Shown here piece by piece: positions 1 to 64,000 of a DNA stretch of 64,000 nucleotides (position 1 is its first letter; the number at the start of each line of letters is the position of its first letter). The position numbers were made by a program, and so were the translations under genes. The notes below the pieces were generated by a model. It was not told the origin of the DNA, did not search any database, and was given only the letters and a program-made list of their open reading frames with translations. The stretch is from Terriglobia bacterium (lineage in GTDB: Bacteria > Acidobacteriota > Terriglobia > 20CM-2-55-15): contig CBDAOY010000007.1 in assembly GCA_965198225.1 (NCBI GenBank), positions 288,001 to 352,000 on the forward strand, in the 5' to 3' direction.

Positions 1-353
1 GGGGTGTCGCTGTCCACCCACGTGACGATCGTTTCGATCTCTTGATCCGTCAGACCCCGATCGTTCTTGAACTCCTGGATTCCCACGGTCCGATCGATGT
101 GCCAGGGAGGCATGATGCGATCCGCGACCTTTGATCGGACCCGATCGGCGTACTGGCGGACGTCCTCGAACTTCATCAACGACATAGGTGCGATCGAGCC
201 CGGCTGATGACAGATCTGGCACTTCTGCTGGACAATGGGTGCGACGTCGCGCGCGTAGGTCACATCGTCCGGGACCTGGGCGGACACCCCCGTCACACTC
301 AGCGTGAGTGTGGCAGCAAGTGCCAGCACTCTTCCCGCCGTTTTTCTGATCAT
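1..353 (-). CDS. Secreted c-type cytochrome domain protein, partial (runs off window start)
   Basis: Not in ORF track. Translated by hand from ATG at 353: MIRKTAGRVLALAATLTLSVTGVSAQVPDDVTYARDVAPIVQQKCQICHQPGSIAPMSL...MPPWHID. Signal peptide, CxxCH motif, GAGGGAG RBS. Confidence 0.8.
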   Translation of the reverse strand, partial: MIRKTAGRVLALAATLTLSVTGVSAQVPDDVTYARDVAPIVQQKCQICHQPGSIAPMSLMKFEDVRQYADRVRSKVADRIMPPWHIDRTVGIQEFKNDRGLTDQEIETIVTWVDSDT

Positions 354-369
354 GGCTGTCTCCCTCTTA

Positions 370-1227
370 TTAAGGGCTGATCGTGACCTTCACGAACCCG
401 TTGGTCCAACAGCATTGGGAGTGGCCCGCTCCCGTTACGCCCGAAACGTCGTTGGCTCGCACCCGCAAAGTATATTTTCCCGGCTCGCCGAACGTGGCTT
501 CCGTGGCCATCATTCCGCCCGCCACGGGAACTTCGCCGGATTCTTCCGCGAACGTGACCTCGCCCGGCCCGCTGTGTTTGAACCAGGTCAGCGTGACCGG
601 GGCATCGGAGCTGCCGGGCCTGCGGACACTGCCGGATCTCCGACCATCATCCTTCGCCCAGACGCTTACCTTGACCGCCGTTCCGACGCGTCCGGAGAGT
701 ACAGGGCCCATCAATCCGGCCGGCCCCGCCCCTTCTGGACCCGACTGGGAAAACGCGAGGACGGGCGGTTTGTTGCCGAACGTGGCTTCTCCTACGAGCG
801 CATCGATCTGCCAGTCTGTCTTGAGCGCACCCGGTATCGAGTTCGTTTCCCCTCGGATTCTCAGGGTCCACACGACCTTCCCGCTGCCGAAGTCCGCGGG
901 CACCTTCACTCCGAACACGCCCCAGTGACGCCTCGAGTTGAATTGCGTCGGTTGGCCGCCGTTGAACTCTGCGGGTTCGATGTAGTTGTCTTCGCCAACC
1001 GGTATATCGAGGGTTTCTTCCAGATTCCGATTGTGGTACCCGAATGACAGTGTGAAGGTGCCGTCGGGGTTCTCGTACCAACCCTCGTAAACGGGAGTCA
1101 CGGTCAGGCCGCGTGCACTCGTGATACCGAGGGGCACCTGAGCCGTGGCGGGCACCCATGCCGTCCAGCCGACGACCAGCGCTACGGCGCTCAGCACTAG
1201 GCAACGAGTTGTCTTCGGAATCCTCAT
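370..1227 (-). CDS. Conserved secreted hypothetical protein
   Basis: Signal peptide from MRIPK; PVYEGWYENPDGTFTLSFGY and C-terminal QCCWTN motifs; co-oriented with the cytochrome gene. Confidence 0.7.
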   Translation of the reverse strand: MRIPKTTRCLVLSAVALVVGWTAWVPATAQVPLGITSARGLTVTPVYEGWYENPDGTFTLSFGYHNRNLEETLDIPVGEDNYIEPAEFNGGQPTQFNSRRHWGVFGVKVPADFGSGKVVWTLRIRGETNSIPGALKTDWQIDALVGEATFGNKPPVLAFSQSGPEGAGPAGLMGPVLSGRVGTAVKVSVWAKDDGRRSGSVRRPGSSDAPVTLTWFKHSGPGEVTFAEESGEVPVAGGMMATEATFGEPGKYTLRVRANDVSGVTGAGHSQCCWTNGFVKVTISP

Positions 1228-1530
1228 AGTCACCGTTGTAGAAGGACTCGCACGCATCCGATAGTCGCTCTATCGGATATACCGGGAGAACCGGGGCGTG
1301 TCAAGAAGTACGCGGATCAAGAGCAACGTGTGGCTCTCCTTAGAGCCACCTGGATCAGGGGTTCGTTTTCGTTGACATCGAGCGGGTCGGTTCATACGCT
1401 GGCCCAAAGCAAGACAGCCCTACATTTCAGATAAGGATGACGACGACCTCCTGGTCCCTGCGCTTTCGTGTGTCCTGAACAGACGGACCGGCAGTGCGTG
1501 ACCTAATCGGTAGCCGGTGGGAGCGACCTT

Positions 1531-2148
1531 ATGGAACCGAATATTGCTGATCGTGAATACAGAAAGCCGGAAGTCGTGTTTTCGGATGCCCGGCACCCAA
1601 GCAAAGAACAAGTGGCCCCGAAGATTCACAAGGAATGGTCACTGGTATACCTGGGCACCGTGGGTGCTCTGGCGGGTTTCCTGGGAAGCGTGACCAGCTT
1701 TGTGGCGAATGTCCTGGGCGCTTGGGCCCTCGACGTCGAGAGGCTCATGTTGTTGCGGGTTTACGCGACGATCTTCGAAGGGCCCGACGCACTGCTGCTT
1801 GAAGACACGCCGTTTGTTGCCGAAGTCCTGCTGGTCCACATCGTCGTTGGCGCGTTGTTCGGAGTCGTGTTCGTAGCGCTTACATCCCAATTTCCACAGA
1901 TCCGGCAGCCCGTGCACTACGCGGCGGCGGGTCTCGGTTTCGGTTTGCTGTTGTGGATTGGCAACTTCTACTTAGTCCTCAGTTGGCTTCAACCATTGAT
2001 CAGTGGGGAAGCGTATATCGTTGAGAACATCCCGTGGTGGGTGGCTGCCCTGACACACATCTGTTACGGTCTGACACTCGCAGCAGTCGCCTTTCCATTC
2101 CGATCGGACGTGGAAGCTCATACTCAGCAGCCAGTGGCAGAAGTCTGA
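1531..2148 (+). CDS. Integral membrane hypothetical protein (~4 TM)
   Basis: Four hydrophobic segments, two containing His; the last codons are supplied by the adjacent MITE end. Confidence 0.65.
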   Translation: MEPNIADREYRKPEVVFSDARHPSKEQVAPKIHKEWSLVYLGTVGALAGFLGSVTSFVANVLGAWALDVERLMLLRVYATIFEGPDALLLEDTPFVAEVLLVHIVVGALFGVVFVALTSQFPQIRQPVHYAAAGLGFGLLLWIGNFYLVLSWLQPLISGEAYIVENIPWWVAALTHICYGLTLAAVAFPFRSDVEAHTQQPVAEV

Positions 2149-2399
2149 TGGTTCGCGCGCATGGGTCTTGCGGGGCGGAGACGAGGCGCGAGGAGGAACT
2201 GATGCTGTTTCATCATGACGACGAGCAACAAAGTATCCGACCGCAATCCCCGTGCGCCCGGAGGGTTACGGCGGCGTCACACCATCTGCGTTGTTCCCGC
2301 GACTCAACGATGTACCCGCATCGCCGTCGGCGCGGCGCCTAGCATCTGGCGCAACGCCGCCGTAACGCGAGCCATCAGACTTCTGCCACGGGCTGCTAG
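2125..2399. mobile_element. MITE-like element with ~33-bp terminal inverted repeats and structured core
   Basis: CAGCAGCCAGTGGCAGAAGTCTGATGGTTCGCG (2125-2157) is an imperfect inverted repeat of CGCGAGCCATCAGACTTCTGCCACGGGCTGCTAG (2366-2399); core resembles 45118-45392. Confidence 0.7.
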
Positions 2400-2548
2400 G
2401 CCAGCCCGACCAGTACGACACCGACGAACTCCGCTACATTTTAGGGATCGGTTCTTTTTTCGGAGGGTCCTTCAAGAATGCAAAGAATTGAATTCAAGCC
2501 TGGCACGATGATCGTCTGCTTTGTCCTGTTCCTGGCTCTGTCCGGTAA

Positions 2549-3568
2549 CAGGACTCGATCTTTCGCATCGCGTCACAGTCGAAGGCGCTGGTAAGTGTCG
2601 CGACGATGATTCTTCAGGAAGAGGGCCGCCTCCTGATCACCGATTTCGTTGGCAAGTATCTTCCGGAGTTCCGGGAGACGAGGGTGGCCGTGTCGCGGGG
2701 TGACGGCCAATATGAAATCGTCGACGCGAACCGCCCGATTGCTGTCCGTGACCTCCTCACACATACCGCGGGGATCGGTTACGGCAGTGGCCCGGCGGGC
2801 GACCTCTGGGCAAAGGCGGGAATCCAGGGGTGGTATTTTGCCGACCGGGACGAGCCCATCGCTGCCACCGTCCGTCGGATCGCGGCGCTTCCGTTCGATG
2901 CCCAACCCGGCGAAGAATTCGTCTACGGGTACTCTACCGACATACTGGGGGCTGTGGTCGAGCGAGTCGCCGGCGTGCCCCTCGACGAGTACCTGCGGTC
3001 ACGCATACTGGAACCGCTGGGTATGGACGACACGCACTTCTACTTGCCGAGCGCAAAGCGGGGTCGTCTGGCCGCGGTGTATTCAGCTAGAGAGGATGGC
3101 GGTATCGAACGGGCTCCAGACCCGGGTCACATGGTGGGTCAGGGCGCCTACGTCGATGGGCCCCGGAAGAGCTTCTCAGGCGGAGCCGGACTCCTGTCGA
3201 CCGCAAGCGACTACGCTCGGTTCCTCCAGATGCTTCTGAACGGGGGAGAGCTCGACGGAGAACGAGTGCTCACTCCTAAGACGTTGGAACTGATGACGTC
3301 GGATCACCTCCGGGGAAAGCCGTTCCGCAACGGCCAGGGTTTCGGTCTCGGCTTCTCCGTGGTGAAGGATCTGGGAGCCCGCGGATGGCCGGGTTCTGTG
3401 GGCGAGTTCGGCTGGGGAGGCGCCTACCACTCGACATACTGGGTCGACCCTGAGGAGCAGTTGGTCGTCGTCTATTTCACGCAACTCATCCCCGCCCGCG
3501 GGCTCGACGACCAGGGCAAGCTGCGTGCCCTCGTCTATCAGTCCATCGTCGATGGTGGTGGGCGTTAG
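2549..3568 (+). pseudogene. Beta-lactamase-family serine hydrolase, 5'-truncated
   Basis: [12 protein letters not shown] (SxxK) lies between an in-frame TAA (2546-2548) and the first ATG (2606); LLTHTAG, YGYSTD and FGWGG motifs follow. Confidence 0.75.
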
Positions 3569-3654
3569 CCCGAGCTTCTCATAATCAGGGGACGGAGACC
3601 GAATTCGGGTGAGGATTGAGATCGGGGACGGAGACCGAATTATTGGGAACCTAA

Positions 3655-5668
3655 CCCGACTTCCGCGGTTCGGCACGATTTTCATCTAATTTGGCCCATT
3701 TGGAGCACGAATCGCGTTTGTTTTCTGTGCCTTGACCTCCTGGGTGGGCGTGTAGTGCCGACCTACCCCCTTGATTAGTTTTTCGGATATGCCGACGATG
3801 CGTGCATGTTCGTGCGCTGCAAGAAGCGATTCAAGGACGGCAAGGAGCACCGCTACTGGAGTGTCGTCGAGAGCACCCGGGTCGGTGGCGGCCGTGTGGT
3901 CCAGCGCCAGCTTCTCTATCTCGGCGAGATCAACGACAGCCAGCGCGCCGAGTGGTGCCGCTCGATCGAGGTTCTCAGCGGCGGCGCGGCGCTGCAGCAG
4001 ATGGCGCTGTTTCCCGAGGACCGGCCCGCGCCGGTGTTGGATTGCGATGTCGTGCAGATCCAGCTCGACAAACTGGAACTGCGCGATCCGCGCCAGTGGG
4101 GCGCCTGCTGGCTGGCGCTGGCGTTGTGGGACCGTCTCGGGCTGGACCGTTTCTGGGGCCCGCGGCTGCCGCCCAGCCGCAAGGGCACCCGATGGCTCGA
4201 TATCCTCAAGGTGCAGGTCTGTTATCACCTGATCGATCCCGGCAGCGACTGGCGGCTGCACCGGCACTGGTATGAACACAGCGCGCTACGTGACCTGCTG
4301 GGCAGTGACCGCGTGATCTCCGACGACAAGCTCTACCGCTGTCTCGACCGGTTGCTCGACCACAAGCGCGAGTTCTTCTCGTTCCTCAAGGCGCGCTGGA
4401 GCACCCTGTTTGAGGCCCGGTTCGATGTTCTGCTCTACGATCTGACCAGCACCTATTTCGAGTCGGACCCGCCCTTGGCGGGCAAACGCCAGTTCGGCTA
4501 CAGCCGCGACAAGCGTCCCGACTGCGTCCAGGTGGTGATCGCGCTGATCATCACGCCCGACGGTTTCCCGCTGGCCTATGAGGTGATGCCGGGCAACACG
4601 GCCGACAACACCACGCTGGCCGCCTTCATCGACCGCATTGAGGCGCAATACGGTCGTTCCGACCGCATCTGGATCATGGATCGCGGCATTCCCACCGAGG
4701 AGACCCTGGCCGAGATGCGCGCCAGTGCCTCGGGCCTGCGCTATCTGGTTGGCACACCCAAAGGTCGGCTGACCCGTCTGGAGTCGTCCTTCCTCGATCT
4801 GCCCTGGCAGCAGGTTCGCCAGTCCGTTGACGTCAAGCTGCTGTCACGAGACGGCGAACTCTATGTGCTGGTCCGTAGCGAAAAACGGATCTCGAAGGAA
4901 CGCAGCATGCGGCGGCGACGGCTGAAGAAGCTGTGGAAACGCCTGCATGACCTGCAGCGACAATCCCTCAGCCGGGATGCGTTGCTGATCAAGCTGGGCG
5001 CCGCAAAGAAGGAGGCCGGACGCGCCTGGTATCTGGTCCGTATCGAGGTCCCAGAAAGCAATGGGGCACTGGCCCACAACGGCTTTGCCTTCACGCTCCG
5101 GCGCGACAAGCTCCGGGCCGCCTACCGGCGCGAAGGCCGCTACCTGCTGCGCTCCAACATGACCAGCGGTGACCCGGCACAGTTGTGGAGCCACTACATG
5201 CGATTGACCGAAATCGAGCAGGCGTTCAAGGAACTCAAGCACGACCTCGCGATCCGGCCGATCTTCCATCAGCACGACCACCGCATCGAAGCCCATATCT
5301 TCCTTGCCTTCATCGCCTGGTGCCTGCAGGTCACCCTGAAATCCCTCATCCGCCCCCACGCCCCGGGGCTGACACCCCGCGCAATCCTCGACACATTCTC
5401 GACCATACAGATGGTCGATGTTCATGTGCCGACCACCGACGGACGCCACCTCGTCCTGCCGCGCTACACCCAACCCAACAGGGACCATCTCTTGCTGCTG
5501 CATCATCTCGCCATGACGTTGCCGCAACAGCCGACACCGCGCATCGCCATCTGAGCGCCATGCCACGGCCCCGATCGCCGACAGCCTTGTAGTGCCGACC
5601 TTCGGGACCTCGATCTAATTAACTCAACAACTTAGGTCTACCAAACCTGCCGAACCGCGGAAGTCGGG
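3655..5668 (+). mobile_element. IS1634-family insertion sequence
   Basis: TIR CCCGACTTCCGCGGTTCGGCA / TGCCGAACCGCGGAAGTCGGG; CTAA on both flanks; sub-terminal repeat TGTAGTGCCGACCT at ~3751 and ~5588. Confidence 0.9.
3806..5554 (+). CDS. IS1634-family DDE transposase
   Basis: YDLTSTYFE, GYSRDKRPD, IMDRG and IEQAFKELK motifs; 582 aa, intact. Confidence 0.92.
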   Translation: MFVRCKKRFKDGKEHRYWSVVESTRVGGGRVVQRQLLYLGEINDSQRAEWCRSIEVLSGGAALQQMALFPEDRPAPVLDCDVVQIQLDKLELRDPRQWGACWLALALWDRLGLDRFWGPRLPPSRKGTRWLDILKVQVCYHLIDPGSDWRLHRHWYEHSALRDLLGSDRVISDDKLYRCLDRLLDHKREFFSFLKARWSTLFEARFDVLLYDLTSTYFESDPPLAGKRQFGYSRDKRPDCVQVVIALIITPDGFPLAYEVMPGNTADNTTLAAFIDRIEAQYGRSDRIWIMDRGIPTEETLAEMRASASGLRYLVGTPKGRLTRLESSFLDLPWQQVRQSVDVKLLSRDGELYVLVRSEKRISKERSMRRRRLKKLWKRLHDLQRQSLSRDALLIKLGAAKKEAGRAWYLVRIEVPESNGALAHNGFAFTLRRDKLRAAYRREGRYLLRSNMTSGDPAQLWSHYMRLTEIEQAFKELKHDLAIRPIFHQHDHRIEAHIFLAFIAWCLQVTLKSLIRPHAPGLTPRAILDTFSTIQMVDVHVPTTDGRHLVLPRYTQPNRDHLLLLHHLAMTLPQQPTPRIAI

Positions 5669-5816
5669 CTAAGGCCATGGTTTTCTGGTCCTGGCAATTC
5701 GGTCTCCGTCCCCGATCTCCTCGGTTTAGCGAATTCGGTCTCCGTCCCCGAATTCAACGCCGCGTCAGACGCGTCGCCGCGGTCGCTCTATTCGCGCGCG
5801 TTGACACCTTAAGAGT

Positions 5817-5845
5817 TTGACGTTTCGACGGGCTACTCCTATAAT
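5817..5845 (+). promoter_or_regulatory. Sigma70-type promoter of the DUF1592 operon
   Basis: TTGACG-N17-TATAAT, about 200 bp upstream of 6043. Confidence 0.7.
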
Positions 5846-6042
5846 CCGTGTCATAGCTAAAGGCCGTATTTTCTAGGGCCTATGTGTGTTAGTGGTCTAT
5901 ATCTTTCAGGGTAGGGTGTATTTACCCGGTCCGATCGGGATTTTACTGCCGATTGGACAATGAGAGTTTGGTCGAAACGCTCCAGGCCGCGGCCGACGTT
6001 CGGTTGTGATCCAGTCTTGAGTTTCTGTAGTAGGAGAGTCCG

Positions 6043-8412
6043 ATGAAAGGCGTGCTGGTTTCCTGTTTCCTTATCCTGTCTGCGGGGATGGCCTTCGCCC
6101 AGAGCGACGACATGCCGGTTGAGCAGCAGCGTGCGCTGGTCAACGAATTCTGTGCGGGGTGCCATAACGATGCCGTCATGTCGGGAGACTTTTCCTGGAC
6201 TGAGGTGGACGTGGAGCATCCGGAGCAGAACGCCCAGCAGGTCGAGCGGGTGATCCGCAAGGTGCGCTCCGGCATGATGCCGCCGGTAGGCGCTCCGCGG
6301 CCCGAAGCAGCCACGCTGAAGGCTTTTGCATCCGCGTTTGAAGGGCGAATCGATCAGGCGGCCGCGGAGCAACCGCACATCGGCGCGCCCGATCTACACC
6401 GGGTCAATCGAACCGAGTACCGCAACTCGGTCCGCGATCTGCTCGGCATCGAAGTGGACATCACCGAACTCCTGCCTCCTGACAGCAGGAGCGGTGCGTT
6501 CGACAACATGGCGGACGCTCTGACGGTGACGCCGGCCCTCATGCAGGCCTACGCCCGAGCGGCGGAGAAGATCAGCCGCGAAGCCGTGGGCGACGTGGAG
6601 GCGAGCCCCGGTATGTCCTCCTATGCCGTCCAACGGGTCGCCAACCAGATGCGCCATGTCGAGGGCACCCCCTTCGGCACGCGTGGCGGCCTCTCCCTAC
6701 TGCACACTTTCCCGACCGACGGTGAATACGAGTTCAAGGTGGATCTCCATCACTGGTTTACCGGCAATATCATAGGTTCCAGACTGGCCGATCCGCTCCG
6801 GGATCAGGAGATCGAGATCTCGATCGACGGGGAGCGCGCGCTTCTCATCGCGATCGATCCGAACATGTTGGAGGAGGACGGCCCGATCGTCTCCGAACCC
6901 ATCCAGGTCGAAGCCGGTCAGCACAGGGTCGCGGCGGCGTTCCTCACGAAGTTCGACGGACCGATCCAGGACCCGTATCGCCTGATCGAGCACACCCTGG
7001 CCAGCACCGACATCGCCAATCATCCCCAGATGACGGCGATGCCCCACCTCAAGACCCTTTCCATAACGGGTCCGTTCGAGGCCACCGGCATTTCTGAGAC
7101 GCCGACGCGCCGCCGGATTTTCACGTGCCGGCCGTCCGGTGTCGCGGACGAAGTGGCCTGCGCCAGGGAGATACTGTCGCAGCTCACCCGACAGGCGTTT
7201 CGCCGGCCAGTGGAGACGGTGGATGTGGACAGGCTGATGGTCGCCTATGAAGCCGGCCGTGAGGGAGGGGACTTCGAGACGGGTGTCCGCACGGCACTGC
7301 AGGCCATCCTTGCCGATCCCGAATTCGTCTTCCGGTTCGAGCGCATACCGTCGAACGTCGCCCCGGGTGAAAGCTTTCGCTTGAGCGACCTGGAGTTGGC
7401 GTCCCGGCTTTCTTATTTCCTCTGGAGCAGCGCCCCGGATGAGGAGTTGCTCACACTGGCCGGTAATGGCGAGCTCGAGGATCGTAATGTTCTCCGGGAG
7501 CAAGTCGAGCGGATGCTGGCGGACCCGCGTTCCGAGCCCCTTGCGACGAACTTTGCCCGCCAGTGGCTGCGCTTGACGGGCATCCAGGAAATGATTCCGG
7601 AACCGACGCTCTTCCCGGCGTACTCAACGAACGTCGGCTTATCGATGCGCCGTGAAGTGGAGTTGTTCTTCGACAGCGTCATGCGCGAAGACCGCAGCAT
7701 CATGGATCTGCTCAACGCAGACTACACGTTCGTCGATGAGGTGATGGCCCGGCACTACGGGCTCCCCTCCGAGTTGGGGGAACGGTTCCGGCGAGTGGAG
7801 TTGACGGACCCGAACCGGTTCGGCCTGATCGGGAAGGCAGGCATCCTGATGATGACGTCTCTGGCGAACCGCACCTCACCGGTAGCGCGCGGTAAGTATG
7901 TGCTGGAAGTATTGATCGGCTCACCGCCGCCGAACCCACCTGCGGCCGTACCGCCGTTCAAGGAAGCCGTCGAAAACGCAGTAACTCTGTCCGTGCGCGA
8001 GCGCATGGAAGAGCATCGCGAAAACCCAGCCTGCAACGCCTGCCACCAGATAATGGATCCGATCGGACTGGCACTCGAGAATTTCGATGCCATCGGGAAG
8101 TGGCGGATCAACGACAGTGGTGCCGGCATCGACGCCTCCGGCGTCATGTATGACGGAACGGAGCTGGATGGGCCGGTGGGCTTGCGTCAGGCGATCCTGG
8201 ACCGATCCGAGGCGTTCGTTGGCAGCTTTGCGGAAAACCTCCTGGCGTACGGTCTGGGCCGCGTGCTGGATCACCGCGACATGCCGATGGTTCGTTCTAT
8301 TGCGCGCTCGGCGGCGGAGGAGGGCAACCGCTTCTCGTCATTCGTCATGGGTATCGTCGAGAGCCGGCCGTTCCAGATGAGGGTTGCAAGAAGAGAGACG
8401 GAAGTTCAGTAA
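6043..8412 (+). CDS. DUF1592-family (planctomycete cytochrome c / PSD domain) secreted protein
   Basis: Signal peptide, CAGCH and CNACH heme motifs, HRVNRTEYRNSVRDLL, ELASRLSYFLWSS, RTSPVARG. Confidence 0.88.
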   Translation: MKGVLVSCFLILSAGMAFAQSDDMPVEQQRALVNEFCAGCHNDAVMSGDFSWTEVDVEHPEQNAQQVERVIRKVRSGMMPPVGAPRPEAATLKAFASAFEGRIDQAAAEQPHIGAPDLHRVNRTEYRNSVRDLLGIEVDITELLPPDSRSGAFDNMADALTVTPALMQAYARAAEKISREAVGDVEASPGMSSYAVQRVANQMRHVEGTPFGTRGGLSLLHTFPTDGEYEFKVDLHHWFTGNIIGSRLADPLRDQEIEISIDGERALLIAIDPNMLEEDGPIVSEPIQVEAGQHRVAAAFLTKFDGPIQDPYRLIEHTLASTDIANHPQMTAMPHLKTLSITGPFEATGISETPTRRRIFTCRPSGVADEVACAREILSQLTRQAFRRPVETVDVDRLMVAYEAGREGGDFETGVRTALQAILADPEFVFRFERIPSNVAPGESFRLSDLELASRLSYFLWSSAPDEELLTLAGNGELEDRNVLREQVERMLADPRSEPLATNFARQWLRLTGIQEMIPEPTLFPAYSTNVGLSMRREVELFFDSVMREDRSIMDLLNADYTFVDEVMARHYGLPSELGERFRRVELTDPNRFGLIGKAGILMMTSLANRTSPVARGKYVLEVLIGSPPPNPPAAVPPFKEAVENAVTLSVRERMEEHRENPACNACHQIMDPIGLALENFDAIGKWRINDSGAGIDASGVMYDGTELDGPVGLRQAILDRSEAFVGSFAENLLAYGLGRVLDHRDMPMVRSIARSAAEEGNRFSSFVMGIVESRPFQMRVARRETEVQ

Positions 8413-8511
8413 CCAGCGCAGCCGAGCGTCGGCTGCATGGCACAGTACTAATTTTGGTTCAGTGATCTTTTAGTTGAAGTCGCAATTTCCTGAGAAGGGG
8501 AGCTAAGAATC

Positions 8512-9882
8512 ATGTTCATCACGAAAAAGCACATTTCCCGGCGTACAGTTCTTCGGGGCATGGGAGCAGCTGTCGCGCTGCCGTTCCTGGAGTCGATGGC
8601 CCCGGCCGCGACTCCGACACGCCAGACGGCGGCTTCACCCAGGAGTCGTTTCCTCGGTATCGAAGTCGTTCACGGTTGCGCCGGCAGCACGGAATGGGGG
8701 ACCAACGAAGCGCTTCTGATCCCTAAGAAAGAGGGGCGCGATTTCGACTTTGGCATGATCATCAAGCCGTTGTCGTACTTCAAGGACTACCTCACCACCA
8801 TCAGCATGACCGATTGCGGTGCGGCCGACCCCTGGACGCCCGAAGAGGTGGGAGCCGACCATTTCCGGTCTGCCGCGGTGTTCCTGACGGCTGCGCATCC
8901 CAAACAGACGGTCGGTTCGGATGTCTACTGCGGAACATCGCTCGATCAGATGTACGCGCAGGAGTACGGACAGGACACGCCGGTGCCGTCGATCCAACTG
9001 ACCACCGAAAACGCGGATGCGGCCGGCAATTGCGGATGGATGTACAGCTGTTGGTACATGAACACGATAAGCTGGTCCTCGCCGACAACCCCATTGCCGA
9101 TGACCCTGAACCCGCGGCTGGCTTTCGAGCAACTGTTCGGGACCGGTGGCTCTGCCGAGGACCGCGCCACGCGCCGGCGGTTGAATCGGAGCATCCTGGA
9201 CGGTATTGGCGAAAAAGTCGCCTCGTTGCGGGGAGATCTGGATGGCCCGGACCGGAACAGGTTCGACTCTTATCTGGACAATGTCCGGGAAATCGAGCGG
9301 CGGATCGAGGGCATCGAGAAATACAACGCCGCCAATCCGGACAGGGAACTGCCATCGGCCCCGGTCGGCGTGCCTGACTCGTGGGATGACCACACCAGGC
9401 TCCAGTACGATCTTATCGCCCTAGGGTTTGCGTCCGAGACGACGCGTGTCGCGACGTTAAAGATAGGACGGGACACGTCCAACCGTGTCTTCCCAGAAAG
9501 CGGCAGCACGACGCCGTTCCACACCGCCTCACACCACCAGGATGTGCCATCGAAGATCATGGACCTGGCCAAGATCAACCGGTACCACATCAGCCTGCTG
9601 GCGTCCTTCCTGAACAAGCTGAAGAACACCGACGACGGCGACGGCAACCTGTTGGACAATTCCCTGGTGTTCTACGGAAGCGGCATGGGCAACTCCAATG
9701 TCCACGGGCACAAGCGCGTACCGGCGATTATCGCGGGCCACGCGGGCGGGAAGATCGCGGGGAACCTGCATGTTCGCGCCAAGGAGGACACGCCGCAGGC
9801 CAACATACTGCTGACCCTTGCGAACAAGATAGGCCTGAACCGCGAAACGGTGGGCGACAGTACCGACACGTTTGCGATCTGA
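8512..9882 (+). CDS. DUF1552-family protein
   Basis: Tat-like ISRRTVLRG, ALPFLESM and HTASHH (HxxSHH) motifs; usual position after a DUF1592 gene. Confidence 0.88.
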   Translation: MFITKKHISRRTVLRGMGAAVALPFLESMAPAATPTRQTAASPRSRFLGIEVVHGCAGSTEWGTNEALLIPKKEGRDFDFGMIIKPLSYFKDYLTTISMTDCGAADPWTPEEVGADHFRSAAVFLTAAHPKQTVGSDVYCGTSLDQMYAQEYGQDTPVPSIQLTTENADAAGNCGWMYSCWYMNTISWSSPTTPLPMTLNPRLAFEQLFGTGGSAEDRATRRRLNRSILDGIGEKVASLRGDLDGPDRNRFDSYLDNVREIERRIEGIEKYNAANPDRELPSAPVGVPDSWDDHTRLQYDLIALGFASETTRVATLKIGRDTSNRVFPESGSTTPFHTASHHQDVPSKIMDLAKINRYHISLLASFLNKLKNTDDGDGNLLDNSLVFYGSGMGNSNVHGHKRVPAIIAGHAGGKIAGNLHVRAKEDTPQANILLTLANKIGLNRETVGDSTDTFAI

Positions 9883-9904
9883 AAACTAAAGAGGGAGACT
9901 CGAG

Positions 9905-11476
9905 ATGATAGTAAGCCTGTTACTGGCGATGCTGATGGTACCCGCCGTCGACGCCCTGGTGGCCGATGCGGCCATGCGGGGGGATTTGGGTCAGGTGCGG
10001 TCGCTGCTGGCCGAGAACGCGGACGTGAACCAAGCCCAGGGGGACGGCACCACCGCGCTTCACTGGGCCGCCTACCGTGACGATTCGGAGATGGCACAGG
10101 TGCTGCTCGATGCGGGCGCCACCGTGGGAACCAAGACCCGGAACGGCGACTTTACGCCTCTCTTTATGGCTGCCCGGAACGGGAGCGCGGCGATCATCGA
10201 GCTTCTGCTGGACGGCGGATCCGACCTGAATGCTCCAAATACAGCCGGAACCACCCCGCTCATGCTGGCAGCAGCGGCAGGGAAGCCCGATGCCGTCCAG
10301 TTGTTGCTGGAACGTGGAGCCGACGTGGCGGCCAGGGACACGATCAACGGTCAGACTGCCGCGATGTTTGCGGCGGCGACGAACTCCGGTGCAGCGATCA
10401 AGGTTCTGGTCGAGCACGGCGCGGACCTCAACGCCGTTTCGAACGTCCTCCATCCCCGGAACCGGAGTGAAGACCTGGACTTTACTGACAGGGACAGGCG
10501 GCAGAATCGCGGGCCGTGGCTTGGAGGGTTGACGCCCTTGCACTTTGCCGCCCGGGAAGGCCAGATGGACGCGGTCCGTCAACTCGTGGCTTCAGGAGCG
10601 GACGTCAACGTCGTGGCCACTACAGATCAAACTCCTGCGATGACGACGGCTATCATTAACGGCCACTTCGACATCGGGAAGTTCCTGCTCGACAACGGGG
10701 CCGATCCGAACCTTGCGAACTCCGGTGATCTGACCGCCTTGTTTGCCACGATCGACCAGGGTTGGGTGGCCAGAACCTGGTATCCGGGTGCGAATTCCGA
10801 GCAGGAGACGGTGGGCCATCTTGAGTTGATGGAAGCCCTACTGACCGCCGGCGCCGATCCGAACGGGCGAATGGGTCCGAAGTTGTGGTTCCGGACGTTC
10901 CATGGGGACTGGGTGGACTCGGACGGTGCGACAGCTTTCTGGCGCGCCGCACAATCGAATGACATCCCGGCGATGCGCCTCCTGGTTTCGGAGGGCGCGG
11001 ATCCGAGCATCCCGACCAGACCCGGGGGTTCACCACTCCAGGTCGCCGCCGGCTTCGGCTACCAGCCCCAGACCAGCAACTTTGCGCCGGACGCGCGGCT
11101 CGCGACCATGAAGTACCTGGTGGAAGAGCTCGGCGCCGATGTCAATGTGAAGGACGATAAAGGCTACACGCCTCTGCACGGCGCGGCGCTGATGGACGAC
11201 CTGGAGTTGATCGACTACCTCGTTTCCAAAGGCGCCGACGTGACAGCCCGTGCGAGCCACATCTACGGTCGGAACGACGATACGAACGAGAACGTCGAAG
11301 AGGGCATGGGGGACAGCGTCGCGGATTTTGCGAATGGTCCGCGAGAGTGGAACCTGCAGTATCCCGACATCGTCGACCACCTTCTGGAAATGGGCTCGGA
11401 CTTTACTGACGATTGCAAAGCGGCTCAATGCACTCAGAAGACGCGTCCGGAGCGCTTCCCTAAGAACAATAACTAA
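9905..11476 (+). CDS. Secreted ankyrin-repeat protein
   Basis: Multiple GxTPLHxAA / TALHWAA repeats; signal peptide. Confidence 0.9.
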   Translation: MIVSLLLAMLMVPAVDALVADAAMRGDLGQVRSLLAENADVNQAQGDGTTALHWAAYRDDSEMAQVLLDAGATVGTKTRNGDFTPLFMAARNGSAAIIELLLDGGSDLNAPNTAGTTPLMLAAAAGKPDAVQLLLERGADVAARDTINGQTAAMFAAATNSGAAIKVLVEHGADLNAVSNVLHPRNRSEDLDFTDRDRRQNRGPWLGGLTPLHFAAREGQMDAVRQLVASGADVNVVATTDQTPAMTTAIINGHFDIGKFLLDNGADPNLANSGDLTALFATIDQGWVARTWYPGANSEQETVGHLELMEALLTAGADPNGRMGPKLWFRTFHGDWVDSDGATAFWRAAQSNDIPAMRLLVSEGADPSIPTRPGGSPLQVAAGFGYQPQTSNFAPDARLATMKYLVEELGADVNVKDDKGYTPLHGAALMDDLELIDYLVSKGADVTARASHIYGRNDDTNENVEEGMGDSVADFANGPREWNLQYPDIVDHLLEMGSDFTDDCKAAQCTQKTRPERFPKNNN

Positions 11477-11481
11477 TGATC

Positions 11482-11841
11482 TGTAGGTGCGGTCTATGAC
11501 CGCACATTGTTTCAGGCGGGCCCCGACGGCCCGCCTTTTTTCTCGCCCGTACCCGCCCGCTTCGCGAAAGGTGCAGGTGCGGTCTATGACCGCACATCCC
11601 TCGGACCGAAACAACGTGCGCTCATACAAGCTGTGAACGAATGCCATCTGTTTGAGAATCGGGTGGCGGGGTTTTTCACGAAGAACGTGCGATCCTCAAG
11701 TGTAGGTGCGCTCTATGAGCGCACAAATGCCCGGGGGACCACAAGTTGTGCGGTCATAGACCGCACCTACAAGTGAAAAGCCCCGCCACCCGATTTTCCG
11801 TTCCCATAATTCGTTCACAGCTTCATAGAGCGCACCTACAC
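11482..11841. repeat. Cluster of GTAG-type REP palindromes with nested MITE
   Basis: TGTAGGTGCGGTCTATGACCGCACA / TGTAGGTGCGCTCTATGAGCGCACA variants at 11482, 11572, 11701 and 11747, plus one split copy at 11616/11825. Confidence 0.85.
11627..11824. mobile_element. ~200-bp MITE inserted in a REP
   Basis: Ends AAGCTGTGAACGAAT / ATTCGTTCACAGCTT; inner IR AATCGGGTGGCGGGG; removing it restores GTGCGCTCATAGAGCGCACCTACA. Confidence 0.65.
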
Positions 11842-11868
11842 CTCGATCAGGACTCGTACCCGCCTGTC

Positions 11869-12768
11869 TCACCACAGCAGTTTTCTTGATGACGCAAAGC
11901 TCCGCGGTTTTCCGCTCAGCGGATCGACGAACGACAATCGCTTCGCCAGGAGTTGAAGCGGTGGATCTCCTTCCCGTTTGTCCGTGGCGTTGGGATAGAG
12001 AGCATCACCGACGATCCCAAATCCGATAGACGCCATGTGCACCCGGATCTGGTGTTTCCTCCCGGTCTTCGAGCGGATCCGGAAGAGCCCAACATCTTCT
12101 CGCACGTCGAGGAGTTCGATGTCCGTGATCGCGTTCGCCGCTCCATCGACGATCTGCCGTCGATACCAGGGATCGCCTTCCTCGATCCGGTTTTCCACGA
12201 TCCATTTCTTCTGGTCCGGGGCGTCGACAAGGCGGGCCACGGCAAGATACTCCCTATCGAGGGTGCCCTCTGCGAAGAGCCGGTGGTAATGATGCCGGGC
12301 AGCCCGCTTGACGATGAGCAGGACAACTCCCGCAGTGTCCCGGTCGAGCCGATGGGCCGGCGTGAGCGTGCCGAGTCCGGTGCTCCTCTGCAGGCGGACC
12401 AGTAACGAACGCTCCACGTGGTCCCCGGCCGGTGTCACGACCATCCCGTGCGGCTTGTCGGCAACCAGAATTTCCTCATCCCGGTACAGGACCACCTCCT
12501 CATCGAGCGGATCCGGCTCCGAGGGGACCTCCTTGCGGTAGAAGATCGTGACGCCGTGGCGATAAGCAGAATCTTCCCGCACCCTCGTCCCGTCGTCGCG
12601 CGTCACGAGACCGCGCGTGACTCGCTCACGCCAGATGTGTGGGGCCACCTGCGGAAAATGCTCGATCAGGTGCGCGAGGATGGTTGCCGGGGGAGACTCG
12701 ATCTTGGGGAGATGGAGCCGGGATGGCGGGGGGAGGAAACCGTGGTCGGGATTGGGGTCGTTGTTCAT
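11869..12768 (-). CDS. RluA-family pseudouridine synthase
   Basis: DKPHG, HRLDRDTAG (catalytic Asp), TGRKHQIRVH and GDALY motifs; start taken at MNNDP. Confidence 0.9.
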   Translation of the reverse strand: MNNDPNPDHGFLPPPSRLHLPKIESPPATILAHLIEHFPQVAPHIWRERVTRGLVTRDDGTRVREDSAYRHGVTIFYRKEVPSEPDPLDEEVVLYRDEEILVADKPHGMVVTPAGDHVERSLLVRLQRSTGLGTLTPAHRLDRDTAGVVLLIVKRAARHHYHRLFAEGTLDREYLAVARLVDAPDQKKWIVENRIEEGDPWYRRQIVDGAANAITDIELLDVREDVGLFRIRSKTGRKHQIRVHMASIGFGIVGDALYPNATDKREGDPPLQLLAKRLSFVDPLSGKPRSFASSRKLLW

Positions 12769-12785
12769 GCGAGCGTTTGGATCGT

Positions 12786-13949
12786 TCAAACCCGCTGTGC
12801 GTCCTTCCGATTGCTTCCCGCCACGAGCTTGTACTCGAAAAGCCGGCAGTCGAGCGCGCCGTTGAACAGGGGTGTACGTCTCGACGCGCTCAGCCGGATC
12901 AGCCTGGGCAGGCGCATGTCGGCGGAGAAGATGTAGGCTCTCCATCCGCTGTAGTTTTTCTTCAGTACATCGCCCAGCCGGGGATAGAACCTGGCCAGCC
13001 GCTTCTGCTCGTCCATGCGTACGCCGTAGGGCGGGTTCGTGACGATGATTCCGGACGGCGCCGGCGCCGGCATCTCCAGAACATCGGCTTTTCGGAGGCG
13101 GACCACTTGTTTCATGCCGAGGGCAGCGAGATTGGCGCGTGCCCGACGCACTGCATCGCCGTCGCGGTCGCTTCCGTAGATGGTCTGCGCCATTGTTCTC
13201 TCTTCGCGAGTTCGCACGCGGTAACGCAGCTCCTTCCAGGCTCTGCGGTCATGGCATTTGAGCTTCTCAAAGCCGAAACTGCGGTTCGCGCCCGGAGCGA
13301 TGTTACCGGCAATCATGGCGGCTTCGGTCAGAAGCGTGCCGCTCCCGCACATCGGGTCGAGCAGCGGGATTCCCGGCTCCCAACCGCTGAGGCGCAGGAT
13401 GCCGGCGGCGAGGTTCTCCCGCATCGGCGCCTCGCCTCCGGCGGCGCGGTATCCGCGCATGAACAGCGGATCGCCCGAAGTGTCGAGATAGAGTGTCAAG
13501 TCGCCGGCGCTCAGGAAGGCATGGATGCGGACGTCGGGGTCGCGGGTGTCGACATCGGGTCGTCTTCTGGTGGCGGCCCGAAACACGTCGCAGATGGCAT
13601 CCTTGATCCGCAGTGTCGCGAAATCGAGGCTCTTCAGGGGGCTCTTGATCGCAGCCACGTTCACTCGAATGGTACGCTGGGGGCCGAACCAGTCCGGCCA
13701 CGGCAGCCCATGTGCGATCTGATATATGTCCCGCTCGCTGCGGTAGCGGCCGTGACCGATTTGCCAGAGCACCCGGCTCGCGATGCGGCTTTCGAGATTG
13801 ATCGTGTAGCACGTCAGGTAGGGGCCGCTGAACTCGACACCGCCCTTGAGGGCCTGGACGCTCTCCGCAGCAAGCGTCTCCAACTCCCGGGCAAGTGTGG
13901 TTTCGAGGCCGCGCGGGCAGGGTGCGAAGAAATGCTCTGTCGTACTCAC
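12786..13949 (-). CDS. rlmL: THUMP-domain rRNA m2G methyltransferase (RlmL-like)
   Basis: LESRIASRVL, LDTSGDPLFMRGYR, DPMCGSGT and NPPYG motifs. Confidence 0.85.
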   Translation of the reverse strand: MSTTEHFFAPCPRGLETTLARELETLAAESVQALKGGVEFSGPYLTCYTINLESRIASRVLWQIGHGRYRSERDIYQIAHGLPWPDWFGPQRTIRVNVAAIKSPLKSLDFATLRIKDAICDVFRAATRRRPDVDTRDPDVRIHAFLSAGDLTLYLDTSGDPLFMRGYRAAGGEAPMRENLAAGILRLSGWEPGIPLLDPMCGSGTLLTEAAMIAGNIAPGANRSFGFEKLKCHDRRAWKELRYRVRTREERTMAQTIYGSDRDGDAVRRARANLAALGMKQVVRLRKADVLEMPAPAPSGIIVTNPPYGVRMDEQKRLARFYPRLGDVLKKNYSGWRAYIFSADMRLPRLIRLSASRRTPLFNGALDCRLFEYKLVAGSNRKDAQRV

Positions 13950-13952
13950 TGT

Positions 13953-14178
13953 TGATTCTTGAATTCTAGTTCCCCAGCGTGACTAGCTGACGCGGGTCTC
14001 TGCCAGCTGGGGACGAAGGCCACGGATTACACAGATTGCACGGACAGGAAGAAGCCTGTGGTCTGCTGTCCGAAAGGCCACTGCCTGATCCGATAAATCC
14101 GCGTAATCCGTGGCCGGATTTATCCGCTGATTCTCGAATTCTAGTTTCCCGCGTGACTAACCTGACACGGGTCTCGGC
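13953..14178. repeat. ~50-bp imperfect direct repeat flanking a hairpin
   Basis: TGATTCT(T/C)GAATTCTAGTT...GCGTGACTA...CGGGTCTC at 13953 and 14128; inner IR GGCCACGGATTAC / GTAATCCGTGGCC. Confidence 0.7.
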
Positions 14179-14237
14179 TCATCCGTTATACTTTCTGAAT
14201 ATTAGCGAACTGTCTCTATGAATCTTTCACGGTTAAG

Positions 14238-14765
14238 GTGGCATCCATGTCTGCACTGAAGTTTTCCCATCTTCCCGATACTGCCCGAGTCTGGATCTAC
14301 GGCGCGGAGCAACCCTTGACTGAGGACCAGGTCCGTGGGCTCGATGGTCACATGGGGCAGTTTCTGGCCCAGTGGCATTCCCACGAACGTCCGGTCACGC
14401 CCGCCTGGCAGCTCGAGCATGACCGGTTTGTCATCATCGGCGCCGACGAATCGGCGGCGGGCCTGTCGGGGTGCTCCATCGACAGCATGGTCCGAAACCT
14501 GAAAGACTTCGACAACTCGACGGGACTGAATTTCCTCGGCACCGGCGGCCAGGTGTTCTACAGAGATGCTGCCGGCTCGATTCAGTGCGTGGACCGACCG
14601 GCCTTTGCCCATCTTGCAACCCAGGGCGCGATCGATGGCCAGACTGTCGTGTTCAACAATGTCATCGGGACCGTCGGCGAATTCCGTGCCGGGCGATGGG
14701 AAATTCCGATGCGGGATTCCTGGCACATGGATGTCTTCGGCAAGTCCCTAGCGTCCTCGTCCTGA
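14238..14765 (+). CDS. Conserved hypothetical protein (SGCSIDS motif)
   Basis: ARVWIY, WHSH and SGCSIDS motifs; resembles an uncharacterised family I recall from Bacteroidota. Confidence 0.7.
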   Translation: MASMSALKFSHLPDTARVWIYGAEQPLTEDQVRGLDGHMGQFLAQWHSHERPVTPAWQLEHDRFVIIGADESAAGLSGCSIDSMVRNLKDFDNSTGLNFLGTGGQVFYRDAAGSIQCVDRPAFAHLATQGAIDGQTVVFNNVIGTVGEFRAGRWEIPMRDSWHMDVFGKSLASSS

Positions 14766-14841
14766 ACGCGAACAGAATCCCATCGAGAACTCTGCAGTTC
14801 GATTTAGCAGCCGGATGCTAATGCTGCCTCAAGGCACTGGC

Positions 14842-15468
14842 TCACCCAGCTGACAATGGGCCGGCATCCTTCGCGAAGCGTTTGTGAAGCCCCGCAGTCG
14901 TGAGATGCGGTGGAAGATGTCCGACGTCGTTGTAGCATTCCACCCACATCCGCCCGTTGGCTTCGATGGTAACGGCGCTGATACCGCAGTTCAACGTTCG
15001 CAGATTCAACCAAGCGTAGTCGGGTGCCGCAAGCGCGCGACAAGTCAGATACCGGATCAAGTTGCCGTGAGAGACGATGATTTCGTGCTTATCCCGCCCG
15101 CGAGCGGGTCTGAAGTGTCTGGCAAAGGCCGCTTCCGCCTGCGCCCTTCCAGCCTCGATAACCTCTGGTGGGATGCGGGCGAAGACCGATGGGGGGGGCA
15201 CATGGTTGGGCATAGACGGGGTACACTCGCGAAGCGTTCGACTCTTTTCGTGACCGATCCCCTCAAACTCGCCGCGAATGATCTCGGCCGTTTCGACCGC
15301 TCGCCGTAAGTCGCTGGAGTATATGGCCGTGGCGGGCAGGGTTCGGAGTCTCCTGGCCGTCAGTCGGGCCTGCTTCCGTCCGCGACGCGTCAACCCCTTG
15401 TGGGGGGTTGGCTGATCGTCCCAATCATATTCACCATGCCGGATGAGGTAGAGGGTTCGCGTCGCCAT
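14842..15468 (-). CDS. Histidine phosphatase (PGAM5-like)
   Basis: LYLIRHGEY, SSDLRRAVETA, SHGNLIR and NDVGHL motifs. Confidence 0.9.
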   Translation of the reverse strand: MATRTLYLIRHGEYDWDDQPTPHKGLTRRGRKQARLTARRLRTLPATAIYSSDLRRAVETAEIIRGEFEGIGHEKSRTLRECTPSMPNHVPPPSVFARIPPEVIEAGRAQAEAAFARHFRPARGRDKHEIIVSHGNLIRYLTCRALAAPDYAWLNLRTLNCGISAVTIEANGRMWVECYNDVGHLPPHLTTAGLHKRFAKDAGPLSAG

Positions 15469-15762
15469 GCGCTCTCCTTTTCTTCTCGAGATGATGTCAG
15501 CAGGAAGCTGTCAGGATGGTACCCCGAAAGCTCGCATGACATGTAATTGCACCGGTGTGGACCCCAACCTCTCTTCCCGCTCCAGGAATAAGAAAAATCA
15601 CTCTTATTCTTTTGTGCTTACCTGCGGCTATAATCCCGGAATCGCCAATTTTGTTCGCGTCTCAGGTACCTCGCCTGAGGGCACCTACGTCTGTGACGCC
15701 GATCGGCGATATATCGCAGCCAGCAGCCTTCTGCCACGGGCCGCTCACATTCAGGAGGAAAG

Positions 15763-17844
15763 ATGTCGCGAAGATTCATAACCCTGAGCCTGACTTTCAT
15801 GTTATTCGCCGGACTCACGGCGGTGGCGACCGAGCGGCCGGGCCAGGACCTCGATACCAGCAACGGGGAGTGGCCGCACTACACGGCAGACATAGCAGGC
15901 AGCAAGTATTCGCCCCTGGACCAGATCAATGCCGACAACTTCGATAAGCTCGAGGTCGCGTGGAGCTTCAAGACCGACAGTTTTGGGCCGCGGCCCGAGA
16001 ACAAGCTGGAAGGGACCCCGTTGATGGTCAACGGAGTGGTCTACACGACCGCGGGCACGCGCCGGGCAGCCGTGGCTCTCGACGCGGAGACTGGCGAGTT
16101 GCTCTGGGCGTACCGGATGGATGAAGGGCGTCGGGCGGATATGGCGCCGAGGAAACTTTCCGGGCGCGGCCTTGCCTACTGGACCGACGGCCAGGGCGAC
16201 GAGCGCATCATCCTGGTCACGATCGGCTACAGGATGGTGGCCCTTGACGCCAAGACCGGCATACCCGTTCCCTCGTTCGGTCGCGACGGCGTCGTCGATC
16301 TGAAAGTCGGTGTCATCATCGGCAAGGACAAACAGGTCGATCTCGAGATGGGTGAAGTCGGCCTGCACTCGACCGCCGCCATAGTCGGCGACAAGATCAT
16401 CGTTGGCTCATCGATGGCGGAAGGCCTGGGATACCGGTACAGCATCAATGCAAAGGGCGTCGTCCGTGCCTTCGACGCCAGGAGCGGCGACCTGCTCTGG
16501 GGCTTCGACGGCGTTCCCGGTCCGGGACAATTCGGGAACGACACCTGGGAGGGCGGCTCCTGGGAGTGGACCGGCAACAATGGCGTATGGACCGAAATCA
16601 CGGTCGATCCCGAGGCCGGAATCGCCTACCTGCCCATCGAGACCCCGACGATCGACGAGTACGGAGGAAATCGGCTGGGTGACAACCTGTTCGCCGAAAC
16701 CCTCGTCGCGGTCGACCTCGAGAGCGGTGAGCGGCTGTGGCACTTCCAGCTCGTGCACCATCCGATCTGGGACCATGATATCTCTGCGGCGCCCCTGCTG
16801 ATGGACGTGACGATCGACGGCCGCGACCGCAAGATCGTGGCTCAGCCCGGAAAGCAGGGCTGGCTCTACGTGTTCGACCGGATTACGGGAGAACCGATCT
16901 GGCCGATCCCCGAGGTGCCCGTCCCTCAGACCGACGTCCCGGGCGAGAAGACCGCGCCGACCCAGCCCATGCCGACCAAACCACCGCCGTATTCGCGAAC
17001 CCACCTGGAGATAGATGACCTCATCGACTTCACGCCGGAGCTGCGGGCGCGGGCTCTGGAGAACCTGAAGAAGTACCGCTGGGAACCCATCGCCTACATT
17101 CCCCACGTGGGTCCGGACAGCGAGTACCTCGGAGCGGTCAACGTCGGCACCACGCTCGGTGGCATCAACTGGCCGGGAGCCTCGTTCGACCCGGAAACCG
17201 GCATTTTTTACGGGCAGGCCCACAACTCCCAGATCCGGGCGACCAAGTTCACCCAGGAATACTTCGACACCGTCAAACCTGAGACGCAGGCCGCCAACCG
17301 CATCCCGATATGGGAGGACGAGCGGGAAGAGGTCCGAGGTCGCAGGGGGCGTCGAGGTCGTCGCGGACCCCGTCTGAACGACGGGTTGGAAGGCCTGTCC
17401 ATCGTGAAACCGCCGTACGGTGTGCTGACCGCACTCGATCTCAACACGGGTGAGCGTGTGTTCCAGGTGCCGCATGGAGACACGACTGACGACGTTCGGG
17501 CGAACCTGGAGCGGCTCGGCCTGGAAGTTCCCGAAAAGGCCGGACAAGGTTACAGCGTCGGGCTCATAGTGACGAAAACCCTGGTCATCCTCGGCGATCC
17601 CCGCGTCACGTCGCCCCCGGGTCGGGAGCGTGGGGCTATGCTTCGCGCTTACGACAAGCAGACCGGCGAGGAAGTCGGAGCCGTCTGGATGCCGGCCCAG
17701 CAGAGCGGTTCGCCCATGACCTACATGGTCAACGGACGCCAGTACATCATCGTGGCGGTCAGCGGTGGGAGTTACTCGGGCGAGTACATCGCCTTCACCC
17801 TGCCGGACGAAGAGATCACCGGCGCGGGAGGTGGTCTGCAGTAA
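15763..17844 (+). CDS. PQQ-dependent dehydrogenase (glucose/quinate dehydrogenase-like), secreted
   Basis: YSPLDQIN, WHFQLVHHPIWDHD, Trp-docking repeats and SPMTYMVNGRQY. Confidence 0.9.
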   Translation: MSRRFITLSLTFMLFAGLTAVATERPGQDLDTSNGEWPHYTADIAGSKYSPLDQINADNFDKLEVAWSFKTDSFGPRPENKLEGTPLMVNGVVYTTAGTRRAAVALDAETGELLWAYRMDEGRRADMAPRKLSGRGLAYWTDGQGDERIILVTIGYRMVALDAKTGIPVPSFGRDGVVDLKVGVIIGKDKQVDLEMGEVGLHSTAAIVGDKIIVGSSMAEGLGYRYSINAKGVVRAFDARSGDLLWGFDGVPGPGQFGNDTWEGGSWEWTGNNGVWTEITVDPEAGIAYLPIETPTIDEYGGNRLGDNLFAETLVAVDLESGERLWHFQLVHHPIWDHDISAAPLLMDVTIDGRDRKIVAQPGKQGWLYVFDRITGEPIWPIPEVPVPQTDVPGEKTAPTQPMPTKPPPYSRTHLEIDDLIDFTPELRARALENLKKYRWEPIAYIPHVGPDSEYLGAVNVGTTLGGINWPGASFDPETGIFYGQAHNSQIRATKFTQEYFDTVKPETQAANRIPIWEDEREEVRGRRGRRGRRGPRLNDGLEGLSIVKPPYGVLTALDLNTGERVFQVPHGDTTDDVRANLERLGLEVPEKAGQGYSVGLIVTKTLVILGDPRVTSPPGRERGAMLRAYDKQTGEEVGAVWMPAQQSGSPMTYMVNGRQYIIVAVSGGSYSGEYIAFTLPDEEITGAGGGLQ

Positions 17845-17957
17845 GTCGGAGGTCAGGACAGGCGGGCGGTTCTCAATGGTGTCCCGCACCACCCGCCGTT
17901 CCCATTTGAACGTAATCCGCGAGCACAGTCATTCGGCGGAAGCGTTGAGGAGAAGCC

Positions 17958-18911
17958 ATGAAACCTTTTGTCGCGATTCTTGTGATCACCCTCGGCCTGG
18001 TCGCCGCAGATCCGGGGCTGCTGGGCGAGACAGAACAACGCGGACGTGGGCAGGGCAGAGGGGGCCAGCCTCAACCGCCCCGGCGTCTGGCGTGGGTGGA
18101 TCGAACCGGGGAGGTTCAGGGCAACGTCGGCCCACAGATGACCTCGATCCTGGACCCGTCGATCTCGCCTGACGGCACCAAGGTAGCGGTCCGCGGAAGG
18201 GAAAACCAGGGCGAAACTGACGCCCTCTGGATCCTCGAAGGTGAGACCAAGCGGCGCGTCACAACCAACGAGGGCGCCGAACGTCACATGATCTGGTCGC
18301 CGGACGGCCGACGTATTCTGTACTCGCTGCAAAACCAGGGCGGGGTGTCGAATCTGTACATCCGCAACGCCGACGGAAGCGGAGAAGACCAGCCGCTGGT
18401 CGTCAGCGAGGGAATACACAAGTGGTATCCCTCATGGTCTCCCGATGCTGGAACCGTCGTCTTCCACACGAACGACCCGGAGACGCAGGCAAGGGATCTC
18501 GGGTTCGTCAACGTCGCCAGCGGCACGACCGGAATCCTCGTCGGCGATCCCGAAATCCAGGCGCTTGCCCGGATGTCTCTCGACGGGCGTTTCGTAGCCT
18601 ACCAGTCGAACCAGGATGGCCAGATGGAGATCTACGTCACGACCTTTCCGAGATCCGAGCAGAGGTGGAAGGTTTCCCCAAACGGGGGAACCTGGGCCAA
18701 GTGGAGCACGAATGAACTTTTCTACTGGGAGGGAAACACTCTCATGGCCGTCGAGTTCAGCGATGAGGGCGGTTTCACTGCCGGGACGCCTCAGAAGTTG
18801 TTCACCGGCGCACAGGCCGGCATGGGCGCCAACAACATGACCTCATACAATCCGGAATACGACGTCACTCCAGACGGGACCCGATTCATCGTCTCGCAAC
18901 GCGTGAACTGA
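17958..18911 (+). CDS. Secreted TolB-like/PD40 beta-propeller protein
   Basis: SPDG repeats; similar to the C-terminal part of the kinase-TolB proteins in this window. Confidence 0.8.
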   Translation: MKPFVAILVITLGLVAADPGLLGETEQRGRGQGRGGQPQPPRRLAWVDRTGEVQGNVGPQMTSILDPSISPDGTKVAVRGRENQGETDALWILEGETKRRVTTNEGAERHMIWSPDGRRILYSLQNQGGVSNLYIRNADGSGEDQPLVVSEGIHKWYPSWSPDAGTVVFHTNDPETQARDLGFVNVASGTTGILVGDPEIQALARMSLDGRFVAYQSNQDGQMEIYVTTFPRSEQRWKVSPNGGTWAKWSTNELFYWEGNTLMAVEFSDEGGFTAGTPQKLFTGAQAGMGANNMTSYNPEYDVTPDGTRFIVSQRVN

Positions 18912-18950
18912 TTTCCGCAGGCGCGGGGAAACGCTTTCACGATAATCGGG

Positions 18951-18974
18951 TGTAGGTGCGCTCTATGAGCGCAC
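18951..18974. repeat. GTAG-type REP palindrome
   Basis: TGTAGGTGCGCTCTATGAGCGCAC. Confidence 0.8.
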
Positions 18975-19048
18975 CCTAGCGGGCAAAATGCTGCTGGCAA
19001 GTCCGTCAGCTACATCTACCAAGCGTTTGAAGCTGCTCGAGCTGATTC

Positions 19049-19357
19049 CTAAGGCTCAGAAGCTGCGCCCAAGATTGCGGCACCCGTTAGCAGCTCCGAC
19101 ACCGCAACTATAGTGCGAGAACGCGTGGTAATAATGAAGTTCCCGTTACCGTCGATGCTGCTCTCATCGATCGTCTCGGGGTCGCCGGCCGTGACGGTAA
19201 GGGCTGTTGCGGTGATAGCCGATCCTGAATCTTTCCTGGACTTGTCGGACTTCTTCGATGACCCGGCCGCGAGAAGTTCACTGGCAGTCGGAAACTGCAG
19301 GCTCGCCGCCATCACGATGGCCAGCAGCATGAAAATACACAACCGTCGAATCCACAT
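19049..19357 (-). CDS. Small secreted hypothetical protein, possibly truncated
   Basis: AGGAGG RBS, signal peptide, Ser/Lys-rich linker. Confidence 0.5.
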   Translation of the reverse strand: MWIRRLCIFMLLAIVMAASLQFPTASELLAAGSSKKSDKSRKDSGSAITATALTVTAGDPETIDESSIDGNGNFIITTRSRTIVAVSELLTGAAILGAASEP

Positions 19358-20094
19358 GACTGTCCTCCTTCTGGATTTCCCTCCGATTTTTCCGGTGCGT
19401 ATCCCTGACTAACATGGGGCCCGGTAGGAGCAGAAGACAAAAGAGGACTTTTCTTTTCCCGTTCTTCACAATTTGGGGGACCTCCGAGCATTTGCAGACC
19501 TGCTTCCTCTGGGTTTGCTTTTTCACCGTTTGTTCCAGGGATCGTCAAATGGTCCGGCCCATGCGCGGTGTGCAGTTGTCATGTGCGCCGTTCGCGTGTC
19601 CCAGACAACGCTTCGGTCATTCGGATGCCGGGTTCCCCTATCAAACACAGCGTCTTTTATTGCTTATGCGGCGTCCGCTCATCGAAAACCGCTGTACACG
19701 AGGAATGGACGAGCAAAACGATAAAAAACAAAGGAGAGTGCACTCGTCTTTTCATCTCATCGATTTCTACTTTCAAAGAATCGGTTGCACGGCTGAGAAA
19801 AGCGGTGGGCAGCTTCAGAATTTGCGAAGTGACTTTCAAAGTTCGAGCATGACCTTCAAGATCCGCTTCACGACATTCCGGAATCGCCGCTATCGGGGAC
19901 CGTTTGGCCGATAAGTAAAACAAGCGGGGTTCTGCTGTGCAGGGGGTGGCAAGTCGCACGGCGGAACTGTCGCCGTTGGACTGTTATGTTGAGGTGCAGG
20001 AGGCAGAAGACTGGACTCAGACGAAGAATCGCGCCGCCAAGAAGAATCGCACGGGCCGAAGCACAAGAATCCCGCGAGGGCTTTTGAGCGGTCG

Positions 20095-20300
20095 TCAGAA
20101 CCAGTCCGGTTGAGTGGGATGCATGGAGGCGGCCGGGGCAATGGGTGGCGCACGCGACGGTAGACCGAGGCAGTCCAGGATTTTCTGTGTCGCCTCGGGA
20201 GGATGAATTGCTGCGAGGATTCGCATGCGGCTCAGGCATCGGGGGCATTCCAGGACATCCAAGGACCAGACGCGTTTCATCAGTTCCGCCCAGGAAAGTT
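20095..20300 (-). pseudogene. IS91-family transposase C-terminal remnant
   Basis: SWAELMKRVWSLDVLECPRCLSRMRILAAI...KILDCLGLPSRAPPIAPA matches the C-terminal tail I recognise from IS91-like transposases. Confidence 0.75.
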
Positions 20301-20837
20301 CCGCCTCCCTCCCGTGCTCCCCCCATCGTGCCCGCGTCCATGACGAAGGAGAACTGGAATGGGCCTGAGCTCACCGTTGGAATGATCCTGATCCGGAAGG
20401 ATCACTTCACCAAAGGAGATCTGCGCCCGAACCTCGGTTACCTTGTCTTCCTCCTCGGTCGTCACGTCTTCCTGCCCCGCGGCCAGCCTGCATTAAACCG
20501 CATAGCGGAATTCTTCGGCAGGTCCGCGGCTGCTTTGGGCTGTGAAGTTCACCCAGCGGGCGGCGCCACCACCTCGCGAACCGGTTAAATTCTCATCAAC
20601 TCATCCCTCATAGTGGGGCGTGATGACAAAAGGGCTTCTTGTTTTTCCTATGCTCAGCCTATGCTGGACGACGTGTTCGGACTCGCGCGAAAGCTGATCG
20701 ACCAGCACTGAGAATCCGAACGACTCATCACCGATGCGCGGACAGCTTACTCCCCGGGCTTCCAGTCGCCACTGAGAAATTGCTATAGTGCTCGGAACCA
20801 ACTCTGTGGACATCCCATACCTGTAGGAGCAGCATCG

Positions 20838-21440
20838 GTGGCCCAGTTCGAGCACGCTTGTTTCATCAGCTACAAACATCCTCCTCCAGCGCTGGCGTCG
20901 GTCAAACACAGTTGGCTGGAATTCATCGAGGCGTTCGAAAGACGGCTACAGTCGTTTCTGACGGTCAACTTGCCCGTCTACAGGGATGAACAGCTCGACG
21001 ACGAACCCGGTGCCCCCTACCCCACCGAGCTGTCTACGAGGATGTGCAAGAGCGTTTGTATGGTTGCCTTTCTGGTCCCGCAATACCTGGAGAGCAGCTG
21101 GTGCGTCGATGAATGGAAAGCGATGGAAAAGCTGGAGGTCCACAGACTTGGAAACGACAAGGGACTCATCCTTCCGATCGTGATGCATGGTCAGAAGGAG
21201 AGCTTCGAGCAGTTCGTCGGAGAACGCCATGTCGCCGACTTTTCACATATCGTCGCGCCAAAGCAGCAGCTGAAAACAGTCGGCAACAGCAAGCGCATCA
21301 AGAAGATGGCGGAACGGATTAGCCGGTTCAGTAGCAGTCTGGGGGGACCGAGTGTCGATTGCGGAACATTCACCATTACGGAAGGAACCGAGCGCGTGAT
21401 CCCTTCGCCTGACGCCGATCCCGATCCGCTGGCCCAGTAA
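20838..21440 (+). CDS. Stand-alone TIR-domain protein
   Basis: CFISYKH, YLESSWCVDEW (Glu at catalytic position), ILPIV; AGGAG RBS; TAATG overlap with next gene. Confidence 0.85.
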   Translation: MAQFEHACFISYKHPPPALASVKHSWLEFIEAFERRLQSFLTVNLPVYRDEQLDDEPGAPYPTELSTRMCKSVCMVAFLVPQYLESSWCVDEWKAMEKLEVHRLGNDKGLILPIVMHGQKESFEQFVGERHVADFSHIVAPKQQLKTVGNSKRIKKMAERISRFSSSLGGPSVDCGTFTITEGTERVIPSPDADPDPLAQ

Positions 21441-23083
21441 TGCCCAACAAGTTCGGAAAGATCATCACATTCTACTCCTATAAGGGTGGCACGGGCCGCT
21501 CGATGGTGTTGGCAAACGTCGCCTATCTGTTGGCCAAATCCGAACATGTCTCCAAGGGCGTCCTCGTTATCGACTGGGACCTGGAAGCACCGGGGCTTCA
21601 AAGTTTCTTCTACAACCGCTTTCAAAAACAGTTCGGATCGAGCACACGCCCAAGTTACGCCGCGGAGCTGAACGGTGCTCAAGGCCTGATCGACTTCCTG
21701 ACCGACGTCAAGACCCACTACCGCAAAAGCCATCCCCTATCTGACGATGGGAAACTGGAGGCTCTTCCAGAAAGCACGGCCGATCAGGCGCTGACCTCGC
21801 GAATCTTCGAAGAAGCACTGGAAAAACACCCTTTGAAGAAATACCGGTTGGATCTGGACGAACTGCCGATGTTGTCGGTGATGAAGGCGGGCAGCCAGCA
21901 GACGGATCGCGGTGACGAAGACACCTATTGGACCAAGGTGAAGGGTTTCGACTGGAGCGAATTCTACCGTCAGTACGGGAGCTTCTTTACCCACTTCCGC
22001 GAGCACTTGATGAAGACCTTCGACTTCGTTTTGATCGATTCTCGTACCGGGCTGACCGACATCGGCGGCATCTGCACGCGGGTGATGCCTGAGACGCTCG
22101 TCGCGGTCTTTGCGCCGAATCATCAGAACATCGCGGGCGTCGAACGCGTTGTCCGAAAGTCGGTCGGCTACCGCCGGCGTTCGCGGGATCCGCGTCCGCT
22201 GAGCGCTTTTCCCTTGGCCTCCCGAATCGATGCGTCGGCCTCGCGACTTCGAAAGATCTGGTGGCGTGGTGGGGAATTGGGTGGCGAGCAGATCACCGGA
22301 TACCAGGCGACGTTCGAAAAGCTGTTTAAAGAGCTCTACGAGTTGGAGGAATGCGACCTTGGACCGTACTTCGACGCGACCCAGGTTCCACACGACAGCG
22401 ATTTCGCATATGGCGAATCGGTGGCCGCCATGGAGCAGGGCACCGAGGACCGTTTCTCGATTGGCCACGCCTGCGAGGAGCTGATGGAACGCCTGGTCCA
22501 GACTCCTTTTCCGTGGGAGCCACTGGGAACCTCCGAAGCCCGCGGGGGAGTGTACGTTAGCTATCGCCGCAAGGATTCCGCACATCAGGCTCGGCTCTTG
22601 CATGACGCGCTGGTTGAGCGAGTCGGTGCGGGATGGGTCTACATGGACGTGGACCACATGGCTATCGGAACGAGTTTCAGGGAGACAATGGCCGCGATGC
22701 TGGATCGAGCCGCGCTCATGCTGGTGGTGATCGGTCCGGAGTGGCTCAGCACAGGCTCATCAGAAACGCCAACGATCGCCGACCCAGGCGATTTCGTCCA
22801 CCACGAGATCGCGGAGGCTCTCAGACGCGACATGCGGATCGTTCCCTTGCTGGTCGACAACGCCAAGATGCCCCGCCCCGAAGTGCTGCCCCCGGACCTG
22901 TTCGGCCTGATGCAATTCAACGCTTTCGAGATCACCAACGATCAGTGGGACGCCGACTTGGCCGGGCTTTTCCAAGCCCTCGACGACATCTTGCCAAGCG
23001 CACAGATTCTGACGCGATGGGAGCTTTTTGTCCGGATACTGAAACGATTCTGGAAGTCTCTCCGCGAGGCTCTGTCAGGTTAA
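21440..23083 (+). CDS. MinD/ParA-like (KGGxGR) P-loop ATPase fused to C-terminal TIR domain
   Basis: FYSYKGGTGRSMVLANVA, VLVIDWDLEAPGL, FVLIDSRTG; C-terminal VYVSYRRKDS...DFVHHEIAEAL...IVPLLV. Confidence 0.85.
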   Translation: MPNKFGKIITFYSYKGGTGRSMVLANVAYLLAKSEHVSKGVLVIDWDLEAPGLQSFFYNRFQKQFGSSTRPSYAAELNGAQGLIDFLTDVKTHYRKSHPLSDDGKLEALPESTADQALTSRIFEEALEKHPLKKYRLDLDELPMLSVMKAGSQQTDRGDEDTYWTKVKGFDWSEFYRQYGSFFTHFREHLMKTFDFVLIDSRTGLTDIGGICTRVMPETLVAVFAPNHQNIAGVERVVRKSVGYRRRSRDPRPLSAFPLASRIDASASRLRKIWWRGGELGGEQITGYQATFEKLFKELYELEECDLGPYFDATQVPHDSDFAYGESVAAMEQGTEDRFSIGHACEELMERLVQTPFPWEPLGTSEARGGVYVSYRRKDSAHQARLLHDALVERVGAGWVYMDVDHMAIGTSFRETMAAMLDRAALMLVVIGPEWLSTGSSETPTIADPGDFVHHEIAEALRRDMRIVPLLVDNAKMPRPEVLPPDLFGLMQFNAFEITNDQWDADLAGLFQALDDILPSAQILTRWELFVRILKRFWKSLREALSG

Positions 23084-23153
23084 CTGGCCGCATGGCACAA
23101 TTCATTTGCGGACCGAAATGCGTCCTCGATCTCCGGGCCTGCGTATCGTCGTC

Positions 23154-26000
23154 ATGAGCAAAGTATTTCTCTCATACTCCCGAGAAGACAAGGACTTCGC
23201 ACGCCGGTTGGCGGGCGAGCTGACCGAACAGGGTCAGGACGTATGGATCGATCTCGACGATATTCCTCCAAGCGCAGAATGGAAGTCAGAGATACGCTCG
23301 GCGATAGAGGCTGCAGACAACTGTGGTTTTGTACTTAGTCCCGGATTTGTCGCATCCGAAATCTGTGCTGAGGAGCTTGCGCACGCCATCGAGCATAACA
23401 AGCGCATCGTTCCTTTGCTGTATCGAGACGTGGAGCCGAGCAGTTTGGACAAAGCGCTCGCGTCACTGAACTGGATTGTCTGCCGGAACGAAGAAGGCCT
23501 ATCCGGCGTGGTTACCCAGGTGATGGCGGCGCTGACGACAGACCTTGAATGGGTGCGAGCACATACTCGTCTGCTCGTGCGGGCGCTTGAGTGGGAAAGA
23601 GCCGATCACAACCGCAGCTATCTTCTCCGGGGTGACGATCTCAGCACGGCGGAACAGTCGGTACAAAATGCCAGCGCCAAGGAGCCACAACCAAGCGAGT
23701 CGCAGTCGAGGTATCTGAACGCCAGCCGAAGAGCTGTTACCCGACGTTTGCGCAACACAATTGCTTCGCTCGCCGTTGCGCTGGTAGTCACTGCAGCGTT
23801 GGGCGTGACGGCGTGGATTCAGCGAGAGGCGAAGGAAGAACAGCGCCTAGTTGCTGTAGCTCGACAGGCCGCCGCGCGCGCTGAACTGCTGCTCGACCAG
23901 GAACCTCGACTGCTCCAATACTCGCTGTTTTTGGCGGCGGTTTCCCTGCGGGATTCCCCGACCCTTGAAGGCGAGCGCGCATTACGTAGATCCGTAGACT
24001 TGCAGCCGAAAGCAGTGATGAAGCTCCCTCTCGAGGGCGACGCGGCAGTTGTGGTCTTTGAGTCCGACAATCGATTCTTGGTGATTGGTGGTGAACTTGG
24101 CATTCGAGTATTCGACGTATCCCTTGACACCGAGGTGCTGTCGCTCTGGGATCAATACCCAGTTCACTTGGTGGCAGTGAGCCCGGATGGACGATGGGTA
24201 GGAGCGGCGAGCGGTAGCGAAGCTCGGATCTTCGCATTCGACACGGGCAGGGTTGTGGCGAGGCTGCCGCATCGGAACACTGTGCGTGCCTTGGTCTTCA
24301 GCCCCGACAGCGCTTCGCTAGCAACAGCGGCCGAAGGCAATGAGGCTCGAGTTTGGGTGTCTGAAACTGGGACTTTCTCCTACCAGTTAGACGGGGCGGT
24401 ATCGGCGACCCTTGCTTTCAGCCCCGACGGAAGATGGATCGCGGGAGGCTCGATTGCCGGCGTTGAGGTCTGGAAGGCAGCGACTGGCGAACTAGTGACC
24501 GAGATCCAAACAGCGGGTGGAGTGGGATCTCTAGCGTTTGGTCCGGAGGGAGTACAGCTTGCGATAGGAAGTGCGACTTCGTCCTCAGGGTCCAATTATT
24601 ACGCAGCCATAATGAATGTGGAAACGGGCGATGTCTCAACACGTGTGCGACACAAGAATCCGGTTCGCACCGTGGCCTTCAGTCCCGATGGCGACTACGT
24701 CGCAAGCGGGAGTGATGGTTTCAACCTCCGTGTCTGGGACCCGAGAACAGGCGCCGTTGTCGCCGAAATGCGACACGGAGACGAGATAAGAAAGGTGGCC
24801 TTCAACTCCAGTGGGAGCCGGGTTGTCACTCTGAGTCTGGATGGAACGGCGCGAGTATGGCAGGCAGCGACGGGCGACGAGGTGGCTCGGGTGGGGCACG
24901 AAAGAGGCGTGGCGGATGTGGACCTTAGTCCGGATGGTCGGTGGCTGGCCACCGCAAGTGGGAACGAGGTCGTTGTGTGGGAAGCGGCGGCAAGGGGGGA
25001 GTCAACACGCATGGAAACTGGGGACGTGCGCGTGGCTGCGCTCGCCTTCGGCGATGACAGCCGGACGCTGATCGCGATAACGGCCGGCGGTTCTGCCCCG
25101 CTCGCTAGAACCTACAAGATCGATACCGCCGAGGAGGTAGGGCAGACTGCACTCAGCAACTACGCCCAGTGGTTCGCAATTAGCTCAAACTCAAGGTGGG
25201 TCGCGTCAACTGCGGGTAGCAGCGTTGATGTCTTTGACGTTGTCGAGGGGGAATGGGCAGCACAGTTCTATCACCAGGGCATGGCGTTGTATCTGACGTT
25301 CAGTGCTGATGGTCGATGGCTGGCAATCGGCGGGACGAACGACGGGGTTGTCAGGATTTGGGACGTGTCCGACGGATTTGATCGCGGGCGAACGCCAGTG
25401 GTACGCATGCCGCATCAGAACTGGGTGAACGCAGTGGCATTCAGCCATGACGGTAGATTGGTGGCAACGGGGGACTATCTCAAGGCCCGAGTTTGGGGAG
25501 TTGAGACGGGCGATCAAGTTGCCGAGTTCAGTCATCCATCCGCCGTGGACGCGTTGGCTCTGAGCCGCGACAACCGGTTGTTAGCATCAGCCAGCAGCGG
25601 AACCGTTTATCTTTGGGATGTCGCGGCAGAAGAAGAAGTTGCGCGAATAGTACACGGAGGGCCCGTCCGGGCCTTGGCATTCAGCGAAGAGGGTCACCTT
25701 GCGACCGCGGGCGGACCAGTTGCGCGAATCTGGGACATTGGAAGCGGGCTAGAGTTAAACCGCGTGGTGCACGAGGGCCGGATCGATAGTTTGGCCTTTA
25801 GTCGCGATGGCCGATGGCTCGCGACGGGGTCTCTCGACGGGACGGCCCGGGTGTGGGCTCGCACGCTGGAAAGAAACGATCTTATCCTGGAAGCGTGTAA
25901 TCGAATTGTCCACGAGCTCAACGCGGATACACTGCGAAGATACTTTGGCGAGATGCCGGTTTCGACGCCATGCCAGGAGTTCCGAGGCGACGACGGGTGA
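23154..26000 (+). CDS. TIR - transmembrane helix - WD40 repeat protein
   Basis: KVFLSYSREDK...SEICAEELAHA TIR; TM segment IASLAVALVVTAALGVTAWI; roughly 14 FSPDG/WD repeats; no Walker A seen. Confidence 0.88.
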   Translation: MSKVFLSYSREDKDFARRLAGELTEQGQDVWIDLDDIPPSAEWKSEIRSAIEAADNCGFVLSPGFVASEICAEELAHAIEHNKRIVPLLYRDVEPSSLDKALASLNWIVCRNEEGLSGVVTQVMAALTTDLEWVRAHTRLLVRALEWERADHNRSYLLRGDDLSTAEQSVQNASAKEPQPSESQSRYLNASRRAVTRRLRNTIASLAVALVVTAALGVTAWIQREAKEEQRLVAVARQAAARAELLLDQEPRLLQYSLFLAAVSLRDSPTLEGERALRRSVDLQPKAVMKLPLEGDAAVVVFESDNRFLVIGGELGIRVFDVSLDTEVLSLWDQYPVHLVAVSPDGRWVGAASGSEARIFAFDTGRVVARLPHRNTVRALVFSPDSASLATAAEGNEARVWVSETGTFSYQLDGAVSATLAFSPDGRWIAGGSIAGVEVWKAATGELVTEIQTAGGVGSLAFGPEGVQLAIGSATSSSGSNYYAAIMNVETGDVSTRVRHKNPVRTVAFSPDGDYVASGSDGFNLRVWDPRTGAVVAEMRHGDEIRKVAFNSSGSRVVTLSLDGTARVWQAATGDEVARVGHERGVADVDLSPDGRWLATASGNEVVVWEAAARGESTRMETGDVRVAALAFGDDSRTLIAITAGGSAPLARTYKIDTAEEVGQTALSNYAQWFAISSNSRWVASTAGSSVDVFDVVEGEWAAQFYHQGMALYLTFSADGRWLAIGGTNDGVVRIWDVSDGFDRGRTPVVRMPHQNWVNAVAFSHDGRLVATGDYLKARVWGVETGDQVAEFSHPSAVDALALSRDNRLLASASSGTVYLWDVAAEEEVARIVHGGPVRALAFSEEGHLATAGGPVARIWDIGSGLELNRVVHEGRIDSLAFSRDGRWLATGSLDGTARVWARTLERNDLILEACNRIVHELNADTLRRYFGEMPVSTPCQEFRGDDG

Positions 26001-26029
26001 CGTGGAGTCAGGGTGCCCGAGGAGCTTGA

Positions 26030-26110
26030 GCGAGAGAACGCCCGCCTGAACCTGGAGAGGTTGGCGACGGAGGCGATGCTGGACAACCCATCTTGAAAGA
26101 GGGTGTTGTC
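26030..26110 (+). pseudogene. IS3-family OrfA fragment
   Basis: Degenerate ELERENARL...EAMLDN motif. Confidence 0.5.
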
Positions 26111-26209
26111 GCAGTATGAAAGGACGCCCCTTATCTGGGGTTTGTTGAGAGAAAACTCTCAACAAACCTGATCAACGTTGGCGCGTTGATCCCAGAAAGG
26201 AGCGTTGTA

Positions 26210-27271
26210 ATGAAACGAGACAAGTATGTGGGGATGGATGTCCACCAGTCAATGACAGTGGTGGCGGTGATGAATGCCGAAGGGAAGATCGTGCTGGAGA
26301 CCATGGTGCCCACGGCAGCGTCGCCGATCCGTGAGTTGATCGAGAGTCTGAGCGGGCGGTTGCATGTGACGCTGGAGGAGGGCACGCAGGCCCAGTGGTT
26401 ACACGAGGTGATTGGCGACCTGGCAAAGGAAATCGTGGTGTGTGATCCCAAACGGAACAAACTCCTAACGGAAGGCTCGAAGGGAGACAAGCCCGATGCG
26501 CGGAAACTGGCGGAGCTTCTACGGGTCGGAATGCTGCGATCGGTATGGCACGGGCACGAGCAGACACGTGGTTTGAAACAGATGGTTCGGGCCTATGAGA
26601 CCTTCACCATCGACACGAAGCGGACAATGCTTCGGATTAAGGCCATCTACCGGGGTCGTGGCATTCGGACGGGGGGATCGGGAGTCTACCAGGCGACACA
26701 GCGCGAGCAGTGGCTGGGACAGATCCCTGAGACGGGAATGCGGCAACGCGCGGCCTGGCTGTATGAACAGTTGGATCAGGTTCGGAAACTACGCAAGCAG
26801 GCCAAGGCTGGCATGCTGGAGGAGAGCCGCCATCACCAGGCCGTCGCTCTGCTGCGAAGCATTCCCCAACTGGGTCCGATCCGAGCGGCTCAGATTGTGG
26901 CCACGGCCGATACGCCACACCGGTTCCGAACCAAGCGGCAGTTCTGGAGCTATAGCGGCCTGGCGGTAGTCACCCACAGCAGCGCGGAATATGAGTTTCA
27001 GGCGGGTCGGGTCGTGCGGCGATCCAAACCAGTGGCCACACGGGGATTGAACCGGAACTGCAACCGGCGCCTGAAATCGGTCTTCGTTTCGGCAGCCACT
27101 GCGGGAGGTAGGAGCGATCCCTGGCGGGAGTATCTGGAGAGTCTCAAAGAGAAAGGTATGCGGCCAGAGATGGCTCGGCTCACTCTGGCGCGGAAGATTG
27201 CAACCGTCGCTCTGACGATTTGGAAGAAAGGAGAAACATTCGATCCTAAGAAACTGAACGCGACACCATAG
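26210..27271 (+). CDS. IS110-family DEDD transposase/recombinase
   Basis: YVGMDVHQ, LEEG, KGDKPDA, SIPQLGPI, WSYSGLAVVTHSS and LARKIA motifs. Confidence 0.92.
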   Translation: MKRDKYVGMDVHQSMTVVAVMNAEGKIVLETMVPTAASPIRELIESLSGRLHVTLEEGTQAQWLHEVIGDLAKEIVVCDPKRNKLLTEGSKGDKPDARKLAELLRVGMLRSVWHGHEQTRGLKQMVRAYETFTIDTKRTMLRIKAIYRGRGIRTGGSGVYQATQREQWLGQIPETGMRQRAAWLYEQLDQVRKLRKQAKAGMLEESRHHQAVALLRSIPQLGPIRAAQIVATADTPHRFRTKRQFWSYSGLAVVTHSSAEYEFQAGRVVRRSKPVATRGLNRNCNRRLKSVFVSAATAGGRSDPWREYLESLKEKGMRPEMARLTLARKIATVALTIWKKGETFDPKKLNATP

Positions 27272-27625
27272 CCGTTTTCGAGTCCACTGCCGGCGGAACA
27301 GGTACGGCCGACAGAACAGGAAACGGCGCGGATCGAGGGTGAGGATCTGGCTAACTTGTCGTCCACGGACTCCGTCCAAAGGACACGTACTGTCTCTATC
27401 CCCCCTCGCAGGACCGGAAACAGCGATAGCCTTCGAGGCTCAGATAGATCTATGGTCGGCACTGGTCGTCCCAAACCTGCTGTTCAGTTTCCGAACTCCG
27501 TCACGGTGTTGCACTGCCCGTTCTTGAATTGCTGGAACGTTCTTGCGTAACGGAAAATGGGGCTGGCTGCCTCGACAATCACCCCGGTGTCGGGGCTGCA
27601 ACCCGTCGGGGAGTTGTTTCTCTTG
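27272..27625 (+). ncRNA. Putative bridge/seek RNA region of the IS1111-type element
   Basis: Inferred from position inside the element, downstream of the transposase; structure not resolved by eye. Confidence 0.45.
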
Positions 27626-27659
27626 ACATCCCCTTTCATAGATCAAGTTAACTTCGCTG

Positions 27660-27970
27660 CCGCGCTGTCGGTCATCCGCCGTCCGCCGCAAGCTACCATC
27701 TATGAGGAAATCCCTGACTGGCAACCCTGGGTCATCTTCTTTCTCAAGGCGCTGAAAGAGCAAAGAACACGGCTGGACGCAAAGATCAGGCGGGAACGGA
27801 TAATATCGGGGACATTGCCGCCCCTATCCGTTCAAATCCTGGGGATTACCCGCGAACACGGCCAGGTTGCTGATGCCCAGCCAAAGTCACCTGCGCGAGC
27901 GGCAACACGATAAAGGACCATATCAAGGCACTAGCGGCAAACGGCCATCTGCACTGGCACGGCGGGGGTT
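27660..27970 (+). pseudogene. Fic-family protein C-terminal remnant
   Basis: PDWQPWVIFFLKALKEQRTRL...LSVQIL then frameshifted TIKDHIKAL...HGGG winged-helix-like tail; no 5' part. Confidence 0.6.
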
Positions 27971-28255
27971 GGAGTGCATGGTACTCCCTGGCTGGGACCG
28001 GCTGACACTGCGGCGCGCCGAGCAGGGCCAACGGCCCGGTCCATGCGGACACTCCCAGCTGGCGGAGCTTCTGGAATCTAAGCCTTGCGTTTCGAAACCT
28101 GTTGGGGAGGATTCGGCTTCAGCCGAAGCAAGGCGCATCAGCCGTACGTACAACGTGGCGAGCTCCAATCTCCAGGTCCTCACTCTTCTGGAAGGGGACC
28201 TGGGAGACGGCTCGGAGGATGGGTGTTGCGGTTCGAAGAATGTGCGGTCATAGAC

Positions 28256-29670
28256 CATTCCGTCCAAGATAGGTCCTGAGCCGACCCCCTAGAAAAGTAA
28301 AAAGCCCTCCTCAACCCTTGCCGGGGCATCCGTGTGTGTGTACATGCACCCGGCAATTCCAAAGGAGGGCTCCGCCATGGTAGCTGTCGCGAGCTTGTTC
28401 AATCAATTGTTGCAACACTTCCCCCGAACCGAATTCGAGAGTCTGGTCCAACTGCACCAAGCCGAACGCCATGCCAAGGGGTTTGCCTGCTGGACCCAAT
28501 TCGTATCCATGCTGTTCTGCCAGCTCGCCCATACCGATTCCCTGCGTGAAATCTGCAACGGGCTGAACTGTTGTCTGGGCAAGCTGATTCACCTGGGCAT
28601 TTCACACGGCCCGAAAAAGTCGACTCTGTCCTATGCGAACCGGCACCGGCCGGCGGCCTTGTTCGAACATCTGTTCTGGACCGCCCTGGGACGATTTCGC
28701 CAACAACAACTGTTGGGCCGCCGGTCGCATCGGTTTCGATTCCGAAACAAGTTGCTCACGATGGATTCCACCACGATTGGCCTCTGTCTGAACCTGTTCC
28801 CATGGGCGCGCTTCAAGGCCGATAAAGGCGGCATCAAGGCCCATGTCCTGCTCGACCACGACGACTACATGCCCCGCTTCCTGCGCCTCACCGATGCCAA
28901 AGGCAGCGACGTCCAGATGGCCCACCATATGCCGCTCAATCCCGGTTCCATCGTCGTGGGCGACCGCGCCTATATCGACTTCTCTCTGTTCGAAAATGGA
29001 CGCTCGGCGGCATCTTCTTCGTTGCTCGATCCCACTACAACTTACGCTACCGCGTCTTGGATGACCGTCCGCTTCCTCAGAAGCGCCGCATCCTCTCCGA
29101 TCAACTGATCCGTCTCACCGGCCGGGGCACTCATGGCCGCTGTCGTCAACCCCTACGGCGCATCGTCATCCAACGCCTCGATTATCCTGACGATCCGTTG
29201 GTCTTGCTGACCAACCACTTGACGTTTGGCTCATCCACCATCGCCGCTATCTACAAGGATCGCTGGCAGATCGAGGTCTTCTTCAAAACCCTCAAGCAGA
29301 ACCTGAAAATCAAAACCTTCATCGGAACGACCGAAAATGCGCTCCGCATTCAGATTTGGACAGCCTTGATCGCCCTGCTGTTGTTGAAATGGCTCCACTT
29401 CCTCTCCCGATGGTCCCTCTCCAACCTCGCCTCCATGCTCCGCCTGAACCTTTTTACCTACCGCAATTTGCGCGACTGGCTCGACGATCCCTTTCTCACT
29501 CCACCCCTGGAGCCGCTCCCCGCTCAACTTTCCCTACAACTCCACTGATTTTGGACAGGCTCCATGATTCGAAAAGGCAGACCTCCTCCCGGAAATCCCT
29601 TTTCTGTCTCCATAACCGATGTCCTATCAATCTCCGGTGGGTCAACCCTGTCCTATTTTGGACAGCTGTG
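28256..29670 (+). mobile_element. IS4-family insertion sequence inside a REP
   Basis: CA...TG ends, imperfect IR (GTCCAAGATAGG / CCTATTTTGGAC), 9-bp direct repeat GTCATAGAC at 28247-28255 and 29671-29679. Confidence 0.88.
28377..29548 (+). pseudogene. IS4-family transposase with one frameshift
   Basis: QFVSMLFCQL, MDSTTI, GDRAY and YKDRWQIEVFFK motifs split over two frames; one extra A in GAAAATGG (~28992) restores FEKWTLGG. Confidence 0.85.
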
Positions 29671-29720
29671 GTCATAGACCGCACCTACACCTTCTCGGGC
29701 ACTGTTGCTTACCTGCGAGA

Positions 29721-29745
29721 TGTGCGGTCATAGACCGTACCTACA
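29721..29745. repeat. GTAG-type REP palindrome
   Basis: TGTGCGGTCATAGACCGTACCTACA. Confidence 0.8.
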
Positions 29746-29775
29746 CGAAACGTCCCGTCTTCTATTCCGGTTCCC

Positions 29776-31569
29776 TCAACCATCCAGGCTCGGCTCTCGC
29801 AGGTGGAAACCGGCTGCGTCCTGGTAGGCCTTTGCCAGCGCCAGTAGTTCGTGCTCCCGGAAAGGCCGGGCGAAGAACGTCACGTTCGTCGGCGTGCCGC
29901 CTTCGGTGAAACCGTTCGGGACGTTGATGGCGGGATAACAGGCCAGGTTCGCCATGCTCGAATGCCGGCGTGCAGGCGTCTGAGGCCTGGGCGGGGCGCC
30001 ACCTCTGCCGCCGCGGCCGCCACCCCTTGCTCCTGCCGGTGCCGTCCCTCCGCGCCCGCCTCGACCACCGCGACCCCCGCCGCGACGTGGGCTCGCCCCC
30101 ACGACATACACGTCGATGCCCTCGGTGGCCTTGGCCAGTTCGGTCATTGTCATCATTCGCGAGCGTTGGGATTGAAGGTATTCCACGGCGGGGATCAGCC
30201 GGCTCGAGTGCCGGGCGCCACGGCGGGCTTTCTCCATCTGTCCGGTCCGGGACTTCTCGTCGAAGAACACCGTGGACTCCACTCCGATCGCACCCTGGTT
30301 GGTGGGGACATCGGGCACGGCCATCGGAATGAAGTCGGAAACTCCGACCGACCGCAGCGTCTCGAGCGTTGCTTCAGCGTTCCGCTTGACGACCGGATCC
30401 GGGATTTCATCGAAGGATTCTTTGATGTAGCCCACACGCAGCGTCCTGATGTCGAGCGTCGCATCCCAGTTGAATGGGAGGTCCGACACGCTCATATCCC
30501 GTCCGTCGGGTTTCGCGATCGCCTGCATCACGATGGCGCAATCCTCGGCATAGCGGCACATCGGCCCGAGGCGATCCTGGGTCCAGGAAAGCGCCATAAC
30601 GCCGTACCGGCTGATACGTCCGAATGTCGGGCGAAGGCCGGCCAGTCCGCATCGCGCCGAAGGACTCAAGATCGATCCGCTGGTTTCCGAGCCAATAGCG
30701 AACCCGACGCACCCCCCTGCCGTCGCTGAACCCGGTCCCGCAGAAGAGCCACTCGATCCCTGCTCCGGATCCCACGGGTTCTTGGTCTGACCGCCGAACC
30801 AGTTGTCGCCGGAGGCCAGTTCGCCGGTCGCCAGTTTTGCGATCAGTACCGCCCCGGCGTCGCGCAGCATCTCGACGACGCTGGCGTCGTAGTCGAACAC
30901 CTGGTCACGGAATGCTTCGGAACCCCAGGTCGTGGTGAACCCTTCGACCGAGATGATGTCCTTGGCGCCCCACGGGATGCCGTGTAGCGGGCCCTTGTAG
31001 TGACCGGCTGCGATCTCGCTGTCGGCCTGTCGGGCCTGTTCCAGGCCCACCTCATCGAGAAAAGTGACCACGAAGTTCAGCGTTGGCTGGTAACGATGGA
31101 GCCGATCCAGGTACATCCGCGTCAGCTCCAGCGAAGTAACCTGTCGTGTGCGGATCAACTCCGCCAGGTTCCGGACCGGCCAGAAGGCGACGCTTTCCAG
31201 GTTTGCCGGACGCCTTACTGCGGGCGGATCACTGAGACGGAACGGACGTCGGGTCCTGTCGACTTCGATACCCGGGACGATCGAGCTGAAGTGGAAGGGA
31301 GGGGACACATCGTTGGGGATGTGAACTTCCCGTCGTTCCTCGTAGTTCTCCAGGTTGTTGTTGGCGGTATCCACCAGGTCGTCGAGCTGTTCTTCGCTCA
31401 ACTCGATCCCGGAGAGTTTCATGGCGTCCGACACCATGTCCAGCGTGATGCGCTGCTCTCCATTGTCCTGCATGCGCGCCCAAATGATGCCGGGCACGAG
31501 CGTCGATCCCAGGCCGATGGCGGCGAAGTGCGCCATGAATCGTCGTCGAGCTTCAATGAAGTTGGCCAT
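29776..31569 (-). CDS. Amidase signature family enzyme, Tat-like signal
   Basis: GPLHGIPWGAKD, GSSGSSAG and GSETSGSILSP motifs; ARRRFM leader. Confidence 0.9.
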   Translation of the reverse strand: MANFIEARRRFMAHFAAIGLGSTLVPGIIWARMQDNGEQRITLDMVSDAMKLSGIELSEEQLDDLVDTANNNLENYEERREVHIPNDVSPPFHFSSIVPGIEVDRTRRPFRLSDPPAVRRPANLESVAFWPVRNLAELIRTRQVTSLELTRMYLDRLHRYQPTLNFVVTFLDEVGLEQARQADSEIAAGHYKGPLHGIPWGAKDIISVEGFTTTWGSEAFRDQVFDYDASVVEMLRDAGAVLIAKLATGELASGDNWFGGQTKNPWDPEQGSSGSSAGPGSATAGGCVGFAIGSETSGSILSPSARCGLAGLRPTFGRISRYGVMALSWTQDRLGPMCRYAEDCAIVMQAIAKPDGRDMSVSDLPFNWDATLDIRTLRVGYIKESFDEIPDPVVKRNAEATLETLRSVGVSDFIPMAVPDVPTNQGAIGVESTVFFDEKSRTGQMEKARRGARHSSRLIPAVEYLQSQRSRMMTMTELAKATEGIDVYVVGASPRRGGGRGGRGGRGGTAPAGARGGGRGGRGGAPPRPQTPARRHSSMANLACYPAINVPNGFTEGGTPTNVTFFARPFREHELLALAKAYQDAAGFHLREPSLDG

Positions 31570-31625
31570 TGCTGATCCTCCTCCGATCATAGAAGACCTA
31601 TCCAACCGTCCCAACGTTACCCGCC

Positions 31626-32075
31626 TTACGGCCCGAAAGAGTCGATCTTGATCCGTCTCAGGATTCGTGGCCGGGACGCCAGTTCCGACTCTCCGGCAGG
31701 GAAGCGGTTCTCGCCGAGAATCAGGCTCAGGATATCGGAGATCTGCTGTCGCGAGAGTGATCTCGGTTTATCGGGAGGCATCGTCGTGCGGATTCGATCG
31801 GACAGCTCCCCGAGAGTCAGCCCGTTCCAGTCCGACAGAAACGCACCTCCGGTCAGCGCGGGAGCTTCCTCGCCGCCTTCCAGCTCGTATCCATGGCAGA
31901 AAGAGCATTCCTCATCGAAGGTGGCCCGGCCCCGTTCTAACTGTTCCTGGGTATAGACCCCGTCCCGCACCGACCGCGTTTCGTCCGTCTGCTGAGCCTC
32001 GAGCTCCGCGAGCTGGGCGCCGCCTAGGGCTGACACCGTCAATATCGCCGCGATTAGATTGATTCTCATTTTCAT
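31626..32075 (-). CDS. Monoheme cytochrome c
   Basis: Signal peptide, GVYTQEQ, CSFCH, axial Met in TMPP. Confidence 0.85.
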   Translation of the reverse strand: MKMRINLIAAILTVSALGGAQLAELEAQQTDETRSVRDGVYTQEQLERGRATFDEECSFCHGYELEGGEEAPALTGGAFLSDWNGLTLGELSDRIRTTMPPDKPRSLSRQQISDILSLILGENRFPAGESELASRPRILRRIKIDSFGP

Positions 32076-32239
32076 CTCATCCTCTTCCCCTGCGACGGCG
32101 CGATTATAGCGCAAGTGGCCCGGAGCGCCCGGGCTCAACCCTGATTTCATTGACTCGCAAGGTTCCTGGTTGATACTTAGAAAGGCTGGGCAACACGCCT
32201 GCCGCTGAAAGGAGGTTGGACGTGCGTGGGATTTGGAAA

Positions 32240-32689
32240 ATGACCCTCTGTTGCACGCTCCTGCTTTCGCTATCGGCGTGCATCGATCCAGAGGTGGAAC
32301 GGAGAATTCGGAATATACGCATCGCGACACGGATTCAGAACGTCACGGTTAGAGGCACCGTCGTTTCGGAAACCGAGCAACCTCTGCCGCGTGTCACCGT
32401 CACTGCAATCAACCTCTTTACCCGTTTGAAGACATCCGCTACGAGCGGGGAGCACGGATACTATTCCATCAGCGGGCTCCGTTCCGGGGAATACTACATC
32501 CATGCCGAGTTGGAGAACTACGGGAGCACCTGCGTCACGGTCGACCATTCCTGGGACCCGCCGGTTCTGGGGGATTCCGGGCGAGGCATTCTTCTCGACC
32601 GCAACCGCACGGTGAAGATCAAACTGAAGCTTCGAGACTGGTCGGGAGCCATTACCTGCGAGCTCGACAACGGGGACGCCCGTAGGTGA
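32240..32689 (+). CDS. Carboxypeptidase-regulatory-like domain lipoprotein
   Basis: LSAC lipobox; GTVV...PLPRVTVT...GYYSISGL..GEY pattern. Confidence 0.6.
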   Translation: MTLCCTLLLSLSACIDPEVERRIRNIRIATRIQNVTVRGTVVSETEQPLPRVTVTAINLFTRLKTSATSGEHGYYSISGLRSGEYYIHAELENYGSTCVTVDHSWDPPVLGDSGRGILLDRNRTVKIKLKLRDWSGAITCELDNGDARR

Positions 32690-32798
32690 AGGTGTTCAGT
32701 CCTGCCTTAAGCCTGGCTGAGCTGACCATTGTGCGCGGACGCCGCTGACGCCCGGGCCGTCTGGCATTGACAGCGACAACCGCAGTGGAGGAAAAACT

Positions 32799-33335
32799 AT
32801 GGGCTTGCGGCGCTACACTGTATCCACGCGCTCAAACCGGGCGCCTGCTCTCCTGATCACCCTGCTGGCACTGCTCTCCACACCGCGTGCTTCGGCGCAA
32901 GAAGTCCGACTGATCGATCAATTCATCGGGACGTGGGAAGGGCAGGGGAAACTGTTTGGAGCTGACGCAGCGTTCAGCATGGAGTGGGACTGGGTACTCG
33001 AGCAACAATTCGTGCGTTTGATCTTCCAGAACAAGATGAAAACTCCCGCTGGCGAGGAACGCATTCTCAGGGCGCGGGCTTTCTACCGACCAATAGGAGC
33101 AGGAAGGTTCGAAGGGACCTGGTTTGATTCTCGAGGCATGGTGCTACCGCTGCAAGGCACCGCCGGGGAGAACTCGTTGACCACTCTTTGGGGAACGCCC
33201 GAAACCGAGCAAGGTCGAACGGTGTACCGTTTGCTGGACGAGAGCCATCTCGAGGTGGAAGATTCTGTCTTGCAGGACGGCCAATGGCATCAGTTTGGTC
33301 ATGCGCTCTACGAGCGTCTGGCGAGAAGCCCCTAG
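32799..33335 (+). CDS. Secreted beta-barrel hypothetical protein (DUF1579-like)
   Basis: FIGTWEGQG and WFDSRG motifs; signal peptide; GGAGG RBS. Confidence 0.6.
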   Translation: MGLRRYTVSTRSNRAPALLITLLALLSTPRASAQEVRLIDQFIGTWEGQGKLFGADAAFSMEWDWVLEQQFVRLIFQNKMKTPAGEERILRARAFYRPIGAGRFEGTWFDSRGMVLPLQGTAGENSLTTLWGTPETEQGRTVYRLLDESHLEVEDSVLQDGQWHQFGHALYERLARSP

Positions 33336-33426
33336 GAGGTTATGTCTTATGCGATCCATGACCATCCTTGTCCAAAACAGCCTTTCGAGGAGAGGGAGTT
33401 TTGGAGTGGCGGATCTCCTGAGGAGG

Positions 33427-33494
33427 TGTAGGTGCGGTCTATGACCGCACATTCTTCAAGCCGAAACGATGTGGGCTCATAGAGCGCACCTACA
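33427..33494. repeat. Inverted pair of GTAG-type REPs
   Basis: TGTAGGTGCGGTCTATGACCGCACA ... TGTGGGCTCATAGAGCGCACCTACA between convergent genes. Confidence 0.85.
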
Positions 33495-33495
33495 G

Positions 33496-35925
33496 TTAGC
33501 GGACCTCCGCGTCCATCTCTGACGTCGTGCTCACGGCCCGCATCTGGAAGGGCGGACTGCTGACGATACCCCTGATGAAAGACGAAAAACGATTGCCGTT
33601 GCCAGCCGCCGCCCGCTGAATCGAACGCACCGTCGGCATGTCCCGATTATCCACCACCCGCCCCAGGCTGTAGGACAGTAGATTCTCCGTCAAGCTTCTG
33701 ATGAATGCATCTGAGCGCTCCAGGATGGCATGGCGAAGACTCGCCGGGCCGTCCAGCTTCGTGCCGTCATACATCTCTCCGGTCGGGTCGATGACGAAAC
33801 CACCGTCGGTGCGGCGCCACTCGCCGACCGCGTCGAAGTTTTCCAGCGCCATCCCGATCGGGTCGATGACGCGGTGGCAGGCGTTGCACACGGGGTTCTC
33901 CCGGTGCTGTTCCATCCGCTCTCGGACCGAAAGCACTCTTTGGTTGTCGACCGCTTCGTCCAGAGCGGGCACGGCCGGCGGAGGAATCGGCGCGGGGGTG
34001 CCGACCAGGACCTCGATGACGTACTTGCCCCTTGAAACCGGCGATGTCCTGTTGGCGAGCGACGTCATCGTCAGGATGCCGGCCTTGCCGATGAGCCCGA
34101 ACCGGTTCGGATCCCTCAGCGTCACGCGCCTGAAACGCGGTCCCACGACATTCGGGATCCCGTAGTGACGGGCGAGGTTCCCGTCGACGAAGGTGTAGTC
34201 GGCCGTGAGCAGTTCCAGCACGTCCCGGTCCTCGCGCATGATGTGGTCGAAGAGGAGTTCCACCTCGCGACGCATGGATTCGGCAAGGTTCGACGTAAAG
34301 TTTGGAAACAGGCTCGCCTCGGGGAACACCTGCTTGAGTCCGGCCAGGCGCAGCCATTGGCCCGCAAAGTTCCGTGACAGCTGCCCGGACCGCGGATCCG
34401 CGAGCATCCGGGTGACCTGGCTCTCGAGAATTCCTAGCTCCCGAAGCCTGCCCTCACCGGCCAGTCGGACCAGTTCGTCGTCCGGGATCGAGCTCCAGAG
34501 GAAATAGGCGAGTCTTGACGCCAACTCCAGGTCGCTGATCCGGTACACCGTCCCGGGCGAGGCGGAGCCCGGTTCCTGCTCGAACCGGAAGATGAATTCC
34601 GGTTTCGCCAGGATCGCCTGTATCGCCGCCTGGATACCCGATTCGAAGCCTCTCTCGCTTGCGCCCTGCTCGTAGTACTCCAGGAGACTTTCCAGGTCTT
34701 CGGGTGTTACCGGTCTGCGGAAGGCTTTGCCGGCCAGCTCCGAAATGATCTGGATCGCACACGCTTCCTCTTCGTCCGCCTGTGCGGGCCGACACGTAAA
34801 TATCTTGCGGCGGCTTGCACTCTCCGAGATTCCGGTCGGATTGAAGGGGCCGGTCACCGCAAAGCTTTGCAGGTGCGGTAAGCCGGTCAGCTCGGGTGCC
34901 GTCGTGATGGTGATATCGGCCAGCGTCTGCTCGACGAGTCGATAGTGATCCTGCACCGGTCCGTCGAACTTCGAAACGAATGCAGCGGCAAGACGGCGCT
35001 GTCCGCCGGCGATCTTGACGCGTTCGGTGACGTAGTTCGCCTGTTCTTCCTTTACCGTCGGGTCGACCTCGATGACGGCGACTCGCTCCCCGTCGACCGA
35101 GATCTCGACCTGCTGGCCCTGCAGCTCCTCGGGCAGCTGCCAACCCATGAGTTCGCCCGGGTAGTCGTAGTAGAAGACCACCTTGAAGGAGTACTCGCCG
35201 TCGGCGGGGAACGTGTGCATGACAGAGGTGCCGCCGCGTGTCCCGAACGGAGTTCCGGGGACGTGACGCATCTGGTTCGCCAGCCTCGAGATCTTGTACA
35301 GCGTCATCCCGGCGCTCGCTTCGGGGTCGCCGACCGCATCCCGGCTGATCTTCTCGGCCGCCCGGACGTAGGCGCCCATCAACGCCGGAGAGACCGTCAG
35401 GGCCTCCGACATGTTGTCGAATCCATTCGTCGTGGGATCCGGCGGCAGCAGCTCGGTAACGTCCATGTCCATGTCCAGCAGCTCTCGCACCGAGTTCCGG
35501 TACTCCGTCCGATTCACGCGATGCAGTTCCGGGGCGCTGACATGAGGCTCACCCGCCGCCGCGGCCTCATCGATCCGCGCCTCAAGTGCAGATGCGAACG
35601 CATTCAAAGTGACGGTGTCGGGCCTTGGCAGACCGACCGGCGGCATCATGCCGGAACGAACCTTGCGGATGAGCCGTTCCGCTTGCGCGGCGTTCTGTTC
35701 GGGATGGGCCAGGTCCAATTCCGAAAAAGAAAATCCGCCCTCGAGAAGAGCGTCGTTGTGGCAGGTCGTGCAGTAGTCGCCCACCACTTCACGCTGCGAT
35801 TCAAGGGTCATCGCACCGCCGGCCTGCTGGCCGGCGGCCATGGGCACGCCGAGGTCAGCGGGCCCGATAGGTACGATCGTGCCTATGAGTATCAGGAGAC
35901 TGTAAATTGGGCGGGGCTTCATCAA
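33496..35925 (-). CDS. Second DUF1592-family cytochrome c protein
   Basis: CTTCH and CNACH motifs; colinear with 6043-8412. Confidence 0.88.
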   Translation of the reverse strand: MMKPRPIYSLLILIGTIVPIGPADLGVPMAAGQQAGGAMTLESQREVVGDYCTTCHNDALLEGGFSFSELDLAHPEQNAAQAERLIRKVRSGMMPPVGLPRPDTVTLNAFASALEARIDEAAAAGEPHVSAPELHRVNRTEYRNSVRELLDMDMDVTELLPPDPTTNGFDNMSEALTVSPALMGAYVRAAEKISRDAVGDPEASAGMTLYKISRLANQMRHVPGTPFGTRGGTSVMHTFPADGEYSFKVVFYYDYPGELMGWQLPEELQGQQVEISVDGERVAVIEVDPTVKEEQANYVTERVKIAGGQRRLAAAFVSKFDGPVQDHYRLVEQTLADITITTAPELTGLPHLQSFAVTGPFNPTGISESASRRKIFTCRPAQADEEEACAIQIISELAGKAFRRPVTPEDLESLLEYYEQGASERGFESGIQAAIQAILAKPEFIFRFEQEPGSASPGTVYRISDLELASRLAYFLWSSIPDDELVRLAGEGRLRELGILESQVTRMLADPRSGQLSRNFAGQWLRLAGLKQVFPEASLFPNFTSNLAESMRREVELLFDHIMREDRDVLELLTADYTFVDGNLARHYGIPNVVGPRFRRVTLRDPNRFGLIGKAGILTMTSLANRTSPVSRGKYVIEVLVGTPAPIPPPAVPALDEAVDNQRVLSVRERMEQHRENPVCNACHRVIDPIGMALENFDAVGEWRRTDGGFVIDPTGEMYDGTKLDGPASLRHAILERSDAFIRSLTENLLSYSLGRVVDNRDMPTVRSIQRAAAGNGNRFSSFIRGIVSSPPFQMRAVSTTSEMDAEVR

Positions 35926-36145
35926 CCATCCTCCACATCATCGAAGAATAAACGAATAAGTATTACGAAAGTTTGCGGGCTGAAGCCAGCATCGCTACTG
36001 GCACTATAGTCGGTCCGCCGGTGGAAGGTCAATCCATCATATCCTTTTGATTGAATGATTTACATTGCCACGCACCAAGGAATTCCGGGGACGGCGGCCG
36101 CGTCATTCACACATCTCGCTCCACAACCTGACTGCTCACCGTCCG

Positions 36146-37465
36146 TCAGGGAAGGGGGCCTCCGGTTCCATAGCCGATCCACTCCGACCGCGGCGCGACG
36201 TACCCCTCGGCGGTTACGGTCCGATGATAGGCGAGCCGGCCATTGCTCATGACGAACATGGGATCCGAGAGGACGTGGATCTCTTCCAGTGGATTTCGGT
36301 CGTAGGCGACGAAGTCCGCCTCGAGCCCGACTTCGATGGCTCCCGTCTCTTCGCTGAGGCCGTAGACGGATGCCGAAACGATGGTGGCCGATTGGATCGC
36401 CTCCAACGGGGACATGCCCGCATATTCGACGAAGTTAATGATCTCTCCCGACACCCGTACGCTGCTCTCCGGACCGTACTGAGTGTCGGTAGACGGGATC
36501 AGCCCGACTCCCAGTTCGTGCGCGACGCGAAGCATTCTCTGCATGTTGTGCAGCACCCAGGGAGCGCGCATTCGCGAAGCCGAGCTGTTGTAGTCGTCGT
36601 GGGGAAACATGTAGCCCTCGACCGACGTGAACGTGGGGCTCCAGACGGTGCCGTGTTCCTCCATGAGCCGGAGGTTCGCCTCGGTTATGTAGAAGCCGTG
36701 CTCGATCGTACGACATCCACCGCGAATCGCGTTGTTGATGACCCGCTCGCCGTGTGCGTGGCAGGCCACCGGAATTCCGTGAGAAGACGCTTCATCCACC
36801 AGAGCTGTTATCTCCTCCAGCGTGTACACCTCCGTCTTGGGATCCCACCCGCCTGGCGAGGACGCCGTTCCCCCGGTCCGCGTCTTGATCCAGTCCACAC
36901 CCAGCTCGGCGTTGACGCGGACGACCTCTCGAATGGCGTCTTCGCCCTTCACGATGACGTTGACGTACTTGAAAAGGCGGGGATCCGAGAGTGCGGAGGC
37001 GCCCGGAAAACGGTTCACGTATACACCGGCTGCCAGGATCTCCGGCCCGGCGAGGTAACCGGCTTCCACCGCATCGCGCATCGCGGAGTCGATCCGTCCA
37101 TCCACGCCGGCGCTTTTCATAGTCGTGACACCGGACTCCAGCGCCCGCCGCATGTTGTCCAGCGTTTGACCGTGCCAGTGCCCGTCCATGAAGCCTGGAA
37201 GGAGAAACTTGCCTTCCATGTCGATGACCCGAGCCTCACCAGGCTGCGGCCCTGCGCCCAGCGATTCGATCTGTCCGTCGCGGACCACAACGACTGCATC
37301 GCGGAGAATGTCGCCCGTGCGCACGTCGATCACGTGTGTGTTGGTGAGCGCCCAGTAGGGCTGAGGGATGATGCCATCCGGGCCCGGGTCCTGCGCTCCA
37401 ACGGGGATGGAGACGAAGATGATCGTTGCTAACAGACCAAAGACGACTCGGTTGTACTGAAACAT
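36146..37465 (-). CDS. Secreted metal-dependent amidohydrolase
   Basis: PGFMDGHWH, VDWIK, HAHG, IEHG, STD and ADFV motifs. Confidence 0.88.
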   Translation of the reverse strand: MFQYNRVVFGLLATIIFVSIPVGAQDPGPDGIIPQPYWALTNTHVIDVRTGDILRDAVVVVRDGQIESLGAGPQPGEARVIDMEGKFLLPGFMDGHWHGQTLDNMRRALESGVTTMKSAGVDGRIDSAMRDAVEAGYLAGPEILAAGVYVNRFPGASALSDPRLFKYVNVIVKGEDAIREVVRVNAELGVDWIKTRTGGTASSPGGWDPKTEVYTLEEITALVDEASSHGIPVACHAHGERVINNAIRGGCRTIEHGFYITEANLRLMEEHGTVWSPTFTSVEGYMFPHDDYNSSASRMRAPWVLHNMQRMLRVAHELGVGLIPSTDTQYGPESSVRVSGEIINFVEYAGMSPLEAIQSATIVSASVYGLSEETGAIEVGLEADFVAYDRNPLEEIHVLSDPMFVMSNGRLAYHRTVTAEGYVAPRSEWIGYGTGGPLP

Positions 37466-37566
37466 CGTTTTCTCCTTTGGACCGGTGAGATCAGGCAATC
37501 AGAGGAATTGTCAAAGAGTTCACCGTCCTTATGCGTTGGGACGAATCCGGATCGTGGCGCACACTG

Positions 37567-38697
37567 TTACGGTCCCGAGGGCGCGATCGAATTCGCGGAA
37601 TGGAGGCGATTCATCACGACAGCGAAGAGGGCTCGGGTTCGATGATTCTGGTCGGGGTGATCCAGGAAATGATCCACTCCCGGCTCCAGCAACACGAGCG
37701 CGTTGGGGATGAGTTCGTCTGCTAAAAGAGTCAGACCGTCGCCGGGACCAGCGTCCCTCGTTGCCCGGTACAGGAATCGGCCTCGGTCGGAAACGTCGCC
37801 CGACAGGGGAACAGGAACGTAGCTGACGTACAAGATGTGATCCGGGAGCCGCATGCTGTCAAAGCGTGTACGCTGCCGCGCCGACTGCATGCTCAGGAGT
37901 CCGTCCATATCAAAACCGTCCAGGGCAAGCGTAACCCGCGCGATCGAGCAGAAGAGGGAGCCCACCGCCCAGTCTGCAACCGGCGAGCCACGTAAGACAC
38001 CTGCGATGCTCAGCCACGCCAGGACATGGGAAGATTCTTCAGAGGGCAGGATCCCAAGAGCCTGGGCCACTTCAGCGCTCGACTTGCTTGCGCTGACCAG
38101 AATGACTTGACGATGTCGCTTCGCGGCTGCTCGTATTTCCCTCGCAACGATCTCGGCGTTCTTTTCTACGGTCCCGTTTTCATCGGTTTCGACGAGCCGC
38201 GTGTCCACCCCCTCCGCCTCGAACAAACGACGTGGTTCCAGAAAATCACTCCCAGTTTCGGACCCGTTTTCGACGTAGAACCAGCCCGGCACAAAGAGCA
38301 CCAGGAGAGATGGTGGAGCCGAAGGCAGTGACAAGTGGCCGCGAGCTGCAGATCGCGCCGCCGCCGCATATTGCTCCTGAAAAAGTCGGTTCCGTTCCTG
38401 GGCTGCAACCGTTTCCATAAAGAGAAGCGCCGCGACGTCGGAAGAATAGCTGCGCCCGATTCCAGCGAGTTCTTCACGCGTGGGAACGGTTCCTTCCTGC
38501 AGGTGGATCTGTCGTTCGACAGCAAGTTGGTCCGGCAGCGCGGTGCCCGCGAGATACGCATGGGCGATATCGTGATCTACAGTCGTGTCGATCACGTGGC
38601 CGGCGATCCTGCCCTGCGCCCTCAGAGTGTCTCGCTGGCGGGCTCCCGCGAAAAGGAGCATTCCACTGAGACCAAGAAGCAGGATCCACCGCGTCAT
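37567..38697 (-). CDS. Secreted alpha/beta-hydrolase-like protein
   Basis: LFVPG, variant nucleophile elbow SASKS, GDGL and DHF; start overlaps the TetR stop. Confidence 0.6.
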   Translation of the reverse strand: MTRWILLLGLSGMLLFAGARQRDTLRAQGRIAGHVIDTTVDHDIAHAYLAGTALPDQLAVERQIHLQEGTVPTREELAGIGRSYSSDVAALLFMETVAAQERNRLFQEQYAAAARSAARGHLSLPSAPPSLLVLFVPGWFYVENGSETGSDFLEPRRLFEAEGVDTRLVETDENGTVEKNAEIVAREIRAAAKRHRQVILVSASKSSAEVAQALGILPSEESSHVLAWLSIAGVLRGSPVADWAVGSLFCSIARVTLALDGFDMDGLLSMQSARQRTRFDSMRLPDHILYVSYVPVPLSGDVSDRGRFLYRATRDAGPGDGLTLLADELIPNALVLLEPGVDHFLDHPDQNHRTRALFAVVMNRLHSANSIAPSGP

Positions 38698-39395
38698 GAC
38701 ACGCCTCCTGGAAGAAAACCGCGAAGAACCAGGTCGATCACCACTGGCTCAACCTGTTCTTCCTCGAGTTCCTGGGGAGAGGGATCCCAGTGTCGATGGA
38801 GTGCCCAGAAAACAATTGTTTCGAGAATCAGCCTCGCGGCGAGCGCAAGGTCAGGTAGCGGACGCAACCGACCCTCAGCGATTTCCTGCTGGAGATACCG
38901 TATCAGGAGCGCGTGTTGACCCCAGCGCCCGATTCCGAACCAGATCTCGGCGAGTTCGGGGCGATCCACCGCGCATCGATCGATCAATTTGATCCTGCGG
39001 CGATTCCTGTGGATGCGTTGATAGAGATCGTGGCAAACCCTCCCGAGATCCACGGTAGAAGAATCCCCACCGTCGGAAACGGCTTGGGCCAGCAGGAGCT
39101 GTGTGGATTCTTGAGTGATTCGTTCCGTGAGGTAGCGGGCAGTTGCCCGACGTTCCGGCGTCGCCAGGGGCAGCTCAGAAAGCCCCGGCAACGGTTCCAG
39201 CAAATCGCAGTATCGCAGGGCTGCGTCGAACAGTGCTTCCTTGCTTTGAACGTAACCGTAGATCGTCCCTTTTGCGACGCCGAGGCGTTTCGCGACGTGC
39301 TCCATCTGAGTTCCTCGATAGCCTTGCGCAATAAACACTTCGGTTGCGGCCGAGATCAGATTCCGAAACCGGTCTGCGGGGATCTTGCGGGCCAT
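38694..39395 (-). CDS. TetR/AcrR-family regulator
   Basis: GYRGTQMEHVAKRLGVAKGTIYGYVQSKEALF HTH. Confidence 0.9.
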   Translation of the reverse strand: MARKIPADRFRNLISAATEVFIAQGYRGTQMEHVAKRLGVAKGTIYGYVQSKEALFDAALRYCDLLEPLPGLSELPLATPERRATARYLTERITQESTQLLLAQAVSDGGDSSTVDLGRVCHDLYQRIHRNRRRIKLIDRCAVDRPELAEIWFGIGRWGQHALLIRYLQQEIAEGRLRPLPDLALAARLILETIVFWALHRHWDPSPQELEEEQVEPVVIDLVLRGFLPGGVS

Positions 39396-39410
39396 GATGT
39401 AAGAATATAA

Positions 39411-39433
39411 TAACTGACTAAGTCGGTCAATTA
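39411..39433. promoter_or_regulatory. Candidate TetR operator
   Basis: Imperfect palindrome TAACTGACTAAGTCGGTCAATTA just upstream of the tetR start. Confidence 0.55.
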
Positions 39434-39494
39434 ATTTAGCGACATGGTTTGCATTGCGAATCAAACCCCGATTGAGGGCAGGCGAGCGCCCGGA

Positions 39495-42383
39495 CTACCG
39501 ATCCGCAGGAACGCGGCGGCGCAGCTCGTCGAAGAAGTTCGTGATGACCCTCAGCGTCGGGTTGGGCTCGAAGCGCTGAGGACTGTAGAGCGTAAGGAAC
39601 TGCTCGCCATCGGGTGAGAGGTCGACATGGTAACCCGGGGTCCTGAAGAAGGGGCCCTCGAACAGGTATCGCGGCCTGTCCGCCTCGAAGTCGGGCGTCA
39701 TGCGATAGTCGACGGCGAAAAACCGGCTTCCTTGCCTATAGAAAAGGAGGGGTTCGGTTGGGTGCCAGAGAGCCTCAGCGCCACCATCGGTCGAAACCTG
39801 GATGCTCCGCCCTGGGACCGGAAACGATGTCACATGGACTTCGTACCGTCCCGACTCGTCTGAGAAGTACGCGATCCAGCGCCCGTCGGGAGAGATACGG
39901 GCCCAGGCTTCAGAATAGCGAGTCTGAAGCAGGACTTCCGGTTTTGGTGGTTTGGTCACATACGGATCAATGCCGTCGAGCCGAAGGTGCCAGAGGTCGA
40001 AACCTGTCCCCGGAGAGTTCGAAAAGAACGTCAGAACCGATCCATCGCTCGAGAAGGAGTCGGGCACCATGTGCCTGGGCGCATCCTCTGTGGTCAGTTG
40101 CACCGCCTCTCGGCTTCCATCAGCGGGTTTCCAAAAGAGGTGGTTTCTCGGGTTCTCATCCTCTGGCGATGAGAACACACGCGAGTTGTAGACGATGTGT
40201 TTTCCGTCGGGCGTCCATCGAGGAGTGCCACTGTGCGCCCGTAGGCTGTCCCGGAGACCGTGAGTAAACCGCGTTGATTGCCCTCGGGCGATGTTCCAGA
40301 GCCAGATGTCGGCACCGCTCCCCTCACGGATGGTAACCGCGACCTGCGCGCCGTTCGGCGAGAGAGCAAAGCCGCCGAAGAATCCCGGTTCCAAGCCCAG
40401 CGGCTCGAACTTCCCCTGGTGGTCCGCCCAAACCAGCGACGCAAACTCCTGGTCCGGCCCCGGCGCGTAGACCAACAGGCCGTCTTCGGAAAGAGCGAAC
40501 GGCGCCCCCCAAAATTCTCCGTTTGTCCGCAGGTCTTCCAGCAGCGTGACAGGTTGGCTGGTGACCTCCAGTTCATCGAGGTCGAAGGCCACAGCCAGGA
40601 GCTTTCCACGCTCCGCATAGACGAGGTGGCCCGTCGGGACGTAGCGGGCGTAATAGGCAGGAGCGAGGAGCTTTCGGACTTGGCCGTCTGTCAGGGATAG
40701 GGAATGGATGCCCGTCCCGAAGCCACGTGCCGCCCCGTATCCTGTGAAGAGAAGAGCCTCCCGGCCGGGAAGGATGTCTGGCCACCAATCCATAGCCTGC
40801 GTGACTCTTTGCGCCTGCCCTTCGATGGCGGGCACTCTTGATAGCCCCTCCCCCTCCTGGGTGTTGAAGTAGATGGTATCGTCCGGCGCCCAAGCTCCTC
40901 CCACACCAACCGATGCATCGGCCAACACGACCGGCTCGCCGCCAGCGAGCAAAACCTTCCTGAGCTTCCCGCCTGCAAAGAAACCCAGCGACTCGCCATT
41001 GGGCGAAAAGAACGGTCTTACGCCGCCGCTCGTTCCCGGGATGGCCTGCGCCTCTCCCGTGTCCATGTCCCGGAGATACAGTTGTGTCCCGCCACCGACC
41101 TGAGCTCGGTAGACCAGCCGCCTGCCATCAGGGGACAGAGCCAGTCGCCCGCTAGGAGCCATTGGGGCTTCCGCAGGAAGCACGAGATCGAGCCTCGCGG
41201 GCGACTGTGGTTGGGGTTGGTCGCGGGTCCACAGCAACACGACGACCGCGATCAGAAGCACAGCCGCGACTGACCACGGTAGGAGCCACTTCCGCGCACT
41301 TGCGGTCGCAACTATCGCCGGCTTCTCCTCGGACTCACCGGAGAGCAGTTCCTCGATCTCCACGCGGGCGTCGCCGATCGCCTGCAGACGTCGCCGCGCG
41401 TCTTTTTCCAGACACCGTCTGAGGAGCCTGCGAATGGCTTCCGGCATGTCCCGGGGAAGTCGATTCCAGTCCGACTCCCCGCGAAGAACCGCAGCCAGTG
41501 TGTCCTGTACACTCGTACTGGCAAACGCTGCGCTGCCGGCGAGCATCTCGTAGAGCACACAACCGAATGCCCAGGTGTCGGTCCGTTTGTCCAACCGATC
41601 CCCCCGGACCTGTTCCGGACTCATATACCCCACCGTTCCCATCATCTGTCCTTCCACGGTGGGGATCTCACTGATCGTTGGCAATTTGGAAAGATCCACG
41701 TTTGGCCCTGCATCCCGCAGGGCTTTCGCCAAACCAAAGTCCAGCACCTTCACTTTGCCATCGGGTGTGACCTTGATGTTCGCTGGCTTCAGGTCCCGAT
41801 GGATGATTCCCTTTTCATGGGCGGCTTCTAAACCCTCGGCCACCTGGAGGGCGATATTGAGTGCGGACTCCACGGGGAGGGGGCCGGCAGCCAGGAACTC
41901 GGCCAGGGTGTCGCCCTCAACGAGTTCGAGAACCAAAAAGCGTGTCCCTTCGGACTCCTCGAGTCCATAGATAGCGGCAATGTTGGGATGGTTCAGCGAC
42001 GCCAGGAGCCTGGCTTCACGCTCGAACCAGACCAGCCGTTCTTCGTCTTTGGCGAATTCCTCGGGGAGGGTCTTGATCGTAACCTCGCGTCCGAGCTTGG
42101 AGTCCCGCGCACGCCACACCTCACCCATGCCTCCCCTGCCCAGCGGCGAGAGGACTCTGTAGGAACCCAGAGATCTCCCGACCAGCAGTTGGGTCCCGCC
42201 GATAGCCGGCTCCTCGATGAAGCTCCCGGCGTTTTCTGCGTGCTCAAGCAGCGATTCGACCTCCCGACGCAGCGCCTCGTCTCCCCCGCACCCTTCGTCT
42301 AGGTAAGCGTCGCGCTCGTCGGGCTCCCGCTCCAGCGCTTGGCGGAACAGCGTTTCGACCTGCTTCCGGCGTTCGTCAGTCAT
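39495..42383 (-). CDS. Hanks-type Ser/Thr kinase - TM - TolB-like propeller (kinase C)
   Basis: LGRGGMGEV, HRDLKPAN, DFG, YMSPEQ; TM helix; PD40 repeats. Confidence 0.93.
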   Translation of the reverse strand: MTDERRKQVETLFRQALEREPDERDAYLDEGCGGDEALRREVESLLEHAENAGSFIEEPAIGGTQLLVGRSLGSYRVLSPLGRGGMGEVWRARDSKLGREVTIKTLPEEFAKDEERLVWFEREARLLASLNHPNIAAIYGLEESEGTRFLVLELVEGDTLAEFLAAGPLPVESALNIALQVAEGLEAAHEKGIIHRDLKPANIKVTPDGKVKVLDFGLAKALRDAGPNVDLSKLPTISEIPTVEGQMMGTVGYMSPEQVRGDRLDKRTDTWAFGCVLYEMLAGSAAFASTSVQDTLAAVLRGESDWNRLPRDMPEAIRRLLRRCLEKDARRRLQAIGDARVEIEELLSGESEEKPAIVATASARKWLLPWSVAAVLLIAVVVLLWTRDQPQPQSPARLDLVLPAEAPMAPSGRLALSPDGRRLVYRAQVGGGTQLYLRDMDTGEAQAIPGTSGGVRPFFSPNGESLGFFAGGKLRKVLLAGGEPVVLADASVGVGGAWAPDDTIYFNTQEGEGLSRVPAIEGQAQRVTQAMDWWPDILPGREALLFTGYGAARGFGTGIHSLSLTDGQVRKLLAPAYYARYVPTGHLVYAERGKLLAVAFDLDELEVTSQPVTLLEDLRTNGEFWGAPFALSEDGLLVYAPGPDQEFASLVWADHQGKFEPLGLEPGFFGGFALSPNGAQVAVTIREGSGADIWLWNIARGQSTRFTHGLRDSLRAHSGTPRWTPDGKHIVYNSRVFSSPEDENPRNHLFWKPADGSREAVQLTTEDAPRHMVPDSFSSDGSVLTFFSNSPGTGFDLWHLRLDGIDPYVTKPPKPEVLLQTRYSEAWARISPDGRWIAYFSDESGRYEVHVTSFPVPGRSIQVSTDGGAEALWHPTEPLLFYRQGSRFFAVDYRMTPDFEADRPRYLFEGPFFRTPGYHVDLSPDGEQFLTLYSPQRFEPNPTLRVITNFFDELRRRVPADR

Positions 42384-42516
42384 GGCCTGAGGTGAGTGAA
42401 TGTTTTCATAAACTTATCACTTCCCGATCCGGCCTCGTAAAAAAAAGCACCCTGGCTGCACTTCTCCCACGCGTTTCCCGCCCGTTCCGATGAGACCGAA
42501 TCGGAGGTGAAACGCA

Positions 42517-43197
42517 ATGAGTCGATCACAGAAGCGGGCCGGGGCGCTGATACTCTTCCTAACGATGAGCTCCCTTCTGCCGGAAAGAGGGTGGGCCGGG
42601 GAGGCACCGAGAGTGCTTCGCCTTCAAGTAAGTGCCTACGTGCGACTGCCCGAGGGTGCGCTGGCCCGCGCCCAGCAACAGGTCGATCGGATCTTCCGCA
42701 GGGCCGGAGTGGTGCCGGTTTGGGTCGATGCCCAGGTCTGTGGCGACAACCCCGCCCTCAGTTCGTGCCGGCCATGGATCCGGCTCTACATTCTGCCGCG
42801 CTCGTTCGTCGTTTGGGACACCTCCGTGATGGGGCTGGCCGACAACAAGGCGGGTCTGGGGCCGAGGGCCTATGTCTTCTATGATCGTCTTCGATGCCTG
42901 GTCGAACGCCATACGCGGAAACAAGAAAGACGGTCCACGATAGCGGCAGTCCTGGGGCACGTGATCGCACACGAACTCGGTCACCTGCTGCTCCCAACCG
43001 CGAATGATCATTCGCGGGTCGGCGTCATGCAAGCTCGCTGGACGTCGAACGTCCTCCAGCGTGCTCGAAGCGGTAGTCTTGGCTTCACCGGAGAACAGGC
43101 CCGTTTGATCCGAACTGAACTGGACGGGCGGCTGCACGACTACGCCTCCAGGACTGAAACAGTCCCCTTGGCCGCGAGCTTCGGTGGACCTCATTAG
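42517..43197 (+). CDS. Secreted zincin-like HExxH protein 1
   Basis: Signal peptide; LGHVIAHELGHLLL...HSRVGVM (HExxH, third His, Met-turn-like). Confidence 0.75.
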   Translation: MSRSQKRAGALILFLTMSSLLPERGWAGEAPRVLRLQVSAYVRLPEGALARAQQQVDRIFRRAGVVPVWVDAQVCGDNPALSSCRPWIRLYILPRSFVVWDTSVMGLADNKAGLGPRAYVFYDRLRCLVERHTRKQERRSTIAAVLGHVIAHELGHLLLPTANDHSRVGVMQARWTSNVLQRARSGSLGFTGEQARLIRTELDGRLHDYASRTETVPLAASFGGPH

Positions 43198-43358
43198 CAG
43201 GCTGCTGAAAAACTCCGTTTTTCGGCTGTCTGTGTCGCGGCATAGGATGTGCCGCCATTTTCGATGGCTGTAAGCCATTGAGAATGTGAGGCACCTGAGA
43301 ATCACACTTCTCAGGTGACGTTGCTGAAAAAGCCATTGAGGGCTTTTTCAGCATCCTG
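43198..43358. mobile_element. 161-bp MITE with IS5/IS1182-like ends
   Basis: CAGGCTGCTGAAAAA ... TTTTTCAGCATCCTG flanked by TTAG direct repeats. Confidence 0.75.
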
Positions 43359-43598
43359 TTAGAGGGTCTCCCGGATCAGTCGCCTCACCCGTTCGTCATT
43401 TCCCGGTGAAGCCAGGCCTTGGCCAGATTCCAGGAAGCTCCCGGCGTTTTCGGAGTGTGCAAGGAGCGATTCGACCTCTCGACGAAGCGCTTCGTCTCCC
43501 ACACATACTTCCCCCAGGAAAGTGCCGCGGTCGTGGGGCTCGCGCTCCAGCGCCTGGCGAAACAGCGTTTCGACCTGGTTCCAGCGTTTGTCGGTCAT
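43359..43598 (-). pseudogene. Deletion chimera: kinase N-terminus joined to ECF sigma 3' end
   Basis: MTDKRWNQVETLF...AGSF matches kinase C; ~43379-43433 is nearly identical to ~44493-44547 (end of sigma gene). Confidence 0.8.
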
Positions 43599-43729
43599 GG
43601 GCCGGTTGAGTAAATATTTTCGCAAACTTATCACCTCCCGATCCGGCCTCGCAAAAAAAACACCCCAGCTGCACTTCTCCGACGCGTTTCCCGCCCGTTC
43701 AGATGAGACCGGATCGGAGGTGAAACGCA

Positions 43730-44470
43730 ATGAGTCGATCACGGAGGCAGGCCGGGGCGCTGATCCTCTTCCTAACGATGAGCTCCCTTCTGCCGGAGAG
43801 AGTGTGGGCCGGGGAGGTACCGCGAGTGCTTCGCCTTCAGGTAGGTGCGTACGTTAGATCCCCGGTCTTCGCCCAGCCCCGCGACGCGGGCCCAATACTA
43901 ATTCTGATCGTCCTAAACAGGGCTGGAGTCCCCAACGAAGTACTCATTCAGGCAAGAGATCACGTCGAACGGATCTACCGGGACATCGGAGTTCAGATCG
44001 TCTGCATCGTGAACGGCGCGAACGATGGAACAGGCCTGATGGATGCGCCGCGGTTGGAAGCGTCCGACAGGAATGCTCTCAGGCTGACCATCGTTCTCAT
44101 ACACGGAGACCTTGCCGACCAGATGGACCCAGGGGGCGGCCACACGGGTCTTGCTCTCAGCAACAACGGCCGGGGCGCTCGTCGGGCTTTCGTGTTTCCC
44201 GCGCGCGTGAACCCTCAGGCGGACAAGCTGCGCGGCAAGATGCCCCCTCTCACCTACATAGCCGCGCATGGCTTGGTGCTGGGCCATGTCATCGCGCACG
44301 AAGCAGGGCATCTGATGCTTCCGCACGGCGGGCACAACTCCCGCGGGATCATGAAGGCGCTCATGGATCTACCAAGCTTGAGGGAAGCGTTGCGGGACAA
44401 TCTTCATTTTCTACCCGAAGAAGGCAACTTGATCCGCGCTGCGTTGCGGGGCCAAACCACGCAGCGGTGA
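43730..44470 (+). CDS. Secreted zincin-like HExxH protein 2
   Basis: Same leader as 42517; LGHVIAHEAGHLML...HNSRGIM. Confidence 0.75.
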   Translation: MSRSRRQAGALILFLTMSSLLPERVWAGEVPRVLRLQVGAYVRSPVFAQPRDAGPILILIVLNRAGVPNEVLIQARDHVERIYRDIGVQIVCIVNGANDGTGLMDAPRLEASDRNALRLTIVLIHGDLADQMDPGGGHTGLALSNNGRGARRAFVFPARVNPQADKLRGKMPPLTYIAAHGLVLGHVIAHEAGHLMLPHGGHNSRGIMKALMDLPSLREALRDNLHFLPEEGNLIRAALRGQTTQR

Positions 44471-44498
44471 ACCCTAGGGGTGGTCAGTCTGCGTCGCC

Positions 44499-45065
44499 TC
44501 ACCCGTTCGTCATTTCTCGGTGAAGCCAGGCCTTGGCCAGATTCCAGTCGTTGATCACAGTTCGCCGGGAAACCTTCAATACTTCTGCCGTGTGGTCGAC
44601 GCTGAGGCCGCCAAAGAAACGGAGCTCCACGACCTTGCTCTTGCGCTCATCCAGAACGGCAAGCTGGTCCAGAGCATCGTCCAGCGCCAGGATCTCCCGG
44701 TCGCGTTCGGGGGAGATCACCATCGAGTCTTCCAAAGGAATGGGACGGACTCCGCCGCCACGTTTCGCGTATCCGCGAGCTCGTGCGGAATCCACGAGTA
44801 TGCGCCGCATCATGCCGGCACAGACGGCGAAGAAGTGTGCCCGGTTCTGCCAGCGCACATTCTTCCAATCGATCAACCGGATGAAGGCCTCATTGATCAG
44901 CGCCGTGGCCTGTAAGGTGTGCCCGGCGCGCTCCCCGGCCATGTGTCGCCGAGCGATCCCGCGCAGTTCGCGGTAGACGATTGGGGTCAGCTCGTCCAGC
45001 GCATGCTCATCGCCGCCGGTCCAGGCTTGAAGCAACCCCGTGATTTGATGTGAAGAGGGCTCCAT
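44499..45065 (-). CDS. ECF sigma factor, TIGR02999 (kinase-associated) type
   Basis: HTLQATALINEAF, WQNRAHFF, KRGGG, VELRFFGGLS and DWNLAKAWL motifs. Confidence 0.92.
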   Translation of the reverse strand: MEPSSHQITGLLQAWTGGDEHALDELTPIVYRELRGIARRHMAGERAGHTLQATALINEAFIRLIDWKNVRWQNRAHFFAVCAGMMRRILVDSARARGYAKRGGGVRPIPLEDSMVISPERDREILALDDALDQLAVLDERKSKVVELRFFGGLSVDHTAEVLKVSRRTVINDWNLAKAWLHREMTNG

Positions 45066-45117
45066 CGGCGACCTTGTTGTGACGCTCTTTCTCTCTTGCA
45101 GACAGGTCTGTGCCCGG

Positions 45118-45392
45118 CTAGTGGCCTGTAACGGAGATATCGGCACCATCGCCGATGGGTCTTGCCAGTCGAGGTCGAGGAGAGAGGAGGAATTGATGCG
45201 GTTTCATCATGACGACGAACGACAAAGAGATCGACGGCAACCCCCATCGGCCCGGAGGGTTGCGGCGGAACGGCACCGTCTTCGTTGTCTCTCCTCCTCG
45301 CAATGTAGGAGCATTACCTCGTCGTCGGCTCCTAGAATCCGGTGCCGTTCCACCGCAACGCTGGTACCGATATCTCCGTTACAGGCCACTAG
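45118..45392. mobile_element. MITE-like element with CTAG flanks and structured core
   Basis: CTAGTGGCCTGTAACGGAGATATCGG / CCGATATCTCCGTTACAGGCCACTAG perfect IR; core similar to 2125-2399. Confidence 0.8.
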
Positions 45393-48060
45393 TTGCCCGC
45401 AGGAACGCGGCGGCGCAGCTCGTCGAAGAAGTTCGTGATGACCCGCAGCGTCGGGTTGGGCTCGAAGCGCTCGGGATTGTAGCGCGTAAGGAACTGCGCG
45501 CCATCGAGTGAGATGTCGTAATCGTCTCCGGGGCCATTGACGAACGGGCCTTCGAACAGGGGTCGCGGCCGGCCGGCCTCGAAGTCGGGGGTCAGGCGCA
45601 CGTCCACCGCGAAGAACCGGCTTCCGTCCCTGTAGAAAAGCCGGGGTTCGCTCGGGTGCCATAGCGGATCAATACCACCGTCTGTCGAGATCTGAATGCT
45701 CCTCCCCGTCGGGGGATACGGCATCACGTAGATTTCGTACCGTCCCGAGCTGGTCGACGCGTACGCGATCCACTCGCCGTCGGGCGAGAAACGCGCAAAC
45801 GCTTCAGAATCGCGAGTCTGAAGCAGGACTTCCGCTTTCGGCAGCTTCCCCGCATAGGGGTCGACGCCGTCGAGGCGAAGCTGCCAGAGGTCGAAACCTG
45901 TCCCCGCAGAGCGCGAGAAGAACGTCAGAACCGACCCATCTGGACTGAAGGAGTCCGGCAACGGCAGGCTGGCCGTGTCGTCCGGGGTGAGTTGCACCGC
46001 CTCCCGGCTTCGATCGGCGGGTTTCAAGAAGATGTGATCTCTCGGGTTCTCGTCTTCTGGCGATGAGAACACGCGCGAGGTGTAGGCGATGTGTTTTCCG
46101 TCGGGCGTCCATCGGGGAGTCAAGTTGCGCGCCCGGCGATTGTCTCGCAAGCCATATGTAAACCGCGATAAGTTCTCGCGGGCGATGTCCCAGAGCCAGA
46201 TGTCGCTGCTACTGCTTCCCTCCCAGATGGGGACCGCGACCTGCGTGCCGTCTGGCGAGAGAGAAAATGGGCCGAAGATTCCCGGCTCCAAGCCGAGCGG
46301 CTCGACATCCCCCTCGTGGTCCGCCCAAACCAGCGACGCTAAATCTCGGTCCTGTCCTGGCGCGTAGACCAACAGGCCGTCTTCGGAAAGAGCGAATGGC
46401 GCTCCCCCGAGGCCTCCACTTGTCCGCAGATCCTCCAGCAGCGTGACAGGTTGGCTGGTGACCTCCAGTGCCGCGAGGTCGAAGGCGACGGCGAGGAGCT
46501 TGCCACGTTCCGCATAGACGAGATGGCCGGTCGGGACGTAGCGGGCGTAATACGCCGGGGCGAGGAGTCTCCGCACTTGGCCGTTCCTCAGGGAATGGAT
46601 GCCCCCCCCCCGAAACCTCCTGTGAAGAGGAGAGCCTCTCCGCCGAGAAGAATGTCCGGCCACCAGTCCTGAGCTTGCGTGACTCTTTGCACCTGCCCGC
46701 TGCCCGTCGCGGACACTTTCGATAGCCCCTCCCCCTCCTGGGGGGTGAAGTAGATCGTGTCGTCGGGCGCCCAAGCTCCTCCCATGCTAAGTGGTGCATC
46801 GGCCAGGACGACCGGCTCGCCGCCGGCGAGCGACACCTTCTTCAGCTTACCTTCGGCAAAGAAGCCCAGCCCTTCGCCATCGGGTGAAAAGAACGGTCTT
46901 ACGCCGCCGCTCGTTCCCGGGATGGCCTCTGTCTCTCCCGTGTCCATCTGCCGGAGATACAGTTGCCTGCCACCACCGACCTGATCTGCTGCGTAGACCA
47001 GGCGGCTGCCGTCAGCAGACAGAGCCACGTGCCCCCCGGGTACCAAAGGGGCTTCCGCCGGGAGGACAAGATCGAGCCGCGTGGCAGGTTGGGTTTGGGA
47101 TTCGTCGCCCCCTCGGGTCCACTGCGACACGGCGACCGCGATCAAAAGCACAGCGGCGACGGCCCACCCCAGGAGCGGCTTCCACGCGCTTGCGTGCGGA
47201 ACAATTGCCGGCTTCTCCTCGGACTCGCCCGAGAGCAGTTCCTCGATCTCCACGCGGGCGTTGCCGATCGCCTGCAGACGTCGCCGGGCGTCTTTTTCCA
47301 GACACCGCCTGAGGAGCCTGCGAATGGCTGCTGGCGTGTCCGGAGGAAGGCGATTCCAGTCCGGCTCCACGCGAAGAACCGCCGCCAGTGTGTCCTGCAC
47401 ACTCGTACTGGCAAAGACCGAATGGCCGGTGAACATCTCATAGAGCACACAACCGAATGCCCAGGTGTCGGTCCGTTTGTCCAACCGATCTCCGCGGACC
47501 TGTTCCGGACTCATATAACCCACCGTTCCCATCATCTGTCCTTCTACGGTGGGGATCTCACTGATCGTCGGCAATTTAGAAAGATCCACGTTTGGCCCTG
47601 CATGCCGCAAGGCCTTCGCCAGGCCGAAGTCCAGTACCTTTACGTTTCCTTCAGGAGTGACCTTGATGTTGGCGGGTTTCAGGTCCCGATGAATGATTCC
47701 CTTTTCATGGGCGGCTTCTAAACCCTCGGCCACCTGGAGGCCGATATTGAGTGCGGACTCAACGGGGAGGGGGCCGGCAGAGAGGAACTCGGCCAGGGTG
47801 TCGCCTTCGACGAGTTCGAGGACCAAAAAGCGTGTCCCGTCGGACTCCTCGAGTCCATAGATGGCGGCAATGTTGGGATGGTTCAGCGACGCCAGCAGCC
47901 TGGCTTCACGCTCAAACCATACCAGCCGTTCTTCGTCTCTCGCGAATTCCTCGGGGAGGGTCTTGATCGCAACCTCGCGTCCGAGCTTGGAGTCCCGCGC
48001 ACGCCACACCTCGCCCATGCCTCCCCTGCCCAGCGGGGAGAGGACCCGGAAGGTCCCGAT
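45389..48060 (-). pseudogene. Ser/Thr kinase - TM - TolB-like (kinase B), 5'-truncated and frameshifted at a G10 run
   Basis: Close paralogue of kinase C; ORFs 46588-48018 and 45389-46774 join at C10 (46602-46611); no start codon upstream of the Gly-rich loop. Confidence 0.8.
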
Positions 48061-48061
48061 C

Positions 48062-49525
48062 CTAGGTTTCGGTCAGTCCGAGGCCACGATTCGAGTTCGT
48101 TGCGGACCAATCGCGCGTGCCTCGGATTCCCCGTCCGTTAATCGCAACCACCCTGTCTCCCGGCCGCAGGCCCGCCTCAAACAGGATCGTGCCGGATGCG
48201 ACGCCTTCGACATGCATCGTGCCGTCAGAGAAGAACGCATCCAGACCGGCCAGGTCCGACGGCCCCCATACGATCAGGTACAGGGTGAGAACCTGCACCG
48301 CGAGGAACGAGACAGCCAGCAGATATCCCCACCACGGCACCGGTTGAAGACGCCAGAATACGGGTCGGGTCCGTCCCCGTCGTCTAGGAGCCGGATCCTG
48401 GGCCCGTAAACCACTGTCCCGGGCTTCACCTCGGTCTTCGAGCCTGCCGGCGAGTTCGCCCAGTTCTTTTTTCGCGACCGCCCCGAGTGGCCGTTCTTCG
48501 GAATCCTTCTCAAGACATCGGACCAGCAACGCCCGAACCCTCAAGCCGACGTTGCGCGGAAGTCGATCCCAATCCGGATGGACTTTCACGACCTGACTGA
48601 GGACACTCGCCATCGTCTTTCCATCGAACGCCTTCGCCCCGCTTAGCATTTCGTAAAGAACGCAGCCCAGAGCCCAGACGTCGGTCCGCGCATCGACAGA
48701 CTGACCCAGTGCCTGCTCGGGGCTCATGTAGCCCGGGGTGCCCAGGACAGCGCCGGCTTGGGTCCCAGCCCAGGCACTGCTCGAAGTCGCTTCGGAGTTG
48801 CTCGTCACGAGTGTCTTCGCCAGACCAAAATCGAGCACTTTCACCCTGCTGTCCGGCGTGACCTTGATGTTGGCCGGCTTTAGATCGCGGTGAATCACAC
48901 CCTTCTCATGTGCCGCTTCGAGGGCCTCGGCGATCTGAAGGGCAAGCTCGAGGGATTCTTCTACAGGGATAGGCCCGCTCTTCAACCGTTCGGCCAGCGT
49001 TTCGCCTTCGACCAGCTCGAGGACGAGGAAGCGTGTCCCGTTGTCTTCTTCCAAACCGTAGATCGCAGCAACATTCGGGTGATTCAACGACGCGAGCAGC
49101 CTGGCCTCGCGTTTAAACCGAGCCAGCCGTTCTTCGTCCCTGGCGAACTCTTCGGGAAGGGTCTTGATGGCCACTTCACGACCGAGTTTTTGGTCGTGGG
49201 CTTTCCACACCTCTCCCATGCCGCCCTTACCGAGCTTTTCCAGGACCTTGTAATGAGCGATGGTCTTGCCGACCATCGAGCTGTCCTCGTCGCCCAACGC
49301 CGGGACGGAATCTTCTCCAAATGTTCCCACCGGCCAGTCCACGACGGGGGCCGCCAGAAAAGATGCGGCCCGTTCCCCGTGCGCCAGCAGCGACTCCAGC
49401 TCCCGGCGGAGCCCTTCGTCACCCGCGCAAGCTTCCTCCAGAAAGGCCGCCCGCTCGCCCGGCGGACGCTCGAGGGCGGCTTGGTAGAGCTTCTCGATTC
49501 GCTCCCAGCGTTCATTAGGCTGCAT
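48062..49525 (-). CDS. Ser/Thr kinase - TM - PDZ (kinase A), probably 3'-truncated
   Basis: Full kinase motifs; TM helix; AGLRPGDRVVAING PDZ segment ends abruptly; start overlaps the sigma stop. Confidence 0.85.
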   Translation of the reverse strand: MQPNERWERIEKLYQAALERPPGERAAFLEEACAGDEGLRRELESLLAHGERAASFLAAPVVDWPVGTFGEDSVPALGDEDSSMVGKTIAHYKVLEKLGKGGMGEVWKAHDQKLGREVAIKTLPEEFARDEERLARFKREARLLASLNHPNVAAIYGLEEDNGTRFLVLELVEGETLAERLKSGPIPVEESLELALQIAEALEAAHEKGVIHRDLKPANIKVTPDSRVKVLDFGLAKTLVTSNSEATSSSAWAGTQAGAVLGTPGYMSPEQALGQSVDARTDVWALGCVLYEMLSGAKAFDGKTMASVLSQVVKVHPDWDRLPRNVGLRVRALLVRCLEKDSEERPLGAVAKKELGELAGRLEDRGEARDSGLRAQDPAPRRRGRTRPVFWRLQPVPWWGYLLAVSFLAVQVLTLYLIVWGPSDLAGLDAFFSDGTMHVEGVASGTILFEAGLRPGDRVVAINGRGIRGTRDWSATNSNRGLGLTET

Positions 49526-50099
49526 CGTCATCCTTCTCGCTGATATCGCGATGCAGCCACGTGCGAGCCAGATCCCAGTCACGCAAGACTGTCTGCGGGG
49601 AGACCTTCAACACCTGCGCGGTCTCCTTGACGCTGAGCCCACCAAAAAACCGCAGCTCCACCACTTGCGCCTTGCGCGGATCGACCGCGTCCAAGCGGCG
49701 CAGGGCATCATCCAGCGCAATCATCTCCGGAGCTCGTTTCTCCGATACCAGCGCGACTTCGTCCAGCGACACCCGCTGCGCTCCCCCGCCCCGTTTGGCG
49801 TAGCGCCGTGAGCGCGCATAGTCAACCAGAATGCGCCGCATCAACTGCGCGGCAACTGCCACGAAATGCGCCCGGTTCTGCCAGCGCGCATTCTTCCAAT
49901 CGATCAAGCGCAAATAAGCTTCATTAACGAGAGCCGTGGCTTGAAGAGTGTGGTCGGGCCGCTCCCCACGCATGTAGTGTCGGGCCAGCCGGTGCAGCTC
50001 TTGGTGGACGAGAGGTGTCAGCTTCTCCAGTGCGCTCGTGTCGCCTTCACCCCAGGCGTGAAGTAACTGCGTCGCATCCTGTGGGGATCGTACCGCCAT
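49515..50099 (-). CDS. ECF sigma factor, TIGR02999 type
   Basis: HTLQATALVNEAY, WQNRAHF, KRGGG and VELRFFGGLS motifs. Confidence 0.92.
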   Translation of the reverse strand: MAVRSPQDATQLLHAWGEGDTSALEKLTPLVHQELHRLARHYMRGERPDHTLQATALVNEAYLRLIDWKNARWQNRAHFVAVAAQLMRRILVDYARSRRYAKRGGGAQRVSLDEVALVSEKRAPEMIALDDALRRLDAVDPRKAQVVELRFFGGLSVKETAQVLKVSPQTVLRDWDLARTWLHRDISEKDDDAA

Positions 50100-50488
50100 G
50101 GGAGTCTTTCCACTGTCGGTTTGAATGTAACCTCAAGTTAGCACACAGCCTCAGGACATTACACTTGTCTTGAGATGAGTCATCTATCGGGCTCCAGCTG
50201 GTCAGAGAAAATGAAGAGTCAACCGAGTCCCAAAGCTTCGTCAAGGGAAATGGACCTCCAAAACCCGTAGATTGGTCCCTCGGAAAGGTCGGTAAAGGAT
50301 CAATCGACATCGTCTTCCCTTTCCAATAAAGTAACGCCTACTCTCAGCTGGCACCGAAATTGCCGTTCCCGCTCCCGTGGGTTTCCAGAGATTTTTCTGA
50401 TCCCGTTGGAGTTTTCCATCACAGTTCCCGCTTTAACAGGTGAGGGCAGCGAAAACCAGCACTCGCCCAAGGCCAGAAAGGAGGAATC

Positions 50489-51385
50489 ATGATCGCCGAG
50501 AAAGAAATCGAAGGAGGAGGCTTAACCATGGGGGAACAAAAGACCATCCGCAGAACGCTGGTTGTCCTCTTGTGCCTGGTCTTGGCCAACACTTCCATAT
50601 CCGCCGGGGCTCAGCAGGGCCCGTCCGTCGCGTCGCCGCCGAGCGATGCGGAAAAGGAAGAATTCCTGCGAACGGCGAAGGTCGTGCGCAAGACGGGCCT
50701 CGACGTGGGTGTCACCCGAAGCGAACGGGCCACGCTTGACGACGGGCGCCTGACACACGACGCTCACATCCAGACCATCGATGAATTCCGGCGAGGAGTG
50801 ACCACCTTGAGGCGATCCGTCGAGGTGAACTTTCGGGACAGTTACAAGTTCAACATCGCCGCCTACCGTCTGGACCGGCTGATCAACCTCAATATGGTGC
50901 CGGTCTCTGTCGAGCGAAGGATCGGTCGAGAAAAGGCGGCGGTGACCTGGTGGGTGGACGATGTGCAGATGATGGAGCGCGATCGCCATGAGAAGAAAAT
51001 CCAGCCGCCGGATTCGTCGGCCTGGAACGACCAGATGTACAACACACGCGTGTTCAACGAACTCGTGTACAACACCGATCCGAACCAGGGCAACCTCCTG
51101 ATCACGAACGACTGGCAGATTCGCCTGATTGACTATACGCGAGGATTCCGCACCTCGAAGCAGTTGAGGAGGCCTAAGAACCTCACGCCACGGATAGATC
51201 GCCGCGTCTACGAGGGACTCCGGAGCCTGGATCTGGAAACGTTGACGCGCGTGATGGACGGTGTGCTCAACAAGCCCCAGATCGAAGGCATTCTCGCGCG
51301 GCGCGACTTAATCCTGGAGTACTTCGATGGAGAGATCGCCAAAAAAGGAGACGCCTCGGTGATCTGCGACCTGACGGGGCACTGA
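50489..51385 (+). CDS. Secreted atypical kinase-fold protein (PI3/PI4K/Fam20-like motifs)
   Basis: Signal peptide; NIAAYRLDRLINLNMVPVSVER, NTDPNQGNLL and LIDYTRGF motifs. Confidence 0.65.
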   Translation: MIAEKEIEGGGLTMGEQKTIRRTLVVLLCLVLANTSISAGAQQGPSVASPPSDAEKEEFLRTAKVVRKTGLDVGVTRSERATLDDGRLTHDAHIQTIDEFRRGVTTLRRSVEVNFRDSYKFNIAAYRLDRLINLNMVPVSVERRIGREKAAVTWWVDDVQMMERDRHEKKIQPPDSSAWNDQMYNTRVFNELVYNTDPNQGNLLITNDWQIRLIDYTRGFRTSKQLRRPKNLTPRIDRRVYEGLRSLDLETLTRVMDGVLNKPQIEGILARRDLILEYFDGEIAKKGDASVICDLTGH

Positions 51386-51426
51386 GTCGGGTCATGTCCG
51401 GAATGACGACAACATCCAACTCTGCG

Positions 51427-52533
51427 CTACCAGAACATGCGGGCAGTCGTCGCTAATGTTTCGAGTTTACGTTTCTGGTCTTCAAAGGACAGGGCGTTGC
51501 CGATGATGGACGTTCCGAAGCCGCATTGGGGACTGACCGCGAGACGCTCCTCAGGGATGAAGCGTGACGCTTCTCTGATCCGGTCGGTCAGCTCTTGCAC
51601 CGTTTCCCTGCGTGCGGACTTAGTGGTCACGAGACCGAGGACCACGGTTTTGTCTTCCGGCACCTCCTTGAGCGGTTCGAAGGATCCAGAACGGGGGCCG
51701 TCGTACTCCAGCAGGATGCGCTGGGCGCCGATCCTCTTGAAGATGGGTCTGGCGATGAGATCGTAGCCGCCTTCCACGAGCCACCGGCTGCCCTGGTTGC
51801 CCCGGCAGAGGTGGAAACCGAAAGTCACACCGGAGTGGCTTCCGATCACCGCGTTGTCCATCTCGATGCCCGCCTGGAGCCATTTCTCTAACGTCCAGCC
51901 CCGTGATTCGTAGAACCGCCGCAGGTTGGGGTCGAGAAGAAGTGGATAGTGCGGCGCGTCGAGCTGGATGTAGGTCGCTCCGCATCGCACCAGCTCCCCA
52001 ACCTCCTCTTTGAGGATGTCGGTCACGTCCGCCAGGAACGCCTCCAGCGTCGAATAGGCGTTCGAGGACTTCTGCATGGACCAGAAGTTGGAAAAGAGGC
52101 TTGGGCTGGGGAGAGTGACCTTGGGGATCCGGGTAGTTCGTCGCTTGAGGTAGACAAACTCTCCGACAGAGAGCCACCGCTTCCTTTCGAGTTTCGAGAC
52201 CACCCCGAGCGAGCGGGGTCGCCTGGTTCGCTGGTCCCCGATCCGCGGGTCCCCCTTCCAGTCGCCCCAGAGAAAAGCGTCCAGGTCCCATTCACCGAAA
52301 CCTTCCACGGCTTCGGTCATCTGGCTCTGGAAGGAGAGCCGTCGCTGCTCCCCGTCGGTGACCACGTCCAGGCCAGCCCCTTCCTGCAAGGCGATGGCCC
52401 GATCAACTGCGCCATCCTCGATGGCTTTGAATTCTTCCGAAGAAAGGCGACCCGCGAGGAAGCCCTTTCGGGCTTCCAGCAGGTCAGCAGGACGGAGGAG
52501 GGAGCCGACCACGTCGGCACGGGCTGTCAGCAC
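51427..52533 (-). CDS. Cobalamin-independent methionine synthase II-like protein
   Basis: DVVGSLLRP, VTDGEQRR, IQLDAP, HLCRGN, LEYD and SPQCGF motifs. Confidence 0.9.
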   Translation of the reverse strand: MLTARADVVGSLLRPADLLEARKGFLAGRLSSEEFKAIEDGAVDRAIALQEGAGLDVVTDGEQRRLSFQSQMTEAVEGFGEWDLDAFLWGDWKGDPRIGDQRTRRPRSLGVVSKLERKRWLSVGEFVYLKRRTTRIPKVTLPSPSLFSNFWSMQKSSNAYSTLEAFLADVTDILKEEVGELVRCGATYIQLDAPHYPLLLDPNLRRFYESRGWTLEKWLQAGIEMDNAVIGSHSGVTFGFHLCRGNQGSRWLVEGGYDLIARPIFKRIGAQRILLEYDGPRSGSFEPLKEVPEDKTVVLGLVTTKSARRETVQELTDRIREASRFIPEERLAVSPQCGFGTSIIGNALSFEDQKRKLETLATTARMFW

Positions 52534-52644
52534 GGCGTTGTTCTCGTTTGTTTACCCAACCCCGCTCATCCGGCGCGCGCATAAGGTGCATTCGCTAAAA
52601 CCCAATCTGAGTCGACCGTGGCTCCCGAATAATTCTTCGGATCC

Positions 52645-53943
52645 TCACTGCGATGGCGGGCCGGTCCACCGTGCCCGCAGGCCGGCGCGGTCTACAGCGT
52701 CGCCGCGGAGGTACACTTCGGCGATCTCCCGCGTATTGGTGATGTCGTCGAGGGGGTTGGCGTCCAGGACGATGAAATCCGCGCTCTTGCCCGTTTCCAC
52801 TGAACCGACGTCTGTAAGTTGCAACAGCTCGGCCGAATTCCGGGTCGCGGCCATAATGACCTCGGCCGGCGTCATCCCGGCCGCCACCATGTCCTCCATT
52901 TCAACGTGTGGCGCCCACGGGGTTCCGCCGTCCGTACCAAACGCGATCTGCATGCCTTCTGAACTGAGTCGGGCGAGATTGCGGGCCTGGATTCCGAAAC
53001 CCTCCTGAGCCTCGGGCCGATCCGTGGCCGCCTCCTGAAGTTGCTCGACCTCTTCGGCGGGCAGCGTTTCGCTCAACCAGCTCATGTCGTCCGCCACGCC
53101 TCGACCGGGAAGGTTCGGCACGAGGACTACATTCGGACGTTCCTTGACCATCTCGACGAATTCATCGTCGACGTCCATGTCCCGGACTCCGTGCGCGAAC
53201 GCGTCGATGCCCGCCCTCAGGAGCCCTTTTGCATCCTCGAGTGCAAAGATATGGGCCGCGACCCTCAGGTTGTTGGCGTGCGCCTCGTCGATGACGGCCC
53301 CGTACAGTTCGGGCGTCATCTTCTCGTACCTGCCGCCCCGGTCGTCGACCCAGATCTTGACCATGTCGACCTGTCTTGCGGCCAGCTCCTGGACGGCCGT
53401 GCGTGCCTCATCTTCGCTCGTGACCCAGTACGGGACCTCCGAGCGTCCCTCCTCCGGCCGTGTGATCCCGCGTCCCGCCGTGCGCAATCGCGCCGCGTTG
53501 GGAATCGTCTCTTCCCGGACCTGCGACGCCAGGTCGCCATCATCCGTGCCCATGCTCATGGCCACACCGATGCCGTAGTACGCCATCCGCTGCAGCTGAT
53601 CGACGAGAGCCTCCCGATCGCCGGCCGCGTGCTTGTGCGCGTCGACAATCGCGGGCATGACGGTCTTGCCGCTCAGATCCACACGCTCCGCTCCGGCCGG
53701 TGCGTTAATCTGCCCTCTCGGGCCGACCTGGGTGAAGCGACCGTTCTGGACTACGAATGCAGCGTCTTCGATCGGCTCGCTGCCGTCTCCAATGATGAGC
53801 CGCGCCCCCTCGAACACCGTGGCATCGACTGCCTCCGGCATCTCCTCGGGAGCCGGCGAACATGCCGTCGGCAAAACGAGAGCGATTGAAATTAGACCAA
53901 CAAAGAATGTCACATGACGTGATTCCGGCTTTAGACGGCGCAT
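52645..53943 (-). CDS. Amidohydrolase-family lipoprotein
   Basis: PAIVDAHKH, VKIWVD, AAH, FAHG, FGTD and GKSADF motifs. Confidence 0.88.
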   Translation of the reverse strand: MRRLKPESRHVTFFVGLISIALVLPTACSPAPEEMPEAVDATVFEGARLIIGDGSEPIEDAAFVVQNGRFTQVGPRGQINAPAGAERVDLSGKTVMPAIVDAHKHAAGDREALVDQLQRMAYYGIGVAMSMGTDDGDLASQVREETIPNAARLRTAGRGITRPEEGRSEVPYWVTSEDEARTAVQELAARQVDMVKIWVDDRGGRYEKMTPELYGAVIDEAHANNLRVAAHIFALEDAKGLLRAGIDAFAHGVRDMDVDDEFVEMVKERPNVVLVPNLPGRGVADDMSWLSETLPAEEVEQLQEAATDRPEAQEGFGIQARNLARLSSEGMQIAFGTDGGTPWAPHVEMEDMVAAGMTPAEVIMAATRNSAELLQLTDVGSVETGKSADFIVLDANPLDDITNTREIAEVYLRGDAVDRAGLRARWTGPPSQ

Positions 53944-54421
53944 AGGAACCTCCTGCGTGAAACTGAAATTGCAGATTGTCAGCCGCAACCTCACCCTGCT
54001 CTTGAGTTACGGACCAGGGGCGCGCCCGGTGAACTGGACCGGGACACCGCAGGACCGCCACCTTCTCATGATGAGATCGACTGCTCCCCAGGGACCCCAG
54101 CGGCATAGCATCGCCAAAGTCAGAGTGGGCTCGCACGCGCACCCCAACTGGTGTGAGGAGAATCCACGATGAAGAATATGACTATTGGTGGGCAGCGACA
54201 AACAAAAAACTCCTGTCGCCAGTATCCTGGCTCGACTGTTTCTTGTATGACGGTGACTATCTATGGTAGCAAGCGGAGGCGGGACCATGACGTGTAGGAG
54301 GATGCGCGCCCGAGGATTGCGGCCACTAGTGGCCTGTAACGATTTCGATTGGACATTTTTCCCAACTTTAATGATCATGCACTTGGAACGCCCCAGGCAT
54401 TCAATTCCGGGCTAAGCTGGA

Positions 54422-55840
54422 ATGATGAAAACAACGCCCGCGGCCGGTGAAACAGTCGATACAGAGGTCAGCCCCCGGGGGACTCTGGAATTGCTGTCGC
54501 AGCGCGAGGTGGAGCAACTTCAGTATTTAACTCGCTTCGGAATCGGACGAGAATTCCCGACTCTTCGATCTGCTGCGGCGTTGTTCCCTCGCCGTGATGA
54601 ACACGGACGGCAAGGAAGACGATGCCGCCGCGATATTCGACCGCTATAGCGATTTCTCCCTCGAGATCGTAAAGCGCACGCGCGGGATCAAGCTCAGGAT
54701 CAGAAATGCGCCGGCCGGAGCGTTTGTCGACCGCCGGATCATCGAGGGTATCCGCCAGCACCTGTTCGCCGTGTTGCGAGATCTCGTCTACATCGGCACC
54801 GAAATCGAACAGAGCGAGCGGTTCGATCTCGGCCGGGGAGACAGCATCACCGATGCCGTCTTTCACATCCTGAAACACGCTGGGATCCTGAATCCGAAAC
54901 TCCGGCCCAACCTTGTCGTGTGCTGGGGTGGGCATGCCACATATCGCGAACCGAGTACGAATACTCCAAAGGGGTCGGATATCACCTGGGGTTGCGCGGC
55001 CTCGACGTGTGCACCGGGTGTGGACCGGGCGCCATGAAAGGACCGATGAAGGGAGCTGCCATCGGCCATGCCAAGCAGCGGCTGCGCGATGCCCGTTATC
55101 TGGGTCTGACCGAGCCCGGGATCATCGCGGCCGAACCACCGAATCCGATGGTCAACCACCTGGTGGTCCTGCCGGATATCGAGAAGCGCCTCGAGGCGTT
55201 CGTGCGCATCGGGCACGGGATCATTGTCTTCCCGGGCGGTGCCGGCACGGCGGAAGAAATTCTGTACCTGCTGGGTGTGCTGACGGACCCGGCCAACGCG
55301 GATCGGTATCTGCCTGTCATTTTCACAGGTCCCAAGGAAAGCCGTGACTACTTCGATCAGATCGATCGTTTCATCGCGGCGACCCTGGGCGACGGGGCGC
55401 GGAAGCACTATCAAATCATCATCGACGACACGCGGGAGGTTGCGCGGCAAATGGCTCGAAAGATCCGCAGGGTTCAAACCGCGCGGCGCAAAAGTGGCGA
55501 TGCCTTCTACTTCAACTGGTTACTGTCCGTTCCCGACGGCTATCAACATCCGTTCGAGGTCAGTCACGAAACAGTCGCCGACCTCGTGCTCCATCGCGAC
55601 CTGCCGACCCACGAGCTGGCATCGAATCTACGTCGCGCCTTCTCGGCCATCGTGACGGGGAATGTCAAAGAACACGGAATTCGAATGATACGACAGCACG
55701 GGCCGTTCGAAATACTCGGGGATCGCGCCGTGATGGAGTTGCTGGATACGCTGCTTGGCAGCTTCGTCGATCAGGGTCGCATGAGAATTGCCAGCGAATC
55801 CTACGAACCCTGCTATCGGGTAGTCGCGTCGCAGGCCTGA
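54422..55840 (+). pseudogene. ppnN: Nucleotide 5'-monophosphate nucleosidase PpnN, two frameshifts
   Basis: [46 protein letters not shown] and PGGAGTAEE motifs spread over three ORFs; shifts at ~54530 and ~54938. Confidence 0.85.
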
Positions 55841-55911
55841 GGCGATCTAGAACGGGGAGCGTGCCGAAGCCGCGTAGCCCGCTTTGCCCGCAGCTCACAA
55901 ACGCTTCCAGA

Positions 55912-57981
55912 TCAGCCGATCGTTGATACGTCCCAGAGAAGTACCGTCGTATCGGCCCCGCCGGAAGCCAGCGTACGTCCGTCTGGAGAAAAAGCGACCG
56001 TCTTGACCGGGCCCGTGTGGCCGGTGATTCTGCGCAGTTCTGCTCCTGAGGCGACATCCCACAGCCGGATTGTGCCGTCGTCGCCGGCCGATGCGATGAC
56101 TTTGCCGTCCGGCGAGAAGCTAACCGCTGAGACTGGCAGCTCGTGACCCTCGAGCCTTGCCAATTCCTCTCCCGTCGCCACGTTCCAAAGCACGATAGAC
56201 CCTGGAACCGTCACTGGTCTGTACCCACGTGCTTCTGGCACCGCAGCCAGAAGGCTCCCGTCCGGCGAAAAAGCGAGAAACTTCGGAAACCTGAGCTTCG
56301 GGGTGTGGGAACTTTCGAGTTTCCGCACCTGCTGTCCAGAAGCCACGTCCCAGATGAGCGCTGTACCGTCTTTATCTCCGGACGCGAGTGTCTGTCCGGT
56401 CGGCGAGAACGCGACTGCCGTGTCCTGAACATTCCTGGAACGCACAACTTTGCGAACGAGCTCACCGGTCGCCAGATTCCATAGATGAAAACCCTGCTCA
56501 TAGCCCTGCCCGTATGCCAGCAGCCTGCCTTCCGGCGAATACGAGATTGATGTAATTGGGCCTACCCCCGTTTGGAATGATCTCACCGTCTCCCCGCTCT
56601 GGATGCCCCGGACAACCACGCTGCCTAGGGGCCCCCCAGATGCCAGCGTTCCACCATCGGGCGCAACAGCAAGCGCGCTCACGCTCCAGCGTTGGCCCTC
56701 GATCCGTAGACTCTCTCGACCGGAGGCCACGTGCCACAGGCGAACGACACCATCGTCGTCTCCTGATGCCAGGCTTCCGCCATCGGGGGAAAAGACGACG
56801 GCATTGACTGTCGCCGTCGAGCCCCCCGGACCGAGTTGCTCTCCTGTCGTCAGGTCCCAGAGACGGACATGCCCATCGCTGCCGGACGCGAGCGTTCGAC
56901 CGTCAGGAGAGATCGCAATGGAGGTTCCCTCACGACGCTTGTTCTGTCTAATTCTCAGTCTCTCTTGTGCGCTCGATGTGTTCCAGATCCGAATCAAGGC
57001 ATCGTCGTGCGTATCCACCGTAGCCAACACTTTTCCATCCGGTGAAAAAGCCACGGAACCGAGCCAGTCGACTCGGCCCGCCATTATCTCTTTACCCGTT
57101 CCAGTCTCCTTGAGACGAGCGATGCGATCCCGGCTGTCCCAGGTGAACATCCTGTCTCCGGGCAGCAACACTCTCCAACTTGCGTAGTCAGCTTGCAGGT
57201 AGCTCGCAACTCTCCCGAGGAAGAGTCGCAGGCTGCCGAGGAATCGAGAACTTGTCGCCGAGAGATTCTCTCTACCGGTAGCAATCTCCCAGCTGCGCAC
57301 GGGCGGGTCGTACCGGCCACTGGCTCTCAACGTCTCTCCGTCCTCCGAAAAGGCGATCGAAGCCGCTTCCTTTGCATCGATCGCCAGGAGCTCCTTGCCG
57401 GATGCGACCTCCCACAGCCGCACAGTCTTGTCCTCGATACCGGTGCTGATCTTCTCCCCGTGTGGGGCAGTCCAGAAGCCCCGGTCCTGGCTCCTCGACG
57501 CCAGGATCTTCCCGTCCGGCGAAAAACAGAGCTGATAGACCGACCCGGTCTGGCCGTCGATCCGGCGGATCAGGGCTCCTGTAACGGTGTTCCAAAAAGC
57601 GATGACGCCTTCGAGGTTATGGCCGCGGTAATTGCCGCCACCGCCAGCGACCAGTATCCGGCCGTCGGGAGAGAATCGGAGGTGGTAGATCAAGAATTCG
57701 GCAGACAGAGTCCGAACCTGTTTGCCGCTGGCGAGATCTCCGAGCACGATGGTCGCCCCGGCTGAGGTTGCGATTGTCCTTCCGTCCGGCGAGAAGGCGA
57801 GCGGGGATCGATCCGAAGGGAATCGAAAGTCGACGCTGCCGAAGCGTTGAATTGCGCCGGGCGGGAGTGGCTCCCCATACCTGTCCAGGCGTGTGAGGGC
57901 ACTCCTGTCTCCGGAGGTCTGACCAGCGAGGGATACCGTTGCGGAAAACATCGCGACCGCAAGTAGCGTGATCTTTCGCAT
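55912..57981 (-). CDS. Secreted WD40-repeat protein
   Basis: Signal peptide; DRYGEPLPPGAIQRFG N-terminal motif; many FSPDG..LAS..WD repeats. Confidence 0.9.
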   Translation of the reverse strand: MRKITLLAVAMFSATVSLAGQTSGDRSALTRLDRYGEPLPPGAIQRFGSVDFRFPSDRSPLAFSPDGRTIATSAGATIVLGDLASGKQVRTLSAEFLIYHLRFSPDGRILVAGGGGNYRGHNLEGVIAFWNTVTGALIRRIDGQTGSVYQLCFSPDGKILASRSQDRGFWTAPHGEKISTGIEDKTVRLWEVASGKELLAIDAKEAASIAFSEDGETLRASGRYDPPVRSWEIATGRENLSATSSRFLGSLRLFLGRVASYLQADYASWRVLLPGDRMFTWDSRDRIARLKETGTGKEIMAGRVDWLGSVAFSPDGKVLATVDTHDDALIRIWNTSSAQERLRIRQNKRREGTSIAISPDGRTLASGSDGHVRLWDLTTGEQLGPGGSTATVNAVVFSPDGGSLASGDDDGVVRLWHVASGRESLRIEGQRWSVSALAVAPDGGTLASGGPLGSVVVRGIQSGETVRSFQTGVGPITSISYSPEGRLLAYGQGYEQGFHLWNLATGELVRKVVRSRNVQDTAVAFSPTGQTLASGDKDGTALIWDVASGQQVRKLESSHTPKLRFPKFLAFSPDGSLLAAVPEARGYRPVTVPGSIVLWNVATGEELARLEGHELPVSAVSFSPDGKVIASAGDDGTIRLWDVASGAELRRITGHTGPVKTVAFSPDGRTLASGGADTTVLLWDVSTIG

Positions 57982-58129
57982 ACGGGAACTCCTCAATAGA
58001 CCGCGATGATCTGCCGAATCCACCTTCATTTAGAAGTAAGTTCAGGCCGGGGGAAAGTCAAGAACAGAGCCCGGCGTCGATCGACGCGACACTTTGCCTT
58101 GAAATGGAGGTTTGAGTTCCAGAGAATCC

Positions 58130-58172
58130 ACAAACACAAAGCCCGCCGCACCAGGATTGACGCAGCGGGCCC
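58130..58172 (-). terminator. Rho-independent terminator candidate
   Basis: GCCCGCTGC...GCGGCGGGC stem followed by TTTGTGTTTG, downstream of the molybdoenzyme gene. Confidence 0.55.
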
Positions 58173-58193
58173 TAGGTTGGTCTTCTTAAATGG

Positions 58194-60623
58194 TTAGACG
58201 CCGGCAGCCTCGAGTGCGGCAAGCACGCGCTCGTCTCGGAACGGGACCCGACGGATCCGGACGCCGGTCGCATCGTATATGGCGTTTGCGACTGCTGCGA
58301 TCGTCGGCTTGCATGCCGCCTCGCCCGCGCCATAGTGCGGACGATCGGGCCGGTTCGGATTGGGATCTCCGTTCACGAACACGACGTCGATCTGTGCCGG
58401 CGTGTCGGCGTGCCTGAGCGTGGGATGAGATCGCCAGTCCCGGCTGGTCACCTTCTCCGTGTCGAACTGCACCTCCTCGTGGAGGGCGCGGCTCAACCCG
58501 TGGAGCAGGTTGCCCTCGACGGTGTTGCGCAGCCCGTCGGGGTTGACTACCAGTCCGCAATCGTGGGCGCAGACGAGCCGCTTCACCCACACGTGGCCGG
58601 TTTCGCGATTCACCTCGACCTCAGCGATCTCTGCGACAACGGTTTGGCCGCGGTAGCAGTACGCCACGCCACGTCCGGTGAGAATAGTGCCCGTGCCGAG
58701 AGGCTTCGGTGAAGGTCTCCTGTCCCACCCGTACGCCTCTGCTGCCGCCTGGACTACGGCGATTGAGCGGGCCCGCTTGAACCGAGCGTCGTCATCGGTG
58801 CTGGCCCTGAGCATCTTCAAGCGAAAATCGATCGGATCGGCCCCCGCCTCCGCCACGAGTTCGTCGATGAACGATTCGCCGGCGAACGTCGTCTGTGGCC
58901 CGTTGGGATCCCTCAAGTTTCCGGTACGCAGCGGGGTCTCGTAGGCGAGGGGCATGCGCACGACGTGCGTCTGCTGGCGCCGGTTCGGGATGACATACAG
59001 TTCCGAGGGCGGGGAGGCTCCGCCGGGCGCAGTCCGGGCAGGCCGAATCCCCATGAGCTGGGCGATCAACACGGTCTCGGGGTCGTTATAGCCCACGTGA
59101 GCATAGTCGGCGGTTCGGGCCCGGTAGTCCAGAGCGATGAGGTTGCCCTCGGCATCCAATCCGCCTCGCAGGTTGAATGTAAAAGCGGGGCCCTTGGTAT
59201 CCCAAGCCGTCTCCTCGTGCCGCATCCACTGGACTCGAACCGGGCGGCCGATCTCCTTGGCCAGGAAGGCGGCCTCAAAGCCGGCGTCATCGGCCGCGGT
59301 GCGGCCGTACACCTGGGGTCCTTCCATATAGACGACGCGGACCCGGTCCCGCGGCATCTCCAGAAATTCGGCGACGCCGCTTCGCAAGCCGTACGCTTTC
59401 ATGTCATTGGAGTAGATGGTCATCTGACCGTCCGACGGATCGGCCATGGCATGCGCCGGGCCGATGGCCGTGTGCCCCTGGAACGGAACATCGTATTCCG
59501 CTTCGACGACCTTCGCGGCATTTGCCAGCGCTTCGTCGGGGTTCCCTTCCACGTGCGGTACAGGCTCGGGAACGGTGCGGGTGCCCCTGGCCCGGGCGAG
59601 GGAGGTGGGCTCGGCGTTGCGAATGTACGTGAACAGGTTTTCCGATGTCGGGAAGGGCGGTGTCGCCGGCTTCTGCCAGTTTGCTTTGAGCTGTCTGGCC
59701 GCCTTGATCGCCTCCTCTTCCCGCTCGCATACAACCGCGACGTAGTTGCCCTTGCTGACGACCTTGATGAATCCCGGGATGTCCCGGACTGAAGACTCGT
59801 CGATGCTGGTCAGCGTGGCCCCCACCATCGGCGGTCTCACGTTGCGTGCATGAACCATGCCGGGAACAGCGACGCCGACGGCCCATTTCTGCGATCCGTC
59901 CACTTTGGGAGGAATGTCATAGCGTTGGACCGGCCGGCCGACGATCTCTAGGTCCTGCACCGGCTTCACGTTAGCAACCCCGGTCGTCGCATTGATGTTG
60001 TTGCCCGTCAGTGTGACGTTGAACCGTCTTCCGCCGATCAGTTCTCCGTAACTGACCTTCCTGGAGGGATTCGATTTGACGGCGATCTCACCCTCGCTGA
60101 CGGCGAGCTGATCCACCGGCACGCCAAACCGCTCGGATGCGAGCTCCAGCAGGACTCGGCGGGCCTCGGCCGCCACGCGCCGCATGGGCCAGCCATCCCT
60201 CTCGATCGCATCCGAACCGCCCGATCCTCCCTGGTCGACAGTTAGGTCGGTTTGGCCCATGATGAGGTCGGTCTTGTCAAATGCGATGTCCAATTCATCG
60301 CACATCAACTGGCGGAAGGCGGTGCCGGTACCCTGCCCACCGTCGGTCTTTCCGACGTAGAAGGTCGCCGTGTTGTCTTCATGAATCACGATCCACGAAT
60401 CGAGTTGCATTGAATCCGGATCGGGATACGGGCCCGCAGCTTGCGCCACTGCGGCTTGGGCGCTCGAACCCGGGCTGAACCCACCGGCGGTGGCCAGCGT
60501 CGCGGTGCTCAAGCTCACGACGAATAGACCCGACCTCTTGAGGAAGTTCCTTCGGGAGGTCGTCGGGTTCCACTTCTCCAGCACTTCCTGGACTTCTTTC
60601 GGAATGTTCGTGAAGGCTGTCAT
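58194..60623 (-). CDS. Xanthine-dehydrogenase-family molybdopterin subunit (IorB-like), Tat signal
   Basis: SRRNFLK, GQGTGT, AHDCGLVVNP, GAGE and ANAIYDATGVR motifs. Confidence 0.9.
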   Translation of the reverse strand: MTAFTNIPKEVQEVLEKWNPTTSRRNFLKRSGLFVVSLSTATLATAGGFSPGSSAQAAVAQAAGPYPDPDSMQLDSWIVIHEDNTATFYVGKTDGGQGTGTAFRQLMCDELDIAFDKTDLIMGQTDLTVDQGGSGGSDAIERDGWPMRRVAAEARRVLLELASERFGVPVDQLAVSEGEIAVKSNPSRKVSYGELIGGRRFNVTLTGNNINATTGVANVKPVQDLEIVGRPVQRYDIPPKVDGSQKWAVGVAVPGMVHARNVRPPMVGATLTSIDESSVRDIPGFIKVVSKGNYVAVVCEREEEAIKAARQLKANWQKPATPPFPTSENLFTYIRNAEPTSLARARGTRTVPEPVPHVEGNPDEALANAAKVVEAEYDVPFQGHTAIGPAHAMADPSDGQMTIYSNDMKAYGLRSGVAEFLEMPRDRVRVVYMEGPQVYGRTAADDAGFEAAFLAKEIGRPVRVQWMRHEETAWDTKGPAFTFNLRGGLDAEGNLIALDYRARTADYAHVGYNDPETVLIAQLMGIRPARTAPGGASPPSELYVIPNRRQQTHVVRMPLAYETPLRTGNLRDPNGPQTTFAGESFIDELVAEAGADPIDFRLKMLRASTDDDARFKRARSIAVVQAAAEAYGWDRRPSPKPLGTGTILTGRGVAYCYRGQTVVAEIAEVEVNRETGHVWVKRLVCAHDCGLVVNPDGLRNTVEGNLLHGLSRALHEEVQFDTEKVTSRDWRSHPTLRHADTPAQIDVVFVNGDPNPNRPDRPHYGAGEAACKPTIAAVANAIYDATGVRIRRVPFRDERVLAALEAAGV

Positions 60624-61117
60624 GCGACCACCTCCTTGTCGGAACCCGATCCGTTAGCCGCCATCGCCTGCGCGGCACGCTTGATGGCAGCCTGAATGCG
60701 GTAGTACGTCATGCAGCGGCACAGAGTGCTGTTCATCCATTCCCGGATCTCCGCATCGGCCGGATTCGGATTTCGGTCCAGAAGCACCTTGGCAGCCATG
60801 ATCTGCCCGTTCTGGCAGAAGCCGCACTGCGGGACCTGCTCGTCAATCCAGGCTTGCTGCACGGGGTCTAACCCGCCTTCTTTCGATAGCCCTTCGAGCG
60901 TGGTGATTTCGCCTTCAATGCGAGAAGTCGCCGTGACGCACGACCGAATCGCCTCACCATCTACGATCACTGTGCACGCTCCGCACTGCCCGAGTCCGCA
61001 ACCAAAACGTGGACCTTGCAGGCCGAGATCATTGCGCAGGATATAGAGCAGCGGAGTCGACGGGTCGATATCAAAGGTGTGTGTTTCGCCGTTCACCTTC
61101 AATGTGACGTTGCTCAT
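60620..61117 (-). CDS. (2Fe-2S)-binding subunit (IorA-like)
   Basis: GCGLGQCGAC, QCGFCQNG and LCRC motifs; ATGA overlap with the large subunit. Confidence 0.92.
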   Translation of the reverse strand: MSNVTLKVNGETHTFDIDPSTPLLYILRNDLGLQGPRFGCGLGQCGACTVIVDGEAIRSCVTATSRIEGEITTLEGLSKEGGLDPVQQAWIDEQVPQCGFCQNGQIMAAKVLLDRNPNPADAEIREWMNSTLCRCMTYYRIQAAIKRAAQAMAANGSGSDKEVVA

Positions 61118-61245
61118 TTTCTCTCCTGCCGAATGGGTGGACGGATCAAACGATAGCGCCGCGCGAATGAGGGCCGCGGCCACTTGATGATAACGACAAA
61201 CACTAGATGACGCACGGAATACGATACACGCGAAAAAGAAACTCT

Positions 61246-63517
61246 TCAGAAGCTGAACAGATGGGTGAACTTGACGCTCAAGGCTCGATTCAGATCACTG
61301 TTCCCGCTGATACCGCGGCTCTCGTTGTAGACGATGAAGAAGTCGCTCAGGGGATGGTGAATCAAACGGAACCGGATATTCGAGGTGAGGGCCCTCGAGT
61401 CGGTGTTGTACTGAATGAGATTCTGCAGGTACATCTTCGGGGAAAAGGCCAGGGTCAACCGCAGCCGGACAAGATCGGTCAGGAAATCTCCTTCCGGCAG
61501 ATTGATCTTGTTGCGCGACCAGTTCAGTTCCGCTGCCAACCGTGCACTGTGCCGGTAGGTCCCCCCCAACCGGAACTCTCTGCGAGTTCCGGTCCAGAAG
61601 TCCCCGAACCGGATGTTTCCGCCGAGAGAGATCCGTCGACCAGGCGATGACGATGCGTTCAGGTCCCAGTCACCGAAGGAGTAATCACCCGGACGCAGGT
61701 CGATGTCGCGACGAATCTCGAACGCCTCGACCAGCCGTTCGAACGTCTCGTTCCGATTGAGCCGAATCGAATCGCCGTCCTGGGTCATGACGTTGAATCC
61801 GGCCCGGTGGGTTCGCGTGAGCAGCCGATTCATCTGGTCCGTAACGTAGTTGCTTTCGAAGGACGGAAACACCTCCCGTATGAAGCCCGAGCGGGGGCGG
61901 GGTCGGACGCCCGAAGACCTGGCTTTTTCGGATAGCCGGCCGGGGCACGAAGCCGAGATCATTCTGAAAATCTTCCTCGATGGTCAGATACGACGCGCGG
62001 AAGGTGTAGAAGGGGTCGCGATAGGAGCCTTCGAATCGCCCGGCCAGGTTGCGGTCATCTGAACCCGGCGTCTGGCTCTTCATGGCGAAACCCGAAAAGG
62101 ACAGCCGTTGGTTCAGGAACCTGAAGTTCGCATCGAGGCCCCCCGAGCGGTTCCAGTCTCCTGGAGCGCTGGAATCCCGGTTGAAGAGAAAGGTTCCCAC
62201 GTCGGAATTGGACAAGACTTCCCGGCGCAGCCGCACCACGGTCCAATTGTCCGCGGCGACCTCCCCCTGGCTGCCGACCTGTATGTTCAGAAAACCGACA
62301 TTCCAGCCCGCGAGTTTGCCCGTCAGCCGGGCCCCGACGCGAATCGGCAAAGGCTGGGAGTCCGGCCCCAGCCCGATGCGTCGGCTGAAGAACGGGATGA
62401 TGTCGCGTCCGCGGGGGGCACGGCCACCTCGGCCGCCCCGGCCGCCTCCACCTCCGAACCCTCCGGCGGAGCTTCCGATGTCGAAAAGACCCGCATTTTC
62501 GAGAAAGAACTCCCGCTTCTCCGGGAAAAACAGGCTGAACCGTGTCAGGTTGATCTGCTGTTCGTCGGCTTCAACCTGTGAGAAGTCGGTGTTCACCGTC
62601 AGATCCAGTGTGAGCTCCGACGTGACGCCGTACTTGACGTCGAGACCGGCATCGACGTCTTGCTTGTTGAGGAAACCGGTGGTGACATCGGGACGGTAGT
62701 TGCCCACCAGGAACGGCTTGACGTAGAGATTGCGCCCTTGCTGGATCCCTTCCAGCCCCTCCAACGTTCCAGCGATGAACACATTGAAGATGTTGAACGG
62801 ACGCGGGCCGGGGGACCAGAGGGACCGCTCGTTGCGGGAGCGATAGGTTCTCATCACGTTGAAGCCCCAGCGTTGCTCGGGGTTCGCATCCGAAAAACGG
62901 AGGGTCTTGAGAGGTATCGCGAACTCGCTGGTCCATCCCGGAGCTCGGACGTCGGTCGCTACTTCGTAGACACCGTCCCAGTCCTGGTTGCGGTTGCTGC
63001 CTGTGACCTGCTGGTCCCGCTTTGCGCCTCCGGGATTCGTCTGAAACACGAAGCCGTTCCGATCATCGTCAAAGGTGTCGAACATCAACGAAATGACGTC
63101 TCCGGCGCCGGGCGCGAAGTCTTCCGTCAGTTCGTTGATGATCAGCGGGCGCTCCTGGTGGCATACCACGCCGACATACAGGTTCTCGTCGTCATAGAGC
63201 AGACGAAACTCCGTTTCCTCACTGGCCGGGAAGCCGGTCCGTGGCTCCAGCTGATAGAAATCGCCGCCCAGCTCGGCCTGCTGCCAGGCTGCCTCGTCGA
63301 GAACGCCGTCGATGACTATCCGTTCGGAAGTTCGGGTCGCTGTGTAGACCCTTTCCCTGCGGAATGATTCGTAGTCCGTGATCCGGGAGAGCGGGGGTTC
63401 GTCGCCGTCCGTTCCCTGGCCGAAACCGGCAGAGGCGCATGTGATAAGAAAAATGGCCACGCCGGTACCTCGCCCCAGCAGGCGAGCGGTATCCTCTACG
63501 AAATCGTGAATCCGCAT
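61246..63517 (-). CDS. CBM9-like + DUF5916 outer-membrane protein, frameshifted near 61910
   Basis: IDGVLDEAAW, EFAIP, LTVNTDFSQVEAD, FFPEKREFFLE, FFSRRIG; second frame ends with barrel-type terminal Phe (HLFSF). Confidence 0.8.
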
Positions 63518-63788
63518 AGCATCGATGAGCGGTCCGGCCCGTGCTCCCTAACCTTTTTCGTGGGAAGAACTCGCACAAAATGTTACGGAAGGAACGAGTT
63601 GAACGCAATCAAACTGTCGCTTGGCCAGTCACTGGCTCAGTTAGCTCGCAACCGGCTATTCCGTTTGCCAGTGGGACCAGCGCAGCGATCACGGTTCCCG
63701 ACATGTGGATTGTCGCAGCCTGCTGATTCGCTTTTCCGGAGGCGAGGGTGGCGGTTGGAGTTCTCGGCTGGCGATACGAGAGGATGCC

Positions 63789-64000
63789 CTACGGAACGGG
63801 CACGCGTTCCCTCAGTTCTTCAAACCAATTCTCGACGATCCGAATGCTCGTCACTCGCTCCGCCCCCAGCCGGGCAGACTTACCCATCAGGAATCCTTGC
63901 CCGTCGGGGTGCATGTCATAGTTTCTGCTTACGGCGCCACTCTGGTATGCGCCGACAAACAGGGGCCTGGGGCGGCTGCGGGTGAAGGCGGGATCCGTGG
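63789..64000 (-). CDS. C-terminus of another TolB-like propeller protein, probably kinase-fused (partial)
   Basis: Hand translation: ...RPRPLFVGAY...NYDMHPDGQGFLM...IRIVENWFEELRERVPVP*, same tail as kinases B and C. Confidence 0.75.
   Translation of the reverse strand, partial: TDPAFTRSRPRPLFVGAYQSGAVSRNYDMHPDGQGFLMGKSARLGAERVTSIRIVENWFEELRERVPVP

What the first reader, a model, noticed from the sequence alone, without database searches (positions are those of the whole stretch)
20838..26000. Three-gene all-TIR operon (TIR; MinD-like ATPase-TIR; TIR-TM-WD40): candidate undescribed defence/conflict system
Seen: three co-oriented genes, the first two coupled by a TAATG overlap. Each carries a TIR domain that keeps Glu at the catalytic position (WCVDEW, FVHHEI, ICAEEL). 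The operon is intact while its neighbours are IS91, IS3 and Fic debris, an IS110 and a frameshifted IS4. Known: bacterial TIRs are NAD+-consuming enzymes or signal producers in Thoeris, CBASS, Pycsar and Avs. A TIR gene followed by a KGGxGR ATPase recalls the FxsC/FxsT pair of actinobacterial FxSxx-COOH loci. No ThsA, cyclase, STAND NTPase, radical SAM or precursor peptide is visible here. Inference: a receptor - ATP-gated adaptor - effector relay held together by TIR-TIR contacts.
Basis: partly seen in the sequence, partly recalled or inferred. Interest (0 to 1): 0.85.

Follow-up and report, generated by a model that had tools for sequence, protein, structure and literature searches.

The report
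TIR-ParA conflict dyad plus TIR receptor

Summary
Three co-oriented intact ORFs (20838-21440, 21440-23083, 23154-26000) each carry a TIR domain with the conserved Glu. Genes 1 and 2 overlap in TAATG.

The interpretation "undescribed system" does not hold for the core. Gene 2 is a ParA/MinD-fold ATPase with Arg replacing the Walker A Lys (NCBIfam KGGVGR domain, above cut-off). In 13 of 13 close loci a gene-1-like small TIR lies directly upstream. This is the "TIR-ParA" dyad (FxsC/FxsT-like) of Li, Burroughs and Aravind (bioRxiv, Oct 2026). It is described by computation only, with no experiment.

Differences here:
- The ParA has no fused sensor.
- Its fused TIR is SARM1-like and keeps the catalytic Glu; the preprint calls the fused TIR inactive.
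- It ends in a strongly amphipathic helix.

Gene 3 (TIR, one membrane helix, about 14 WD40 blades) belongs to a large family. That family stood alone in 4 of 4 other loci, and it is absent from the 2 orthologous dyad loci with downstream sequence. The three-gene synteny is therefore not conserved.

Against that, close ParA relatives are mostly ParA-TM-sensor fusions, some with WD40. A split receptor joined by TIR-TIR contact therefore stays possible, at about 35%.

Verdict: new variant of a known, untested kind.

The parts
20825..20829 (+). AGGAG, likely ribosome-binding site 8 nt before the GTG start of gene 1
   Evidence: read directly from the sequence
20838..21440 (+). Gene 1: small TIR protein (200 aa). 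It is the constant upstream partner of the ParA gene (the preprint's 'TIR-FC' type). It has Glu 92 in WCVDEW, then a helix at aa 148-167 and a disordered tail ending in a conserved DPxPL-like motif.
   Evidence: Pfam TIR_2 40.8 bits. NCBIfam FxsC_Nterm 29.2 bits, below its cut-off of 130. E92, W88 and C89 are invariant in 15 of 15 rows. Model pLDDT 82.5, with best PDB matches all TIR domains. The family has 943 representatives at E<=1e-10.
21440..22525 (+). Gene 2, aa 1-362: ParA/MinD-fold ATPase domain of the preprint's 'ConB2' type. Walker A reads K15-G-G-T-G-R20-S, with Arg in place of the P-loop Lys. It also has D45-W-D47 followed by PG, and Walker B D195...D200.
   Evidence: NCBIfam NF047398 AAA_KGGVGR 128.4 bits, cut-off 90. 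Fold matches MinD 1hyq (TM 0.70 on the target), ParA, FlhG, Soj and McdA. The motif residues are invariant or nearly so in 16 orthologues. The preprint names Arg-for-Lys and the PG motif as marks of ConB2.
22538..22981 (+). Gene 2, aa 367-514: SARM1-like TIR domain with SYRR at its start and Glu 456 in FVHHEI
   Evidence: Pfam TIR_2 45.7 bits. Best solved relative by sequence is the SARM1 TIR, E 1.6e-9, Glu on Glu. Fold TM about 0.8 on SARM1 TIR chains. E456 is invariant in 16 of 16 rows.
23018..23077 (+). Gene 2, aa 527-546: C-terminal amphipathic helix, a candidate membrane-binding tail like that of MinD (inferred)
   Evidence: Predicted helix 526-546. It has the highest hydrophobic moment in the protein, 0.80 over 18 residues. 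Tails rich in Trp, Phe and Arg occur in 11 orthologues.
23154..26000 (+). Gene 3: TIR - helical module - single membrane helix - about 14 WD40 blades (948 aa from ATG 23154; the frame is open from TTG 23106). It is receptor-like, with the TIR predicted inside the cell and the propellers outside.
   Evidence: Pfam TIR_2 91.6 bits and WD40 207.7 bits. The start agrees with the family consensus. Relatives share 45-55% identity over aa 1-240.
23154..23543 (+). Gene 3 TIR domain (aa 1-130), Glu 74 in CAEEL
   Evidence: E74 invariant in 25 of 25 rows
23760..23828 (+). Gene 3 membrane helix (aa 203-225)
   Evidence: Hydrophobic stretch with net charge +5 in the 15 residues before it and +1 after it. 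The membrane-helix region and the helical cap after it align to the region following the ParA domain of the ParA-TM-WD40 protein P0024.
24051..25928 (+). Gene 3 WD40 repeats, about 14 blades (two propellers, inferred)
   Evidence: Pfam WD40 and many beta-propeller families. Repeat motif positions.

Best explanation
The locus holds two conflict (anti-invader, cell-suicide type) modules side by side, probably transcribed together.

Module 1 is genes 1 and 2, a TIR-ParA dyad.
- Gene 2 is a ParA/MinD-fold ATPase whose P-loop Lys is Arg, fused to a SARM1-like TIR and ending in an amphipathic helix.
- I infer that it sits on the inner face of the membrane and binds ATP but turns it over slowly.
- I infer that it works as a nucleotide-dependent dimerising or oligomerising switch. 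When triggered, it brings its own TIR domains and the small TIR of gene 1 together. That assembly builds active NAD+-cleaving sites and drains NAD+, stopping or killing the infected cell.

Module 2 is gene 3, a type II membrane protein with a cytoplasmic TIR and two WD40 propellers outside. It belongs to a large family that elsewhere works without the dyad. I take it as a self-contained sensor-effector that shares the island and possibly the transcript.

Shown here by computation: the folds, the motifs, the conserved Glu residues, the strict gene-1/gene-2 pairing, and the lack of conserved pairing with gene 3.

Inferred: ATP switching, membrane binding, NADase activity, the death outcome, and the independence of gene 3.
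For: Dyad:
- A gene-1-like ORF lies directly upstream of the ATPase in 13 of 13 loci whose ParA is at least 50% identical and has its N-terminus present, and in one more distant locus.
- The stop-to-start distance is -4 to +33 nt in those 14 loci and -1 in the window.
- This holds whatever follows the ParA domain: TIR, TPR, discoidin, or a long tail with a cytochrome-c-like stretch.
- NF047398 scores above its cut-off, and the fold is MinD/ParA plus a SARM1-like TIR.
- The Arg-for-Lys and PG marks and the whole dyad match the preprint's ConB2 TIR-ParA systems.
- The Glu is kept in 36 of 46 ParA-fused TIRs in the sample; 8 are gapped and 2 have another residue.

Conflict setting:
- The ATPase family is fused to TIR, peptidase S8, NACHT, SLOG/SLATT, CHASE2, WD40 and TPR.
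- The closest orthologous locus carries two SLATT genes and a TPR-S gene downstream.
- The distribution is sparse. The ParA part matched in 7 of 400 other genomes of the phylum sample. In a second phylum sample of 401 genomes it matched only in the centre genome from which that sample was drawn.

Independence of gene 3:
- Relatives that extend beyond the TIR occur at 4 places in 2 of 400 genomes.
- Those two genomes have no KGGVGR ATPase above cut-off and no gene-1 or gene-2 hit within about 8 kb.
- Neither of the 2 orthologous sensor-less dyad loci with downstream sequence (L042, L044) has a gene-3-like gene.
- The gene 3 family is large and widespread.
Against: - The ParA-TIR of the window has no sensor of its own, while most of its relatives do. 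Among 111 ParA rows, 70 have a membrane helix after the ParA domain, and 11 of those continue into WD40.
- Its clade (16 rows, SH-aLRT 93) is nested in a well-supported clade of 53 dominated by ParA-TM-sensor proteins.
- The membrane helix, helical cap and WD40 part of gene 3 align to the corresponding part of the ParA-TM-WD40 protein P0024 (26% over 467 columns).
- Genes 2 and 3 are 70 nt apart on one strand with no terminator-like site between them on that strand.
- All of this fits gene 3 as the sensor supplied in trans.
- My sample of orthologous dyad loci with downstream sequence is only 2.
- The preprint calls the ParA-fused TIR inactive. If that held here, only gene 1 would be the enzyme.
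- No experiment exists for any member, so NADase activity, ATP binding and a defence phenotype are all unproven.
- Arg in place of the P-loop Lys led the same group in 2020 to call such MinD/ParA-like domains inactive (passages).
Confidence: 0.55

Rival explanations
1. Three-part relay.
- Gene 3 is the sensor of the dyad.
- A signal at its outer WD40 propellers clusters its cytoplasmic TIR.
- That TIR docks on the TIR of the membrane-bound ParA-TIR.
- The ParA switch then fires the gene 1 TIR, and possibly all three, to cleave NAD+.
- The covalent ParA-TM-WD40 receptor of the relatives is here cut in two, with a TIR on each side of the cut.
For: - Close ParA relatives are mostly ParA-TM-sensor proteins, 11 of them ParA-TM-WD40.
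- The sensor-less ParA-TIR clade is nested among them.
- The membrane helix, cap and WD40 of gene 3 align with P0024 from before the membrane helix onward.
- The genes share a strand with a 70 nt gap and no terminator-like site between them on that strand.
- The tail of the ParA-TIR looks like a membrane-binding helix, which would place it beside a membrane receptor.
- The orthologous locus L042 also has co-oriented extra genes, including a predicted sensor (TPR-S), so trans partners may vary.
- A Pseudanabaena plasmid has a ParA gene of this clan followed by a separate beta-propeller gene.
- The preprint notes auxiliary TIR-sensor genes beside another ParA system (passage on the APE system).
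Against: - No second locus with the three-gene order was found: 0 of 2 orthologous loci.
- No genome in the 400-genome phylum sample had ParA and TIR in one frame besides the window's own.
- Gene-3-like genes occur without the dyad in 4 of 4 loci.
- The WD40 similarity is of the general repeat kind, and the cap motif is common to the whole gene 3 family.
- A near-identical relative has gene 3 frameshifted to 650 aa. That may be a sequencing error.
Confidence: 0.35
2. Signal-producing system. The TIR domains make a nucleotide signal (an ADP-ribose isomer or similar) that switches on an effector encoded elsewhere, as in Thoeris, and they do not drain NAD+.
For: - Weak PADLOC and NCBIfam hits of all three TIRs to ThsB-type and Thoeris type III models.
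- In the orthologous locus L042 two SLATT membrane-effector genes follow the dyad.
- One family member is fused to SLOG-type and SLATT domains (P0115).
Against: - No ThsA, SLOG, SAVED, SLATT or other signal-receiving effector lies beside the three genes in the window.
- The ThsB hits are far below any family cut-off.
- The closest solved relative of the gene 2 TIR is SARM1, an NAD+ consumer.
Confidence: 0.07
3. Not a working system: cargo stranded among insertion sequences and on its way to decay, or a signalling set unrelated to conflict.
For: - The patch from 19.0 to 29.7 kb holds an IS110, a split IS4-type gene and a repeated fragment.
- A near-identical relative has gene 3 frameshifted.
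Against: - All three frames are open.
- All catalytic and nucleotide-binding marks that are invariant in relatives are kept.
- The 5.9 kb block is carried with 0-2 differences in contigs of four runs, though these may be one strain.
Confidence: 0.03

Closest known systems
TIR-ParA 'apoptosis' systems of the ConB2 ParA clade (Li, Burroughs, Aravind, bioRxiv 10.64898/2026.10.19.760177; sections 25 and 26 read in full, plus passages)
   Same: - An upstream small TIR with the active-site Glu, directly followed by a ParA gene.
- Arg in place of the Walker A Lys, and PG after the DxD motif.
- An optional TIR fused behind ParA.
- Relatives with STAND, ligand-binding or type II receptor-like sensor parts.
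- Predicted NAD+ depletion switched by ParA.
   Different: - The ParA protein here carries no sensor at all.
- Its fused TIR keeps the Glu and the SYRR motif and is SARM1-like, whereas the preprint calls the fused TIR inactive.
- It ends in an amphipathic helix.
- A separate TIR-TM-WD40 gene follows it.
- I could not see the preprint's figures or supplements, which may show such variants.
FxsC / FxsT of actinobacterial FxSxx-COOH peptide loci
   Same: The pairing is homologous: a TIR gene followed by a KGGxGR ParA-like gene. The preprint maps the dyad onto FxsC/FxsT. FxsC_Nterm gives a weak hit to gene 1.
   Different: - The score is far below the family cut-off (29 against 130 bits).
- Gene 1 has no FxsC C-terminal domain.
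- No FxsA or FxsB (radical SAM) genes are present.
- Gene 2 has no STAND or TPR part.
SARM1 TIR domain (NAD+ hydrolase)
   Same: It is the best solved relative of the gene 2 TIR by sequence (E 1.6e-9) and by fold (TM about 0.8). The Glu aligns with residue 642, and the SYRR motif and the aromatic residue four positions before the Glu are kept.
   Different: The rest of the protein differs: ParA in place of ARM-SAM. Activity is not tested.
MinD / ParA cell-division and partition ATPases
   Same: The fold, the first (signature) Lys, the DxD motif and Walker B match. The C-terminal amphipathic helix recalls the MinD membrane tail; that likeness is recalled from memory and not tested.
   Different: The P-loop Lys is Arg. 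About 100 extra residues of helical inserts are present. There is no MinC/MinE or ParB partner. The neighbours are conflict-type genes.
Stand-alone bacterial TIR-TM-WD40 proteins; by architecture, Toll-like receptors
   Same: Gene 3 shares 45-55% identity over its first 240 residues with many proteins of about 900-1000 aa annotated as TIR or WD40 proteins. As in Toll-like receptors, a repeat sensor outside is joined by one membrane helix to a TIR inside.
   Different: The topology is inverted: N-terminus inside, type II. The repeats are WD40, not LRR. The likeness to Toll-like receptors is one of layout only.
Thoeris (ThsA/ThsB) and PADLOC candidate PDC-M28
   Same: TIR proteins give weak ThsB-model hits. 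The ATPase hits PDC-M28B (62.8 bits, partial).
   Different: There is no ThsA. No PDC-M28A hit appears for gene 1 or two orthologues even at E<=10.

Membership tests
TIR-ParA system (ConB2 ParA; preprint 10.64898/2026.10.19.760177) | A gene for a TIR with the active-site Glu lies directly upstream of the ParA gene, in conserved order | tested here: met
   TAATG overlap in the window. The same order holds in 13 of 13 close loci plus one distant locus, with gaps of -4 to +33 nt. E92 is invariant in 15 of 15 rows.
TIR-ParA system (ConB2 ParA; preprint 10.64898/2026.10.19.760177) | ParA of the ConB2 type: Arg in place of the second Walker A Lys, and a PG motif after the DxD sensor motif | tested here: met
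   KGGTGRS and DWDLEAPG are present. NF047398 scores 128.4 bits against a cut-off of 90. The marks are as stated in the preprint.
TIR-ParA system (ConB2 ParA; preprint 10.64898/2026.10.19.760177) | The ParA protein is fused to a sensor part (STAND module, ligand-binding domain, or membrane helix plus extracellular domain) | tested here: not met
   Gene 2 ends after the TIR and a 20-residue helix. It has no membrane helix and no further Pfam domain. The same is true of 14 orthologues.
TIR-ParA system (ConB2 ParA; preprint 10.64898/2026.10.19.760177) | Where a TIR is fused behind ParA ('TIR-FT'), it has lost the NAD+-cleaving site | tested here: not met
   E456 is invariant in 16 of 16 rows and aligns with the SARM1 Glu. 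The Glu is kept in 36 of 46 ParA-fused TIRs of the sample. I could not compare with a true FxsT sequence.
TIR-ParA system (ConB2 ParA; preprint 10.64898/2026.10.19.760177) | [quoted passage not shown] | not testable with these tools
FxsC/FxsT of FxSxx-COOH loci | Gene 1 scores as FxsC (NCBIfam NF040588, cut-off 130 bits) | tested here: not met
   29.2 bits, E 8.1e-7, aa 55-115 only.
FxsC/FxsT of FxSxx-COOH loci | Neighbouring FxsA precursor and FxsB radical SAM/SPASM genes | tested here: not met
   No such family appears among the flank ORFs scanned. A short precursor ORF could be missed.
Thoeris | A ThsB-type TIR together with a ThsA effector (SIR2 or TM with a SLOG-type sensor) | tested here: not met
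   Only weak ThsB-model hits were found: E 0.005 for gene 1 and 1.1e-10 for gene 3. The ThcB4 scores are 17.7-41.5 bits against a cut-off of 220. No ThsA-like ORF is present.
PADLOC candidate system PDC-M28 | Both the PDC-M28A and PDC-M28B proteins are present | tested here: not met
   B scores 62.8 bits, a partial match. A gave no hit for gene 1 or for the gene-1 orthologues of L042 and L009 at E<=10. I have no description of PDC-M28A.
MinD/ParA proper | Deviant Walker A KGGxGK[ST] with both lysines | tested here: not met
   The second Lys is Arg 20, nearly invariant in 16 orthologues. The fold itself matches.
TIR NAD+ hydrolases (SARM1-like) | Catalytic Glu in the conserved position of the TIR fold; measured NAD+ cleavage | tested here: inconclusive
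   The Glu position is met for all three proteins by alignment. Enzyme activity cannot be tested here.
Stand-alone TIR-TM-WD40 family (for gene 3) | N-terminal TIR, conserved helical module, one membrane helix, helical cap, WD40 array, about 900-1000 aa | tested here: met
   Relatives share 45-55% identity over aa 1-240. Conserved columns run through the TIR, the helical module and the cap in 25 rows.

The most novel reading that the evidence does not exclude
A split, inverted 'Toll-like' receptor pathway in a bacterium.
- An outer WD40 double propeller on a type II membrane protein reports through its cytoplasmic TIR.
- By TIR-TIR docking it signals to a membrane-tethered ParA-TIR switch.
- That switch then fires a third TIR.
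- All three TIRs keep the catalytic Glu, so adaptor and enzyme roles would be combined.
- It would be a natural case in which a covalent ParA-TM-sensor receptor has been cut in two and re-joined by homotypic TIR contacts.
Probability: 0.3. Interest if true: 0.7.

Novelty: new variant of a known kind. Interest (0 to 1): 0.42.

Why it matters
TIR-ParA systems have so far been predicted only by comparative genomics, and no member has been tested.

This locus is a compact candidate for a first test. It has three intact genes in 5.2 kb and no large STAND or repeat fusion on the ATPase. The ParA-fused TIR looks catalytically competent and is the closest bacterial-type relative of SARM1 in the set.

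It allows two clean questions:
- Does a ParA-fold ATPase with Arg in its P-loop work as a nucleotide switch for TIR NADases?
- Can a TIR domain serve as the plug that connects a separate membrane sensor to such a switch?

If gene 3 proves independent, the locus is still a useful example of two TIR modules in one transcript. It is also a caution against reading neighbouring TIR genes as one system.

Tried and rejected
1. Complex prediction. I sent gene 1, gene 2 and aa 1-200 of gene 3, each with its own alignment, and gene 3 as the partner. The result was 'no answer', score 0.00 in two runs, and the controls were not run. This is neither support nor evidence against binding.

2. RNA evidence for co-transcription. 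No RNA holder was listed. The runs laid are contigs, so they say nothing on transcripts. They show only that 20203-26135 lies on single contigs in runs X3 and X5, and on two overlapping contigs in X1 and X6, with 0-2 differences. These runs may include the sample the window came from.

3. Composite-transposon idea. A 25-nt inverted repeat at 18949-18973 and 29667-29691 brackets the IS-rich patch. I rejected this reading because the motif is a genome-wide palindromic repeat: 870 matches at up to 5 mismatches in 6.4 Mb. The 'joints' arise from the same repeat.

4. More loci.
- A second phylum sample found the ParA part only in the centre genome it was drawn from, 1 of 401.
- The plasmid search with gene 2 gave 8 distant records, none covering at least 80% of the query.
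- The plasmid search with gene 1 gave nothing.
- So I could not fetch an FxsT to compare its TIR with that of gene 2.
- IMG/VR gave 7 contigs with ConB2-type ParA genes but no TIR hit. These are other ParA systems, not this one.

5. Naming the flank debris. My own impression that 20095-20280 (minus strand) looks like an IS91 transposase tail is recalled and not tested.

6. PADLOC. No named system was found, only partial PDC-M28B and weak ThsB-type hits. DefenseFinder was not available.

7. Literature. 'KGGVGR' and 'PDC-M28' gave nothing relevant. 'TIR-ParA' occurs only in the one preprint. My statement that no experiment is in print rests on these searches and on the listing. Subscription journals are not covered.

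Supplements of papers are closed, and figures are not held. The preprint's Fig. 5G and Supplementary Figs S2N, S8B and S9 may show sensor-less ParA-TIR forms or third genes that I could not see.

Full report
WHAT IS THERE

One search lists three open frames on the + strand: 20838-21440 (200 aa), 21440-23083 (547 aa) and 23106-26000. The first two share one base (TAATG), and AGGAG lies 8 nt before the GTG of gene 1. For gene 3, the ATG at 23154 gives an N-terminus that matches the consensus of 24 relatives. The gap to gene 2 is therefore 70 nt. No terminator-like site lies on the + strand between genes 2 and 3, but the scan is crude.

DOMAINS

Pfam finds TIR_2 above its cut-off in all three proteins, at 40.8, 45.7 and 91.6 bits. 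It also finds a long WD40 array in gene 3.

NCBIfam places aa 7-240 of gene 2 in NF047398, 'KGGVGR-motif variant AAA ATPase', at 128.4 bits against a cut-off of 90. It gives gene 1 a weak FxsC_Nterm hit of 29.2 bits against a cut-off of 130. PADLOC gives only a partial PDC-M28B hit for gene 2 and weak ThsB-type hits.

A model of gene 2 (pLDDT 78.5) matches two kinds of solved structure:
- MinD, ParA, FlhG, Soj and McdA with its first 360 residues.
- SARM1 TIR chains with residues 367-514, at a TM of about 0.8.

A model of gene 1 (pLDDT 82.5) matches only TIR domains.

THE GLU RESIDUES

- Gene 2: phmmer against solved chains puts FVHHEI on the SARM1 stretch DWVHKEI (E 1.6e-9). Counting from the alignment start on the 724-residue chain gives residue 642. 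A PDB entry is titled E642A. That this is the catalytic residue is established knowledge, which I recall.
- Gene 2 conservation: E456 is invariant in 16 of 16 orthologues.
- Gene 1: WCVDEW aligns with the matching motif of the CRISPR-associated TIR Cat1, and E92 is invariant in 15 of 15 rows.
- Gene 3: E74 is invariant in 25 of 25 rows.

THE ATPASE

The Walker A motif reads K15-G-G-T-G-R20-S. The first, dimer-interface Lys is kept, and the P-loop Lys is Arg. D45-W-D47 is followed by PG. The Walker B region is D195-F-V-L-I-D200. All these residues are invariant or nearly so in the orthologues.

The last 20 residues form a predicted helix. It has the highest hydrophobic moment in the protein, 0.80. 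Orthologues end in similar tails rich in Trp, Phe and Arg. I read this as a membrane-binding helix of the MinD kind. That is an inference.

SYNTENY OF GENES 1 AND 2

Homologues of gene 2 number 2675 at E<=0.001 among the 8000 candidates scored. The ParA part is joined to many different C-terminal parts: TIR, WD40, TPR, discoidin, peptidase S8, CHASE2, FGE-sulfatase, NACHT and SLOG/SLATT.

I fetched 5 genome loci and 15 metagenome loci. tblastn with gene 1 found a relative directly upstream of the ATPase in all 13 loci whose ParA is at least 50% identical and complete at its N-terminus. It also found one in a more distant locus, which was fetched twice as L011 and L054. Three loci with an N-terminally incomplete ParA (L047, L010, L053) and two tiny ones (L055, L056) gave no hit and are not counted.

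The stop-to-start distance is -4 to +33 nt in the 14 loci. Among the 7 ParA-bearing genomes of the phylum sample, held with only 1.5 kb of flank, 3 had a weak gene-1-like hit upstream and 4 had none. Those four may belong to other ParA systems.

The gene 1 family is large. It has 943 cluster representatives at E<=1e-10, nearly all about 200-220 aa.

THIS DYAD IS ALREADY DESCRIBED

A full-text search for 'FxsC' led to Li, Burroughs and Aravind, bioRxiv 10.64898/2026.10.19.760177, dated 22 Oct 2026. I read the outline, passages, and sections 25 and 26 in full.

The preprint defines 'TIR-ParA apoptosis systems' by these features:
- A TIR gene with an NAD+-degrading site lies upstream of a ParA gene of their ConB2 clade.
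- ConB2 is marked by Arg in place of the Walker A Lys and by a PG motif after the DxD motif.
- The pair maps onto FxsC/FxsT.
- The ParA protein carries STAND, ligand-binding or type II receptor-like sensor parts.

Their model is a sensor acting on a ParA switch, which triggers an active TIR, which destroys NAD+. No experiment is reported. 'TIR-ParA' occurs in no other paper of the library.

An earlier paper of the same group (eLife 2020, PMC7159879, passages only) called such MinD/ParA-like domains inactive.

HOW THE WINDOW DIFFERS FROM THAT DESCRIPTION

(a) No sensor in cis. Gene 2 has no membrane helix and no further domain. I built a tree of 111 near-complete ParA domains. I dropped 9 of the 120 listed homologues for an incomplete ParA domain, and used the quick IQ-TREE method.
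- The window's protein groups with 14 other ParA-TIR proteins that lack a membrane helix and with one ParA-peptidase (SH-aLRT 93).
- That group lies inside a clade of 53 (SH-aLRT 99) dominated by ParA proteins with a membrane helix and a sensor.
- Of all 111 rows, 70 have a membrane helix after ParA, and 11 of those continue into WD40.

(b) The fused TIR looks active. The Glu is kept in 36 of 46 ParA-fused TIRs of the sample, with 8 gapped and 2 with another residue. The SYRR motif at the domain start is also kept. I could not fetch a true FxsT to see whether its TIR is the same kind.

(c) The amphipathic tail described above.

(d) A conserved tail on gene 1. After the TIR comes a helix and then a disordered end with a DPxPL-like motif that is conserved in the close orthologues. 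This may be a docking peptide for ParA. That is an inference.

IS GENE 3 PART OF IT?

Evidence against:
- tblastn with the gene 3 TIR or its mid part found nothing in the two orthologous sensor-less dyad loci that have downstream sequence.
- L042 instead has two SLATT genes and a TPR-S gene, co-oriented. L044 has a convergent cyclase plus AAA_16 gene.
- Gene 3 belongs to a widespread family. 147 proteins reached E<=0.001 among those scored, most of them about 900-1000 aa with 45-55% identity over the first 240 residues. Their sources name Chloroflexi, Anaerolineae, cyanobacteria and actinobacteria. There are also variants with CHASE2, dCache or NACHT in place of WD40.
- In the phylum sample, relatives reaching beyond the TIR occur at 4 places in 2 of 400 genomes.
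- Neither of those genomes has the KGGVGR ATPase above cut-off, and none of the 4 loci has a gene-1 or gene-2 hit within the roughly 8 kb fetched on each side.

Evidence for:
- The clade of gene 2 has lost the cis sensor that its relatives have.
- WD40 behind a membrane helix is one of the common sensors of those relatives.
- The stretch of gene 3 from about 40 residues before its membrane helix through the helical cap into the WD40 array aligns with the same part of the ParA-TM-WD40 protein P0024 (26% over 467 columns, E 4e-22 for the pair).
- The tail of gene 2 would put it at the membrane.
- A Pseudanabaena plasmid has a ParA gene of this clan followed by a separate beta-propeller gene. A Sinorhizobium plasmid has a ParA-TIR gene beside four other TIR genes.

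I put the relay at about 35% and independence at about 55-60%.

SETTING

- The own genome has one KGGVGR ATPase and 14 TIR_2 matches.
- The three genes lie in an IS-rich patch from 19.0 to 29.7 kb. On one side are a PQQ dehydrogenase and a PD40 protein; on the other are an amidase and a cytochrome c.
- No other defence gene was found among the flank ORFs scanned.
- The ATPase family is sparse. The ParA part matched in 7 of 400 other genomes of the phylum sample at E<=1e-20. In a second phylum sample of 401 genomes at E<=1e-30 it matched only in the centre genome.

MECHANISM I COMMIT TO

Genes 1 and 2 are a ParA-switched TIR NADase pair acting at the membrane. Gene 3 is a self-contained TIR receptor that shares the island and probably the transcript.

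- Shown by computation: the folds, the motifs, the conservation, and the pairing of genes 1 and 2.
- Inferred: ATP-dependent dimerisation, slow hydrolysis because of the Arg, membrane binding, TIR assembly, NAD+ loss, and cell death.
- Not shown: any activity, and any contact between the proteins.

VERDICT

The finding is a new variant of a kind that is known from computation only. Its value is as a compact test case, and for the open question of whether a TIR domain can couple a separate membrane sensor to a ParA switch.

Noticed in passing
window 18949-18973, 28240-28261, 29664-29691, 29720-29746; whole genome: A 25-nt palindromic repeat (core TCATAGA flanked by a short stem, then CGCACCTACAC) occurs 870 times in the 6.4 Mb genome at up to 5 mismatches. 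Copies often sit in inverted pairs about 50 nt apart. Two stem variants (GGTC/GACC and GCTC/GAGC) both keep the pairing. It looks like a REP-type element.
   Followed up: partly
window 19910-20295: A fragment of about 380 nt just upstream of gene 1 recurs at 79-84% identity at three other places (C8:1190202, C7:397888, C7:394509). Its first 50 nt or so recur at several more. Four of these places lie within 1-8 kb of other TIR_2 matches of the genome (C8:1194730, C7:401326, C4:32771, C6:731298). It may be the end of an insertion sequence that travels with TIR genes. Pfam finds nothing in its ORFs.
   Followed up: partly
window about 25003 (G-run in gene 3); protein P0121: The protein database holds a near-identical relative of gene 3. 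It has 1 substitution in 629 residues, then shifts frame at a run of G and ends at 650 aa. Five member sequences stand behind that cluster. This may be a real frameshift in a sister strain or a homopolymer sequencing error.
   Followed up: partly
L042:9745-12811: In the closest orthologous dyad locus with flanks, the ParA-TIR gene is followed on the same strand by a DUF4231/SLATT_3 gene, a SLATT_1 gene, and a 675-aa gene with a TPR-S (sensor) domain and an unassigned 440-aa N-terminal part.
   Followed up: partly
L097-L103 (IMG/VR viral contigs): Seven viral contigs carry ParA genes with the KGGVGR motif and DLEAPG or DLEAPS (26-37% identical to gene 2). My queries detected no TIR gene nearby. 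ParA genes of this clan therefore also ride on predicted phages or prophages.
   Followed up: no
window 28332-29548 and 26186-27271; also 3806-5554: An IS4-type DDE transposase gene (DUF4372 + DDE_Tnp_1) is split into two overlapping ORFs. An intact IS110-family transposase gene lies directly after gene 3. A further DDE transposase gene lies at 3806-5554.
   Followed up: partly
own genome, 14 places (for example C4:32771-33214 and C7:50128-50559): The genome has 14 TIR_2 matches. Two of them are of the same SARM1-like kind as the gene 2 TIR (30-34% identity) but lie in other proteins of 349 and 390 aa.
   Followed up: no
proteins P0035, P0040, P0044, P0049, P0051, P0063, P0065, P0068, P0070, P0074, P0075, P0081, P0090: A separate clade of ParA proteins of about 645 aa has hydrophobic segments directly after ParA (two in most of them) and then a TIR that keeps the Glu. 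It is another way of putting a ParA-TIR at the membrane.
   Followed up: no
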